DNA of 64,000 bases from a virus: IMG/VR virus record IMGVR_UViG_3300028845_000223, positions 2,547 through 66,546 of that record; one strand, 5' to 3'. Both the position numbers and the translations under genes were made by a program. The number at the start of each line of letters is the position of its first letter. Position 1 is the first letter of the stretch. The notes below the pieces were generated by a model. That model searched no databases. It saw only the letters and a program-made list of their open reading frames with translations, and had not been told where the DNA came from. This document shows, piece by piece, positions 1 through 64,000 of the stretch.

Positions 1-1315
1 CTAACTGCATCTCCAAATTTCGAAACTATTTCTTCTTGTTTGGAAAACTTTGACCTTGCTTTAGTTATTGTTTTTTCTGCGCGACCACAAACCCAACATT
101 TTCCTTTGGTAAAATGAGTATGGTTTGGATTTTTACACTTTTTTCGTTTAACAGGAGGACTGTTTTCCTCAACGTAATCCTTAAATAATTTTCTTTGAAA
201 TCTAATAAAAGCTTGTTCTAAAGAAGAATCTTCTCTTGAAAAACTCAACGAAACAAACATTGATCCGTTTTGCTGTTCTTCTGCATATCCTGTTTTTACT
301 TCTATTAAAACCTTTTTATTTTTCATGTTTGTTTTAGTACCTTACTATAATCCTTTAAAAGATTTGTAGCACTTTTTTTACAAAGAAAAACACCAGTTAG
401 TCCATATAATTTCTTGTTGTGTTCTAATTCAACTTCTATTTGTTTGACAACTTCAGAAATAAAGTTTTCTACAAGTTTGTCTTTTATTAGATAATCAGAA
501 ATAGAATATCCTTTTGGTAACATTAATTCCAATGTTAATTTAACATCTGGATGTATGTCCATCATTTCTTTTTGATTGTTTTTACGTTTTCTTTAAACAA
601 ATCCCAGTTAACTTGCTCTTCAAAACTATTAAGTTTTGTTCTTAGCCGCTTTGAACTTTCTTCGCCTCCAACAGAAACAATAATTCGTTTTTCATTTCCA
701 AAATCAAACCTATATGTTTTTCTTTGATCCATTTTATTTAACCTTTTTTTCTTGTTTGGCTCTTAAAGTTTCAACAATTGATTGTTCGAAATAAACATTT
801 TCATAAATTGTTTCAAATTCAAAAAAGGTTTGATAAAAAATAAAATCTTCATCTTTTGTCGAAAATTCATATTCTAGTTTCCTACGATCAATTTCTATTT
901 CAGAAATAGACTGATAGTCTTTGTTTGCAAACTTTTGCAAATTTGGGCAAACAACAGTTTTTAAGTGCTGCTTCATACCTTTTAAAGAATTTACAGAAGT
1001 GTAATAACTTTCTTGGTAAACTTTGTAACAACCAAGAGAATAACTCTCGCCGCTATTGTCATGAAAAGCTAAAATAGTTCTCCAAGTATTATCTTCATAA
1101 TCTTCGCTTTCTAATATAGAGACTTTGCCTTTATCCAAAACCTTGATTTTATCTTTAAACCAAAGAGTTAGTTGTTCAACCGCATCAGCTTCACCTGCGT
1201 ACGAGAACAAGCAGTTTTGCAGCCTTATATAGAACATGGTTTTGTTGCCTCGCTTAAAACCGCAAAACAACGAGTCCAGCTCGTTGCTTCTTATACTTTA
1301 ATTATTATCTTAAAA

Positions 1316-1726
1316 TTATGGATTATGTATCCAAACAGAAAATACTGTTAGCGGAATAACTTCATTGTTTTGGTTAACCGCATAAACGGTTACTTTACAA
1401 ACTCTGCCCTCTGTATTTTGTTCAAGTACAGAAAGTCGCCCGTAACAATGGTTTGGAGGAATTGTGATAAAAGGCATTCCAAAATTATCAAGCTCTATAT
1501 CAGAGCTAATAAATTCATATCTGCAATATTCTCCTGTTGGGGTTTGTTCTAAGGTTACAAACCCATTTGGTATTGGTTGCCCAAACCATTGATTCATTTG
1601 GATTTTATTATCTAATGCAATATGAAAAGTTTTTTCGCTTTCATTAATGTAATTGTTTCTTGGTTGTGGCAGAGGAACACCACAAGATATTAATAAAAAA
1701 GAAAGAAATAAGAAAAGATGTTTCAT
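1316..1726 (-). CDS. Putative lipoprotein
   Basis: MKHLFLFLSFLLISC: basic residue, hydrophobic stretch and lipobox Cys. Confidence 0.6.
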   Translation of the reverse strand: MKHLFLFLSFLLISCGVPLPQPRNNYINESEKTFHIALDNKIQMNQWFGQPIPNGFVTLEQTPTGEYCRYEFISSDIELDNFGMPFITIPPNHCYGRLSVLEQNTEGRVCKVTVYAVNQNNEVIPLTVFSVWIHNP

Positions 1727-1972
1727 ATGATTAAATATCAAATTCTTGCTCGTATTCTAGTTTTTCTGCTGGAAAGGTTCCTTGTGTTTTGCCGCAATCA
1801 AGACAAACAGAAATCGAAACAAGATTTTTTCTGTCTCCGCGAATTGGATTTGGAACATCGCCAACGATCTTTGGACCGTTTCCCATTTGATAAACAAAAC
1901 TGTTTGTTTCTGTTGTCGCGTTTAGAACGCGTTTTGAACCACAGTGTTGACAAACCTTCATTTTGTTTTCCT

Positions 1973-2503
1973 TTACCCTTTGGTTACGTTTAGATCGTCG
2001 TTCACAACTTCAGCTTCGTGGTGAATCATTAACCAAATTTCATCCATAACAAAAGTTTCCAATAGGTTTTTAATCAAAAATGGAGCGTTAATATCAATAT
2101 TAACACGCATGATTCTTTCCGTTTTATCATTGTCAAACGGGGCAAAAACTACTTCCCCGTTACAAATAAATCTATTGTTCAACTGAGGAAATCCGACCAA
2201 AGAAATATCAAACATTCCAGTTTGAGTTTCGTAGTCAAAAGAAACCGTTTCTTCCCATTCAATTTTTTTGTCCGCAATATAAGGTTTAAAAATCTCGGGA
2301 ATTTTGGTTTCGCTTATGTTTAATAAAAACCTTCTTGTAATTACTTTAACGTTTTTTCCAGTTTTACTTTGACTTTGAGTTAATGAAACCAAACTAAATT
2401 TCTTAAATGGCATTTGTTTGATTAACTCTTCATTCGAAAAGTAATCCTCAAGAAGAACATTCATTCGACAATTGAATTTTGTTCTTATTTGCCTCGTTTT
2501 CAT
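1973..2503 (-). CDS. DUF2505/SRPBCC (START-like) fold protein, tentative
   Basis: Length and pattern (IPEIFKPYIADKKIEWEETVSFD...FICNGEVVFAPFDNDKTERIMRVNIDINAP) resemble DUF2505-type proteins. Confidence 0.4.
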   Translation of the reverse strand: MKTRQIRTKFNCRMNVLLEDYFSNEELIKQMPFKKFSLVSLTQSQSKTGKNVKVITRRFLLNISETKIPEIFKPYIADKKIEWEETVSFDYETQTGMFDISLVGFPQLNNRFICNGEVVFAPFDNDKTERIMRVNIDINAPFLIKNLLETFVMDEIWLMIHHEAEVVNDDLNVTKG

Positions 2504-3619
2504 CTTACTTTTATTTCCAGGGCAACAACTTCTTTGGTTGTGATCTCTTCGAGAATAAAATATCTCCATTCATATGTTGACTCTGTAAATAAAACCTTCC
2601 ACATATCTTTATTCGCATCATCTATTTTTGCTATCGAGCCTTTTATTTCAGAAAAATTTTTTCTTTTTTCTTGCCAGTTAAAAAGTTTTTTTCTGAAACT
2701 AACACTTGAAGTTTTATCAGAACAGACCAACAAGTTTTGTAAACTTTTAACAAGGTATGTGTTTTCGCCAAGTGTTTTAAACATTGGCATTGTTAAAACA
2801 TCAGATAACAAAGGAGCTTTTAATCTTTTATTTTCAATCCAATTTTCAATTAGTTCCATTTTAAGATTTTCAATTTTAGAGGCATTTTCTTTAAATTTTT
2901 TATTAATGCTTTCTTTAAGATCGGAAAGCATGTTAATGTCAAAACATAAAACGTTTTTAACAACATTAATTTTTTTGTTGTTGATTATATAATCAACAAA
3001 ATAATAATCTGTTTTCAGAGAAACATTTTCGTCTACCAAAGTTTTAAGTTCAATTTGTTTCTTTTGTTTTTCTTCTTTGTTCATTTTTTAAAATCTTTTC
3101 AAGTATAAAAATGAGTCAAGATTTTTATTGTAAATTAAAAACATATCGTTATAAATCTGTTGAACACCAACACATCCATCCAGTTCATTTGGTGATTTAA
3201 TAAAATCTAAAGTTCCGCGATCAAATGGAAGTTGATAAAGTCTTTTAAATTTAAAAACTTCGCTGTCAAACTTATAATAAATTAAATCTTCAACGTCTTT
3301 TCTATGAACTTGTTGTTTATATATTTTCACCCCTATTGGCAAACATTGAATTATTGCTTCAATTGGTCGACGAGAGAGTTTATTTGACCTGTTAAGAATG
3401 CTATCAAGAAAAAGTTTTTTTTCTTCTTCGATTAGTTTATTAAGCTCAAAAGACTTTGACGCGCGATCAGACTCTTTATTGTCTTTAATTACAGAAATTG
3501 TACTATCCTCATATCTTACAATATCTTGGACAGCAGGTAAATCTAAATTCTTTTCGAGAACTTCAAATACTTTTATTTCTTTCTCTAATGTCGTCAGTTC
3601 ATCGTGGAGCGATCTTATT

Positions 3620-4018
3620 TTATTTCTTTGTGTAGGATTCATAGACAACTTTTTCTCCAAGATAAAGTTCGCCGAATTTTTCGGCTGAACCTATTCCTTT
3701 CTTTGAATCGATATAATAAAACGTTTTTCTTCTATATGGATCATAAGAAATCTTTGTCTTAAATCTAGGCGGCCTCAAATCTAGATTTAATTCAGAAATA
3801 AAACCTTCGACAAAAGCATGAACATTTTTTCTTTGCTGGGAAACTACTCGTAGTCTGCCTTTTTCAGAAACAGTGAACTTACAATCTTTTAAGAGAATAC
3901 TATTAGCATAGCCAGCAATTCGATTGCCTTGTTTTATTGACCAACAAGATTTGTTTAGATTCCAATATATCTTAACTTTTTTCGTTAAATCTATTGTTTT
4001 ATTTTCTTTATTTGTCAT
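3620..4018 (-). CDS. Conserved phage hypothetical protein
   Basis: KVKIYWNLNKSCWS...GRLRVVSQQRKNVHAFVEG pattern recalled from many phage genomes. Confidence 0.6.
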   Translation of the reverse strand: MTNKENKTIDLTKKVKIYWNLNKSCWSIKQGNRIAGYANSILLKDCKFTVSEKGRLRVVSQQRKNVHAFVEGFISELNLDLRPPRFKTKISYDPYRRKTFYYIDSKKGIGSAEKFGELYLGEKVVYESYTKK

Positions 4019-4029
4019 TTATTCAAAAA

Positions 4030-4692
4030 CTACTCAACTCTCACAGTTTTAGAAATAGAAAGAATGGTACAAGTGTCAAAAGAATTTTCGGTCAAAACAC
4101 TTGTTACCCCGCTACAGGTTTGCATAATAATTCTTGTTGGGGCAGAACCACAAGAAACAGAAAAAGAAAACACAAGGTCTTGAGGACCACTATCCGCGAT
4201 ACCCTCAATGTTTTGATGAATAACAGAAAATCTATTCAAAAGAACATAAGAACAGCCAGAAGGAAAAATTCTACCAAAATTATCTCCAGCTGTCGCATAG
4301 TTTCTAATTCTGTTTCCTATTATCCTCATCGTAGGATTAATTCCTGCATCGGTTGAAATCTCCACGGAATTAAATTCAATTACTCCCTCATATCCTCCAT
4401 CAGAAGTTCGATACAAAACATTTGTTTCTCTTGCCGCGGCATCTGCCCTCGAAGAATCCGACCCCGAATCGGAAGAATCCGAAACAGAAGCATCTGATTC
4501 CATAACAGAAGAGTCTTCTTCAATAACCGAAGAATCTGCATCTTCTGAAACCATTTGAGAATCAGGAAATTGCCGTGAATCTACGGAGGCATCAGAAGAT
4601 TCGCGATCGGGCATTTCCATTGTTGGATTGCCGCAGGCAATCAAACCAAAAACCGCGATCAGCGAGAGATACTTGTTTTGAGAGATTTTCAT
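4030..4692 (-). CDS. Lipoprotein with Asp/Ser-rich linker
   Basis: MKISQNKYLSLIAVFGLIAC lipobox, then DAS/DSS low-complexity linker and a Cys-containing C-terminal domain. Confidence 0.65.
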   Translation of the reverse strand: MKISQNKYLSLIAVFGLIACGNPTMEMPDRESSDASVDSRQFPDSQMVSEDADSSVIEEDSSVMESDASVSDSSDSGSDSSRADAAARETNVLYRTSDGGYEGVIEFNSVEISTDAGINPTMRIIGNRIRNYATAGDNFGRIFPSGCSYVLLNRFSVIHQNIEGIADSGPQDLVFSFSVSCGSAPTRIIMQTCSGVTSVLTENSFDTCTILSISKTVRVE

Positions 4693-4783
4693 TTTGTGAG
4701 ACCTTTCTGTTGTGTACACCTCGACATTAACCACCGCAGCGGAGGCGTCAAGCGACATTATGAAACACAATTGGTCTCAAATA

Positions 4784-7700
4784 TTACTCGTCCTCTTCAT
4801 CATCTTCTTCGTCGTCCTCATCGTCAATATCAATATCATCTTCATCTTCGTCTAAATCTTCGTCAGACTCTTCAATTTCTCCATCAAGAATTTCAACCTC
4901 TAAATCAAGAGAATCTTCTGCAATTCGTAACAATTCTAAATTTGACATATTTTGAACGGTTTCTAATGCTTCTTCTTCTGATTCAGCAGAAACTTCTATG
5001 ACTATTTCTTGTTGAAGAAATAAATTTACAGGCACGCCATATGTTTTTATATTCATGTTGTTTTTGTTTGCTCCTTTTTTCAGACAATCTGAAACATTAC
5101 ATTTTTTGGATGCTCTGAATTATATACATTCCTAGTTTCATCTTGGTAATGTGCAACCGTTTTCGACATTTCCTTAAGAAATTCTTGGTGAAGATAGATT
5201 TCATTCATCAAATATTGTGAAAGTTTTACCTTAACTGAAAGGTTCGAATAATTGTTTCCAAGTTGTTTTACTGTAAGAAAGATAGCTGCCCCAATAGTGC
5301 CACATGCAGAAGAATTGCACCTAAGATTTTTATCTTTTGTCACAGAGACGAAAAGGTCTCTTTCTTCTAAAGGAAAAAGAGACGAGACAGGGACAACCTG
5401 AAAAGAAAAAGACTTTTGATAACCGTTGCCCAAAGACATTTCAATTTCAAACGAGAGACTGTCCATTTTTATTTTCCTTTCGCGGTTTAGTTGGGGTGAT
5501 GCACAGGTAGGGTATCCACATCCCCAACCTCTGTAAAGAGAGAATCCCAGGGCAATATACTTTGAAACATGACTTGTCCGTGGGTTTAAACTCAAACAGC
5601 GTTTGCCACGCAGAATTTCAAACAAATTCGGGTTTCAAACACAAAAACATCAAACTAAAACTGAAATTAAATTAAATGCTTATTGCCTCGTTGATTTCTC
5701 CTGATGCTTCTTTAATAGTGTATGAGACACACATACGAATTTGTTTTATATCCTTCTTTTTACAAATACTTTGTTTAAAAGTATTTGAAGGAAATAAATC
5801 ATTTATCGGTAAGTCTGTTTTTTCAGGAATGAAAAGATCTCCAAATCTTAACTTTTCTTCTAGTTCATCTCTTATCTTTTGAAGACTATTCAAAAAATAA
5901 TTTTGATAAAGAAATACATTTTCAAACACACACGAATCTATTTTCTCAAAATTAACGTCACTAAAAAACTCCACATATCGGCTGTTAATTGCTTCAGCAT
6001 ACATTTCTTTGACTTGTGGAAGAAGACAAAAGATAACCAAATCTTGGTTTAAGATATCATCTATATTTTCTTCAATATCATCTGGTTCAAATTCAAAATA
6101 ACCTAATTTATTTTTGATACTCCAATGAGCAAATTTTGAATCATATTCTTCACTATAACTTTTGCTATAGCTAAAGACTAATTCTTTTGGATTGCTTATG
6201 ATAGAATCACAAATCTCCAAAAATAAAATGTGAAGTTGTTCAAGTAGCAATTCTTGCGAGTCATACAAAAAAATTTTAGATTCTCCAAAACAGTTAAGAT
6301 TTAATGCCCAAAGTTTAGACATTGTGATTTGACCAATTAAGCCGCGACAACCCTAACAGGTTGTTTGTCTTCAAAATGCCCAGGAGGAGGAAAAGTATTA
6401 TAACTAACTTCTATGTTTTCAAAGAAAGGATTCTTTACTCTAAAAGAGTTTCTTTCAGTCCTATTGAACTGAAAACCAGATTCTTTTAGTTCTTTTTCTA
6501 ACCGCTCCATCAATGTGTTTAAAACAATTCCAGACATAGGCATAGGTATGTCTATCGAACAGTTGAGTTCTATTTCAGAAATTTTTGTTGCATTAACACT
6601 TTCAAGAAATTCTCGGTTAATTTTTTCATTCCAAGTTTTTATATTCTTTTGAAACAATTCCTCAATCAATTTCATTTTATCTTTTAATATAGTTTCTTTT
6701 GTGGTTGAAAGCTGTTCTAGGGTTATTAGTTTCATGTTTTGTTTTCCTTTTCTTTTTTATGAATTCAGTAACATAATATTTTCAACAATTTTTTCGCGAA
6801 GTGTTTCAAGGACTTCCGAAGTTTTTTGACCTTCTTCTAGGTTTGAAAGAAAAGTATAATCATATTCCGAATAGCGATTGCGTAATGCTGGCTTTAATAG
6901 AATGGAAAGGCGTGCTTGAGCTGGCTTGATTTTTATTCTTTCTTTAACTGAATATGCTTTTAATTTCCAAAGATTGTGTTTTGAAGAAAGCTCTTCATAG
7001 TATTTTTGATACTCTTTGAGAAAATTTTCTGTTGTTTTGAGCACCCAATTATGGATTAGAAGAACTGCCAAAAAAAGGCAAAAGAAAACTAAGGCAAGCA
7101 AACTTTTCACAGACGCAAAAACAGCAGAAACGGCAATTAATAATATTAGTAACACTACCCAAAAATTAGATTTATGTGATACCACAAAAAAAGGAACAAA
7201 TTTCTTTCTGTTTTCGTAGTGGTTTTCATAAAATTCCCTTTCGGTAGTAGGTGTTTTAGGTTCTTTTCCTGCTTCATCTAATTTCGGATAAGAGTTTCGA
7301 TAATCAGCTTCAAACGTTTTTACATTTCCAATTGAATCAATGTCTTTTAAATCAATAAATCGATAAGAATCTGTAATTCTAGTTCGAGAAAGTTTTACTT
7401 CTCCATATCCGTTTAACTTAAACACCTGAATTTCAGGTATTGTTTCTTCATTCATCGTTGGTGTCCTTTACCTTTATGATCTGTTTTGCTCGGAGAATAT
7501 CTCTTTGGAGTGTTAAGAGATATTCAAGGTCGGTTGATCTAATCTCCTGATCGGAAAAATTCCCGAACCAAAACTTTAATCTATATGGAAACATATTCCA
7601 GTCTGCAACTTTGTTATTATATTCTTCTTGTGCTAATGCGTTTTTTCCATGAAAATAAACTTCTTGTTTTTCATAATAAATTTCATAAAAACGGCAAGCC

Positions 7701-8848
7701 AAGAAATGGAAAAAGATTAAAATCGATGTAATAACAACTATTAGTGGCATCTTGGCAACTACAGATGAAATAAATGCTATAAACCATATTAAAACAAGAA
7801 AAACAGGAAGGGCACTATTAAGATCAAAAACCAATAATTTGCTTTCTTGATATTCTTTTTTTGGAGGCAGAAAAGGATGAGAAAAAATAATTTGAAGTCC
7901 TGTTAAGTTTTTAATTTCAATATAGTAACCATCCGATGTTTCAATAAGTTTTTCATCAACTGTATATTGTTTCGTTTTGATTTTCATTTAGTCTGCCTTT
8001 TTCAGATGAGCATAATCTTTTTTTGTTTGAACCCAATCGGTTCCTTTTCTTTCAAATTTCCATTGAAAAAGTTGACCTGTTTCACATGGTCCTTCAAAAA
8101 TAACATAAAGCGGAGCAACAAAAACAATTGTTCCCGTATTTATTACTCTGTTTTCTCTTTCAACATCAATAACATTAACCTTGTCACCTTTAATAAACAA
8201 AGTTAAAGTTTTCTTTTGTTTCATATTTTACCACCTGTCTCGAAAATCAATCATAAGACAAGGAACAAATTCTTCTGTCCCAGGATACTTGCGAACCTCT
8301 AACGTATATTCCATTACAAACTTATGATTTTGCACAAACCAATTTCTAACAATGTCCATAACTTCTTCGAGATTTTCAGAAACATTCTCTCCAGCCACTG
8401 CAAAATCGTGAGATGATCGACCCATTGTTTTAACATTGTTAACAACTTGTTGGGTCAACAAGTCTCGAATAAATTTATTGGCGATTTTTACAGCATCAAA
8501 CTTTTCTGGTTGAGGTTTTCGAGAAAATTTCAAAGTTTCGTAATAACTGCCTTTGGTGATTTCAACGTCTGAATCATTCCCCAAAAACTCTTTGAGTTTT
8601 TCTGGTTGCTTGTCAAAATTTTGACTGTGAAAGCTTACTTCTGAATTAAATGCTGTCTTGTTTAATTCAACAACAGTTGGTTCAATAAGTTTGAAATGAA
8701 AAGAGTAATATGGTTTTATTCCTTTTTCTGCAAAATGTCCTAAAATATCTTGAACTTTTCCTTTAAAAAACCCAACCGTGTGGGTAGATTTCCCTTCCGC
8801 ATCGCCTTCTGTTGTGACAAGCCACAGATTCATTTCTGAGTTTTTCAT
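4784..8848 (-). other. Run of hypothetical ORFs (4784-5056 with acidic tail, 5080-5625, 5672-6322, 6337-6735, membrane-protein pair 6757-7455 and 7448-7987, 7988-8224, 8228-8848)
   Basis: Abutting or overlapping co-oriented ORFs; 6757 and 7448 each carry a central two-helix hydrophobic segment. Confidence 0.7.
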
Positions 8849-8875
8849 TTGGAATTTTTCCTTTGTTTGATGTTG

Positions 8876-8949
8876 TAGGCATGAATGGATTTGAACCATT
8901 GACTTCCCCGTTATAAGCAGGGCACTCTAAACCGCTGAGTTACATGCCT
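8876..8949 (-). tRNA. trnI: tRNA-Ile(UAU)
   Basis: Cloverleaf AGGCATG/CATGCCT, anticodon arm CCCTG-CTTATAA-CGGGG, T-loop TTCAAAT. Confidence 0.9.
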
Positions 8950-9344
8950 GTTGAGTTTTGTTTATCTAACCAAAAACTCTGCAAAAAATTCTACTCCTTT
9001 TTCTCTAACAAACTCTGTATATTCAATTCTCGTGGCGTCAATTAAAACCGTGGGTAAATAAGCACCACTAGCTAGTTTATCTTGAAGTTTCTTAATTGCA
9101 AGAGTATACCGATCAAGATAGTTAGATTCAATAATTTCATTTGAATCATATTGGGATAATCCAGTACCATCAGGTCCATGAGATAAATTAGATTCAAATA
9201 ATCTTTCTTCTTTGCAAAGAAAAAGAAAATCTGCTCCGTTATGGACACAAGCCATATACAAAGCTTTGTCATCCAATTTTTTTATAAATTCCATTGCTCT
9301 TTCGAATTCGCGTGATCCCATGTTTGTTATTCCTTTATTTCTTG

Positions 9345-9426
9345 TGGATGCGGCAAGAATCGAACTTGCTTGCCCATAAGGGCGAGTGATTTACAGTCAC
9401 TTGCGAATCCATTTCGCATCGCATCC
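9345..9426 (-). tRNA. trnY: tRNA-Tyr(GUA)
   Basis: GGATGCG/CGCATCC acceptor, AGTGA-CTGTAAA-TCACT anticodon arm, long variable arm. Confidence 0.9.
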
Positions 9427-10284
9427 TTAGTTAACACCTTGCTTGTCATCGCTCTCGTGTGGTGTTATCACGGACTTTATTTTTTGTTTAGGGATTTGGT
9501 TTGGCCACATAAACAGATTGGAGAAGTCTAACCAAGCAAACGTACAGCGTTTGCAACTGTCCTAGTTTCCTACTAGAAAAAGGTCCGAACAGCCTATTCG
9601 GCTAGGTATTTCCAAACCGACAAGTTTGGGAACATTCTTTATGGATTTTAAATTATTCAGTAACAGAAAGTCTAAGCGTTCCTGTTTTAACAGGAGATTC
9701 ATCATCTGAGTTTTTAAACAATCTAATTTGTGAGTTTTCATAATCCATAGAAATATGAGAAAACATTTCTCCAGGGGGAAAACCAAGCATCGGAACCAAA
9801 AGCTTGCAATTCATAAAACTAAACATAACAGTATCAATTTGATCCCACTCTTCCCAAGAAAAGAGTTGGTTTTCAATATTTTTCTTGAGGTCTTCTGGAT
9901 TCATTTGTTTTATTCTCCTGTGTTTGTGTTTTGTTCGAAGTGAACGGAAGGAAAATAGACAACCATTTTAAGTCCAAAACTATCCCAATTAATTGTTCTT
10001 AAAGAACGAAAGAAATCTTGTTGTTCGATATGGGTTGCCTCATCATCTTCGAACATTTCAAATGCTGTTTTTGTAATTTCGGAGAGAAGATTTCCAAATT
10101 CTTCTGTTGAAGTAACAACCGCCAAACATTGTTTTCCGCACATTCCTTTTCCGCTATAGTTTTTAAGTTCATAACATTCTTCTTCAAAAGAGTCGCTGTT
10201 AATTTTTTCCAAAATCTTTTGAATGATATGCTTTGACATTTATTCTCTCTCTTGATTCTTTTGCGGGTGCCGACGCAGAGACAC

Positions 10285-10312
10285 CTTAGCCATCACACGG
10301 CAACAGTCAAGC
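10285..10312 (-). promoter_or_regulatory. Sigma70-type promoter
   Basis: TTGACT-16 nt-TAAGGT upstream of ORF 9910-10239. Confidence 0.5.
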
Positions 10313-10973
10313 CCCTTCTAAAAGAGCAATTGCTGAATGTTTAACATGAACAACCCTTTCCGTGTTTAGAAGTTTTAATCTTAAAACTGTTTTGTTTTTC
10401 AATTCAGCAATAATAACAGCCAAACCATATTTGGTTTTTACTATTTTATTGGTTAAATCTTTCTGTGCTTCTTTTTTTGAGAAAAGATTTATTTCTGTTT
10501 CGGTTGGGATAAAATTTATTTCGTTATAATTTCCATAAAAAGTTTTGTTTGCAGACTTAACCAAAACAAGAGCAGTTTTTAGTTTTTCATCCCAAGAGAT
10601 AAGTTCTCCAATTTTGTTTCTAATAAGAACAGTCTGTCCCTTAGTTTTTTCTTTTTTCTTATTAGTTTGGCCGCAATATCTTTTCACTGTTTCAAATGTG
10701 AGAAACGTAACTATCGCTTCGTTTCGTTTATCAAAAACAAAGAATAACTTATTTCCTTCAAAATCAATCGTTTTTATTAATGAGTTGTTTGTTTGAATTA
10801 AGACAGTGGAAGCAAATCCATTTTTTGTTAGAGATAGGAGTTTGTCATATTTTTCATCAGTAAGAATGACTCCATATCTCTGATATGCTCTTTTTATAGC
10901 ATGTCGTTTTTGTGATTCTTGATGTTTCATACCTTTTTGGTTTAAGATTAAAACCAAAATAGTTTTGAATTAG

Positions 10974-11045
10974 ATTCACCAGGAAAGCAAAAGGACTAGA
11001 ACTTATCTGATTGTTTGAAGGAAGTCCTTTTATAGCCTAGTGAAT
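10974..11045 (-). ncRNA. Bulged-hairpin RNA family, copy 1 (directly after tRNA-Ile CCA)
   Basis: AUUCACUAG/CUGGUGAAU outer stem, GC/GC pair with UAU and UUUC bulges, AAAAGGACU/AGUCCUUUU stem, UCCUUC loop motif. Confidence 0.75.
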
Positions 11046-11120
11046 TGGTAGTCTGCCGCGGATTTGAACCACGAACTGCTCCCTTATCAAGAGAGAACTC
11101 TACCCTTGAGTTAGCAGACT
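11046..11120 (-). tRNA. trnI: tRNA-Ile(GAU)
   Basis: AGTCTGC/GCAGACT acceptor, CTCTC-TTGATAA-GGGAG, encoded CCA. Confidence 0.9.
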
Positions 11121-11214
11121 AATTTTTATTTCTCGTTTTGGTAGAAGTTTGTTGCTTCTACCGCGGCGATCTACACAGTATAATCACCCGACCGTCTGTG
11201 TCAACTGCCAAGGG

Positions 11215-12294
11215 TCATATGTTTGTTTTTTTAACATTTAAACGCCTTAATTCTTCTTTCAACCAAGAAATAGTGGATATTATCCATTCTTTTCTAAAAA
11301 TTTGCAGTTGCCATTCTCTATTGCAAGGAAGAACTAAAGACTGTTCAAAATTTGAAAGTGATTTCTCATAATTTCCAAGATTGTGATAAGAAAAACCTAA
11401 CATCTCTCTATATTGGTAACAGTCCTGTTCTTTTTTAAGAGAAAGATACTTTTCTAGAAAGTCAATACATTCTTTAAAATTATTTTTTTGTATCATTTCT
11501 AGTGAAGCTTTAAAAGCTGCGTGTTCTGGTAGTGTACTTTTATCACATTTAAAAGCCAATTCTTTGAAAATCGGAACATATTCATTATATCTATATTTCT
11601 TTTCTGGGTGACATAACATTTCATCTGCGAGATAATATCTGCATCGATCAATTAACTCTGGATCAGTTTCAAACCTTAACCAGTTTTTTAAAATTGAAAA
11701 ATTTCTTTCGTTGAAATTTCTTGCTCCATTTGAACGATGAATAACTTTAGATTTTGCAACCAGTTTTGTAAAACTATCTCTTCCATCTTTATGATCCAAA
11801 AATTCATGAACAGGAGTTCTCCAATACCATCCAATTTTATTTTTAACAATTCTTTCTCTAAAGAAGTTTTCGCCTTGAATGCAAACAGTTCTGTCTTCGT
11901 TCCAGCCATACATATATTGCATTGATAAATAATTTCTTTTTCCAGCAGCTTTCAAGGTTTCAAAATCTTTTCGAAACCAATAAATATCATCAATTTGATC
12001 ATCTGTATCCAACCACATAACCCAAGGTTGGGTTGCATAAGAAAAAGATTCTTCTCTCGGTGCCGCGAAAGACATTAGTCTTCCATCCAAATCAAGATAT
12101 TTCTTTCCTGTTGCATACACTTTTTCTGTATATTTTTTAGCAACAGCAACAGAATCATCTGTTGACCCTGTATCAACAACAACAATCTCTTTTACAACAG
12201 GAGACATTTGTCCAAGAATAAAATCTAAATTTTGCGCGTCATTTCTGTTGATCATACACAAAGACAAGTCTAGTTTTTCAGTTTCTTCAGACAT
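11215..12294 (-). CDS. Glycosyltransferase family 2 with C-terminal TPR-like helices
   Basis: LSLCMI..N, IVVVDTGSTD, SFAAPR, W..WLDTDD, W...VHE motifs. Confidence 0.85.
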   Translation of the reverse strand: MSEETEKLDLSLCMINRNDAQNLDFILGQMSPVVKEIVVVDTGSTDDSVAVAKKYTEKVYATGKKYLDLDGRLMSFAAPREESFSYATQPWVMWLDTDDQIDDIYWFRKDFETLKAAGKRNYLSMQYMYGWNEDRTVCIQGENFFRERIVKNKIGWYWRTPVHEFLDHKDGRDSFTKLVAKSKVIHRSNGARNFNERNFSILKNWLRFETDPELIDRCRYYLADEMLCHPEKKYRYNEYVPIFKELAFKCDKSTLPEHAAFKASLEMIQKNNFKECIDFLEKYLSLKKEQDCYQYREMLGFSYHNLGNYEKSLSNFEQSLVLPCNREWQLQIFRKEWIISTISWLKEELRRLNVKKTNI

Positions 12295-12310
12295 TTTTGG
12301 TCTCCTGGTT

Positions 12311-15300
12311 TTAAAGGTTATATAACTTCTTAATACAATCAACAAGTTCTTGATCGGGGTGGTCTGATTGTATTAGACCAATTTTAGATTGTTTTGTTTC
12401 GTGTTCTCTAAAATACCACTCGATTTCAAATTCTTCATCTTGATATATGTCAAACTGTAAAAGTTTGTTATTGGCAAAATAACTTAATCGAATTGATGGA
12501 TCAACACTATTTGAAAGAACTTCTTCAAATGGTTCTGCGCTTGGGTTGAACTGTCTTACAATACTCTCAACTTGTTCAATTTTTATTAGTATTTTTTTTG
12601 TTATTTCCATGACACATTTTTTCTTTTTTTATATATTAAAAATCGCGGGATTCTTGCAGTTCTTCAAACTCCAATCAATCCAAAACTCCAACCAAATCAA
12701 TCTAGCTAAAACATCATCAAATTTTGTGTCCATAAATCCTGGTACAGCGTTTGGATGCCTCGCGATCCAATTTGTTTTAGTTTCTTGAATCTTGGATAAG
12801 TGTTCTGGTTTTAAGATAAAACAACCTGGGTGTGCGCTCATAAGACCACATTTTTCATCAAAAAAGAAATCATTGAGTTCTGCTTTTTTAACAAAATCAT
12901 GCCATCCACCATAACTTGGGTGTCTGCCGTTTTTATTACTACTTAATGGATCGCCTGTAAAACTTGGAGCTACAGGCAAACATTTTTCGTGAACCCGAGG
13001 AATATACATTCCAGAGTATTTCTCTTTTTCAAGAACTGCTTCACCGATGTAGATACTGTATCCCATGTTTTTTATCTTTCTATAGCTGTTGAGTTCTTTT
13101 TTTGCCCACAATAAAAACACACCAATTCCGCATATTGATTGTTTACCACTTTTGATAATTCATAATCATGTCTTCCAAACTTACAGAGCTGTTTACTCAC
13201 TACAGGAATAGAACATGGATTAAACCTGTAAAAATTAATTGTTAAAACAATTTCTTCTATTTTTGATTTAAGTTTATCAATCATTCTATTCCAAGATATG
13301 TTTCATATGAATGAATTATTCTACAGTTGCTTCCAAAACCTTTGCAAGTTTCATGTCCAAGCGAACTGGAACATTTCCTGCTTCTGTGCCCACCAATAGC
13401 GGTAATGTTTTCAAACGGATCTAAACTTTCGCAATAAGAATTTATAATTTCAACTGTATGATTAGTTGAAAGATTCAAGTCTTTTTTACAAACCTGGTCC
13501 TGAAAAAGTGATATGTCTTTTACTTTATCCATTTTATTTTCTCTTTCTTACCACGCGAAACGAATATTCTTTTTTATAAGTTTTGGACTGATTTGTTCTT
13601 TTAATTCATCCGTCAAAATTTCATCTGACATAAGAGTCACTCCAGTTCTAAACAATTTTTTTGAAAGTGTGAAATCGTCCAATAAACTATTAACAAATGC
13701 ACTGTCGGCAAAATACGGCGCAGGACGACGGCATCTATAGCAATAACTTGTCGAAACAGGAATACAGAAACAAGTTAACTGTGCTTTCCTCATTTTGTAA
13801 TCATCGAGGTCTTCTGATCTCTTTTTTTGTATTTCGGCTAACCGACACAAAAGTCCAACGAAATTCTTTTCTTGCATTTCATCAAGATTTGGTATTAAAT
13901 GCCTGCAATCCTTTTCTCTTGCCCCAATCATATCCCAGCGTAACCAAAATCCATAATAACTTATTAGTGAGTTTCTTGAAATCCAATCCCACGCATAAAT
14001 ATTTTTATATGTTTTTACTTTATTTGTGGTCTCGCAAAATTCACCTTCAACAAGATAAACACTTGGAATAAAACCTTGTTTTACGGTAGAAAGCGCGGCG
14101 CCAGTAAAGTGTTTGTAAAACACCTTGTCTGAATTTTCTGTAATAAATCCATAAAACTGTTTCATTGTCTTATCCTATTGTTGTTTTTTGATTGATTTTA
14201 TTATTTCATACTCTTCTCTGGTTTCAAACCTAAGACGAGTACCTACTTCAGAAACCAATCCAAGCTCAACATATTTGTTAAAACCTTTATTACCAATATA
14301 TGATATAATCTTCTCCACAGACCAAGGTTTATCATTTACTCCTTTTTCAGAAGCCCAGTGAGTCATTCCAGAAGTTGTATGAACACAGATTTCTGAAATG
14401 TAGTTTCCAGAAACTCCTCTACCAAAATGAGCAGAACACCAACAATTTGGATTAGTCTTTAAACAAGAAAGATTCTTTTCGGCTTTATTTGAAATTATAC
14501 GTCTAAAATCAATTGGGCTCCAATATAAAACAACCTTGTTCACAGTGTGATTAAAACAATCTACCCCATTGAAAACATCTCCAGGTTTCAAATTCATCAT
14601 CCAAACAAAAATCAAAATCAATATAGTCTCCACCACCAATTCCAATGTCAGATTGAACCTCTCCCTCGAAACTATCATTTGTTTTTAAAAATTTAACCAC
14701 ACACACAAGTCAGATGTTTTTCCGTTAACATGGACAAGTCTTTCAGACTGGCACCTCATACACTTTTTATTCATTTAGATTCTCCTTTAGACGGTTGCCC
14801 CAACCATTCTTCAATCTTGGTTATAAGCTCGTCAAACCCACTGTAAAAAGCTTGTGTTGGATTCTGACTTGAAGAGAATGTGATTGACTCTGTTGCGGTT
14901 TTAGACGCGGCAACAAGCATGTAATCTGCCCCAACTTTGTTAAGTTTAAAATCATAAGAAATTCCATTCTCTAGAGAGAGTTCTCCAGTATATTTCAAAC
15001 GAACATTCTCATCTCCAACAAAATAAGAATCGTAATAAGGATCGTTAATCAGGTTATACAATTCTTGTAAAAATCCTTGGTCTGGATATTCCTCTTCTTT
15101 GTGAGCTTCAAACTCTTCTCGAATTCTTTTCCAAAATTTTTGCTGCTCTTTGGATAAAATCTTTAACTCGCTAATAAATGTTTCTATATGATTTCCATCG
15201 ACAGTATAAGATATTTCAGACGATTCGTTTCCTTGAACTAATAATGAATCTATGTTTTGAATGACTTCGCACTGAATATCGGAAATTTTCTTCACAGAAA

Positions 15301-15610
15301 ACTTCGCGCAACATTCCAACATGCCATAAAACTTAAATTCATTCTTTTGTTGTTCCATAGTTTATTCTTCTTTGTATTCGGGGCAGTCCTTGAGGAAACC
15401 TTGAGAAAAGGTTTTGCTTGCATCTTTCACTTCAATATAAATTCTTCTCCTATATGGTCCAACAGCATTACCAATTGTAATAGAAATAACTGAACCCGTA
15501 AAAAACATTCTTTGAGTTATACTTTTTCTTGACTGTATTTTTTCTTCGCCGTGAAAGAAAATACATAGAACGTCTTGTGTTTTATCATATGTTGTTTTAC
15601 AAAGCTGCAT
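12311..15610 (-). other. Hypothetical ORFs 12311-12610, 12629-13066, 13072-13284, 13281-13532, 13548-14165, 14175-14678, 14771-15358, 15362-15610
   Basis: Abutting co-oriented ORFs; several are Cys-rich; 14175-14678 is paralogous to 16623-17117. Confidence 0.7.
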
Positions 15611-15665
15611 TTTTATTTTGTTATCCTTTTTCTTTATTGACTATTTGCAATATTTTACATCAAAA

Positions 15666-16334
15666 TTAATATTCAATTTTTTCTTGATTTGAAGGTTGTG
15701 GTAATAAAGAAACACGAGTTCTTAAATTTAAAATATAACGAGGATATTCCACGGGCGGCAAAACTTCGTGAATTACTTGATTTCCATTTCCGAATCCTGG
15801 TGCCCTCAAAAACATTACTGTTCCAGACTGAGTTTCAAACTCATCTATCTGTTCAATAAAACTATAGTCTACTGGTTCTGTTAAAGACTTGTATATTTTT
15901 ATTTTGGCTTTACCACTTATCGTAAATGTCAGCGAAAGTTTCTTATCACTCCACCTATCTCTATGAGGAGAAATATAATCTTTCGGCGATCTATATTTCT
16001 GATATCCTATTTCATTTGGATACCAACCAGAAAGTTCAAAAAACTTTTCCAGACCATTTAGCTTCTTTAGTTGTTTGCAAAGAGCGTTTGCAATTGGAGT
16101 ATTAACATCTCCTAACATTGAATAATATCTTTCATGAGATTGTGTAACTTTATACGTTTTATTTTGATTTATTGGATTAATAATATGATTACCATATTCA
16201 AGTGGTAAAAATTTTACTTCTTTTAAAAGTTTTTCTATAAGGTCTGAATCTGTTTCATTTGAAAAACAATATCCATTTTCATATGTTTTTTGCAAACAGT
16301 CAACTATATCAAATCTTTCTGTAAAGACCTTCAT
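15666..16334 (-). CDS. 2OG-Fe(II) dioxygenase, AlkB-like
   Basis: YQKY...ISPHRD (HxD), distal H (VIHEV) and R-x5-R (RYILNLR). Confidence 0.8.
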   Translation of the reverse strand: MKVFTERFDIVDCLQKTYENGYCFSNETDSDLIEKLLKEVKFLPLEYGNHIINPINQNKTYKVTQSHERYYSMLGDVNTPIANALCKQLKKLNGLEKFFELSGWYPNEIGYQKYRSPKDYISPHRDRWSDKKLSLTFTISGKAKIKIYKSLTEPVDYSFIEQIDEFETQSGTVMFLRAPGFGNGNQVIHEVLPPVEYPRYILNLRTRVSLLPQPSNQEKIEY

Positions 16335-16622
16335 TCTAAGGTCGGTCGCTTTCTTTTTCTTCTGATTCAAGTTGTTCACAGCCATCGAGAAATTTTTGAG
16401 TAAATATATTCGAAGCACCTAAAAACTCAAGACCAACCAAAGTGCTAAACCCAGCAATTTTGGCATAATCAGCCATAAAAGAAACTCCTCCTGGGGTTTC
16501 CAACTCTTCTGTTTTTGAGACCTCATATCCGTTCACATGAGTCAAGTACAAATAAACCGCATCAGCAAGTTTATCGTATGTTGCCCTGTGAACCAGTTTT
16601 TTCTTTGTTGCCATTTTAGTTT

Positions 16623-17117
16623 CTACTTTCTTTTATGAGTTTTTGATTTACTGTAAAAACTTTCAATAAAGGCATTTTCTTCTTCTGTTGCCGAACGAAG
16701 TCTGTATCCGTTTTTATCAATAATTCCGAACTCAATCATTTTATCAACAACCGAACCTGATATTCCACCATCAAAATAATTCCTTATTTGTTCTATTGGC
16801 CACGCTGGTTCAATACAGCCTGTCTCCGAAATGGAATGTAACCATCCATCTGTTGTAAAAATATCAACGTCCAAAACGAACACACCTCCTGGGCATCGCC
16901 CAAACGATGCACGATTATCTTTAATGATTTTCATTCTTGGTGAGACTGTTTGCCATATAATTTTAATAGATTTTACGATATGATTCCAAGAATCATATGA
17001 GTTAATACCATCTCCAGGTTTTAGATTCATTGCCCAGACATAATCTTTTCTCTTTTGTTTAGAAAAGAGCCTATGGAAAACTCTATTTGTTGTTCCTCTA
17101 GTAAGTCTAGTTTTCAT
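16623..17117 (-). CDS. Hypothetical protein, paralog of 14175-14678
   Basis: Shared W-x-MNLKPGD-x-(F/I)N...NH and PW-x-(V/I)E-x-I motifs. Confidence 0.7.
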   Translation of the reverse strand: MKTRLTRGTTNRVFHRLFSKQKRKDYVWAMNLKPGDGINSYDSWNHIVKSIKIIWQTVSPRMKIIKDNRASFGRCPGGVFVLDVDIFTTDGWLHSISETGCIEPAWPIEQIRNYFDGGISGSVVDKMIEFGIIDKNGYRLRSATEEENAFIESFYSKSKTHKRK

Positions 17118-17720
17118 TCACTTTCTTTCCAGAACTGTTGAGTGAATAAATCCACCTAGTTTTGACAGATCAGAAACAACATGAAAACGATTCGAAAACA
17201 TTTTAATTGTTTCTCTGTCGATATTGCACCCAAATTCTTCCTTTGCTTTCTTTTCGACAAACTTCAAAAGAAGTTTCATAAAAAAACTTTCTGGTTTAAC
17301 ATGCTCAAGAAGTAGAATCTTTCCTTTTTCTGAAAGGACTCGATCCACCTCGTTCATAACTGTTTCTGGATTTCCAAATGTACAAAACCCAAGTTGGCAG
17401 ACAACAAAATCCATTGAGTTTGAAGGAATGTCAACCATTGATTCAACATCTGATTGAATTGGCTTAAATTGAATTCCGTGATACAAAGCTTTTCGTTTTG
17501 CCGCTTCTAATGCCTCAGAAGAAATATCAACTCCAGTAACTTCGCAGTCTTGTTCTTGATACAGTGACAAACCTTTGCCTGTCGAAACAGCGAGCTCAAG
17601 AACTTTTCCTTTAATTGGGCCAGCTGTTTCTTTCAGCTTTTGCCGCATAGGAGAAAACAAGTGTTTCTCGGCAAAGTCTGTTTTCTCATCATACGTTCCG
17701 TCTCTGTACACCTGTTTCAT
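17118..17720 (-). CDS. Class I SAM-dependent methyltransferase
   Basis: KVLELAVSTG, VTGVDIS, SMDFVV, LLLEH motifs. Confidence 0.85.
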   Translation of the reverse strand: MKQVYRDGTYDEKTDFAEKHLFSPMRQKLKETAGPIKGKVLELAVSTGKGLSLYQEQDCEVTGVDISSEALEAAKRKALYHGIQFKPIQSDVESMVDIPSNSMDFVVCQLGFCTFGNPETVMNEVDRVLSEKGKILLLEHVKPESFFMKLLLKFVEKKAKEEFGCNIDRETIKMFSNRFHVVSDLSKLGGFIHSTVLERK

Positions 17721-17799
17721 TACTTGTTTCCTTTGTTGATTGGTTTTGCTTCAAATGTTTTTAAGTTAACCAATATTTCTTCATTCGAATCAAAAAATT

Positions 17800-18255
17800 T
17801 TAACTTTTGCCATTTTGAAAAAATGACTTCTTTGTTTGGATTACTCCTTCAAATAAAAGTCTTTGATAGTCTTCAAAAGATTTGATTATGACTAAATTCG
17901 AATTTTTCGTTTTCAGCGAAACAACGCTAGGTTTACCGAGAATTGTACTACCAGTAGTAGAGTCAAAATGATAATTATTTTTTATTATATCAAATTGATT
18001 TTGAGAATCAAACCTTGTCACATTATAAAAAAATGGTCTAACTATTTGAAAAACTGGTTCTGCGCATCTTTCACAATAAGACTTAAACATCAGTAGATTA
18101 CACTGGCTATAAAACACAACGGCTGTATAATTTTGTAGATGATCGCCCCATTTTGTGCTAAACCTTTTATGTCCCAACAATCTACACAGCAAATGGCCTT
18201 TTGATTTTGGGGTTGAATCAGCCAAAACGAGACCAGTTTCTTGATTGCGGTACAT
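17800..18255 (-). CDS. Cys/His-containing protein (family with 37651-38151 and 59291-59797)
   Basis: LCRLLGHK...CERC, matching LACRLFGCK...CERC and FCKWFGCR...CAIC. Confidence 0.6.
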   Translation of the reverse strand: MYRNQETGLVLADSTPKSKGHLLCRLLGHKRFSTKWGDHLQNYTAVVFYSQCNLLMFKSYCERCAEPVFQIVRPFFYNVTRFDSQNQFDIIKNNYHFDSTTGSTILGKPSVVSLKTKNSNLVIIKSFEDYQRLLFEGVIQTKKSFFQNGKS

Positions 18256-18316
18256 GGTTGCCTCTGAGCGTAGGTATGCACTGATAGAGTAGCTGTAAAT
18301 CCCTAGAAGAAAACCA

Positions 18317-18765
18317 TTAGAAAAATTCGTTTTTTAGTGCTGTGAGACTATCAGACAGCAAGTTATTTTCGGTAACTTCTTTTAGTTCCCAATTTGCTGG
18401 TGCAATATCTGCGCGATAATTATAACTTTCTTCATCGCGATAGGGAAGAAAAAATACAGAAACAAGTTTTTTTCGTTTTAAACGATATTCATTGATACAT
18501 TTTTTTATTACTTTTCCGAGAGAAGTTTTTTGAAACTTGCTTGTTAAAGAATTAAACATATCAACCGTTTGAACTTTATCAAGTTCATTTAACATTTCTT
18601 TTATTTCGTTTTCGAAAACTAATTTTTGTTCTGGAGAGTCTACTGCGGGAGGCTTTAAACCCTCTTCTCGGAACTTTTCAAGAAAGTCTTTCCCCGCAAG
18701 AACTAATGCTTTTCAGATGTGAAAAGATGAACACCACTTTCAGGGTGAGATGTTAAAATGAACAT
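18317..18765 (-). CDS. Hypothetical protein split by a probable A-run assembly error near 18712
   Basis: MFILTSHPESGVHLFTSEK continues into ALVLAGKDF...MLNELD if one A is added. Confidence 0.55.
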
Positions 18766-18767
18766 AG

Positions 18768-19786
18768 TTAATGCCTAACAAACTTAAACCTTGTTTCTTT
18801 TAGGAGTTCTTCCTTTGGAGAAAATTCATGAATTTCAATGGAGTCAAGGCTAACTCCCCAATGTTTCCATTCTGGGCTAACTTCAACCTCTTCTGCCTTT
18901 TTGGTTGCAAGCTCTCTAGTTTCGTGTACTGATTCTAATTTAATATTTCCTTTAGTAGAGCTAAAGGAGTCATATTCTGTAAAGAATACTATTACTGCAT
19001 ATACATTTTCAGCTTCATAAATTTCTTTTGAAACTTCCACATCACCATATCCATCCTTAACAAAACTCTGTTTTCTCAAATGTTGAATATTATGAGTTAA
19101 AATTCTTGGTTTTCTTTCATAAGAACTACCCTTGCAACGTTCGCCGCCAGTTGAAGTAGTTTCACAAACCAAAGTCATGTAATATGAAAGTTCTTTTGAG
19201 TCACTTGTTTCTTTGTGCCGCTGCATTGAATTCCTTTTCCCATCTTTTCTTGTTTTCTTCTTCTAGTTTAATTGATTCTTCTGAACGAATCAATTTGCCA
19301 TTATCAAAATAATGATACCTAAAATCAGATATACAATGCGAGGCTGCGGTGGTAATATAGCCAATTTCTTCTTTAGAATAAGTTTTAGAAAGAAGGTCTC
19401 TATCAATTGCATGATTAAAACACTTTATCCCCTCCCAGGAAGCATGTTTGACAGGAAACCCATATGAAGCGAGTAGGTCTCTCAGTTTTTGTTTTTCCTC
19501 TTTTGGAAGACCAAAAACATCATATGGGATTAATTTAATATCAAGCTTTTCTTTTGGGAGAGAATCCATTTTTTTACTCCTTATTCTTTTTGCTGATTTT
19601 AGAGACGCCTGTTATGACTGCCCCGAACGCGGCATCCACAATCGAAGAAACAATGTTTCTTTCAATTCTCTTTACCGCTGTCTTCACAACCTTCTCCGCA
19701 AGCGAAGCAGGAATTGATTTTTTAGCTTTTGGTTTTGCCATTTTATTTCTTTTCTCTTTTTGGTTTATTGTTTTAGAGGATAGCAC
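18768..19786 (-). other. Hypothetical ORFs 18768-19226, 19201-19569, 19574-19747
   Basis: Abutting co-oriented ORFs. Confidence 0.65.
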
Positions 19787-19863
19787 AGGATTCGAACCTG
19801 TGGAACTCGTTAGAGTTCAGAAGTTTTCTAGACTTCCGCCTTAAACCGCTCGGCCAGCTATCC
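19777..19863 (-). tRNA. trnS: tRNA-Ser(AGA), class II
   Basis: GGATAGC/GCTATCC acceptor, GAAGT-CTAGAAA-ACTTC anticodon arm, long variable arm GAACTC-TAAC-GAGTTC. Confidence 0.8.
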
Positions 19864-19907
19864 ATTATTTTACTATTATAATTTAACTAGTTTTATTTTG
19901 CAGTAGC

Positions 19908-20572
19908 TTACATAAGTTTTTGAATAATTGCCAAACAAATTTTTATATGTTTATTTAAATCGACTGGATCTGGATCGCCAGAAATAAACCGAAATATTTT
20001 TCCTGTTTCTAGTTTAAATTCAAGAATATTATCTTCTGCAACTCTTATATAAACAATATTTTTATATGCAAATTTTTGATCAAAACCATCCTTTCCGTCA
20101 AATAACATTTCCTTTTCAAAAAGTTTTAGATTGCCATGTTTAACATCATAATTATTTCTTAGTTCTCTTTTGAGAGAACCATTAAATTCTCCATATAGTT
20201 TTTTGGTACCATATTTTATGGGTTCTAAAACCAAACCATTAATTTTCTCTTTAATCTTGTTTTCTTTTTCTTGTTGTTTCTTTATTTTTTCCTGTAAAAT
20301 TTTATTTTTAATCTTTCGTCTTTCTTCTTTAAGAGAATCAAAATTTGAAAATTCAACTCTAGTCGCATTTGAAATCTTCTTCGTTTTAATAGATTCCCAC
20401 AATAAATACACCTTGTCTTCCAAGAAAGGATCTTGTTTTGAAGAACATATCAAACCTATCAATTGTTCTTCTTTCATTTTTAAAACTTTTTTATTTATGA
20501 AATAACCATCTATTTCTTTAACAACGAATAATACGATACCAATACTAATCCAATCAAAATCATCAGTTCCAT
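19908..20572 (-). CDS. Membrane-anchored coiled-coil protein (probable assembly frameshift near 20518)
   Basis: MELMILIGLVLVSYYSLLK joins EIDGYFINKK... if one A is added. Confidence 0.5.
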
Positions 20573-20594
20573 GTTTTATCTTCTTTCTTGTTAG

Positions 20595-20738
20595 ATGTTG
20601 CCCCCACACTCCCACCATAAGCACGACGTCGGCGCGCACAATCCCCCGCAGGACAATCTTAGATTAATTCTGGTTCGCCCGCTGCGAGGGCTCAAGGGAC
20701 TCGACAGACATGTCGGCGGGTGTTTTAGCCGCGAACCA
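20595..20738. ncRNA. GC-rich structured RNA candidate
   Basis: GC-rich island; TGGTTCGC/GCGAACCA closing stem, nested CCGCTG/CGGCGG and CGAG/CTCG helices. Confidence 0.45.
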
Positions 20739-21033
20739 AATTGGTCACATATCCAGTTGAATAATCATAAACTTTAACTGTCTCAATGTATTTTTCGCCA
20801 AGTAAATCATAAACAAGTGCAACCTCTTTTTCTTTGCAACCTTCAACAACCGCAGAAGCTCGATCTTCGCAAACATCTCTTGTTAAAATAGTACAAGCTT
20901 CTTTGTTATTGTTTGCTGATAAAATTTCTAATTGAAAATCCATTTCATCTGCTTCTTTTTTAAGATCATTATAGGTGATTTTTTTATCCTTGAGTTTTTT
21001 GAGAAGAGTTTCGAATTTTTCGGTGTTTGTCAT
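20725..21033 (-). CDS. Hypothetical protein
   Basis: 102-aa ORF co-oriented with neighbours. Confidence 0.6.
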   Translation of the reverse strand: MTNTEKFETLLKKLKDKKITYNDLKKEADEMDFQLEILSANNNKEACTILTRDVCEDRASAVVEGCKEKEVALVYDLLGEKYIETVKVYDYSTGYVTNLVRG

Positions 21034-21091
21034 TTGGAACTCACTTTCTTTGTTATGTTTGACAGTTATGTCCTCATACTTATTTTCTGTA

Positions 21092-21703
21092 ATGAACCTT
21101 TTTAATATAATCTTCGAAAAACTCTCTGTAAATACGGAGGCAAAAGTTTTGTCTCAGGTTCTAGCTAAAAAATCCTCTCATAAAGAAGTTCTTGAATTTT
21201 GTTCTTCTAGGTTTCCATTAATTGGTGAAGGCTTTTCGAGAAAAGTATTTGATGCTGGGGAAGGTATTGTTATTAAAGTTGCCGCGACTGAATTTAACAC
21301 AAACCAAAACAAAAGAGAAATCGAACTAAAAGAAACTTGCCACGCAGACAAGTATTTTACAAAAATTTTCTCATATGATTTAGTTGGTTTCATTTGGTTG
21401 ATTGCGGAAAAACTAAAACCTGTAGCGTCAGAAGAAGAATTTCGCGAAATAATTTTAACCAAACTTAAAGGAATTGATTCGGAAGTTTTTAGAGCAATCC
21501 AAATAAACAAAAATCCTTCTGATACTTTTATTGGTGTTGTAATCGAAGTTATGAACAAAGACAATGATTTTAAGGTTAATCGTTGGCTTGCGAATTTTTG
21601 CGAAGTTTTAAATAGTTGCAAAATTGATCCAAGTGACTTTACTCCAGAAAATTGGGGAATCCGTTCAAATGGTGAACTTGTTGTTTTGGATTATGGCTTA
21701 TGA
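21092..21703 (+). CDS. Protein kinase-like (PKL fold) protein, counter-oriented
   Basis: IGEGFSRKVF (Gly loop), VIKVA (Lys), QNKREI (Glu), DFTPENWG and VVLDYG motifs. Confidence 0.75.
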   Translation: MNLFNIIFEKLSVNTEAKVLSQVLAKKSSHKEVLEFCSSRFPLIGEGFSRKVFDAGEGIVIKVAATEFNTNQNKREIELKETCHADKYFTKIFSYDLVGFIWLIAEKLKPVASEEEFREIILTKLKGIDSEVFRAIQINKNPSDTFIGVVIEVMNKDNDFKVNRWLANFCEVLNSCKIDPSDFTPENWGIRSNGELVVLDYGL

Positions 21704-24700
21704 GGATAAAAGTTATCTTCAACGCATTCGTTTACTTTAAGCCTTGTCAAGAATACTTTTCCTAAATCATAAGAATATCGATTGTCCCCTGTTGTGATTC
21801 TTTTAAAGAATTCTTGATAAGCCTTTAAAGAATGATCAAGTTTATTTAACTGCCAAAGATGTTTAGAAGCAGTTTCTATCTCCTTTTGCATTTCTAAATT
21901 TATAGAATTATTTTCTTCTTCAGAAAGAGTATTTGCGAATCCACTTTCTCCTCGAAGATTTTTTTCGTTGTTTTCAATACAGTTTTCAAAATATTTTTGG
22001 GTGTATTCTTTTAAATAATCAAGGGCGAATAACTCGGAAGAAAAAACACCAAGAAAGGTAATGCTATAATAAGCAGCGGGGCAAACATGAAGGGCATAAA
22101 AATCAGATTCCATTAGCTTTTGTACTTTCCAGACACGTTACTTGTGTTTTTCAACACTTCATTAATTCTATGTCGAACTATAGCATAGTCTTCCATTCCA
22201 CCACTTATAGTTTTAATAAACTCTCTTAAAGAGTCTTGAGTGGGAGAAAGTGTTTTCAGTTTTTCTAAATCTCTTTTTATAGAATCAATAGAAAGATATG
22301 ATAATTCTGATTCAAATTCAGTTGAGTTATTATTTGTAATTTGTGCTTCATGTTCCAGAATTGCCTTTTCAATTTTTCTTTGATAGAAATCTTTAAGGTA
22401 ATCCAAAACAAACAACTCAGATGAAAATGTTCCTATAAAAGAAATTGTTTTATTGGCGTTAAGCATAAAAAGTGAATAAAGTTCAGACTCCATGATTATT
22501 TCCTTTCATTTTTCTTTTTGGTCTAAAATTTTATCAACGTGTTCTTCGTGTGCTTTTAATGTTTTATCAATAAAATTTTTAAACTCTTCGAGCTGCCTAA
22601 CACCTAGAATAATATCTTCGTAATGCCCGTATTTTTGAGGAGTCCCAAACAAGATATATTTTATTCCATACCAAAGTCTTTTATGAAATGGAAGTTTGTT
22701 TAAACTAACAGAAAGTATAACTTGTAGAGGAAGAACTTCAGATTCATAAAAATCTAAAACGACTAAATGATTAAGGTCGCCGCATCTACACGTTAGATAT
22801 GCTTTTTCATCTTCCATGTCTTGAAAAGCTTTTTCTTTCATTTTTTTATCATTCCTCTTCTTCAATGTCTTCTTCGTCAATGTCTTTTTTAAAATATTCT
22901 TGAAGGGACCTTGCTATTCTCGAAGAATGGCAGTAATACCAAGTATTGGTTTCTTGATCTAGCCAGTATTGGTATTCTTCCCCAATACTTTTATATTCGT
23001 CAAGAGATGAATATGTTGCAGCTTCAACATCTTGTTCGCCGCGATCAACATAATATACAGAACTTTCAGGAGATTCTCCTAGAGAAGACATATCCCCTTT
23101 CAACATAAGGGATTCAACTTTTTCAACTGAATTATAAAACTCCAAAAGTTTACTTCCGACTTCATCTGGATAGCCGTCCCAATGACAATAAACGGCTTTT
23201 ACTGTGCCGTCTTTATAAAGAACTCCGATTCTTGATCTTGTTGCCATGTTTTTTCTCTTTCTTTTTTCTGATTACTTCAATTTCTGATTTGTCTTCGCAA
23301 TATATACTTTCATATGGTGGCGGTGCTCGAAAACCTCCGCACGAACCATCCCCACACATACACATAACACCGCGACCTAAATGACAAGGGCAGTCACAAG
23401 GTTTAGGACCATCAAAACTTTTTGTATTTGCTGTTTCCACATACGAGTGAGATTGTTTTTCTGAACAATCAACAGATTGAATTTTTTTCATAACCTCAAC
23501 CATATGAAATATTCTGCTTATGTCAACAAGCCGCAATAATTTTACCAATTACTTTTTTGAAAACAGGAACACCTTTGTAATTGATTTCCTTGAAAGGAAA
23601 AGATTCCATGTCTTTTTTGGTTTCGAAATAAACAACAAACCCAAGATCCCCTTCGGAACATTCGGATTTACTATCTAAATCAACTCCAATCCCGCAACCA
23701 TTTGAATATTCAGACACATTATATTCTTTCATGAATTCTTCATGAAGTTCTTTTAACTTCTCTTTGTTTTGCATTGTTTTTTCTGCCTCTCAAAAACCTT
23801 CGTTTATATAAATTTCTTTAACACTAAAACTAAACCATCCAACTTGGCTAACAGCTGTCTGAAAATCAGAAATCGTGCTAATTTTGGTTATATCATCAAA
23901 AATTGCCAACTTAGATTCTTTATCTTTTTGATCCAAACGGTTTGCAAATTTTTTGTATTCTTCAATAAGAGCTTCAAGAGCATGAGACTCAGAAGAAAAA
24001 ATCCTTCTTCGCTCTTCGCTTAATGGAAATCGATCTCCAGACAAATAAATTTCATCAAGTGTTACAAGAAAAGCATGTTCTCTTGAAGTTTCGGTTGATT
24101 TATGAAGAGGACACCAGTGGGGTGTTTGTATCTTGTCCCGCCATTCAACAGCTCCAGCAATCTTTTTATCTTCTGCTGCAATACAGATCCAGTCAACCAT
24201 TCTATCCCATCCATCAGAACTAAAAGGATTTGTTTCTACTTTATTTGGACAAGAAGAACATTCGATCTTTAATACAGGAAGTTTTTTAGATGCCGAAGCC
24301 ATTATGTTTGTTCCTTCTGTTTTGGAGTAAGAGGACATTTTCTCTAGTGTAAGACCTCCGCAGGTCGAATCAACCCAAGATCGGATTTGTTTATTCTTTT
24401 GGTTTTTCTTGAGACCTTATTAATGCAAACAATGCATCATACTCAAGTTTTTGTTTGTAAGCAGGATTTTTATTCATTTCAATTCTTTCCTCAAAGTGTT
24501 TGCATCCAACTTTAGCGGCAGCCTCCATAAACTTTTCTCTTACAATCAACTCTTTCCTAAGAACATATCCTTTTGCTGTAATTGGATCTCTAACAGATTC
24601 ATTCTTTTCCCCTCTAGCCTCTAAAATTTCACCAAGCTCTTTATATGTCACCTCAACACAAATCTTGCACCTTATGCAAGCATACCTAATTCCATCTTTT

Positions 24701-25587
24701 TCAGAATCTCCTCGAACCAATCCACAGGATTTTGCCCATCCAGGTTCATAATGAGGATTTAATCCTTTTAATACTCTCTCTGTAAACTCTTGTTCAGTTT
24801 CGGTGTTTTCCATTTTAGTATTCTCAGTATCCGTATTCTTGTTTAAAGAAGTTTTCCAACTCCCTTAATAAAGAATTAAGTTTTAACAATGTTTTTCTTT
24901 GTTCTTCATTTGAACCTACTCCATTAAAGAATTTAACATCAGAACTCATTGCTAACCTAATACAGTTTAGGACAACTGGACAAATATCGTTGTCTCGCTC
25001 TGTTTTATCTAGAATGTTTCCATTAAGTTTTATTTCGGCGTAGCCAAGAGCATACTTCGCTTGGGCAGTTAAAACCTTATCTTTTAATAAAGTAATTTCT
25101 TGTTTTAGTTCAACGAGAGTCATTTGTTGGTTCTTGATGAATCAGCCAAAGAAACATTTTGGCGCAATAAAGAATTATCGTCTTTTTGTTTCTGTATTGC
25201 TAATTTTAGATCAGCAATTTCGTTAAGTTCAACTTCTAAAGTTCCAACATCATAATTTGAAAAGAATTCTATTCCTGGTCCATTGGAATAGGGGCTTGTT
25301 TTTAATACAAGTTTGTTAAACTCATTGAATAGTTTACTTTTGTTTTGATAAATAGAAGGAAGACTTGTTGAGTTTTCTTGAAACCATTTTAAGAGATCTG
25401 GCAAATTTTCTTTTATTGCCTCCCTAGTATTGAAATTGTAATCTGTATAATCAGATTCGGTTGCCGTTAAAACTAAACTCTGAACAATTCCTTCTATCGC
25501 CAGAGCTTGTGAAGAAAATATTCCTATTAACTTAATAGGTTCTATCATTGTTTTTGTATTCCATATTAGTGCTAGATAAAGCTTCAT
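21691..25587 (-). other. Hypothetical ORFs 21691-22113, 22113-22493, 22506-22880, 22849-23247, 23213-23548, 23523-23774, 23790-24338, 24391-24813, 24824-25123, 25120-25587
   Basis: Abutting ORFs; 22849-23247 has the widespread phage motif YCHWDGYP; 21691, 22113, 25120 and 28921 share (F/L)(L/I)G-x-F(S/D)S-(E/Q). Confidence 0.7.
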
Positions 25588-25625
25588 TCTATTCTTTCTT
25601 TGACAAGATGATATTTAACAGTGTT

Positions 25626-26117
25626 ATGATTCCTAGCCTATCCAAGTTTATTTTTGAAGACCTTCAAGAAACAACCGTTGACAACAAGTTTAATTTTGGT
25701 CCTGTTTATCACGGAGGAACCTGGGATGGTATAAAATCAATAAAAGTAAATGGGCGAGGAGCTTTGGGAGTTGGTGCATATTTCACTCCCGATAAAAGTG
25801 TTGCCGAGGATTATGCCGCCGAAGCAGGTGGCAAGGTAGTTGAAACATTTTTATCAATTAAAAATCCTCTTAAGATATATTCAATAAAAGGAGATGGGAA
25901 ACATCCAGTATCAGAAGCTTTTATTAGTTTAGGAATGGAGGCAAACAAAGCTTATTCCCTTGTTGAAAAAATAGAAGAAAAACATGGTTATGTTGGAACC
26001 CAACTCAAAACTCTTGCGGTTTTAAAAGGTTTTGATTCTATCTTTCAATACTTTAATGGAAACTTACGAGAAATTGTTGTTTGGAATAAAGAACAAGTTA
26101 AACTTGTTGAGAAGTAA
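25626..26117 (+). CDS. ADP-ribosyltransferase-like protein, counter-oriented
   Basis: PVYHGG...GALGVGAYFTPDKSVAEDYA...GKVVETFLSIKNPL...EIVVW (H-Y-E-like ART pattern). Confidence 0.65.
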   Translation: MIPSLSKFIFEDLQETTVDNKFNFGPVYHGGTWDGIKSIKVNGRGALGVGAYFTPDKSVAEDYAAEAGGKVVETFLSIKNPLKIYSIKGDGKHPVSEAFISLGMEANKAYSLVEKIEEKHGYVGTQLKTLAVLKGFDSIFQYFNGNLREIVVWNKEQVKLVEK

Positions 26118-26370
26118 TATTTTTGAGAGCTTGTTCGACAACTTCTATTGGAATAGAAAGTTCATTAACGAAACAATAATCATCAGAGGTTTCTTTTAAT
26201 TCATTACGTTTTTTGTCTGCCGCAGTTCTATCGGCATACTGTTCAATCAAAACAGTCTCATACCTTGCTGGACTGTAATCATCTCCATACTTCGGAACTT
26301 TCTTATATTGATATACTTGATGTATTTTTATCATTTTAGTTTCCTTTTATAAACTACTGTAATTAACAAC

Positions 26371-26999
26371 ATGATAAGTTTAAAAGATTTTTTGTTTGAC
26401 AAAGAAGACGAAATCCCAGAAAAATACTTGAGTCTTGAAAAAAAATAAAACTTGGAATCGAAGATTTTTTATCGAAAAACAATCCAAAACAATTGGATCT
26501 TTTAATTCCTCAACTTAAAAACATTATCAAAGATAAGTTTGAGGAATTTGATAAAATTTATACTGTATATCGTGGAATGGCTTTAAGCCGCAAAGAATTT
26601 AAAGAAATTTTCTGGTCTGTATTAACTCCAAAACAAAAAACATTGTTTTATAAAATGGAAGATGGATTACAAGATCCTGTTGATTTTGAAATCATAAAAG
26701 ATTTTAAACTTAAACCAAAAAAGGCAAGATATATTCAATCTTGGACTTCTCAAAAAGATGTTGCCCTGAGTTTTACAAGTGGAGGAGAAGTTACCGTGTT
26801 GTGTGTTGCCAAAACAGAAACTCCTAATTTGTTTTTTGGAGAACCTGGGGAACTTGTTAAGTTTACCAAAGATGGATTCTCAGAGGAGAAAGAAACAATT
26901 TCAATTGGAACAGTTAAGTGTTCTGTTTATTTTGGTCCAAGCGTTGCAAACCTTGGTATTCAAAAAGATCTTAAAAGCAAGATATTTTCTTCCAAATAA
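26371..26999 (+). CDS. ADP-ribosyltransferase-like protein (R-S-E pattern), counter-oriented; frameshift in the A8 run at 26438-26445
   Basis: TVYRGM...QSWTSQKDVALSF...EEKET; MISLKDFLFD N-terminus joins by adding one A. Confidence 0.55.
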
Positions 27000-27190
27000 G
27001 AATCAATATTTACAGTGACACCATTTGCAGTAACAAGGAAAAGGCAGGTGAATAACAATTTCAGCAAGTCCAGATTGATAAATTAGTTTATTGCCGCCTT
27101 GAAAAAAAGGTTTATCTTTTTCTCTTTGTCTTTTTCTGAACTCATATCTTTTTTCTGCGTATGGACTCATTGAATCTCTTGTCTTTTTAG

Positions 27191-27264
27191 TGCGAATGAT
27201 AGGAGTTGAACCTACACTAAACAGTTTCTAAGACTGTTGCCTCTGCCAGTTGGGCTACATTCGC
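27191..27264 (-). tRNA. trnL: tRNA-Leu(UAG), short variable loop
   Basis: GCGAATG/CATTCGC acceptor, ACAGT-CTTAGAA-ACTGT. Confidence 0.85.
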
Positions 27265-27269
27265 AATTA

Positions 27270-27590
27270 TTAATAAAACCATTCTAAACCATCTGCTAAA
27301 ACAACAGATTCATAACCATCATATTCTTCAATTCTAAAAGGACCGTCAATAGTTTGAACTTTTAGTTGAAAAGCTCCACCCATATAAGGCGGACGAGATG
27401 TTGGAAACTTTTCTTTCCAATCTTTTAAAAACTGTTCTTCAAGAATATGGTCTATTTCTTTTCCATTTTCGATAGCATCAATAAAAGGTTGATATTCAAA
27501 CATAAACTGTTGTTCTTTTTTTGTTCCACTATACCAAGTGGTCCAACCAGCACCATATCCAGGGCTGTATAAAATCTTTTTTGTTTTCAT
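27270..27590 (-). CDS. Conserved phage hypothetical protein
   Basis: ILYSPGYGAGWTTW...FRIEEYDGYES. Confidence 0.65.
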   Translation of the reverse strand: MKTKKILYSPGYGAGWTTWYSGTKKEQQFMFEYQPFIDAIENGKEIDHILEEQFLKDWKEKFPTSRPPYMGGAFQLKVQTIDGPFRIEEYDGYESVVLADGLEWFY

Positions 27591-27615
27591 TGTTTTTTCT
27601 TTTGTTGAATTTTAG

Positions 27616-27687
27616 TTCGGGTAGCAGGATTCGCACCCACATAGCTAGAGTCAAAGTCTAGAGTCCTAACTGTTGGACGATACCCGA
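27616..27687 (-). tRNA. trnQ: tRNA-Gln(UUG)
   Basis: TCGGGTA/TACCCGA acceptor, CTAGA-CTTTGAC-TCTAG, variant T-loop TGCGAAT. Confidence 0.85.
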
Positions 27688-27813
27688 ATAATGCCAGTTT
27701 GTTTTTACACAAGATCGCTGGCGTCTTATGGAGATGTTACCATCTCAGTTGGTTTGTATGCCGACTTTCAATGTATTTTTCTTTTTCCTCCTTGGGATTT
27801 TAAAACATGTGAC

Positions 27814-28163
27814 TTACATTCTTCCATAATCATCTTGAAATCGTTTAATATCAGATTCGTCACATGTTCCATATTGAATTTCAATTATTGTAAGGTCTTC
27901 GGTTGCAAGAATTTTATGTTTTTGTAATCTAGGAATAGATATTTGTTTTCCTGCATTAACAGATATTTCGCTTAGCAAATCAATTTCATCTCCTTGTTTA
28001 AGGACACCGCAACCATTTACAACCACCCAATGTTCATCGCGGCAATTATGAGATTGTAGCGAAATACTATGATTAGCTTTTATAAAAAGCTTTTTATTTT
28101 AAAATTCAAACCTGTTTCGATTGTTTGAAACCATCCCCAAGGTCTCGTTTCTTTATCATCCAT
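27814..28163 (-). CDS. Mannose-6-phosphate isomerase type II-like cupin (frameshift in an A-run near 28090)
   Basis: RPWGWF...ISLQSH..R.EHWVVVNG...H......L.IIEIQYG..DESDI.R..DDYGR. Confidence 0.8.
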
Positions 28164-28172
28164 TTTATTTTG

Positions 28173-28245
28173 TGCGTCCTCCAAGGATCGAACTCGGGAC
28201 CAACAGATTAAAAGTCTGCTGCTCTACCAGCTGAGCTAAAGACGC
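28173..28245 (-). tRNA. trnK: tRNA-Lys(UUU)
   Basis: GCGTCTT/AGGACGC acceptor, GCAGA-CTTTTAA-TCTGT. Confidence 0.9.
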
Positions 28246-28252
28246 ATATGTG

Positions 28253-28645
28253 TCACTCTTTCTTTTTAATATACCCAGATAAGAAACCATTTTTGTTATC
28301 TTCTAGTATTTCAAGAACAGAAAAAATGATTTGAGGTTTCTTGTCTGTTCCGTGATCGTATAAAATGTTTCCAGAATCAACATCAACACATGCATTGCTG
28401 TTACGACCTTCATACACCACATAATAAGTTGATTTCTTTTTCATTACTTGAAAAAGTGTTGATTGAGTTGGTGATCCAACAAGAAGTTTTCTGCCGCGAA
28501 AACAAAGTATAGAACTTTCTTTTGTTTCAAGTTCTTTAAGAACTCGTTTAACAGCATCAAAGACTTTTTGTCTTGATTTATGTTTCTTTCGAGCTGCGAG
28601 AAACTCTCCTGGATTCTTTTTCTTTTCTCTTTTTGAATCTGGCAT
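28253..28645 (-). CDS. Hypothetical basic protein
   Basis: 130-aa ORF between tRNA genes. Confidence 0.55.
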   Translation of the reverse strand: MPDSKREKKKNPGEFLAARKKHKSRQKVFDAVKRVLKELETKESSILCFRGRKLLVGSPTQSTLFQVMKKKSTYYVVYEGRNSNACVDVDSGNILYDHGTDKKPQIIFSVLEILEDNKNGFLSGYIKKKE

Positions 28646-28670
28646 TTTATTCTCTACTTGTTGAGTATTT

Positions 28671-28746
28671 TGGAGCCCTTTATTGGATTTGAACCAATAA
28701 CATCCAGTTTACAAAACTGGTGCTCTACCAATTGAGCTAAAAGGGC
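28671..28746 (-). tRNA. trnT: tRNA-Thr(UGU)
   Basis: GCCCTTT/AAAGGGC acceptor, CCAGT-TTTGTAA-ACTGG, encoded CCA. Confidence 0.9.
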
Positions 28747-28750
28747 GATA

Positions 28751-28822
28751 TAGCGGGAGGTGGATTTGAACCATCGTCTCAAGGGTATGAACCTTGCAAG
28801 AAAACCACTTCTCCATCCCGCG
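28751..28822 (-). tRNA. trnM: tRNA-Met(CAU), initiator-like
   Basis: CGCGGGA 5' end with C1:U72 mismatch as in fMet tRNAs; CAAGG-TTCATAC-CCTTG. Confidence 0.75.
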
Positions 28823-28920
28823 ATAGTTTTATTATTTATGGCCACATTCAGTTACGCTCTGATACCTGAAGTTTTTCAGACTTCCGTGCTGGAACTATCC
28901 ACACCCTATGGCCGTTTATT

Positions 28921-29655
28921 TTATTCTTCTATATATTCATTAAGAAGATGTTCTGTTAACATAAATGTAAATTTTTGATGCGTTGATATATCTAACTCAT
29001 TAATAAAATTCTCATAAACTTTAAGACTGTTGTCACAACTCTCTATACTTTTTTCTGTTTCTTCAAGTTTCTCTAAAAGAGACTCTGCTTTGTTTTTTAG
29101 TTTTCCGTGTACACTAACATTTGAATATTCAAAATATTTTTTAATAACAGAAACAACATAGTCTTTTGCCCTTAAAGAAAGAACTTCTTCAGAATCAAAT
29201 GTTCCAAGAAACGTTAGTTTTTCTGAATCGTATTTTGCATATCTTTCGCAAAACAAAGAGTAAAGTTTCATTTTGGTTTATCCTTTTCAAGAAACACTGT
29301 TAGCAACACAGATACCATAACTCACACCAAACTTCTTGGCAAGAGCTTTAAGTCGTTGCCGCGTTTTTCTTTCCACTTTTATTTCTGGAATGGTGTCGTG
29401 GTCGCCATCGCCAATGGTAAAGATTTTCGAGGCAGAAACCAAATAAACCGAACCCTCCCCTGTAAAAGCGTTTCCAGAATGGCTATACCTCAGTCCTTTT
29501 TCTTTAAGAAATCCTTCAAATAGATATTCTTCAAGTTTTATCAAAAACTTATGTTTGTCTCCGTCTTCCGTAAACTTTCTAGGATAAGTTTTTAAAATCT
29601 GTTCTTTGGTTACAATAAATCCAAAAAATAATTTTGTTGTGTATGATATGCTCAT
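28921..29655 (-). other. Hypothetical ORFs 28921-29271 and 29287-29655
   Basis: Co-oriented ORFs; the first belongs to the FLGTF-x-SE family. Confidence 0.65.
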
Positions 29656-31217
29656 GATTGGTATATTGATTTTTCCGACGTAAAATGAGAAGTTGATTCT
29701 TTTTTCTCTTCTTTTTTTCCATCGTGGAAAATAGACCCAACAACTATCTCTGTATCGTTCTTATATGTAAAAACATGACGTTTTGTTGTTGTTGTTGTTT
29801 TACCCCCGAGGGCCTCGTTTTCAAAGGGAAACCAGCGTTGCTTAGTTTCATCTTTTTTAAAAGAAAGTCTCTTATCAACCTCAGATTTTCCTTTATAAGA
29901 AAAGTCTTTTTGAGCTATTTGGATCTGTTTGTTCCAAATTTCTCGAATTTTCTTTTCTTGTTCTTCCAAGGACATTCCTTTGATATTGATTGTTTCTTCT
30001 GGCGTGAACCAATGTTCAGGTCCTTGAGCAAGAGCACCCCCCGCATTTGTAACTTGTTTTGAAATTCTCGCTCCAAGTTTTCCATTATAGTCTTTGTAAC
30101 TTATTCTTCCCGCAGCTAGTTCAAAAACTTCTTTATTAGCATAAACCCTTATTTTATGTCCTTTTTGGTGGTAGTGTGCAACTCTTAAATAAGCTTGCGC
30201 AAGTGTTCCATAATTGGGTTCTCCAGGTCTATGATCATGTAAAAATGCCAAATATTGATGAAATCCTAATTCTGTTGATCTTGTACATGTTTGATTTACT
30301 ACTAATAAAGTTCTGTTTTTAAATTCTTGAAAATCTGAAACCAAATCTTTATATTGGTCCATCCAATCGAATCCATTATAAGCATCAACTGCAAGAATCT
30401 TAATATTCTGTTGTGATAGCCTCGCTTGAACTTTTGATTTTCTGAAGGCATTATATAGACCTACGTCTTTTTCTCCACCAGTTAATCTTAATATTCCTAT
30501 TGGTTTATCTTGTAAAGTTAACCACCAGTTAATAACTTCTTTTCCATGCTCTGTAAGGTCAGAACCATCAAAAAATGAATGTGGCTCAAAAACCAAATCG
30601 TTTTCCAAAAACCAACTAGCACCTTTGTATAAAGGATTTGGTTTTAATTCAATTATTTTTGCAACTTTACCAAAGTCTGAATTTTCGGCTTCTTCGTTTG
30701 TTGCTGAATAACATACAAGTTTTATTTTTCGTTCTTTACAAATTTCAAAAATTTTTGAGAAAAGATTTTTAATTCCTGTTCCATAATCTGATTCGTCAAA
30801 ATGTATAATCGCATTATTTGGGTTTTCTGTTTGTTTTAACTTTTGCAAAAGATTTCTTGAGTCTTTTGAAGACGCTAATACAATGACCTCTAATTTATAC
30901 TGTTTCAATTCTTCAATTTGTTCTTTTGTATCTAGTCGATTTAAAGCTGTAATAAAATAATGTCTATTTTGTACATCTTTTTGTGCATATGTTAATGCAA
31001 CAATTTCAGCTATTTGTCTTTTGCCGCTTTTAACTGGTGCTTTAACTAATACGTTAGAATTATAGTCTAATGCCTTGGTAATTTCGACCGCACAATCAAA
31101 CTGTTCTTTTCTATCCTTTTCAAACTCTAAAACATTCCAAGGATGTTGTCTTGGATTATTTTTTTCTCCTAATTCTGGACGATTATCCCTATACATCGTT
31201 GATTTCGTGTCAGTCAT
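29652..31217 (-). CDS. SF2 helicase-like ATPase
   Basis: VKAPVKSGKR (Walker A variant), HFDESDYG (DExD), YSAT (motif III), LAQAYLR (motif VI-like). Confidence 0.7.
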   Translation of the reverse strand: MTDTKSTMYRDNRPELGEKNNPRQHPWNVLEFEKDRKEQFDCAVEITKALDYNSNVLVKAPVKSGKRQIAEIVALTYAQKDVQNRHYFITALNRLDTKEQIEELKQYKLEVIVLASSKDSRNLLQKLKQTENPNNAIIHFDESDYGTGIKNLFSKIFEICKERKIKLVCYSATNEEAENSDFGKVAKIIELKPNPLYKGASWFLENDLVFEPHSFFDGSDLTEHGKEVINWWLTLQDKPIGILRLTGGEKDVGLYNAFRKSKVQARLSQQNIKILAVDAYNGFDWMDQYKDLVSDFQEFKNRTLLVVNQTCTRSTELGFHQYLAFLHDHRPGEPNYGTLAQAYLRVAHYHQKGHKIRVYANKEVFELAAGRISYKDYNGKLGARISKQVTNAGGALAQGPEHWFTPEETINIKGMSLEEQEKKIREIWNKQIQIAQKDFSYKGKSEVDKRLSFKKDETKQRWFPFENEALGGKTTTTTKRHVFTYKNDTEIVVGSIFHDGKKEEKKESTSHFTSEKSIYQS

Positions 31218-31242
31218 TTTATTACCATAAACTTTTAAAGAA

Positions 31243-31313
31243 ATATCAAGAAAGCAAAAAGACTAGTTTCATTCTCCTTGATTTTAGAAGGAAGTCTTTT
31301 TATGGCTTGATAT
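31243..31313 (-). ncRNA. Bulged-hairpin RNA family, copy 2 (directly after tRNA-Gly CCA)
   Basis: AUAUCAA/UUGAUAU, GC/GC, AAAAAGACU/AGUCUUUUU, UCCUUCUA. Confidence 0.75.
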
Positions 31314-31388
31314 TGGAGCGGCCAGCGAGATTCGAACTCGCAACACTCTGTTTGGAAAACAGAAACTCTACCGTTGAGTTATGGCCGC
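31314..31388 (-). tRNA. trnG: tRNA-Gly(UCC)
   Basis: GCGGCCA/TGGCCGC acceptor, TCTGT-TTTCCAA-ACAGA, U73, encoded CCA. Confidence 0.9.
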
Positions 31389-31395
31389 AGAAAAA

Positions 31396-31465
31396 AGTAG
31401 GAGAGCAAAGAAACTAGTTTTTATAATCCTTTATACTTTAGAAGGAAGTTTCTCTATAGCCTACT
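31396..31465 (-). ncRNA. Bulged-hairpin RNA family, copy 3
   Basis: AGUAG/CUACU, GC/GC, AGAGAAACU/AGUUUCUUU, UCCUUCUA. Confidence 0.75.
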
Positions 31466-31466
31466 A

Positions 31467-31683
31467 TGGAAACGTCAATGAACAACAAAACATAAGTTAC
31501 ATGCTTTGCGGCGCTGTTTCATGAGCTTGAACCAATGTCTAGCAACAAAAGAGGGTTTATTTCTTTTATTCTAGAGAAAACAGCAAGGGGCATACCTCGA
31601 TGGAACTCGTACGCCAAGAACATCATTCAAACAGTGTCTCTGTCTTCCATGAACTATAACTTACTTGAAGTTATTGACGTTCC
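31467..31683 (-). ncRNA. ~215-nt structured RNA candidate
   Basis: Closing stem GGAACGUCAAU/AUUGACGUUUC then CA; internal AUGGAA/UUCCAU helix; possible GGCGUAC/GUAUGCC pseudoknot. Confidence 0.5.
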
Positions 31684-31713
31684 TAAACCTCAACCCATCT
31701 GAGGTTGTACTTT

Positions 31714-31939
31714 GATACAAGAGAGCAAAGAAACTAGATTTCTGAAAAAGGAATAGAAGGAAGTTTCTTTATCTGTTCTCCAAAACTTACTTAAAATCAT
31801 TTCTGATTTTAATGTTTGGTTCCTGTTTCTCGGACAAACTGGTTTTTAAACGAAAGTTTAAAAACGAACTCTCATCTCCGCAGGCTTTTGATTCTACTTC
31901 CATAGAATTGGTTTCCGTGGAACCCACGGTACCTTTTAG
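31714..31939 (-). ncRNA. Long-form RNA copy A (~165-nt domain plus bulged hairpin), after tRNA-Asn
   Basis: Closely similar to 33241-33479, with compensatory changes. Confidence 0.7.
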
Positions 31940-32012
31940 CGGTTCCCCCGAGACTTGAACTCGGAACCTTTTGCTTAACGGGCAAACACTCTACCAGTTG
32001 AGTTAGAGAACC
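31940..32012 (-). tRNA. trnN: tRNA-Asn(GUU), C at position 33
   Basis: GGTTCTC/GGGAACC acceptor, TTTGC-CCGTTAA-GCAAA. Confidence 0.85.
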
Positions 32013-32023
32013 ATTTTATTTGT

Positions 32024-32095
32024 TGGTGGGAACCGTTGGATTTGCACCAACATCTCAAGCTTGAGTAGCCTGTGTTTTGCTTAAACTAAATTCCC
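32024..32095 (-). tRNA. Atypical tRNA-like gene (loop UACUCAA, nominal Glu CUC)
   Basis: Cloverleaf with CCA, 5-nt D-loop (GTTT-AAGCA-AAAC), T-loop TGCAAAT, no U33. Confidence 0.6.
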
Positions 32096-32123
32096 TTGTT
32101 TTGTTTCTGTAAAACAATATCTT

Positions 32124-32363
32124 TTATTCTTTTGGCCTTTTCCCTGGATGCTCCATAAACAAAAAGATAAAAAGAGTTGAAAATGGAGGAATCCAGTACC
32201 AAATTGATATTACTATGTTTATGCTTGCCGCGATAAATAAAGTCCAATATCTAAACCTTTTATCTTTCCATCTTTGAAGAGGACTGCTTACATCTATTGT
32301 TGTAATTTTTGGATGTTGCCGCGGAATTTCTATTTTATACGGTTTCCGATATGGATTATCCAT
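32124..32363 (-). CDS. Small membrane protein
   Basis: MDNPYRKPY... with a hydrophobic C-terminal segment. Confidence 0.55.
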   Translation of the reverse strand: MDNPYRKPYKIEIPRQHPKITTIDVSSPLQRWKDKRFRYWTLFIAASINIVISIWYWIPPFSTLFIFLFMEHPGKRPKE

Positions 32364-32369
32364 TTTATT

Positions 32370-32445
32370 TGGTGAACCCGACAGGACTTGAACCTGCAAC
32401 ATTTTGGCTGCAAACCAAACACTCTCCCAATTGAGTTACGAGCCC
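32370..32445 (-). tRNA. trnA: tRNA-Ala(UGC)
   Basis: G3:U70 pair, TTTGG-TTTGCAG-CCAAA, encoded CCA. Confidence 0.9.
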
Positions 32446-32450
32446 TTATT

Positions 32451-32975
32451 TTATTGGTAATATTCCTTTGGTAAACTTACATTTACATTTTTCACTTCAA
32501 TAATTTCTTTTGCCAAGAAACTTGTATGGCGATAATAGTATACTAAATTACCCATTTCTAAGTCAGACCTTTTTACCAAAGTTTTTTCATATTCAATTAA
32601 TTTTTTAATGGTTGAAAAATTGTTTATATTTTCTTTTAATTCCTTTTGCAAAGTTTTAATAAAACCTAAACCAACATTAGGATTATTTAAAATATTCCAT
32701 TTAGCTGTTTTAAGGTCAACTTTACCAGAATAACGATTGCGTTCTCTAAGTGTATAAAAGAAATATTCTCCATCATCTCTCTTTATACAACAATCTCCAC
32801 GTCTATATTCATCTTCTCCTCCATAATACGGAAATACTTCTGTTTTAAGAGAATCATCATTGACATTTTCAATCAAAAAATCAAAACGATTTAAATGCCT
32901 TATCAATAATTGTTCAACTATGTCTGTTTCATAGTCAAAGCAATAAATCTCTCCTCCATAGTTTAACTGGTACAT
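32451..32975 (-). CDS. Hypothetical protein
   Basis: 174-aa ORF inside the tRNA cluster. Confidence 0.6.
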   Translation of the reverse strand: MYQLNYGGEIYCFDYETDIVEQLLIRHLNRFDFLIENVNDDSLKTEVFPYYGGEDEYRRGDCCIKRDDGEYFFYTLRERNRYSGKVDLKTAKWNILNNPNVGLGFIKTLQKELKENINNFSTIKKLIEYEKTLVKRSDLEMGNLVYYYRHTSFLAKEIIEVKNVNVSLPKEYYQ

Positions 32976-33000
32976 CTTTATCTTTTCTTGAGGAATTTAG

Positions 33001-33072
33001 GAGTCAGGAATGGAATCGAACCATTGACCTCGCACTTCCACAGCACGGCTCTACCACTGAGCTACACGACTC
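33001..33072 (-). tRNA. trnH: tRNA-His(GUG)-like, imperfect anticodon arm
   Basis: G-1:C73 signature, canonical D and T arms, CTGTGGA loop with a weak stem. Confidence 0.55.
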
Positions 33073-33077
33073 ATATA

Positions 33078-33153
33078 AACACCAAGAAAGCAAGAAAACT
33101 AGTTTTTTCACCCTTTGAATTTTTAGAAGGAAGTTTTCTTATGGCTTGGTGCT
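33078..33153 (-). ncRNA. Bulged-hairpin RNA family, copy 5 (directly after tRNA-Glu CCA)
   Basis: CACCAA/UUGGUG, GC/GC, AAGAAAACU/AGUUUUCUU, UCCUUCUA. Confidence 0.75.
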
Positions 33154-33230
33154 TGGTGATCCCAATGAGATTTGAACTCATATTTCTCATTCTGAAAAAA
33201 TGGTAGCCTAAACCGTTAGCTGATGGGACC
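33154..33230 (-). tRNA. trnE: tRNA-Glu(UUC)
   Basis: GGTCCCA/TGGGATC acceptor, CCATT-TTTTCAG-AATGA, encoded CCA. Confidence 0.85.
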
Positions 33231-33240
33231 ATAATAAAAC

Positions 33241-33479
33241 ATACAAACGAGGAAAGCAAGAAAACTAGTTTCATTCACATATTGATTTTAGAAAGAAGTT
33301 TCCTTATATTGTTCTCCAAAACTTACTCAAAACCATTTCTGATTTTAATGTTTGGTTCCTGCTTCTCAGACAAGCTGATTATTTCCCAAAAAGGAAATAA
33401 TGAACTCTCATCTCCACAGGCTTTTGATTCGAAAGTTTTCATTCGAATCGGTTTCCGCGGAACCCGCAGTACCTTTTAG
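33241..33479 (-). ncRNA. Long-form RNA copy B, after tRNA-Asp
   Basis: Homolog of 31714-31939; same CUAAAAGGUAC start directly after the discriminator base. Confidence 0.7.
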
Positions 33480-33551
33480 CGGAGTATGCGAGAATTGAAC
33501 TCGCGACGCTCGGATGACAACCGAGTGTTATGACCATTTAACTAATACTCC
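33480..33551 (-). tRNA. trnD: tRNA-Asp(GUC)
   Basis: GGAGTAT/ATACTCC acceptor, CTCGG-TTGTCAT-CCGAG, G73. Confidence 0.9.
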
Positions 33552-33554
33552 TAG

Positions 33555-33684
33555 CAGTCGCCGATTGTTTTGCACAATCATTTTTGCTTGATTAAACCTT
33601 GTCTTATTTATTCGAGCTCGTGTTCCCGATAAAACAAACAAAGTTTGGGTTCATGCACTATTTTGCTGTTTAAACTAGGCGACT
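33555..33684 (-). ncRNA. 130-nt tRNA-like RNA with a long hairpin replacing the anticodon arm
   Basis: AGTCGCC/GGCGACT acceptor, GATTG-TGCAAAA-CAATC T-arm, TAGTTTAA D-arm start. Confidence 0.55.
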
Positions 33685-33692
33685 AGTATTGG

Positions 33693-33758
33693 ATACAGGA
33701 GAGCAAGAAAACTAGATTTCTGAAAATGAATAGAAGGAAGTTTTCTTATTGCCTGTAT
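33693..33758 (-). ncRNA. Bulged-hairpin RNA family, copy 7 (directly after the CCA of the atypical tRNA)
   Basis: AUACAG/CUGUAU, GC/GC, AAGAAAACU/AGUUUUCUU, UCCUUCUA. Confidence 0.75.
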
Positions 33759-33830
33759 TGGTGAGCCCCCTTGGATTTGCACCAAAATCTTTCGCATGGG
33801 CTGCGAATGTTTCGCTTAAACTATGAGCTC
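33759..33830 (-). tRNA. Atypical tRNA-like gene (loop AGCCCAU, nominal Gly CCC)
   Basis: Same scaffold as 32024-32095: GTTT-AAGCG-AAAC, AGAT variable loop, TGCAAAT, CCA. Confidence 0.6.
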
Positions 33831-33904
33831 TTCTGTTCGCTTAAATTGTCAAAGATCAACTCGTGTGTTACTTGTTTTGTTTTACCGAGTCTCTTCTTTC
33901 CTTC

Positions 33905-33932
33905 ATCTTAGTCACCCTTGAGAGAGTGTCAA
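33905..33932 (-). promoter_or_regulatory. Sigma70-type promoter for the tRNA/ncRNA cluster
   Basis: TTGACA-16 nt-TAAGAT. Confidence 0.6.
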
Positions 33933-34028
33933 GTCGTCTTTTTACGTTGTGTTGAAGGTAGAAGTTAAATAGTAAGGAAAAATATATTTTCTTGAGTTAC
34001 AAGAAAAAACTTTTTTGTTTATTTATTT

Positions 34029-34089
34029 GCTCCAAGCTTCGGACTTGAACCGAAGATTTGGGTATGTTTTGCCGTTAAACCACTTGGAG
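34029..34089 (-). ncRNA. 61-nt mini tRNA-like RNA lacking the anticodon arm
   Basis: CTCCAAG/CTTGGAG acceptor, GTTT-AACGGCA-AAAC D-arm, 10-nt linker, CTTCGG-TTCAAGT-CCGAAG T-arm. Confidence 0.6.
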
Positions 34090-34125
34090 TTCCTTGGTTT
34101 TTTTAAATGGTCAAGGACCATTCTT

Positions 34126-34322
34126 GATTTTTTCATATCCTAACAGGAGGGAGATTGAGATTTAGGGGTTGATTGGTTTTATTTGTATGATTTCTTTTTC
34201 CAGGATTTAGTATTTGGCGGTGAAGCCTACCCTGTTTTAGATCACCAGATTGGTCAACCAATCAGCTGTTTATAGGTTTTCCGTGTAAAGGAATGCCGAG
34301 TGGCTACGGCGATATGAAAATC
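34126..34322 (-). ncRNA. ~195-nt structured RNA candidate
   Basis: Closing GATTTTCATATC/GATATGAAAAAATC helix with internal hairpins GCCG/CGGC, TTCC/GGAA, GATTGG/CCAATC, GGTGA/TCACC. Confidence 0.45.
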
Positions 34323-34339
34323 AAGAAAAAAGTTTTAGG

Positions 34340-34864
34340 TTATTGGAAAAGAGAGGAATCAATATCAAGGTTTAATTCTTTTGAGTTTGCCTCGGCAATT
34401 CCAGCTCGAAGGGCAGTTAACTGCGCATTTTTATTTGCGGCGGTTTCAACAATGTCTTTTATTAACATCGTACGTTTTGGCCACTCATATTGAGCATTTG
34501 TGGCTCCATAGTGAAGTCTTTGGCTATCATAAGGATCTTCTTCTTTTGAAGACTCAGCTTTCCAAAGTCCTTCCATTCTACCAACGCCACCAATCATTTT
34601 GACGGCACTCATCAGTGTCATTCTTTGTTCTTCTCCAAACAAGAAATAAGAAACGGTAATTTGTAAATTATATTTGGCTTGGGCCTCTTGAAGAGCACAA
34701 ATAGAGTTTTCGGTTTTGAGAATATCTTTTTCAATTTCCGAAGGCATTCTCCCTGTTTGGGAAGCTTTTCGGAAAAATGAGTTTCTGAACTCTCTTAAGA
34801 GAGGTTCTTTTCTTGCTTCCCAACGTTTGATAGCTTCTTTTAGTTGATATCCGTTAACTTTCAT
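34340..34864 (-). CDS. Hypothetical helical protein
   Basis: MKVNGYQLKEAIKRW... ORF with start-site context like neighbours. Confidence 0.65.
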   Translation of the reverse strand: MKVNGYQLKEAIKRWEARKEPLLREFRNSFFRKASQTGRMPSEIEKDILKTENSICALQEAQAKYNLQITVSYFLFGEEQRMTLMSAVKMIGGVGRMEGLWKAESSKEEDPYDSQRLHYGATNAQYEWPKRTMLIKDIVETAANKNAQLTALRAGIAEANSKELNLDIDSSLFQ

Positions 34865-34993
34865 TTTTGGTTTCTCTTTCCTTGTCTCTTGCCCCTTCAT
34901 TCTAAGCACCTGGGGAGTGGTGTCAACCACCTTTTTTCTTCTCGTTTGTTTTTGAATTAAAATGAAATAATATTGTTTCTTGGTTGGAGTGAG

Positions 34994-35446
34994 TTACAGG
35001 TCTAACTTATATTTCTCTAAAGAAATTGAATTAAAAAGTTTTGATGGCTGTGTTTTGAAGTCTATTTGTAATCCACACATAAGAGTCAACTCTTTTCCTT
35101 GTTTTGCGGTGTCTGTTTGCCAATAGGTTACCATAACAGGAGAAAGGTTTTTGTTCCAGTGTTTTATTGCCGCGATCCAAGTATCCACTGTCTCATTTTT
35201 CGATAGTGATTTTCCGTACATTGCCTCAAACAAACCATCTTCTATTTCGACAATAACATCAATGTCTCTTGGATTAAGAGAACTTAGAATACTTCCAACA
35301 AGATATATTTCTTGGTTGTAATATCTTGACCTGATAAATGTTAAGACTTGAACAAGTTTCTTGAGAGGAATAAAAGAAGATAGGTTTTCTTTTATTGTTG
35401 CCTCGCTCAAGGGTGCCCCGCGAGAGAAGCGGCGACAGAGACGCAC
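34994..35446 (-). CDS. Minimal nucleotidyltransferase (Pol beta-like)
   Basis: IYLVGS...PRDIDV (hG[GS]-x-DxD). Confidence 0.65.
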   Translation of the reverse strand: MRLCRRFSRGAPLSEATIKENLSSFIPLKKLVQVLTFIRSRYYNQEIYLVGSILSSLNPRDIDVIVEIEDGLFEAMYGKSLSKNETVDTWIAAIKHWNKNLSPVMVTYWQTDTAKQGKELTLMCGLQIDFKTQPSKLFNSISLEKYKLDL

Positions 35447-36166
35447 CGAGACACGCGGGAGGTTCCAGAATTATTCTCCAATTCGGGAGGCGGCAACGGT
35501 CCCGTGGCTCCGCCGTGTGTCTCCGAAGACTCGTAAACATATTCGGTTCTTACTTCAATAGGTAAATTAAGAATCTTGGCCAAACACCTTTTGCAAACAT
35601 CTTCGCAGTTGATCAATACAGATGGATTGGTTTTATCTCCTGATTTCATATGAAGATTTATATAACCGTTTTCTTCTGTGATTATACACCTGCATTTATC
35701 GCAGCTGTGTTGTTGGATTAGTGCCATTGTTTTACTCCTTTTTGGTAGATACTGTATCTGTTAGATTCAAATAAGAAATAAAATTTTCAAGATTTGAAAA
35801 AGTAACATATAGATAAAAAATTCCGCCTTCACCTAAAAGTTGAAACTCAACAAAATCCGCAATATCTGAAATTCTATGATTTAAAATAAGATTAGATTCT
35901 TTTACCGAGAATCCTATATTCCTTATATGTTTTAAACTAAAAACACTTGTGCAAGATAACCGTATGTTTGCCTCCGAAACCAATTCCCAATTTTTTAATT
36001 CTCTAATATCTTTGTCCCAAGCATGAATCGATCTTTTTTCAACAAAAAGATCGATATTAAAATCTATAGATCCTTTTTCTAAAAGGGTTTTAATTATTTC
36101 TTCTGGTTGCTTTGCTGACTGTTTTGTTGTCATTTTGGTTAATCTTCTTTTCTGATTAAGTCCCAA
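35407..36166 (-). other. Hypothetical ORFs 35407-35727 (CxxC pairs) and 35732-36166
   Basis: Abutting co-oriented ORFs. Confidence 0.6.
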
Positions 36167-37623
36167 ATATGTTTAAATTCATTTTGTGAATAAGATGAAA
36201 GCCTATAACTTTTTCTTTCTGGTTCGTAAGAACTAGGGGCAACTGTTTCAGTTGTTGCATCCACATAAGCAGAATATTTTCCATCTTTAGTTGTCATTGT
36301 TTTGTTCCAGCAGTCAGCTCCAATAACTTCTTTAATTTCTTCTTCAAGATTTTTTGCAAATGTTGTATCAATGTTTATTCCGCGATATGGAGTTCTAATT
36401 CTTTTTAAGTCACTGTAAGCGTAAAGATGGCAAAGAATTTCTAAAACGTCTTTATTAGATGCTTTAACCAAAGATTTTGGTCCTCTTCCAGTGTCTTTAT
36501 GTCCCAAGAAAGTTACTATTGGATTAAAAGGAAACTCATATAGTTGTTTTATCATTTCAGCAAGTTCTTGTTTTGAACAAGAACCAACAGGATGTTGCAA
36601 ACATATTTTGTGGTGGATTGGTGAAATCGTTTCTCCGAGAGAGGTTATAAGATTTTGAATCTCAAGAATATCTTTCTTGCTATCAACAGAAAAAGCAAAA
36701 GCGCCAACATGATCTTTAATCAGATTAGTTATTAATGGATTTTTTAAAATACTATAATTTTTAGTAGTAAAGTTTACGGTAAGACCAAGAGAATCATAAT
36801 ACTTTATTATGTCAATAAAATTTGGATGAAGTGTTGGCTCGCCCCCTCCAACCGCAACTTCTAAAACTCCAGAATTAAACAGAACTTGTCCAATTTTTTT
36901 TATCGTTTCAAATGAAGCGTGTTTTCCTTTTTTTGTTGAATCTTGATAACAATAAGAGCAATCAAAAGGACAGTAATCAGTAATTTTTAAGTCTACCAAT
37001 TCTGGTTTTGGTGATGAATTTGGAAGCTCTCCGTTGGAGAACTTTATTTTCATTTTAACTCCAGATTTTTTATCAAAAATAAGAAAATAATCTCCTGTTT
37101 CAAAATATTTTCCAATATAGCCTTCTCCCTTTGGATACTTTTCCAGAAAATATTTTTGATTCCAAAGCCTAGGGAAAGGAATATTAGCGTTAAAACTTTC
37201 TAAATCTGGTGGAGGATTAATTTGAGAAGGTTCGTTATCGTTGCCTCCGTAAATTGCTATGTTTGGATTTGAAATCCAATCCACCATTTTTTGAAACCAA
37301 ACTGGGTGTGGTTCTGTGCCTGTTTCATTTGGAACAACAAACAAGCCCCAAACAGATTCATGATCAATATTTCTACCACCAAAATCCCCAGAAAGTTCAT
37401 GCAACCCATTCCAAGATGAAGCAATTTGTGATTTTAAGTAATCTACTTTTGCCTCTTTTGAAACAAGTTGAAAGTCTTCCCAATTATAATTTCTCCGACA
37501 GGGATTTATATCTTTTAAGAAAGATATGTCTTTATCAAATAAAAGAACTGAGTGAGAACTTGAACTGTTTGTTGCAAAACCTTCTCGATAGAAGAGAATT
37601 CTTGGAGTTGGATTGAATGTCAT
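36139..37623 (-). CDS. Radical SAM protein with phage-type FATNSSSSHS N-terminal domain
   Basis: CPFDCSYC (CxxxCxxC), VAVGGGEPTLHP, VNFTT. Confidence 0.85.
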   Translation of the reverse strand: MTFNPTPRILFYREGFATNSSSSHSVLLFDKDISFLKDINPCRRNYNWEDFQLVSKEAKVDYLKSQIASSWNGLHELSGDFGGRNIDHESVWGLFVVPNETGTEPHPVWFQKMVDWISNPNIAIYGGNDNEPSQINPPPDLESFNANIPFPRLWNQKYFLEKYPKGEGYIGKYFETGDYFLIFDKKSGVKMKIKFSNGELPNSSPKPELVDLKITDYCPFDCSYCYQDSTKKGKHASFETIKKIGQVLFNSGVLEVAVGGGEPTLHPNFIDIIKYYDSLGLTVNFTTKNYSILKNPLITNLIKDHVGAFAFSVDSKKDILEIQNLITSLGETISPIHHKICLQHPVGSCSKQELAEMIKQLYEFPFNPIVTFLGHKDTGRGPKSLVKASNKDVLEILCHLYAYSDLKRIRTPYRGINIDTTFAKNLEEEIKEVIGADCWNKTMTTKDGKYSAYVDATTETVAPSSYEPERKSYRLSSYSQNEFKHIWDLIRKED

Positions 37624-37650
37624 TTTTCTTTCTTTCTCTTTTTAGATTTA

Positions 37651-38151
37651 TCAAAAGGAAGTTGCGGTTTTTGGAGACTTGGTTTTTATAATTTTAAAAT
37701 TTGTTCTATCAAGATAAACAAGGATTTCGGGATCACTTTCTTTTTGATAAACTTTATTTAAATTTCTTTTTTTAAAGAAACTCAAGACCCTTGCACGAAA
37801 AGAACGTTTTGGTTTTAAAGCTTCGAATTTTAAATAATTTATATATTCATACGAAACATGATAATAGCCGCTTTTGCCGCGATTATACAATGTAAATAGA
37901 TTGCCGTCCCCCTCATGCGGTTTTGAATAAACCACATAGAACAAATCTGTTTCTACAACCAAGTCTTCTCCACATCTTTCGCACATACACAAAATGAAAG
38001 GCGTATAATAATCTTCGAATTCTAAAGGCATAACATAAACAAGTTTAGGGTGTTTGATTGCTAGTTTGCACCCAAACAGTCTACACGCTAAAGGTTTTTT
38101 AGGTTGGCTAGAAACCATCACCAAATCTTTTGACTGATTATCTCTATACAT
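37651..38151 (-). CDS. Cys-containing protein (family with 17800 and 59291)
   Basis: MYRDNQ...LACRLFGCK...CERC. Confidence 0.6.
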   Translation of the reverse strand: MYRDNQSKDLVMVSSQPKKPLACRLFGCKLAIKHPKLVYVMPLEFEDYYTPFILCMCERCGEDLVVETDLFYVVYSKPHEGDGNLFTLYNRGKSGYYHVSYEYINYLKFEALKPKRSFRARVLSFFKKRNLNKVYQKESDPEILVYLDRTNFKIIKTKSPKTATSF

Positions 38152-38241
38152 GGAAAGCCTTCTGTTGGTACAAACAAAAAAACTTAACCTCTCGAATAAA
38201 GAAGTTAAGTCTTAATTTTAAGACCTTTAAGAAGAAATTAT

Positions 38242-39138
38242 TTATTCTTCTTCGTCTTCATCGTAATCACATTCATCATCTTCTTCGTCACAATCACAAA
38301 GAAGTCTGCCCTCTGATTCGCTATATTCAAAAATACCATCACATTCTGGGCAATACTCTTCTTTGGTTTCTTTTTCTGGTTCTGGGCCAGAGGCCATAAT
38401 TCTTTCACCGTCGGCGAGAAGTTTTTCTTGTCTTGGTGCCGTGATTACTTTTACAACCTTGTATCTACAGGTTCTCATTTTACCTTGGTTGTAATCAATT
38501 GGCACAGCGACAACATCGGCGGGATCTACTTCTACCTCAACCATATGCCCTTCGCCGCCATAAAATGAACTATTGGCATAATTCCAGTTTGCCACATGCA
38601 AACCAGAAGAACAAGTTTGTGTTGGATCTTCGTCAACTCGTTCTCTTGGCATTTCAAGAACTTTTCCAGGACTGTTATCAAATGTTCCGCTGTGGTAATC
38701 TTTAAAGTCTGTTCTTATTTTTTTATAGGCAATAAAATTGCCGTCTTTTGTAATTGGATGTTTGTTGGCATCCAAGAAACCAAACAGCTGATCAATTGAA
38801 GATACAGATGGGTTTTTGCGAAGTTTGCGGCAAAAGTTTATGAGCGGTGTTATTTCAATTTTTGCATTAATAAACTCAAGAAACTTTTGTCCAAGAGAAC
38901 CGTGAATTTCTTTTCCATCAAGGAAAACTTGGCCATCAACCAAATCAAGCATTCCTTCTGATTTGGTTTTCATGAAATGGGCAATGCTTACAGCATCTCT
39001 AATTGCTGCTTCATTTTTATCTTGTAAAGCTTGCGAAAGGACAGGATACATTCCGTCCGTGTTTAATACGATAAATGGATTTCCGTCTATGTTGACGTTA
39101 ATGGAACTTTTCGACTTGGTATATGTTATGTTATTCAT
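38242..39138 (-). CDS. rIIB: rIIB-like protein
   Basis: NPS....QLFGFL....ITKDGNFIAYK...D...GTFDNSPG.V.EMPR..VD.DP..TCS.GLH; directly downstream of rIIA. Confidence 0.85.
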   Translation of the reverse strand: MNNITYTKSKSSINVNIDGNPFIVLNTDGMYPVLSQALQDKNEAAIRDAVSIAHFMKTKSEGMLDLVDGQVFLDGKEIHGSLGQKFLEFINAKIEITPLINFCRKLRKNPSVSSIDQLFGFLDANKHPITKDGNFIAYKKIRTDFKDYHSGTFDNSPGKVLEMPRERVDEDPTQTCSSGLHVANWNYANSSFYGGEGHMVEVEVDPADVVAVPIDYNQGKMRTCRYKVVKVITAPRQEKLLADGERIMASGPEPEKETKEEYCPECDGIFEYSESEGRLLCDCDEEDDECDYDEDEEE

Positions 39139-39143
39139 TTTGT

Positions 39144-41384
39144 TTACATCCTACTTAGAATTTTGGGGCGAACAGGATTTAAATAACCACTTAATTTAAT
39201 AGAGTCAACTAAGTTAATCAACTCTAACAGTTCAGGTATTCCTCTATAACTACTGCTTCCAGTTTTTAAAAAAGGAACATTGTACCATTCATCAAATTGT
39301 TTTTTAAGTCCAATAATTTTAGAAATCCTGTCTTTAAACTGTGGATCGCCGTAATCTGGTTCTCTGTCATATTTGTATAAAGCAGCCAAGAGTCTTACTT
39401 TTCTAGAAGCTTCAATTTCTTTGTCTTTTAATTCATTTAATTGTTTGAAATATTCTTTTACAAAAGGTGGAGATTTCGAAAGATATAAAGTTTGTATCTC
39501 TTCGTCTATAAGACACCCAAGTCCCGATCTGTTTGTCGAATAACTTGACCCAATATAAGATGGTGTTAAACGGAGAGAAGACATTTCTTCTCCATATGTT
39601 CTTTTAGCAGAAGAGGCATACAACAGATATTGTTTCCATTCGTCTGGAGTATGTTTTTCATACTCTCCCTGAATAAGTTCTTCTACATGGATTGCCCCTT
39701 CTTCTGCCATTAACTCTTCAATTTTTTCTCTTGAGACTTGAGAGGTCTTAAATCCATATATATTATATCCAGTGGATGCTCTTAAAAATTCTAGGTCTCC
39801 TACTCCGTAATTGAATTTATCAGCATCTTTTCTTTCGGGATGTTTTTCATCGTTAAGAAACACATACGCTTTCTTGCCTTTATCTTCGTCAAACACCGCA
39901 AGAGAGGATCTTGTGAAAGCTTTGTCTGGCATTGAAAACCCAGACCAGTCACAAGTTTCTTCTGTAAAGTTTGGAAACCAACAAAGTTTGAAAAACAGGG
40001 TTTTTGTAAGAGCTTGTTTTCTTTCTTTAGCATCTAGGAATTTGTAATAGTCTTCGAGTTTATGTGCCCCGATTTCTTTAAGATACAGTTCTTTTTTCTT
40101 CTCTGGCGCAACTGCCCTTGTATTAATCAAACAAATCTTGTTATACATACTTGATGTAATCTTAAGTTTTTCAAGCATTATAAGCATTGCTTTTTCGACA
40201 GTTTTGTTAAACTCTCGTTCAGTTTCAACATATAAAACTTTGGATTCGATCCTGTATGCCGTATCATTTCCCTTGGTCATCTTTGTAACATATGGAACAC
40301 TATAGCAACAGCTGTAAGCTCCATAGGTTGATAACTTGACATATTGTTCTATTAATGGTGTTCCTTTCCAAGAAAAATTAGATTTATCTAAATAAATGCT
40401 AAGTTTATTTTTAATTGAATCAAAGTTGATTACCGCATCAGCGTATGATTCTTGCTTGTCGACTTCGGTTTGAAGTATTTTTTTAACTTCATCTTCGTAG
40501 TTTTTAAGAATTGCTAATATTTTCTTTTTGTTCGCATCGCTTTGTTTTAGAGTTTCTCTGTTTGGAGAGACTTCAAGTTCTCCAGTTTTGAACTCCATAT
40601 AAAGATTACAGTTTCCAATTTTAACTAAGTTAAAATCAACCATTGTTTCTTGAATTGGATATTCAATTTCATCTAATACTGCATACAAACTTTTTCTGTT
40701 ATGCGGTTCGATAAACCATCTCGTTCCAGACAATAATGGTTTTACTTTTCTTTGATCAACAGAATTAAATGCGCTAATATTTTTAAAGGTTGGAGGATTT
40801 TTCCAGTGTCTTACCACAGAAGTAGATTCTTTGTGAAACTGATCTATGTCTTTGTTCTTAACTGGAACAACTATCTCGGTTCCGTTTTTTTCTGTTGTTG
40901 GTTGCTCCGACATTAACTGTAAAATGCCACGTTCGGTTTCGTCTATGATTGCGCAGTAACTTCTTTTGATTCCATCAATAAAAGTATTGATTATGAAAGA
41001 ATCTGAATAACCAAACGCAGACTTTGCTCCCAAGCCAAAACCACCTGTTTCAGTATTTGATCCACGTTTTGTGGAATTGCCATACTGAATAAAAACATTT
41101 GACATACGTTCAGGTGAAATTCCTGGGCCGTAATCCCTACATTTCCAGTGCAGGTCGTAAGCAGTTGGTAATGTAACCAACACCTTAGTTTGTGGCGAGT
41201 TAACTTCTCTGTGTGCGTCGCGGGCATTACAAATATACTCTTGAGCAATTGTCCGAATAATATTTGAATATAGTTGCCCTCTTAAAAGAGTAAGAACGAA
41301 ACCAACATCCCCAATGTCGAATTTTTCTTCTTTTTTTACTCCAAAGCTTTCTAGGTTATGATCTTTTGTCTCAGCAATCTTCAT
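39144..41384 (-). CDS. rIIA: rIIA-like protein (N-terminal GHKL ATPase)
   Basis: LYSN....AQEYICNARDAH, DYGPGIS, YGNSTK, GGFGLGAKS. Confidence 0.85.
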   Translation of the reverse strand: MKIAETKDHNLESFGVKKEEKFDIGDVGFVLTLLRGQLYSNIIRTIAQEYICNARDAHREVNSPQTKVLVTLPTAYDLHWKCRDYGPGISPERMSNVFIQYGNSTKRGSNTETGGFGLGAKSAFGYSDSFIINTFIDGIKRSYCAIIDETERGILQLMSEQPTTEKNGTEIVVPVKNKDIDQFHKESTSVVRHWKNPPTFKNISAFNSVDQRKVKPLLSGTRWFIEPHNRKSLYAVLDEIEYPIQETMVDFNLVKIGNCNLYMEFKTGELEVSPNRETLKQSDANKKKILAILKNYEDEVKKILQTEVDKQESYADAVINFDSIKNKLSIYLDKSNFSWKGTPLIEQYVKLSTYGAYSCCYSVPYVTKMTKGNDTAYRIESKVLYVETEREFNKTVEKAMLIMLEKLKITSSMYNKICLINTRAVAPEKKKELYLKEIGAHKLEDYYKFLDAKERKQALTKTLFFKLCWFPNFTEETCDWSGFSMPDKAFTRSSLAVFDEDKGKKAYVFLNDEKHPERKDADKFNYGVGDLEFLRASTGYNIYGFKTSQVSREKIEELMAEEGAIHVEELIQGEYEKHTPDEWKQYLLYASSAKRTYGEEMSSLRLTPSYIGSSYSTNRSGLGCLIDEEIQTLYLSKSPPFVKEYFKQLNELKDKEIEASRKVRLLAALYKYDREPDYGDPQFKDRISKIIGLKKQFDEWYNVPFLKTGSSSYRGIPELLELINLVDSIKLSGYLNPVRPKILSRM

Positions 41385-41429
41385 CTACTATAGCCTTTTA
41401 TTCTCTCGATACAGCTCAACTGTAACGCT

Positions 41430-41452
41430 GGCCCTTTAAGTCGTAAAGGGCC
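41430..41452. other. Perfect 9-bp hairpin between the serpin-like gene and rIIA
   Basis: GGCCCTTTA-AGTCG-TAAAGGGCC. Confidence 0.5.
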
Positions 41453-41480
41453 ATTAACAATTGAAATGAGATTATATTAA

Positions 41481-42431
41481 TTACATACTTGATAGGTCGC
41501 CAGGATCTTTCCAACAATCTATATCAAGATAAGCAGTAAAATAATCCACCAAGTCTCCAGTATGAAGGTCTTCTTTTCTCATCCAAAGAAGAAAAGGCTC
41601 ATCGAAAACAAGAGGATTTTCTTTTGGCCGAATTGATGTTGCGCATCTCGTTACAGCAACAGCCGCGGCACTTTTAGCTCTTGCACCATGTTCATTTAAT
41701 TTAAACTTGGTTTGTTGCAGAGCTTGCGACAAACACATTTCTTCTTCTTTCTCAGAAGAATTCAGTTTTGCCATAAATGACATTCCAAGCAAATAAGATA
41801 GATCTGATTCATAGTTTAGATCAATTTTTGGAATTGTTACAGAAGAATAGTTTTGGTATTCTTTTCTTTTTACGTTAAACATTTCTTCCGCAGAGATTTC
41901 TCTCAAGGTTTTAATTTGTTCTGCCGTGAATGGACCTTTTGCAAGGTACATGCTATCCACAAATTTATCATTTTTTTGTTTAAGATCAATTCGAGCATAA
42001 ATTATATCATCAACGAGAAACGTATCGAAAGAATTTGAAATTTTAATTGAGGGATAAGAAGTAACTTTGCCTTCTTTTGCAACGATCATGTTGGTCGATT
42101 GTGCTTTTTCAACCCATTCAACTAATATATCCATAATAGCAGCGGCACCAAAATCTGTTGGATTTTCAAATTTATCCAACTTGATATCAAATCCATTATC
42201 TGATAAAAACTTGTTTATTTCTTCGTGAGAAAACGAGGCAACACATCTCATTTCTTTTTCAGAAAAGAAATTCAAGTAACCATTTGTAATATATGGTTTA
42301 TAAATTCCATTTAAGAACTTTCTTTGCTCTGGAATGATATGTTTCCAGGGAGATGTTGCTTTTCCTGTAAACTCAATTGCAGATTTTAATGCCGCGACAA
42401 CAGGCGGCATCACAGACACAGATGAACTCAT
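41481..42431 (-). CDS. Serpin-like protein
   Basis: IPK.DL.Y..DL (strand 6A), QQTKFKLNEHGARAKSAAAV (hinge), LVFDEPFL (serpin signature-like). Confidence 0.7.
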   Translation of the reverse strand: MSSSVSVMPPVVAALKSAIEFTGKATSPWKHIIPEQRKFLNGIYKPYITNGYLNFFSEKEMRCVASFSHEEINKFLSDNGFDIKLDKFENPTDFGAAAIMDILVEWVEKAQSTNMIVAKEGKVTSYPSIKISNSFDTFLVDDIIYARIDLKQKNDKFVDSMYLAKGPFTAEQIKTLREISAEEMFNVKRKEYQNYSSVTIPKIDLNYESDLSYLLGMSFMAKLNSSEKEEEMCLSQALQQTKFKLNEHGARAKSAAAVAVTRCATSIRPKENPLVFDEPFLLWMRKEDLHTGDLVDYFTAYLDIDCWKDPGDLSSM

Positions 42432-43153
42432 TTTCTTTGTTTGCCTTTCTTGCGATTTTTATTGGATTTAACTGCTACCATTCCAAATGGTAGCTTCGGA
42501 GCTTCTTTTATTTTTTTAAATTTATCAAACTCGGCAATTACAACTTTTTCAAGAGGGTTTAAAAACTCTGTTGAGTAAAACCAAACATTTAAATCATTTG
42601 CAATTTCTTTAGTTTTTGGACCAAGCTTTTCAAGCTCATAGATCGAAAGTGGATCTATTACATGTTTTAAACGTAAGTTTTTGTAATTTTCTGGTGGTTT
42701 AACTCTACGATAACAGCCAACATCCTTTAAAACATATTTCAAAATTATTTCTTTAATTTTTTCTAGTTGTGTATAATTTGTAAAAAGAATTTCAAATTCA
42801 TGACAAATATTAACAAAAGCATTTTGCTGGTTATGTTCATTAACATCAAAATCCTCTTCAACAATATCAAGACTAACGGATAGTTTATTTACTGCTTTTT
42901 CAATTATCTCTACTAGTTCTGTAGGGTATCCAATAATATTGTCAGACAAAGAATAATATTCAATGGAAATATAAGGGAAATAGGGATCTATCGCCCTTGC
43001 TAGAGGCTCAGCCTTTGCCGCCTCTTCTATTTTCTTAAGTTCTTCTTTAATTTTCTTTTCTAAAGATTCTTGTGTTTTTGCCGCGATTTCTTTGCCATTT
43101 GGCAACATAGCAGTATATGTTTTTACTATCGTTTCTTTTGTGTTTATTTGCAT
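42428..43153 (-). CDS. Hypothetical protein
   Basis: 241-aa ORF in the same operon. Confidence 0.65.
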   Translation of the reverse strand: MQINTKETIVKTYTAMLPNGKEIAAKTQESLEKKIKEELKKIEEAAKAEPLARAIDPYFPYISIEYYSLSDNIIGYPTELVEIIEKAVNKLSVSLDIVEEDFDVNEHNQQNAFVNICHEFEILFTNYTQLEKIKEIILKYVLKDVGCYRRVKPPENYKNLRLKHVIDPLSIYELEKLGPKTKEIANDLNVWFYSTEFLNPLEKVVIAEFDKFKKIKEAPKLPFGMVAVKSNKNRKKGKQRK

Positions 43154-43175
43154 AACAGCTACTCTATTATTTTGA

Positions 43176-45245
43176 TTAAGGAATCAATTCTTGAAGATTG
43201 TTTTGTCCAACAAGTTTAACATCTTTTAAGTTTTCTGTTTCAATTGAATCGGAATAAACAAACAATTCTTGTTGTGTCTCTTTGTTTTGTTTTTCTTTAT
43301 ACAATTCAATTATCTCTCCAATTTTAAAGAAATCTTTTTCAACAATTGATTTAACAAGAAGAGAAGCGTTCTTTGAATTCTTTTCAACCATTCCCATAAA
43401 ACTAAAAGAATTTAATGAGAGGTGCATCCATTTAGCGACCCATTTATTTCCGCGGCGCATGAAAACAAGAGGCAACGAAAGTTGTGATTTTCCTTGCAGT
43501 TCAGATTTGAACTTAACAGTTTTTGGTTCGAATGCCAATCCTTTTTCGGATTGATTTCTTTCCATGAACCCAAAGAAAACCTCTTTCGCTTCGTCAAACT
43601 TCTCTCCAGAAAACACATTAATCTGCGGAATGATATATTCCACATCGCTTGGGATTTGATTTAGTCTTATGTCGATAAATTCTGATGCACCATTAGGTGC
43701 CGATGTTATATCTCCGCTGTGTGTCGCATAAGAGTTTCCTAATCTTGTAAACGAGACTTGCGAGGCTAAGTTAAAATTCTTATCCAAGAAAATTGTTGAT
43801 AAGTCGTAATCTGTTCTTATTTGGTTTTGATGCCAATAGATGAAAAATCTAAGGGTGTCAACATCTGATATTGGTGTCTCTGATCCAATTGGTAGAATAC
43901 CAATTCCTCTTGGTTTTAATTTATCAGATGTTGGTAGCGCCACAGTCTCAAGTTCTTTTGAAACCGTAATTTCTTTATAAGATTTAATTCTTGATTTAAG
44001 AACTTCTTTCAAATCTTTGATAACCGTTTCGACAGTGGAAGAATCAATTTTCTCAATTGAATTTTTCATTTCAAAATAAGATTTGCCTTTTTTGTTTGTA
44101 TAAATTTTCATTTTGCCGTTTCTGTTTCTCAAGTGTTGAATTAAAGAAATAATAATCTTGCTCGAAAAGGATTGATAAAACAATTGAAGTTCGGAAGGAG
44201 AAATGTCTTTGTTTTCTCTTAAAACTCTATCCAAGTTTCTTCCCAAAAGCGAAGGATATTCCTTAAAGAAAGAAAAAATATTTTCCTTGTCTTTTGATAA
44301 TAACACAGCTTCAAGTTTCGAAGCTACAGTTTGAACTGTCTTCGTATCTCCCCTTATTTCATCAAAGAAAGTTTTTATAGTTTTGAATTTCGATTCGTGT
44401 GGGTGAATTTTTTCACCAATTCTTTTCCACTCTTCTCGATAAGAAAGAGCGTCGGCAATCGAGTTGGAATTTCTTTCCATTAAAGAATTTAATTCCTTAA
44501 ATATTGTTTTTCTTAGTTTCCTTGGAAACTTCTTAAACTTTGTTTTTTCTGTTAGAGTAACATCCCCAGAATTCATCGCTACGACAAACCTTAACAAGTC
44601 TGTCGATGTTGAAAACATCATATCAAGACTTCTATCGTGTTTTATTTTGTTTAAAAGTGCTAAATTTTCTTTAATTGTTGGAGTAAATCCATTTATACTT
44701 TCATTAGGAATAAATTCTTCGTGACTTGAAATAAATTCAAGATCATTTGCAGACAAAGGAATAGATGACTCTACGAGTTGTTTTGTTCTTAATAAAACTT
44801 CTTCTTTAAATGTTAAACCAAGATTTAGCATCTTGAAATATCGAGAATGGTTTTCAATAAACTCTTCTTTGTTTTTTTGATATTCCTCAAATGTATGAGT
44901 TACATTTTTTCCATAAAAACAAAACAGATTAAATAGTTCCATATCGGAAGGATGAAATCCTCCCTTTTCAAAATTTTGGAAGAATGGATTATAGTTTTTT
45001 GTAAGTCCAAGTTTTTCTAAAAGTTTGCTTAGTATAACGTCAAGTTGTTGAATTTCTTCTTTTGAAAGTTTCTCTGCCCAAAATGTTAACTCTGGAGAAA
45101 ACGTCCACCCAAATGTCATAAACTTAGTTTGAAGTTGTGAACTTGTTTCTACACTAGAAACATTTCGTGGCTTAGCTAAGCCAAGCACATCTACAGGAAG
45201 TCTTTTTGTTTCTGCAACTAGATTTATAACTGTTTCGATTTTCAT
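43176..45245 (-). CDS. Large alpha-helical protein with C-terminal TerD-like domain (possible ROT/TROVE, Ro60-like)
   Basis: TDLLRFVVAMNSGDVTL, YPSLLGRNLDRVLR; C-terminal RFFIYW...DYDLS...HSGDITSAPNGASEFID typical of TerD. Confidence 0.7.
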   Translation of the reverse strand: MKIETVINLVAETKRLPVDVLGLAKPRNVSSVETSSQLQTKFMTFGWTFSPELTFWAEKLSKEEIQQLDVILSKLLEKLGLTKNYNPFFQNFEKGGFHPSDMELFNLFCFYGKNVTHTFEEYQKNKEEFIENHSRYFKMLNLGLTFKEEVLLRTKQLVESSIPLSANDLEFISSHEEFIPNESINGFTPTIKENLALLNKIKHDRSLDMMFSTSTDLLRFVVAMNSGDVTLTEKTKFKKFPRKLRKTIFKELNSLMERNSNSIADALSYREEWKRIGEKIHPHESKFKTIKTFFDEIRGDTKTVQTVASKLEAVLLSKDKENIFSFFKEYPSLLGRNLDRVLRENKDISPSELQLFYQSFSSKIIISLIQHLRNRNGKMKIYTNKKGKSYFEMKNSIEKIDSSTVETVIKDLKEVLKSRIKSYKEITVSKELETVALPTSDKLKPRGIGILPIGSETPISDVDTLRFFIYWHQNQIRTDYDLSTIFLDKNFNLASQVSFTRLGNSYATHSGDITSAPNGASEFIDIRLNQIPSDVEYIIPQINVFSGEKFDEAKEVFFGFMERNQSEKGLAFEPKTVKFKSELQGKSQLSLPLVFMRRGNKWVAKWMHLSLNSFSFMGMVEKNSKNASLLVKSIVEKDFFKIGEIIELYKEKQNKETQQELFVYSDSIETENLKDVKLVGQNNLQELIP

Positions 45246-45416
45246 TTTATTTCTTTCCTTTTATTTCACTTGTTTTGCTTTATACAAATTTTGATGCAAC
45301 AACCAAGAGTATCAACAATATCAACGCGCAAAAAATTGACAACAAATATTCTTTATTCAAGGATATAAACTCCTTTATCTTAAACAAGAGGCTTTTTAGC
45401 TTTTGCATGGTGCGGA

Positions 45417-45445
45417 AGTTTAGCCGCGGTGCGTAGAGTTGTCAA
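45417..45445 (-). promoter_or_regulatory. Sigma70-type promoter upstream of the TerD-serpin-rII operon
   Basis: TTGACA-17 nt-TAAACT. Confidence 0.7.
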
Positions 45446-45454
45446 GCACCAAGT

Positions 45455-47818
45455 TTAGTTAATAAACTGTGGTACTTTTTCAGATTTTAAATCTATCACT
45501 TCTTCATATGCAGAAGATAATTCTTTTTTGGAATTGTCCACACCTTCTAGTTGAATTCTAACACGGTCTTCAAGATTTGATAATTTTGAAAGCAAGTCAA
45601 TGTTTTTAACAACATCTTGAACTAGATCAATAACCTCAAGAGTTAGGTCTGTTTCAGATTGAATTCTAAACTCAGATGCAATTTCACTTAGTAGGTTTTG
45701 ATACTTCTCGTCAAATTTAGTTTTAAGGAGGTCTATAACAACACCAGAAGCAAACTTAACAATGATTTTTCCTTTTGAAGAAGCTATGAATTCTTTTAGT
45801 TTTTCAATATTTTTAGAGTTGCTCGTTTTTAATGCGTCGAAAAGGAGTTGCTGAGAAACTTGTGATATTTTTTCTGTCGCCATTCTTTTTGCAACTTCTT
45901 TGGCGTCATTTTTTGCAACCGTTAAAACTTTTGCGGCAACAGCGGTTGTTCCAGAAGAAGGTGTTTTGAACTTTTCCAGAACTTTGCTGAAATAGTCATT
46001 GGCATGTTCTACATGTGAACCATATTCATAGCAATAAGAATCTACAGATTGACCAAGCCCGCCATCAACAGCATATAAACGAGAGCGTGTTGTAAAATCG
46101 TAGTAGTATGGTCCCTTTTTACAAGATGCCATATCATTTTCAAACTTTGAAACACTCTGTAATTTTTTACCGATATAAATAAGATTTAAAACAGTTTTTC
46201 CGTTTTCTATAAATGTAACTGTCTGAACATTGTTCAAATCTGTATGAGCAATTCCTGTTCCGCCACTTTCTAATACCTCCATAGCATGAGGAAATGTTTT
46301 TAAACCTTTAATCTTTTCGAGAACTTTTTCGTAAGAGAATTCATCTTCATATTCTTCTAAAATAATTTCTCTCTCTTTTTTAACAAAAGTTTCCCAAGCT
46401 TCTTTTGAAGAAAAGAAAATGCCATCAACAGCATATATATTCCCGTTTATCGAATGTTCAATTGCGGGTCCTAATCTTGAAGATGGAAGTCCTTCCTTGT
46501 TATATTTTGAAATGGCATGGAGCACTTTTTCTTTTGAAAATTCTTTTGTTTTAAAATTATACTTCCTTGGCTCAAAGGTATATGTTTCATTTTTAACATC
46601 CAGGTGAAGAACTTCACCTTGTCCGCCAAGTGTGGAAACTTTTTCAATTACTTCTTTAGTGTCTTTATAGTTAGTTTTTATAAACTCTTCCGTTATTACC
46701 TTACGATATTTTTCAAAACTCTTGTAGTTTTCAAATTCATTTTTTGTAAGCCTCACTCCATTATAAGCATAATTTAAAGGATTAATTGAATTAATTGCGG
46801 GACCATCTTCTCGATGAAGTTCACCATTTTTGAAATGGCATTCAACTCCTTGAATATTACAGATTCCCGTAAACCCATCGGGGATTTCTTCAAAAGAATT
46901 GTAATATTCAAGATTGGAAACTTTTACTTTAACCTCTACTGGTTGAGATTTTTTTGTGTCCAAGGGTTTTTTTTCTTTAAAGTCTTTTAGCCTTTTTCTT
47001 GCAGCAAGAACTTTTTCTTCGGTTTTTTTATATTTTGGTAGAGCTTTCTTAAGCGCAGCCAAAGATTCATATTCTTGGTTTTCTAAAAAAAACTTTTGAG
47101 TTCCATCCGTAAATTCTACAGCTGGTCCATCTTCTCGGTGATAAGAACCATTATTTTTATAATAAGCATATTTTAAATAACTATTTGTTTCTGGCAGATA
47201 AGTAACCTTGCCGCAAAAATCAGACTCAGCTCTTTTATCAATAATTTTGTCGTAGTTTTTTTCGGTTGCTGTTAACTCAACAAAAGGTTTTCGCTCTTTC
47301 GAAAAAAAGATTTTATCATAAAAGTGTTCAATTTCGTGAATATATGTTTCCTCCACATTTAAATTATAACTTGCATCAAAACATGATTTTACTTTGTCAT
47401 TTTTATCAAATGATATTTCGGATACGTTGATGTTAAAGTCTAGACAGTTTTCTTTATTTTCAACAAGATCATCCCAGTTCTCGTAATCCAAAAATTCGAC
47501 AACAGCTTTTTTGTTTTTCAATGCCTTACCTTGTTCGATAAGACTCAAAATATTTTTTTTGAATTTTTTATTAAATGAAACTGGCGAATTTTCAGTGTTG
47601 CCTAATTTGAAATAAACATACGAAACTTGATCCTTTTCTGGAACCTTTATCTTTTTCCAGCCTGTTGCTTTAACAAGTAATTCAGGATTCTCAAACATGT
47701 CAATTGCTTCCCCTTCATTTGAAGGGTCGATGTTTGCCGCGTCCAGGAACGCAGCTTTTATGGAATCAATTTTATTTTTTCCAGCTTCACTTGGCATTTT
47801 TCTGTTCTCACTTTTCAA
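45455..47818 (-). CDS. 787-aa mosaic protein with dispersed HREDGPA modules
   Basis: YHREDGPAVE, LHREDGPAI, SRLGPAIE modules; helical C-terminus. Confidence 0.7.
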   Translation of the reverse strand: MKSENRKMPSEAGKNKIDSIKAAFLDAANIDPSNEGEAIDMFENPELLVKATGWKKIKVPEKDQVSYVYFKLGNTENSPVSFNKKFKKNILSLIEQGKALKNKKAVVEFLDYENWDDLVENKENCLDFNINVSEISFDKNDKVKSCFDASYNLNVEETYIHEIEHFYDKIFFSKERKPFVELTATEKNYDKIIDKRAESDFCGKVTYLPETNSYLKYAYYKNNGSYHREDGPAVEFTDGTQKFFLENQEYESLAALKKALPKYKKTEEKVLAARKRLKDFKEKKPLDTKKSQPVEVKVKVSNLEYYNSFEEIPDGFTGICNIQGVECHFKNGELHREDGPAINSINPLNYAYNGVRLTKNEFENYKSFEKYRKVITEEFIKTNYKDTKEVIEKVSTLGGQGEVLHLDVKNETYTFEPRKYNFKTKEFSKEKVLHAISKYNKEGLPSSRLGPAIEHSINGNIYAVDGIFFSSKEAWETFVKKEREIILEEYEDEFSYEKVLEKIKGLKTFPHAMEVLESGGTGIAHTDLNNVQTVTFIENGKTVLNLIYIGKKLQSVSKFENDMASCKKGPYYYDFTTRSRLYAVDGGLGQSVDSYCYEYGSHVEHANDYFSKVLEKFKTPSSGTTAVAAKVLTVAKNDAKEVAKRMATEKISQVSQQLLFDALKTSNSKNIEKLKEFIASSKGKIIVKFASGVVIDLLKTKFDEKYQNLLSEIASEFRIQSETDLTLEVIDLVQDVVKNIDLLSKLSNLEDRVRIQLEGVDNSKKELSSAYEEVIDLKSEKVPQFIN

Positions 47819-48231
47819 CTGTTGCTGTCGACTTAATTTAGATCTGTTGACTTAAATTGTTTTTGGTCCATAACAGACATACTGTACAACATATAACCTT
47901 CGTATTCTTCAAGAAGGTTGTCATAGATTTGTTTTAAAGAATTTTCACACATCATGACAAGTAATTTATCTCGAATAAATAAAACCCATTGAGTGTCTAC
48001 ATCCATAAACAACTCTACTGAGTTTGCATACTCCCCATATATTTCTTTGACCAAAAATAAACAAAGTTCTTTTATTTCCTTGTCTGATTGAAATTCAATT
48101 GGAAGTTCTGCCTTTTTGATTATTGTATCTTCCATTTTGATTTTCCTAGTCCTGATTTTTTGCGTCTTCAAATGCCTAATGTATATGCACGCAACATGGG
48201 AAGTCAAGGTGCATAATAAAACTATTATGTC

Positions 48232-49107
48232 TTAAATTTCGATGATTGAAATACTTTTTTCTGGGCAACCATACTCAGATGGGCCAGTATAACAACAAAG
48301 ATTTTCAAGCGGCTGATATTCGGCCTTGTCGTGAGAATGACCACAAAACAGTTGAAACTTTATTTCTTTGTTTTTTGCCGCCGTTTCCAAAAGCATGTCT
48401 CCAAAAAACTTTGAACTAAAACATGGCAACCATTCCTCGTTTGATATAACTCCTTTATGAGTTGAAAGTTCTCTAAATGGAGGAACGTGAGTTAGCACAA
48501 TTATTTTTTCTGGAGAGTACGCCGCGACTCCAAAATCAATATCATCTTTTACTTGTCTTGCCGCAACTTTAGACAATCTCTTGCATTCTTCTCGCAAAGC
48601 AGGAATAGATTTCATTCTAAGTGAATTCAATTCTTCAATAATGTAATAATCGTTCATGTTAACCGTAGAAGATAAAAATGGAGAATATTCTCCATCATAC
48701 CAACCATCAGATCCAACAAACAAAGTTTTTGTTGAAGAATCGTAATAAGATTTATTTGTCAGATAGTGCAAAGTGTTTTTAAATTTCTTTTGTGAAGTTA
48801 AAGTTTTAATCTCGTTGTTCACTTTAGAGAAAGATGAATGATAATAATCGTGGTTGCCCAAAATGAAAAATAATTTCTTTTGATGTTTTTGAAACACATT
48901 TCCCATATACTCAATATGAGATTGGATAAATCTTCCAGATGAAATATCTCCAGTTAACAAAACATGTTTGGCTTCTGTAACAAGAATTTTCTTAAGGAAA
49001 CTATCAACTTTTGCAAAATGATCCTTTATCATTGCTTCTTCGGTATCGAAAAAAGCAGGAGAGAAAAGAAAATCTAGGTGAGTATCTGTTATGTGGAGAT
49101 ATTTCAT
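48232..49107 (-). CDS. Calcineurin-like metallophosphoesterase
   Basis: HITDTH, LTGDIS, ILGNHD, THVPP, CGHSH. Confidence 0.9.
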   Translation of the reverse strand: MKYLHITDTHLDFLFSPAFFDTEEAMIKDHFAKVDSFLKKILVTEAKHVLLTGDISSGRFIQSHIEYMGNVFQKHQKKLFFILGNHDYYHSSFSKVNNEIKTLTSQKKFKNTLHYLTNKSYYDSSTKTLFVGSDGWYDGEYSPFLSSTVNMNDYYIIEELNSLRMKSIPALREECKRLSKVAARQVKDDIDFGVAAYSPEKIIVLTHVPPFRELSTHKGVISNEEWLPCFSSKFFGDMLLETAAKNKEIKFQLFCGHSHDKAEYQPLENLCCYTGPSEYGCPEKSISIIEI

Positions 49108-49121
49108 CTGAGGTCCTGTTT

Positions 49122-50205
49122 CTAGTTTTCTTTTATTTCTTCTTTATTGTTTAACAAAAGTTTCCAGTCTGCTGATCTTTCTACTGTTTTAATTTGGTTA
49201 ATGATTTCTTTCGAAGATTTTTCTGCTGTTATCCAAACGGGTAGCTCTTGCTTTTTCGGTTCTCTTTTAACCGAAAGGAAAACTTCTTTGTTTGTTTCGA
49301 TTTGAGCTATTGAGAAAATTTTATTAACTCCTTCACTTGGAGAAGTTGGGCCAATTCCTTTTACTGTTGACTGCATGTCTTTAACAAAATAATTTTTTCC
49401 ATCTGAACCTTCGAATATAATATCTGTGCCGCCGAATCTGCCGCGGCCAACTAAAGATATCTTTTTGGTTAACTTGATTTCTTTTGGCTCTCCAGCGAAT
49501 TTAACAGAAAAACTAGATTTAGACTTTAGTAACTTTAAAACTTCTTTTGCTGTTCTTATCGTTATACTCATGTTTTCTTTCTATTCCACCTTTTCTTTTT
49601 AGTTTGACTTTTCATTAAGTCTTGAATTTATTTCCTTCAAGGCTTGTCTCATTGTTCCGTGTTTAGCAATAAACAAATTAAGTACCACTTCTGGTGTTAG
49701 ATTTGTTATTTCTGTTTCTCCAAAAAGATAATCAACAACTATTTTTGGAGAAGATAGTGTGTGTTCAGAACACAGTTTCAGAAAATCATATTTCCCATCT
49801 TTTTGTCTTTCGACAATTAAAATAAAACCATTTGACCTCATATCGATTCTTGTAAATTTTCCTGCATTTAATTTTTTATCTATTGTGTTATTGAATTTAA
49901 TATGCTCTTTTGTTTTTTTTGCGGTTTCTTTTTCCGTTCCAGTGGATGTTAAGTCAAGCATAAAACTAGTTTTTGTATCTTGCATGTATATTTTCCTTGT
50001 TGATGTTGCTAGAGGCAGTTTGACTTTCGAGCGTTTCGACGTGTTTGATTGCAATATAAGCTAAAATAGAAAATCCAGCGATTCCAAATAAAATCAAACT
50101 CCATATTCCAATCACGAAATATCTTAGCCAAATTTTGAATCTTTCGATTATGTTGTCTGTTAAACCTTCTGTTTCCATTGCTTCATCCTTTTTTAGTGAA
50201 GGCAA
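49122..50205 (-). other. Hypothetical ORFs 47833-48132, 49122-49571, 49599-49985, 49966-50205
   Basis: Co-oriented ORFs at the start of the minus-strand block. Confidence 0.6.
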
Positions 50206-50361
50206 TAAAACTTCAAGTAGAGAAACATAACGTAAATTGTTGTTATGCTCATTGCTAAACCAATAATCACACCAATAAAATGAAACAAATAGTGGATACC
50301 GATTTGTTTCAACGCTGTGATTATTGCAGTTTTTATCAAAGGTTGCGCCTCTCTGGTCCTA

Positions 50362-50390
50362 AGTCTAGGGGCTCGGAAAAGCGGTGTCAA
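50362..50390 (-). promoter_or_regulatory. Sigma70-type promoter (leftward)
   Basis: TTGACA-17 nt-TAGACT. Confidence 0.7.
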
Positions 50391-50434
50391 TCCGCGATGT
50401 TAGCTCAGTGCATTCGAAAGGAATAATCGCCCCC

Positions 50435-50462
50435 TTGACACCTAGAGCATCTTATTTACGCT
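50435..50462 (+). promoter_or_regulatory. Sigma70-type promoter (rightward)
   Basis: TTGACA-16 nt-TACGCT; a second TTGACA at 50539. Confidence 0.5.
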
Positions 50463-50933
50463 AAACCTCCCTCGCAACAGCCGTTTTATCCCCTCTCGCG
50501 CGCGCGGGCAATTGAAGGCACAAAACGCGACAGTGCGGTTGACAACTAGGTTTTGAGTGGTTCAGCTAGACCCGTGCAACAAATAATCTCCGCAACTTAT
50601 TTCTTAAGTGTTTTAACAGTTGTGTTGCTGTTGCATTTGGCAGTAACAATAAAAACAAGAAACAAGATCAAAGATGATAAACATCCTAATACTCATAATT
50701 GCTAATCTGTTTTTCATATTAACAATTGGTTCAATGTTGGTAGAAATAAACAATTTAAGTAAAAAGAAAGAGTTATTAAGAAAAGAAAAAAACCTAGAAG
50801 AAGAACAAAATATTGAAGGATTAAGAAACTCAATGATTGTTTATGTTGTTATGGGAACTATAACTTATGCTTCGTTTATTAAACTTATCGTAGAAATGTA
50901 TACAAATAAATAAGAACGGAAACACAAACAAGA

Positions 50934-51506
50934 ATGAAAAAATACTTTTGCTTTGATACAGAAACAGGTGGTCTTTCAGAAAGAACAAGTTTGTTAACCC
51001 TATACGGGATTATAACAGATGAAAATCTAGAACCCGTAGATTCTATTAGTTTAAAACTAAAACCTTCAGACGGGGTATTTCTTGTAGAAGGACAGGCATT
51101 AGAAATAAACAAAATTAATTTAGATAAACACTCCAGGGTTGCTGACACTTATGAAGTTGGGGCAAAAAAACTAAAAGATTTTTTGTCAAGACATGTAGAA
51201 AACCATACGAGAAAACTTGATATTATTGGCCAGAACGTTATAGAGTTTGATATTCCAAGAGTTAAAAACTTTCTCTTGTCTGACGAAGAATTCTCTTTTT
51301 ATTTTTCGAGAGAAACCAAAGACACAAAGGTGCAAGGAATATTTCTAAAAACACTTGGAATAATTCCTGGAGATGTTAACTCGTCATTGATAACCCAGCT
51401 TAAATTCTTTTTTCCAGATTTAAACCTTGATGGGCACCACGATGCAAAATGGGACACCGAGCACACATTAAAACTCTATAAGAAACACGTTTCTATTCTA
51501 GAATAG
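50934..51506 (+). CDS. DEDDh 3'-5' exonuclease (DnaQ-like)
   Basis: FDTETGG, GQNVIEFD, HHDAKWD. Confidence 0.85.
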   Translation: MKKYFCFDTETGGLSERTSLLTLYGIITDENLEPVDSISLKLKPSDGVFLVEGQALEINKINLDKHSRVADTYEVGAKKLKDFLSRHVENHTRKLDIIGQNVIEFDIPRVKNFLLSDEEFSFYFSRETKDTKVQGIFLKTLGIIPGDVNSSLITQLKFFFPDLNLDGHHDAKWDTEHTLKLYKKHVSILE

Positions 51507-51562
51507 AGAACAGGTGGTTATTGCCTCTTTACGGAGAAATTGGCGAGCTGTAAGGTGCGGAG

Positions 51563-52561
51563 TATGTCAAGCCTAGAACTCCACGATCTAGAATTTGTTT
51601 TGGTTCCGCAATCAAACTCCAAAACCAATAATGGCATTGAACAATTTAATGTACTTTTGGAAAATAAATTAATTTGTTCGACAATTGAATTGGATGGTAA
51701 ATGGATCTTGGTTGATACCTTAACGGGGAGAAGTGAAAAGTTTGACTTGCAAGAAAGTCTAGAGAATCGAATTCTCGAACTCGCAAACTCCTCAAAGAAA
51801 GGAAATCAAAAAAAATGCTTGACACATCTTCTCTCATAAAGGTTGATCCAAGGGGACTAAACACAGAAAGTTATGATTTAGACTTAATCACAAGTAAAAC
51901 GTTTTCAAGTGTCCTTTCTGGTCATGCCGCCTCGCTCAAACTTCAAATTGATATTGACCATAAACAAAATCATGTTGCTTTTGTGGTTGAAGGAAAACCA
52001 ATTTTGGGTGAACATATGTTAGGTAAAGAAGTTGTTGCCGCGACTTTTATTCCAACAGCAAATGCTTTGGAGCATTGGAAACTAATCGTTGAAAGACTTA
52101 TCCACGCTTGGGATTTGATAGCGGCTCCAATTCAAACAAAAGAAGTTCTCAAAGAGAAACTCTGAAAAAGAAAGAACAAACACATGGAAACAAAGCTGTC
52201 AAAAACTCTGATCGCTTTTCTGAATAAATTCCAGAAAGAAATCGAAAAAGGTCTCCATGTGTACGGATACAAAGCAATACACTTATCAACAAAAGACCTG
52301 AAGAATTTCCACGATATTCTTGAAGAGATTAAAAACTTTTTTTCGGAGAAAGAAATAAGGTGTGAGTTTACACCTTCTGATAATTTCATTTCATTTTGCT
52401 GGGTAGTGCCTGCGAATATTGCTCGTAAAGATGCCTTTGAAAACACACAAGGAACTAATGTTACCGAAAAACTTTCATATTTTAAAAAATATGAGACGCA
52501 CGAACGACCAAACAAACAAATTCCTCGGGATGTGTGCCTTGTGCGTTTTGGAATAGGATGA
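51563..52561 (+). other. Hypothetical ORFs 51563-51839, 51815-52165, 52184-52561
   Basis: Abutting plus-strand ORFs. Confidence 0.6.
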
Positions 52562-52570
52562 ACTAAAAAA

Positions 52571-52993
52571 ATGGCGAAAGTAGAAATCGTAAAACAAGAC
52601 TTATTTGATGCTTCAAACCTTGTAATAGGTCACGGAGCAAACACAAAAGGTGTTATGGGTGCAGGTATAGCTAGAGTTTTTAGAAAGCTATACAAAAACA
52701 ATTACATTGCTTATCTTGAATCTTGTGTCGCAGGGACATTTTGTCCAGGTGGAATTCTTATTGTAAAAGAAAAAGAAAGACTGATTGTAAACATTGCATC
52801 ACAGGATTTCCCTGGTCCTTGTGCAAAACTTGAATGGATTGAACAAGGATTAGCTAAGTGCGCGGCAAATGAAATTAAATCAATTGCTCTTCCCTGGATT
52901 GGGTGTGGAATTGGTGGACTTAAAAGGGAAGACGTTCAAAAAGTTTTAGAAGATTCTCCTCTCGATTATATTAAAGTTTGCGAAGTTGACTAA
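52571..52993 (+). CDS. Macrodomain (ADP-ribose binding/hydrolase)
   Basis: QDLF, HGANTKGVMGAGIA, IALPWIGCGIGGL. Confidence 0.9.
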   Translation: MAKVEIVKQDLFDASNLVIGHGANTKGVMGAGIARVFRKLYKNNYIAYLESCVAGTFCPGGILIVKEKERLIVNIASQDFPGPCAKLEWIEQGLAKCAANEIKSIALPWIGCGIGGLKREDVQKVLEDSPLDYIKVCEVD

Positions 52994-53024
52994 CTGACCA
53001 ACTCTCTAAAAAGGAAGAAATGAA

Positions 53025-53939
53025 ATGAACCTAAAATCTCAAAAAGAGCTACACGTTGAATTTCTTCCTTTTCAAAAACTTATAGACTATATTAAAATCG
53101 GCGATGCTCTTGGAATGGGATTTGAGTATACTTCAGATAAATTTATAAAAGAAAATCTTTGGAAAGAAAATACTTTGCCAAAATTTATTCAACATCCATA
53201 TTGGGCAACCCTTACCCCAGGAATGTATACAGACGATTCTCAAATGAGTATTGCACTTATTAAGTTAATGTTAGAAGAAGAAACAACTGAATGGTTTGAT
53301 GATCGAGTTGTCGGAAGATACTTTCTTTCTGAATTTAAATCAAGCCCTAGACAGGGATATTCGACTGGTTTGTATAAAGTTTTGTCTACTTCAAAAACAA
53401 CAAATGAATTTTTGGAACAGATTGCCGCGTTTGGAAAGTCTTCAAAAAATGGCGGCTGTATGAGAGCTGTCCCAATTGGTTTATTACCTGATTTGGAAAT
53501 GGTAAAAAAATTTGTAAGATTCCAAGCGGAAACAACCCATTCAGGAACAGGCGTCGATGCAGCAGAAATGATTGCTGTTGCGGCATTTGGATTGAAATAT
53601 AAACTAACAGAAAAAGATAACAAAGTTGATGTTTATGGTTGGGTGAAAAATAACACTTCTTATTTTCCAGAAATTATCAAAGAACTTAAAAGAGTTGAAG
53701 GCTCAAATAATCTCGGTTTATTAACTTCAATTTCAGTGCTAAAATTATTTAGTGAATTTGATTTGAGGTTAGGATTACATGAACTGATAAGAAGGTGTAT
53801 TCTTTTAGGTGGAGACACAGATACGGTTGCCGCGATTGCGGCGGGGTTATATGGATGTTGGATACTTTCAAAAAGTAAAAAACAAAGAAGGGTTTCTTAT
53901 ATAAAAGAAATTAAACCATTGATAAGGTTTGTAAAATGA
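53025..53939 (+). CDS. ADP-ribosylglycohydrolase (DraG/ARH family)
   Basis: IGDALG, YTDDSQM, NGGCMR, ETTH, GGDTDTVAAIA. Confidence 0.9.
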   Translation: MNLKSQKELHVEFLPFQKLIDYIKIGDALGMGFEYTSDKFIKENLWKENTLPKFIQHPYWATLTPGMYTDDSQMSIALIKLMLEEETTEWFDDRVVGRYFLSEFKSSPRQGYSTGLYKVLSTSKTTNEFLEQIAAFGKSSKNGGCMRAVPIGLLPDLEMVKKFVRFQAETTHSGTGVDAAEMIAVAAFGLKYKLTEKDNKVDVYGWVKNNTSYFPEIIKELKRVEGSNNLGLLTSISVLKLFSEFDLRLGLHELIRRCILLGGDTDTVAAIAAGLYGCWILSKSKKQRRVSYIKEIKPLIRFVK

Positions 53940-54023
53940 TTACAACTATCGACATACTTTTATGCGGAATGTTTTCGACACTTGGTTCGCTGTTAATTTT
54001 GACACATAAAACACTCAAATAAC

Positions 54024-55775
54024 ATGACTACAACTACACACCAAACAAACGAAGAAAACCTATTGCAAGAATTTGCCGAATTTAGAAAAGAAGAAGCAAT
54101 TGAGCTGTTGAAAAATTTATTTAAAGCTTATTTTGCCGCAAATAAAAACTATACTTTTGTTGTTGTTGAGCATAATAGCCCAAAAGATAAAATAAAATTA
54201 AAATTCTTTTCTGTTGATCTGGAATCGGAAATGGAAAAAAATTACTATTATATTTCAGATAAAATTGGGGATAGGCATTTCGCTGCCGATACCTCGGATG
54301 AGGTAATTCAACTTCTTCATCCATTCAAACCTGAATCAGTTGAGATTTCTATTCCGCATTATTTGCTCGCGGAGCCAACAAAGTTTAAATCTAGAACTTG
54401 GATAAATTTCCTAAGATATGGGAGGACTTTTTTCCAAAAAGGAAAAGTTATATCTCCGTATAGAAGACTTTCTCATAAAGGTGATGGATTAGATATTTTT
54501 GTAGATCATAACAGCCTGCTAACTGCTTTTACAGATAATGGATCAATTTTTGATAATAAAGGAAAATACTATAGAGGAATAGATTATGTCAAACTCTCTA
54601 CCTGAAACAAAACTAAGTTTGGAAGAAATAGAAACTGTTAAAGAAATTAAAAAAATAAAAGAAATGGCAGATGATCTTATTAAAAACACAGTTAGAATGG
54701 TTTTTGATAAAAAACCAAAATTAACATATCTTTCCCTTTCTCATTCTCAAAAATATTATTCTTTAAGTGTGTTAGAATCAGAACTTTCTATGGATCAAAT
54801 TATAGATCTCGCAATTGAAGATTTGGGTACATATCCATGTAGGAAATACAAAATTGCCGATCCTAAAACCACTAGAACTGATGAGATGAAAATTCAAGAC
54901 TATAAACTATTATGTAATCGTAGAACCGATCCACCTACCACTTATATTGATATAGAAAATTATTTTAAATGGACTCAAATTAATCCAAACAATAGATCTC
55001 TTTCCGAAAAGAACTTTCCAAAAAAAGATGGGTATGACTTATTTAAGTTGTTTAATACCGAACTAGCAGTCTTTTCTAGGATTTCAGAATTAGACCACTT
55101 GGTTTTTGATAGAAACCTAAATACAATAGATTTAAAACTTGTGGTGGAAAAACTATGATCGACCAAGAAAACACATTTTCAACAGACATTGAACAACAGT
55201 TGAACCTGTCTATTTTAGACATAAAAAATTTTGCTAATACAGCAGTTTCTAAATATCTAGATGGAATCTTCGAACTGAATCCAGATATTCAATTTATCTA
55301 TTTTTTATTAGATGGCGATTACGACGAAGAAACAATATCAGTCTATTTGATAGAATCTGAGTTTGAAACAATAGTAGATGAATGTTTTACTGAGTTTAAA
55401 AGAAGTTTTGGTTCTAGAAGAACAAGCAAAGATTTTATTACAATAAACTGCCAACACCCTCTTTCAAAAGAAATTCATAAGTTTTGGTATCCAGTTGCCC
55501 TTCATGAGTTATATGATGGAATTTTACCAATTCCAGTTGAAAATATAATTTCACGTTTAAAATACGAACTTCGTACTCCTAGTAAAAGAGAAACTCATCA
55601 CGATGATGGTTTAGATATTTTAAAACAAAGGGCAATAGAAATAAAAAAAATACTTGATTTTACAAATACTGGATATGAAACTTTTTACCATAGATCTGGA
55701 AAACAATACTCTGGATTTTCTTACGAGATTGGCCCAACCGTTAAAGTTAAAAACTTTGGAGTTAAAAAACTGTAA
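54024..55775 (+). other. Three tandem, distantly related ORFs (54024-54605, 54586-55158, 55155-55775)
   Basis: Similar length; shared N-terminal helix and C-terminal DG(L/Y)D(I/L) motif. Confidence 0.55.
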
Positions 55776-55941
55776 ATCCATTCAAACAAAACGAAAGGAA
55801 TTCTAAAATGGAATATGAACATAACAAGGAGTCTCCAAAAACAATCTCCGAGGTTGTTATTGGACTAATGACAGGAACTATTGCGATTGGAATTCTTTGT
55901 GTATTATATATTCTTGTAAAACTTGCGAAAGCTGTATTCCT

Positions 55942-56391
55942 ATGAAAGAAACTTTTTCTGTTTCTGTAACAGGTCACCGCGATTTGTTTCACGATGAAAA
56001 AGAAATAGAAAAAAAGTTTTTGAATTTTATTGATATTCAAAAAGGGTTAAATCCCGACAAAGAAATTGTTGTAAACACAGGAATGGCAGTAGGATTTGAT
56101 CTTCTTGTTGCCGAGATTTGTCTAAAACAAGGAATAAAATATAACGCCATATTGCCTTTTGAAGATCATCTTAAAACCAATGAAATCTTTTGCTTGTTAA
56201 AAGAAGCGGCAAACAAAGTTGTGGTGGTCTCAGAAGGACCATATGCGAAATACAAATATTTTATAAGAGATGTTTGGTTGGTTGATAATGCAAATGTCTT
56301 ATTTGCATACTTGATTAAACCAGGAAAAAGTGGAACACGATTAACAGTTGAAGAAGCAATAAAAAAGAAAAAAGAGGTTATTTACTTCTGA
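55942..56391 (+). CDS. SLOG-family protein (YspA/DUF1273-like)
   Basis: VSVTGHR, TGMAVGFD, RD.WLVDNA, SGT..TV. Confidence 0.8.
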   Translation: MKETFSVSVTGHRDLFHDEKEIEKKFLNFIDIQKGLNPDKEIVVNTGMAVGFDLLVAEICLKQGIKYNAILPFEDHLKTNEIFCLLKEAANKVVVVSEGPYAKYKYFIRDVWLVDNANVLFAYLIKPGKSGTRLTVEEAIKKKKEVIYF

Positions 56392-56804
56392 TGAAAACAA
56401 TTTTTAAATTTATAATAATTTTTTGTTTGGCAACGCTTTTCAATTTATTACTTGCCCTTTTTGGACACGTTTATTTTAGATTTGATGTTATTAATTCCTT
56501 TATCGCTTTGATATTATTGGAAATGGTTTTTTTGTTTTATCAAAAAGAAATGGAAACTGTATATCATGGAAAATAATTCAAAAGTAAAAGGATTATATCG
56601 GGTTATTTTTACAGAAAAGTCTACAAAGAAAAAAAACATTATTGATGTTTTTGCTGTTGATAAAACAATGGCAATAGACATTGCAAAAAACGAACTCTTT
56701 GACGGAACAGTTTTTATTGCAAAAGGTTCTAATCTTTCTGTTTCTGTTAAAGAATTAACAATCGACAAAGCTGATTAGTAAAATAAACAAAGGAACAAAA
56801 CACA

Positions 56805-57182
56805 ATGACTCACTAGGTAAAAAATAAACTATATGTCGTAACAAGAGAAGACCTTGGACTTCAATATCAAATTCCACAAGTGGCACACGCTGTGGCAGAA
56901 TTCGCACTAAGAAATAAAATAAAGTTTGAGGAATGGAATTCTGGTGGTTTGGGATCTTTGGTAGTTGTTGCCGCGAAAAACGAAGAACAACTATTTCAAT
57001 TTAAAGCAAAACTAGAAAAAGAAAATCAAATTTATTATGGATTCTATGAACCAGATATTGGTTATAGTTTGACTGCTTTAGCAATAGAACCATCGGATAA
57101 AGTAAAGAAACTTTGTTCGGGAATGCCTTTAGCGGGCAAACTTTCAAAAGAAACACTAAACCTAAAATTAATTTTGACATAG
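56805..57182 (+). CDS. Pth2-like peptidyl-tRNA hydrolase with in-frame TAG at codon 4
   Basis: AAGGA SD, then ATG ACT CAC TAG GTA...; KLYVVTREDL..QYQIPQVAHA, LVVV...E, F.EPDIG..LTALA..P. Confidence 0.75.
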
Positions 57183-57737
57183 TTGATAAAATGATGGAAA
57201 CAGAACAAGCAAAAGATGTTTCTATCCTTCAGCATGGATTACAAGTTTGTGATAAACTTTTTAATTTAATAATTCCTGCACTTAACTCTGATGTTACTGA
57301 AATCAAATTTCCTAATTGGTTTATCGAAAATAAAAGATTTATTCTTGAAAATCTTCCTTCTGAATATATTTTAAGAAAATATGCCATTTTTCATGATGTT
57401 GGAAAACCTTATTGTTTAGAGCACGACGAAGAAGGAAAAAGACATTTTCCAAATCATGCTGAATACTCTTTCCAAAAATATTTGGAGTTGTTTCCAAATG
57501 AAAAAGAGATAGCTGAGTTAATAAGAAACGATATGGTCGTTCATATTTTAAAAGATCATGGAGTTGAAAATTTTTCAAAATAAAAACTGTATAACTCATT
57601 TGGTTGTTGGTCTAGCTGAGATTTACGCTAATGCTGAAATGTTTGGTGGGGTCGAGTCGGAATCTTTTAAGATCAAGTATAAGCAGCTCGAACGAAGAGG
57701 TGGTGCAATTATCTCTGTGCTAAAGCAGAAGAGATAA
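57113..57737 (+). CDS. HD-domain protein, frameshifted near 57575-57583
   Basis: SILQHG, FHDVGK, HFPNHA; the +1 frame continues with LAEIYANAEMFGG...SFKIKYKQ. Confidence 0.65.
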
Positions 57738-57741
57738 CGCG

Positions 57742-57770
57742 TTGACAGCTTCGCGGAGGTTGCTTACACT
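57742..57770 (+). promoter_or_regulatory. Sigma70-type promoter whose predicted +1 is the first base of the suppressor tRNA
   Basis: TTGACA-17 nt-TACACT; tRNA G1 is 7 nt downstream. Confidence 0.8.
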
Positions 57771-57776
57771 TCTCGC

Positions 57777-57848
57777 GTTTCGCTAGTTCAGCGGTAGAAC
57801 GGCGGGCTCTAAACCTGCAAGTCATAGGTTCGATTCCTATGCGGAGCA
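57777..57848 (+). tRNA. Amber suppressor tRNA (CUA anticodon)
   Basis: GTTTCGC/GCGGAGC acceptor, GTTC-AGCGGTA-GAAC, GCGGG-CTCTAAA-CCTGC, ATAGG-TTCGATT-CCTAT, A73. Confidence 0.9.
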
Positions 57849-57877
57849 CAAACAAAAACATAAAAAGGAAAACAAGA

Positions 57878-58792
57878 ATGCAAACAAGACTCTTCTGTGG
57901 TTTGGCGATTGCTGTGTTGGCTGCCGCGTGTGAAACAGTATCTCCTGGGGAAGTTGCCGTTTTAGTTGATACTGGAACAGTTAAAGGCGTATATCCTCCA
58001 GGACTTTATTACGATGGCCCAATGATGGAATTTCACAAACTTTCAACGAGAGCTCAATCATTTGATATGATTGGTGCCCCAACTCAAAATCAAAACCATG
58101 AACGTTCTGGTGAAGGTACTGTTACTGTTTTAACTCGGGACCAATTAAGTGTTGGTCTCGATTGCACGGTTCAATTTCACTTAAACAGCGACCACGCCTT
58201 ACCTGTGTTTATTAAGTTTGGCGAAAACTATGCACAAACAGTTGTTCACACTCCTGTCAGAGCTGCGGTAAGGGATAGCGCAGGTAGGTTTAACGCTCTC
58301 GATCTTTCAAACCGAAGAGAAGAGTTACAACAAACCCTCGAATTAGAAATTCGAAATAAGATTCATACACTGTTGTCTCAGCAAAGAGTTTCAACAAATG
58401 CGATCATCTTGGATTCTGTTTTGATTCGAAATATTGATCTACCAAATTCTCTCGATGAAAGTATTGTGGCATTGCAGCGAGAAAGAATGCAAACGCAACA
58501 GAGACAACAAGCTGCCTTAACCGCGCAGCAAGATGCTGTGCGGCAAATGGCAGACATTCGAGGACAATCAGAACGAAATATTTTAGCAGCGGAAACTGCC
58601 GCTAGAACAAGACGAATCGAATCAGAATCTATTGCCGCGGCAAACAGAACAATTGCCGCTTCACTTACTCCAGAACTTTTGCGTCTTCGAGCAATCGAGG
58701 CACAAAAAGAAGTCTTGGGAAGTAATCAGACTCGAACGGTATTTATGCCTCCAAATATGTCACTTTTCAACCTTGGAAATATCCAACAATAA
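57878..58792 (+). CDS. SPFH/prohibitin (band 7) family lipoprotein
   Basis: LAAAC lipobox, V.PGEVAV, T.DQLSV.LD..VQF, C-terminal coiled coil. Confidence 0.85.
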   Translation: MQTRLFCGLAIAVLAAACETVSPGEVAVLVDTGTVKGVYPPGLYYDGPMMEFHKLSTRAQSFDMIGAPTQNQNHERSGEGTVTVLTRDQLSVGLDCTVQFHLNSDHALPVFIKFGENYAQTVVHTPVRAAVRDSAGRFNALDLSNRREELQQTLELEIRNKIHTLLSQQRVSTNAIILDSVLIRNIDLPNSLDESIVALQRERMQTQQRQQAALTAQQDAVRQMADIRGQSERNILAAETAARTRRIESESIAAANRTIAASLTPELLRLRAIEAQKEVLGSNQTRTVFMPPNMSLFNLGNIQQ

Positions 58793-58811
58793 CAAGAAAG
58801 AAGGAAAGAAA

Positions 58812-59210
58812 ATGGAAAACAACGAAACCCAAACAGTCGAACAAACTCCAGCGCAAACAACCGAAGCGGTTCGCCGCTTTTATATGCGCAGCGGAAAGCG
58901 CACCGTAACCGTCTCCTACAGAAGAACCGAAGGAAACAAATACGAATATGCTTTTTCGGCAAACCGCGTTACAACGGGATCAAATACCGCTGTTGACCTT
59001 TACAACAAGAAACTTGGCAAGGAAATTGCCGAAGGTCGCCTTTCCAGCGGGCGACATTGTTTTCAAATCGAAGTCAAAGACATGAAAATGATCCATGTCG
59101 AAATTGCCCAACAAATGGCTGAAAACACAACCAAAGAAGGAACCAAGGAATTGGTTCCAAAACCAATCAAAACTGTTGCGCGAGACTATCTTGCTTCGCA
59201 CAAAAAGTAA
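58812..59210 (+). CDS. Conserved phage hypothetical protein
   Basis: D.YNKK.G.EIAEGRL motif; AAGGAAAG SD. Confidence 0.6.
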   Translation: MENNETQTVEQTPAQTTEAVRRFYMRSGKRTVTVSYRRTEGNKYEYAFSANRVTTGSNTAVDLYNKKLGKEIAEGRLSSGRHCFQIEVKDMKMIHVEIAQQMAENTTKEGTKELVPKPIKTVARDYLASHKK

Positions 59211-59240
59211 TCGAAAATTACTCGCGGAGCAAACCAAAAA

Positions 59241-59272
59241 GGCTGACTGACAATGTGTTGGTCGGCCTTTTT
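59241..59272 (+). terminator. Intrinsic terminator
   Basis: AAAAA-GGCTGAC...GTCGGCC-TTTTT. Confidence 0.7.
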
Positions 59273-59290
59273 GACTTTAAGGAGCAGAAA

Positions 59291-59797
59291 ATGAAAACCC
59301 CATACCGAAAAAATGAATTGCTTATGGTTCCAAAGTCAAAAGAATCGCACAACTATTTTTGTAAATGGTTTGGTTGTAGAATAAGTAAACAAACAATTCC
59401 AACAGGAATTTATTTGCTTCAACTTAAAGAAAAACAATTTGTTTTTTCTTTCCAAACTTGTGCAATATGTGGAAGAGAATATGCAAAACCATTTCATTCA
59501 AATGAGTTTATTCAACTTTTTCATTATAAAAATTCTTCAAATTGGAAATTTGTAAAATTTGATTACAAAGCCGATGATATTGTATTGCTAACGAAAAATA
59601 ACAATTATGATGAATATGAAGCTGAAGTGAGACATATTTCTCATGTTTCAGAGATAAAAAATCTAGAATTTAATCATTTTTGGTTTAATATTCTTTGCGC
59701 AAACATTGGATGCAACTATCAAAATTTTGTTAATGAATATGAAATTGTTTTAATGAAAAAATGTAAACGGTGCGAAAAATTTATTCAAGAAAAATAA
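59291..59797 (+). CDS. Cys-containing protein (family with 17800 and 37651)
   Basis: FCKWFGCR...CAIC and a second copy LCANIGC...CKRC. Confidence 0.55.
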   Translation: MKTPYRKNELLMVPKSKESHNYFCKWFGCRISKQTIPTGIYLLQLKEKQFVFSFQTCAICGREYAKPFHSNEFIQLFHYKNSSNWKFVKFDYKADDIVLLTKNNNYDEYEAEVRHISHVSEIKNLEFNHFWFNILCANIGCNYQNFVNEYEIVLMKKCKRCEKFIQEK

Positions 59798-59813
59798 AAA
59801 TAGAAGTTTTAAA

Positions 59814-60449
59814 ATGAAAACCATAAAACTGAAAAACAATGAATTGATTCCTGAATACTATACAGGAATTGTTGAATGGGAACCTGGAACAAAATGTTGG
59901 TTCAAAGAAGGAAAAAGACATAGAATAGATGGACCAGCAAACGAATACTTTGACGGATCAAAAGAATGGTGGATTGAAGGAAAACTTCACAGAATAGATA
60001 GCCCCGCTGTTGAATATGCAGATGGAACAAAATGTTGGTTCAAAGAAGGAAAATATCATCGAACAGATGGTCCTGCTGTTGAATATGCAGATGGAACAAA
60101 ACAATGGTGGGTTGAAGGGAAACTTCATAGATTTGATGGTCCTGCTATTGAATGGGCAAATGGATCAAAATATTGGTATAAAGATGGATTACTTCACAGA
60201 TTCGATGGTCCTGCTTGCGAATATAAAGATGGATTAAAAGAATGGTATGTTGATAATAAACTCTATTCCACTTTTGAATTGGAAATCTATGTCGAAAAAC
60301 TTATTTTCCTCGGGAAAGAAAAAGGCAACCATAACCTGTGTTGGTTAAAGTTTTTAACAGAAAATCAAGGAATCAAAGAGTTCCCTATTATTTCAGGAAT
60401 GGAAAAAAATTTAATATTTAAAGAAATTTTCGTTTACTTGGAAATATAA
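59814..60449 (+). CDS. HRxDGPA-repeat protein 1 (about 5 repeats)
   Basis: ~23-aa repeats and shared FLGKEKG...WLKFLTE...P.I.GM tail. Confidence 0.8.
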   Translation: MKTIKLKNNELIPEYYTGIVEWEPGTKCWFKEGKRHRIDGPANEYFDGSKEWWIEGKLHRIDSPAVEYADGTKCWFKEGKYHRTDGPAVEYADGTKQWWVEGKLHRFDGPAIEWANGSKYWYKDGLLHRFDGPACEYKDGLKEWYVDNKLYSTFELEIYVEKLIFLGKEKGNHNLCWLKFLTENQGIKEFPIISGMEKNLIFKEIFVYLEI

Positions 60450-60644
60450 AAAATGAAAACTTTCTTCGTTATAGTTGATGATAAACCAGATTCTCAAATA
60501 CAAACAAAGAATGTGTTTGAAGGATATAAAGAAGTTTTAAAAAAAGAAACAAAAGGTAAAATTCAACTTATTGAAAAATCTTATTTTTTGGTGTGGTCTA
60601 AACAAAAAATAAAATAACAAAAGGATATAAACAAAAAAACAAAA

Positions 60645-61313
60645 ATGACAAATGCGATGTTGGTGTTAAAAACAAATAATTCAAAACTTGGTGGTGTTGC
60701 CGCGACTTATAGTTCAATTGATTCTTCTTGCCCGACTAGTTGCGCTTTAAAAGATAATGGATGTTATGCTCAACTTGGTTTTGTTGGAATTCATACATCA
60801 AAACTAAATAAAAAGAAATCAACTCCAAGAGAAGTTGCAAGAGAAGAAGCAAAACAAATTAAACAAGCTATTAAAGAAGAAAAGAATACAAAACCATTGC
60901 GGTTGCACGTTGCAGGAGATTGCCGCACAAACGAAGCAGCAGCCATATTAGCCGAGGCAACAAAAGAATGGGGCTATCCAGTATGGACTTATACACACGC
61001 CTGGAAAGATGTTTCTCGTTCTAGTTGGGGCAATAAGGTTTCTGTTCTTGCCTCGGTTGACAACATAAAAGAAATAAAATCGGCAAGAAGAAAAGGTTAT
61101 GCTCCTGCTATCATTGTTGATAAATTTTTATCAAAAAAAGCATATGAGTTTAATGGATTTAAATTAATTCCTTGTCCAAATCAAACTCATGAAAATATAA
61201 CTTGTGAAAAGTGTAAACTTTGTTGGAACGATAAAAAACTTAAAACTCTAAATGCTGTTATTGGATTCGAAGCTCATGGTGCAAAAAGAAAATCTCTGCC
61301 AGTGATAAAATGA
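60645..61313 (+). CDS. Phage Cys-rich protein (Gp88-like, possible Fe-S)
   Basis: SCPTSC.L...GCYA, RLHVAGD, WTYTH, CP...C..C.LC. Confidence 0.6.
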   Translation: MTNAMLVLKTNNSKLGGVAATYSSIDSSCPTSCALKDNGCYAQLGFVGIHTSKLNKKKSTPREVAREEAKQIKQAIKEEKNTKPLRLHVAGDCRTNEAAAILAEATKEWGYPVWTYTHAWKDVSRSSWGNKVSVLASVDNIKEIKSARRKGYAPAIIVDKFLSKKAYEFNGFKLIPCPNQTHENITCEKCKLCWNDKKLKTLNAVIGFEAHGAKRKSLPVIK

Positions 61314-63301
61314 AAACAAAAGAAGACACAATAAAGATTATAGAATCTTCGGATGGAACAAAACAATGGTATAAAGAAGGAAAATGTCATCGAGAGGATG
61401 GACCCGCGATTGAATGGGCAGGAGGGGCGAAAGAATGGTATATTGGAGGAAAACGCCACAGAATAGATGGACCAGCTTTTGAAAATCCAGACGGAACAAA
61501 AGAATGGTGGGTTGGTGGAAAAGAATACTCGGACACAATTTATGTAAGAAACAAAATTTTTCTTGGAAAAGAAAAAGGAAAGTTTGGGATTGAGTGGTTA
61601 AAGTTTTTAACAGAAACAGGAATTGAAGAATATCCTCTTATTCCTGGTATGAATTATGAATTTGTTCAAAGATATGACCTCCAATCATTTTTAACTACGC
61701 AGGAGAATGTTTTAAAATGAAACATCTTAAACTAAAAGATAATGAAAAAATTCCCAAACATTTTACAGGAATTGTTGAATGGGCAAGTGGATTGAAAGAA
61801 TGGTTTAAAAAAGGAAAACATCATCGACTTGATGGACCTGCAATTGAATGGGTAAATGGAGATAAACAATGGCTTAAAGAAGGAAAAACTCATAGAGTAG
61901 ACGGACCAGCTATTGAACTTTCAGGTGGATATAAAGAATGGTGGATTGATAATAAATCAATAAAAAAAGAAATCGATATTTCAAATAAAATTTTTCTTGG
62001 AAAAGAAAACGGAAAGTATAAGATTGAGTGGTTAAAGTTTCTAACAGAAACAGGAATTGAAGAATATCCTCTTGTTCCTGGTATGCCTCCTTATCAATTT
62101 AGAATTTTTAAAGACATATCTCTCGACGAACTCTTAAAAGTAGGTGTTTGATGGAAACAATTGATCTATGGACAAAAACCACACAATTTCCTAAAAACTT
62201 TACAGGAATTGTTAAACGTGAAAACTTTCTTGAGATTTATTATAAAAATGGAAGTATTCATCGTAAAGATGGCCCCGCTTATATATCAAAATATATGTAC
62301 AATAATCTAAAAAATTTTACTTATATTTGGTATAAAAAAGGAAAAAAACATAGAATTGGTGGTCCAGCGGTTGAAATTTGGGATGGTTCAAAAGAATGGT
62401 GGGTTAATAATAAAAAACATAGAATAGCTGCTCCTGCGGTTGTTGGAGTAGATGGATATAGAGAATGGTGCATTAATGGAAAATGGCACAGAACAGATGG
62501 GCCAGCTATTGAATTTGAAAACGGAGATAAATATTGGTATTTAAATAATAAACTCTGTTTTGAAAAAACGGACATACCTATTCTTTTAAAAAAGAATATG
62601 TTTCTCAATATGGAAAGAGGAAAATATGATTTGTTTTGGTTAAGGTTCTTAACAGAAGACCAAGGAATAAAAGAATTTCCAATGATTCCTGGAATACGTG
62701 AATTCATGTTGTCTATGGACTCTGAATTAAAAGATTATTTTGATGAGTGTGGATGGGTATAAACATGGAAACAATAAAGATTTTATCAGGGACTCAACTT
62801 CCTAAAAACTTTACAGGGATTGTGGAGTATCCGTGTAATGTTAAGATTTATTATAAAAATGGAAGTATTCATCGTAAAGATGGCCCTGCTTATACTCGAA
62901 ATGAAATCGACCCATTTGGATACGATAGATATGTGAAATGTTGGTATAAAAACGGAAAACTTCATAGAATAGATGGTCCAGCTGTTGAACAATCCTACTT
63001 CAATTTAAAAGAATGGTATATTAATGGAAAACATCCAATAGACAGACCAGCCCAATCAAGATACGGAAGTTTTTATTGGTTTTATGAAAAAAGATATTGG
63101 CATATAAATGACTTAATTCATTTGTTTGATAAAGGAATTTTTCTTGGAGGAGAAAAAAGAAAATATGGAATTACCTGCTTTTTGTTTCTAACAGAACATA
63201 ATGGAATTCGAGAATTTCCCATAATGGGCGGAATGAAACAAGAACTTCTTAATCTTTGGAAATTTGATCTGGTTTTAAAACTAGAGGAGTATAAACTATA
63301 A
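61310..63301 (+). repeat. Tandem HRxDGPA-repeat paralogs 61310-61720, 61717-62151, 62151-62762, 62765-63301
   Basis: Shared N-terminal (N/H)FTGIV in most, 2-4 repeats, shared C-terminal tail; overlapping stop/start junctions. Confidence 0.85.
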
Positions 63302-63305
63302 CATC

Positions 63306-63776
63306 ATGACAAACCTAAATGTAGTAGTAAGAAAACGTGGTAGACCACCTGGAAGTAAAAACAAGAAAACCGCGGGCGATGTGAAACCTAGTCCCGCGGT
63401 TATTGCCTCGGCGGTCGACTCAGGAATAATTCCAAAAAAGCGAGGGAGACCACCGAAGAATCCCCAAGCAGCCGCGGCACCAAAACCAGAATTTATCCCA
63501 CAAGAGATTCCAGTTTTAGAATCTAAATTGGTTTCGATTATAAATAAACCAAAAGAAGAGACCAAGGTTCAAGAACCGAAAAGTTATAAACAGTTTGAAG
63601 TTGGAGATAGAGTTAAAAAAATAACAACAGGAGATGTTGGATATGTTAAAGTACACAAGCCAGGTACCAGGTATGTTTACGTTAATTGGGGTGGGGATTA
63701 TATGGATTTTGTTGCGGCTGACTTACTAGAACTAGTAAACATACCAGCTTCAAAAAGGCAAAAAAAGAATGAGTGA
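63306..63776 (+). CDS. AT-hook DNA-binding protein with C-terminal KOW/SH3-like domain
   Basis: KRGRPPGSKNK and KRGRPPKNP; FEVGDRVK...VYVNW. Confidence 0.7.
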   Translation: MTNLNVVVRKRGRPPGSKNKKTAGDVKPSPAVIASAVDSGIIPKKRGRPPKNPQAAAAPKPEFIPQEIPVLESKLVSIINKPKEETKVQEPKSYKQFEVGDRVKKITTGDVGYVKVHKPGTRYVYVNWGGDYMDFVAADLLELVNIPASKRQKKNE

Positions 63777-63782
63777 TTGTGA

Positions 63783-64000
63783 ATGGAAACTTTAAAACTA
63801 AAACTTAACGAATATATTCCTGACAACTTTACAGGAATTGTTGAAGCTGAAAATGGAGCCATAGTATGGCTTAAAAATGGAAAAAAACATCGAGAAAACG
63901 GGCCAGCAGCTGAGTGGGCAAATGGAAACAAATATTGGTATATTGAAGGAAAACGCCACAGAATAGATGGTCCAGCAGTTGAACATCCAGATGGATATAA
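63783..64000 (+). CDS. HRxDGPA-repeat protein, truncated by window end
   Basis: METLKLKLNEYIPDNFTGIV...HRENGPA...HRIDGPA. Confidence 0.8.
   Translation, partial: METLKLKLNEYIPDNFTGIVEAENGAIVWLKNGKKHRENGPAAEWANGNKYWYIEGKRHRIDGPAVEHPDGY

Follow-up and report, generated by a model that had tools for sequence, protein, structure and literature searches.

What purpose might a lone amber-suppressor tRNA gene serve in a phage that keeps the standard genetic code? The question is raised by a tRNA(CUA) gene in a 64,000-nucleotide stretch of DNA (here called the window; positions 2,547 to 66,546 of IMG/VR virus record IMGVR_UViG_3300028845_000223), the source record being a 203,914-bp fragment, with 32% GC, of a large wastewater phage. 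Suppressor tRNAs recur in standard-code phages with a purpose that is reported as open: the authors of the XacN1 study searched without success for targets of its CUA tRNAs (PMC5852040), and a paper from 2021 described the role of such tRNAs as still open (PMC8386662). The orphan tRNA-Sup genes of XacN1 (PMC5852040) and phiKp24 (PMC8386662) are of the same kind as the gene considered here and also sit in tRNA-rich large phages, but the papers describing them report no target, whereas here a conserved target lies next door and offers a testable function. We consider it probable that translation of the neighboring Pth2-like and HD genes is under a lock and that the conserved job of the tRNA(CUA) is to be its key. 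Expression, charging, suppression, the enzyme activities and the purpose of the gate are matters that we infer from the DNA sequence.

The tRNA(CUA) is, by its predicted structure, a functional-looking phage amber suppressor (feature coordinates are collected in Table 1). It matched Rfam model RF00005 over the full length (1-71/71) with 60.1 bits (cut-off 29; E 1.7e-10), and it folds with a 7-bp acceptor stem (G1-C72, two U-G pairs), a 4-bp D stem and a 5-bp anticodon stem with the 7-nt loop CU-CUA-AA (57807-57813), in which U33 and A37 are present. The variable loop has 5 nt, the T loop reads TTCGATT, U8, A14 and G18G19 are in place, the discriminator is A and CCA is not encoded. No initiator hallmarks were seen in the tRNA(CUA), which by anatomy is an ordinary elongator tRNA with an anticodon predicted to pair with UAG. 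ARAGORN found 17 tRNAs in the window; the other 16 all lie at 8.8-33.5 kb on the minus strand, leaving the tRNA(CUA) as the sole plus-strand tRNA, 24 kb away from the rest. The sequence-only reading from which this analysis started had described a complete cloverleaf with this anticodon loop far from the main tRNA cluster, and that description holds. The discriminator A, the short variable loop and a likeness to tRNA-Lys that is only weak do not single out an amino acid, and an exact-match search of IMG/VR with the tRNA(CUA) sequence found nothing. Public contigs from four independent runs, including strains about 3% divergent, span the locus, and among the differences listed none changes the anticodon or the TAG at codon 4 of the Pth2-like gene; the variant listed within the tRNA (57839 A>G) keeps its T-stem pair as G-U. 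A read error in the anticodon had been named as something that would refute the suppressor assignment, and the lack of any such variant among the differences listed for the four runs gives good, not absolute, support for CUA.

Table 1. Coordinates of the features discussed (positions of the window) and starts of the Pth2-like gene in phages with an early TAG.
Feature	Position	Strand	Remark
Promoter-like TTAACA-18-TAAAAT	56755..56784	+	10/12 match, upstream of Pth2-like gene; class at chance rate
PTH2-like hydrolase gene	56805..57182	+	stop TAG 57180-57182; back-up TGA 57192-57194
Proposed gating amber UAG	56814..56816	+	codon 4, followed by G
HD phosphohydrolase gene, N-terminal piece	57191..57583	+	Pfam HD 22.2 bits
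HD gene, C-terminal piece	57558..57737	+	out of frame: 2-nt difference in A run 57576-57580
Promoter-like TTGACA-17-TACACT	57742..57770	+	GC-rich spacer; 6 nt before tRNA(CUA) G1
tRNA(CUA), putative amber suppressor	57777..57849	+	ARAGORN, 73 nt; anticodon 57809-57811
SPFH/Band-7 lipoprotein gene	57878..58792	+	Pfam Band_7 5.5e-26; signal peptide ending LAAAC
TTGACA-N16-18-TAnnnT sites, window	11204, 23526, 33932, 45445, 50390	minus	further sites outside window
TTGACA-N16-18-TAnnnT sites, window	50435, 57742	+	hexamer/spacer match
LR756500 Pth2-like start			ATG AAG TAG
LR756501 Pth2-like start			ATG TCG TAG; second TAG at codon 37
LR745206 Pth2-like start			ATG AAC AAT TAG
Serratia phage BF start			ATG ACG CAC TAG; Met-Thr-His as in window
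Acinetobacter phage ME3 start			ATG ACT TAG
Tenacibaculum phage pT24 start			ATG AAA TAG
Mycobacteriophage Cane17 start			ATG TAG GTG

The proposed target is a Pth2-like gene that begins ATG ACT CAC TAG GTA AAA. A TAG-gated Pth gene had been placed about 600 nt upstream of the tRNA, and measurement bears this out, with 595 nt between the end of the gene and the downstream tRNA(CUA) and the TAG at codon 4. The window protein passes the Pfam cut-off for PTH2 (PF01981; 29.8 bits against a cut-off of 23, residues 8-101), and it profile-matches the solved archaeal/eukaryotic Pth2 structures 2zv3, 1wn2 and 1q7s (family profile against 2zv3, E 2.5e-9). After the amber the next ATG, GTG or TTG comes only at V26, and the conserved first strand, KLYVVTRED, precedes it; with no start between the TAG and V26, this strand needs read-through. 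We scanned all 204 kb for gated ORFs, defined as an ATG, zero to four sense codons, a stop and then a long frame without a nearby start, and for TAG the Pth2-like gene was the sole result. Two other long TAG read-through candidates look like ordinary adjacent genes with an ATG shortly after the stop. The earlier suggestion that the tRNA may switch on TAG-containing genes elsewhere thus gained nothing from the 204 kb, where the Pth2-like gene is the only early-amber ORF without an alternative start. Aligned to 2zv3, the phage family shows a gap in place of the GKGK lysines and Glu throughout at the position of the Asp; we take Lys and Asp to be catalytic in archaeal Pth2. With these lysines absent and Glu in place of Asp, the activity of this phage clade may differ from that of the archaeal enzyme.

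Between the Pth2-like gene and the tRNA lies a predicted HD phosphohydrolase gene that is broken into two pieces in the window strain, both of them homologous to a single 183-aa ORF of LR745206. The best solved relative of the HD protein is the HD domain of the Aquifex aeolicus tRNA A-adding enzyme (a weak match, E 1e-3), and the domain appears most like that of class II tRNA nucleotidyltransferases; a CCA-adding enzyme (PF01743) was not found in the phage fragment, and a single-protein search with the HD protein also found nothing. Judging from these family assignments, the Pth2-like protein is probably peptidyl- or acyl-tRNA esterase-like and, together with the HD protein, probably cleans or recycles tRNA 3' ends during infection. 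Sister strains have the two domains in one frame. Contigs from three independent studies (runs X7, X10 and X11) differ from the window by a T inserted after 57171, T>C at 57180 and AA inserted after 57576, and when these three differences are applied to the window they produce one 311-residue Pth2-HD ORF that runs from the amber-gated start to a TAA at 57735-57737, ending 39 nt before the tRNA(CUA). Relative to this form the window strain lacks one T and two A, two indels that split the HD part and leave the Pth2-like part intact. A fourth run (X5) shows the window's form at 57576 and, at 57171, both forms in different contigs, so the window indels probably reflect true variation between strains and not a mistake in assembly. 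Runs in which the locus was present came from nine studies and covered bioreactors, wastewater, activated sludge and freshwater, with wastewater and activated sludge represented by at least eight studies.

The tRNA had also been credited with a consensus promoter of its own, TTGACA-17-TACACT with +1 at G1, and we confirmed the motif. If initiation occurs about 7 nt past the -10 box, the transcript would start on or next to G1. Sigma-70-like matches of at least 10/12 occur genome-wide at the chance rate (118 observed vs 121 +/- 11 expected). Sites of the class TTGACA-N16-18-TAnnnT are enriched in intergenic DNA, which holds 11 of the 17 and makes up 7% of the sequence; their spacers are unusually GC-rich for an AT-rich genome, and several precede minus-strand tRNA arrays. 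A promoter upstream of the tRNA(CUA) is therefore plausible, and because the class is intergenic and stands ahead of tRNA arrays, the tRNA(CUA) probably shares the promoter class of the other phage tRNAs and has at most a short 5' leader. We found no conserved promoter upstream of the tRNA(CUA) genes of relatives, where best-match scores were those of other tRNAs. On its other side the tRNA forms the left end of a 1.6-kb island of 45% GC (57600-59250; GC profile 0.42-0.46 vs about 0.30 in the flanks), which contains the putative tRNA promoter, the tRNA(CUA), the SPFH gene and a 132-aa ORF (58812-59210) and is present in divergent strains too. No terminator-like site was found between the tRNA(CUA) and the SPFH gene. 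The island may be one transcript beginning with the tRNA(CUA), and the SPFH gene is possibly co-transcribed with it; its tie to the proposed mechanism is one of association only. A single-protein search with the SPFH protein found nothing, and its phage-database matches were distant prohibitin-family proteins only.

If the early amber matters, relatives should be informative, and a tblastn search of GenBank phages for homologues of the Pth2-like gene matched huge uncultured phages, the Serratia BF group of jumbo phages (with Erwinia and Yersinia relatives), Acinetobacter phage ME3, Tenacibaculum phage pT24, XacN1 and more than 200 cluster C mycobacteriophages. An early TAG is present in seven GenBank phages (BF, ME3, pT24, Cane17 and the three huge uncultured phages LR756500, LR756501 and LR745206), and it is kept in relatives whose proteins are only 28-44% identical to the window protein. 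For a wider sample we searched IMG/VR loci with a pattern derived only from residues downstream of the amber, seeded with a four-sequence alignment (an alignment of eight sequences was too diverse to serve as seed). The search recovered 48 loci, 40 of which have a TAG at codon 2-5. Among 41 distinct leader contexts the TAG is at codon 3 in 22, at codon 4 in 15, at codon 5 in three and at codon 2 in one, and the base that follows it is a purine in every case (A in 37/41, G in 4/41). Classic context studies in E. coli found that a purine after UAG favors suppressor tRNAs. Three features, namely the position at codons 2-5, the purine after UAG and indifference to the inserted residue, fit efficient suppression combined with a cheap failure product.

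The amber and the tRNA also go together. Of the 40 amber loci, 28 have a tRNA(CUA) no more than 5 kb away, always on the same strand and usually 0.3-3.6 kb downstream of the Pth2-like gene, vs one of the eight loci without an amber; Fisher's test gives p = 0.004 (0.003 after removal of duplicates), values that are indicative only, as the loci share ancestry. In the GenBank cases the tRNA(CUA) is within 3.6 kb in all except LR745206 and XacN1. A pattern search of five source genomes of loci without a nearby tRNA located a tRNA(CUA) 5.7 kb away in one and 128 kb away in another, and found none in two others. LR745206, a complete genome of 635 kb with 59 tRNAs, has retained early ambers in its Pth2-like gene and in its HD gene as well, yet ARAGORN at default settings called no canonical tRNA(CUA) in it; of the comparisons made, this one speaks most against a simple picture of one key and one lock. 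Its sole suppressor candidate is a 78-nt tRNA-like gene with a CUA anticodon (LR745206.1 507344-507421; L060 1462-1541), which has a long acceptor and a 6-bp D stem and whose best Rfam match, to tRNA-Sec at 28.5 bits, is below the cut-off. Suppressor tRNA sequences and discriminator bases are widely diverse across relatives, too diverse to support a common origin of these tRNAs. Given this diversity, the residue inserted is probably not conserved among relatives, which fits the placement of the amber in a variable N-terminal tail and would suit a gate for which the identity of that residue is of no consequence. Among the genomes compared, the arrangement recurs in phages whose hosts belong to three or more phyla.

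The HD gene takes part in this arrangement in several ways. An HD homologue flanks the Pth2-like gene in 18/57 loci; it is fused behind the Pth2-like domain in pT24, and in BF and ME3 the two genes overlap at the end of the Pth2-like one. Where HD is fused, overlapping or starts just after the Pth2-like gene it has no early amber of its own, whereas in 13 loci, in which HD lies just upstream or is a separate downstream gene, it has one at codons 3-8. The HD gene of BF, annotated as two fragments, contains an internal TAG at codon 47. Together, this TAG and the ambers of stand-alone HD genes place both enzymes under the same stop codon. The Pth-HD-suppressor module put forward by the sequence-only reading is thus recognizable well beyond the window, with HD fused, overlapping or amber-interrupted and the amber and tRNA recurring at the frequencies given above. 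In XacN1, ORF364 (AP018399.1; L007 2461-3300), annotated as a 279-aa hypothetical protein, is an HD-Pth2 fusion with HD in front, and four codons upstream of the annotated ATG there is an in-frame ATG AAG TAG, which makes ORF364 a candidate target of the XacN1 CUA tRNAs.

A plausible scenario that would accommodate these observations is as follows. Ribosomes would start at the ATG at 56805, make Met-Thr-His and meet the UAG. Without tRNA(CUA), translation would yield only a three-residue peptide, freed by RF1 or dropped as peptidyl-tRNA, and the enzyme would not be made. With charged tRNA(CUA), any residue could be inserted in the non-conserved N-terminal tail and the PTH2-like protein would be completed; in sister strains the read-through product would be the 311-residue Pth2-HD fusion. 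Because the tRNA and the enzyme gene each have a promoter-like site of their own, the pair would be expected to behave as an AND gate or leak dampener, akin to engineered suppressor-tRNA feed-forward circuits. As to what such a lock would be for, it could time the enzymes acting on tRNA 3' ends or keep them from leaking, tie their dose to suppressor activity, or exert negative feedback on the suppressor itself. The gate may also report whether phage tRNAs have been made and charged before the unit is deployed. Whether the orphan suppressor tRNAs of phages of Pseudomonadota, Bacteroidota, Actinomycetota and uncultured hosts are mainly keys to such a cassette, that is, to a Pth2-like esterase and a CCA-enzyme-type HD phosphohydrolase with an amber two to five codons in, forming a natural AND gate or sensor on a unit for tRNA-3'-end repair or recycling, strikes us as evenly balanced.

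TAG-recoded phages with suppressor tRNAs have reportedly been described by Borges et al. in 2022, and the tRNA(CUA) could in principle serve a genome-wide or late-gene reassignment of TAG (code 15) in the remaining 44% of the genome, the Pth2-like amber being one recoded codon among others; we regard this as improbable. The opening for it comes from a CheckV completeness of 56% for the 204-kb fragment, which means that other UAG targets may exist, and from the rarity of TAG as a stop (13 of 262 genes, or 5%, in a crude gene call, vs 171 TAA and 78 TGA). Recoded phages do carry CUA tRNAs, and in crAss-like phages and Lak megaphages, as is proposed here, a phage CUA tRNA reads in-frame TAG (PMC7886860, PMC10607447); the difference is that here the code is standard, TAG still terminates and in-frame TAG occurs in one or two linked genes near the start. 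As the sequence-only reading had it, ORFs are intact under code 11, with those of at least 100 aa spanning 92.7% of the 204 kb, and some of them end in TAG. Its proposed comparison of coding density under codes 11 and 15 went against recoding: treating TAG as sense raised the coverage to 94.5%, below the 96.1% of the TGA-as-sense control. Split or adjacent same-frame ORFs showed no TAG-specific excess in the 204-kb fragment, and a search of the fragment for the release-factor domains PF00472 and PF03462 found no RF1 or RF2 gene. Taken together, the code-11 coverage, the 13 TAG-ended genes, the absence of a split-ORF excess and the lack of release-factor domains argue that the fragment is not TAG-recoded, and genome-wide recoding was rejected for the 204 kb since the TAG gain was smaller than the TGA control and no split ORFs were specific to TAG. 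Among the marks of code 15 the fragment has the suppressor tRNA, lacks the many in-frame TAGs and has genes that terminate in TAG. Relatives give the same answer, for in their 10-kb loci the gain in ORF coverage with TAG as sense was no greater than with TGA as sense, the complete LR745206 genome showed no TAG-specific gain, and there was no sign of late-gene TAG recoding in the 204-kb fragment, the loci or LR745206. Random recoding, moreover, would not be expected to put an amber at the same codons 2-5 in 41 leader contexts.

The early TAG might instead go unread, as the end of a mini-ORF of two to four codons that is followed by re-initiation or by peptidyl-tRNA drop-off, with the tRNA working elsewhere, for instance in read-through of host genes. 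Mini-ORFs this short are a classic source of peptidyl-tRNA, as with the lambda bar minigenes, and the codon after the TAG is ATT in 25 and ATT, ATA or ATC in 32 of the 41 contexts; as ATT can act as a weak start codon, some lineages might re-initiate there, and LR745206 keeps its ambers without a canonical tRNA(CUA). Against this, the next codon is GTA in the window and AAT in BF, neither of which is a start, and ATG, which would be far better for re-initiation, is never found there. Internal ambers, at codon 37 of the Pth2-like gene of LR756501 and codon 47 of the HD gene of BF, cannot be bypassed by re-initiation, and the association with tRNA(CUA) is strong, so we think it unlikely that the TAG is simply a mini-ORF stop. 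An equally unlikely variant keeps the gate and makes it a negative feedback, with the Pth2-like and HD enzymes deacylating or trimming the suppressor tRNA by a logic like that of RF2 autoregulation and some other read-through as the real output. Both enzymes plausibly act on tRNA 3' ends, and since 13 genes still end in TAG, an efficient suppressor would carry a cost if left unchecked; yet no other read-through target was found here (nor in PMC5852040), and nothing points to a specificity of the enzymes for tRNA(CUA). In a further alternative the tRNA(CUA) would be a relic, or else a tRNA-like RNA that does not decode and instead acts as a decoy or marks the SPFH mRNA for processing, and the Pth2-like gene beside it would be a pseudogene. 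This idea draws on the broken HD gene of the window strain and on the position of the tRNA at the 5' end of a possible SPFH transcript. It sits badly with the presence of all canonical tertiary positions, with the retention of tRNA and amber across divergent strains, where the one change preserves a pair, and with conservation in phages of at least three host phyla, and we hold it to be very improbable.

Precedents for the favored reading, in which the tRNA(CUA) unlocks the Pth2-like and HD genes, exist in part. The prfB gene, encoding RF2, is autoregulated through an in-frame UGA and a +1 frameshift, with no tRNA involved; it shares with the proposed gate an early in-frame stop that acts as a sensor of the translation apparatus. 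The lambda bar minigenes are likewise very short ORFs linked to Pth biology, but they are not fused to a coding sequence, and, unlike here, neither prfB nor the bar minigenes employ a dedicated suppressor tRNA. The closest parallels are synthetic. Engineered leak dampeners and AND gates likewise combine a nonsense codon with a separately expressed suppressor tRNA (PMC7969014, PMC11669171), and one such circuit works in E. coli and curbs leaky expression (PMC7969014); this cassette would be the natural counterpart. If the favored reading is true, phages possess a natural form of gene-specific control in which a dedicated tRNA reads a stop codon, and synthetic biologists arrived at that logic on their own. 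Iyer et al. list PTH2 as a jumbo-phage gene and do not mention the amber or the tRNA link (PMC7824862), and in the full-text literature searched, the coverage of which is incomplete, we found no published description of an amber-gated phage Pth gene.

The Pth2-like and HD enzymes, linked into one unit, may matter when phages take over translation or counter tRNA-directed host defenses. Phages of Serratia, Acinetobacter, Tenacibaculum and Mycobacterium smegmatis that are available in culture carry the cassette, which brings the idea within reach of reporters and knockouts. Annotation also stands to be corrected: the Pth2-like gene is missing from the annotation of Serratia phage BF and truncated, by annotation from a later start, in Acinetobacter phage ME3 and Tenacibaculum phage pT24, and gene starts are probably annotated too late in XacN1 and the cluster C mycobacteriophages.

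Some loci depart from the common layout. In locus L047 a Pth2-like gene free of early stops is followed, 2-2.7 kb downstream, by two opal-reading tRNA(UCA) genes (7047-7120 and 7662-7736). In locus L046 (about 4970-5030) the Pth2-like gene has no in-frame start after a TGA and is overlapped by an out-of-frame mini-ORF, ATG AAG CGG ATC TAA, which directly follows a tRNA-Gly; this could be another kind of recoding device, or the gene could be dead. Finally, an ORF of about 145-150 aa with the end ...YKDEKG-FYK... stands between the Pth2-like gene and the tRNA(CUA) in loci L001 (6439-6873) and L002 (7915-8367); it is conserved in LR756500 and LR756501 and absent from the window.
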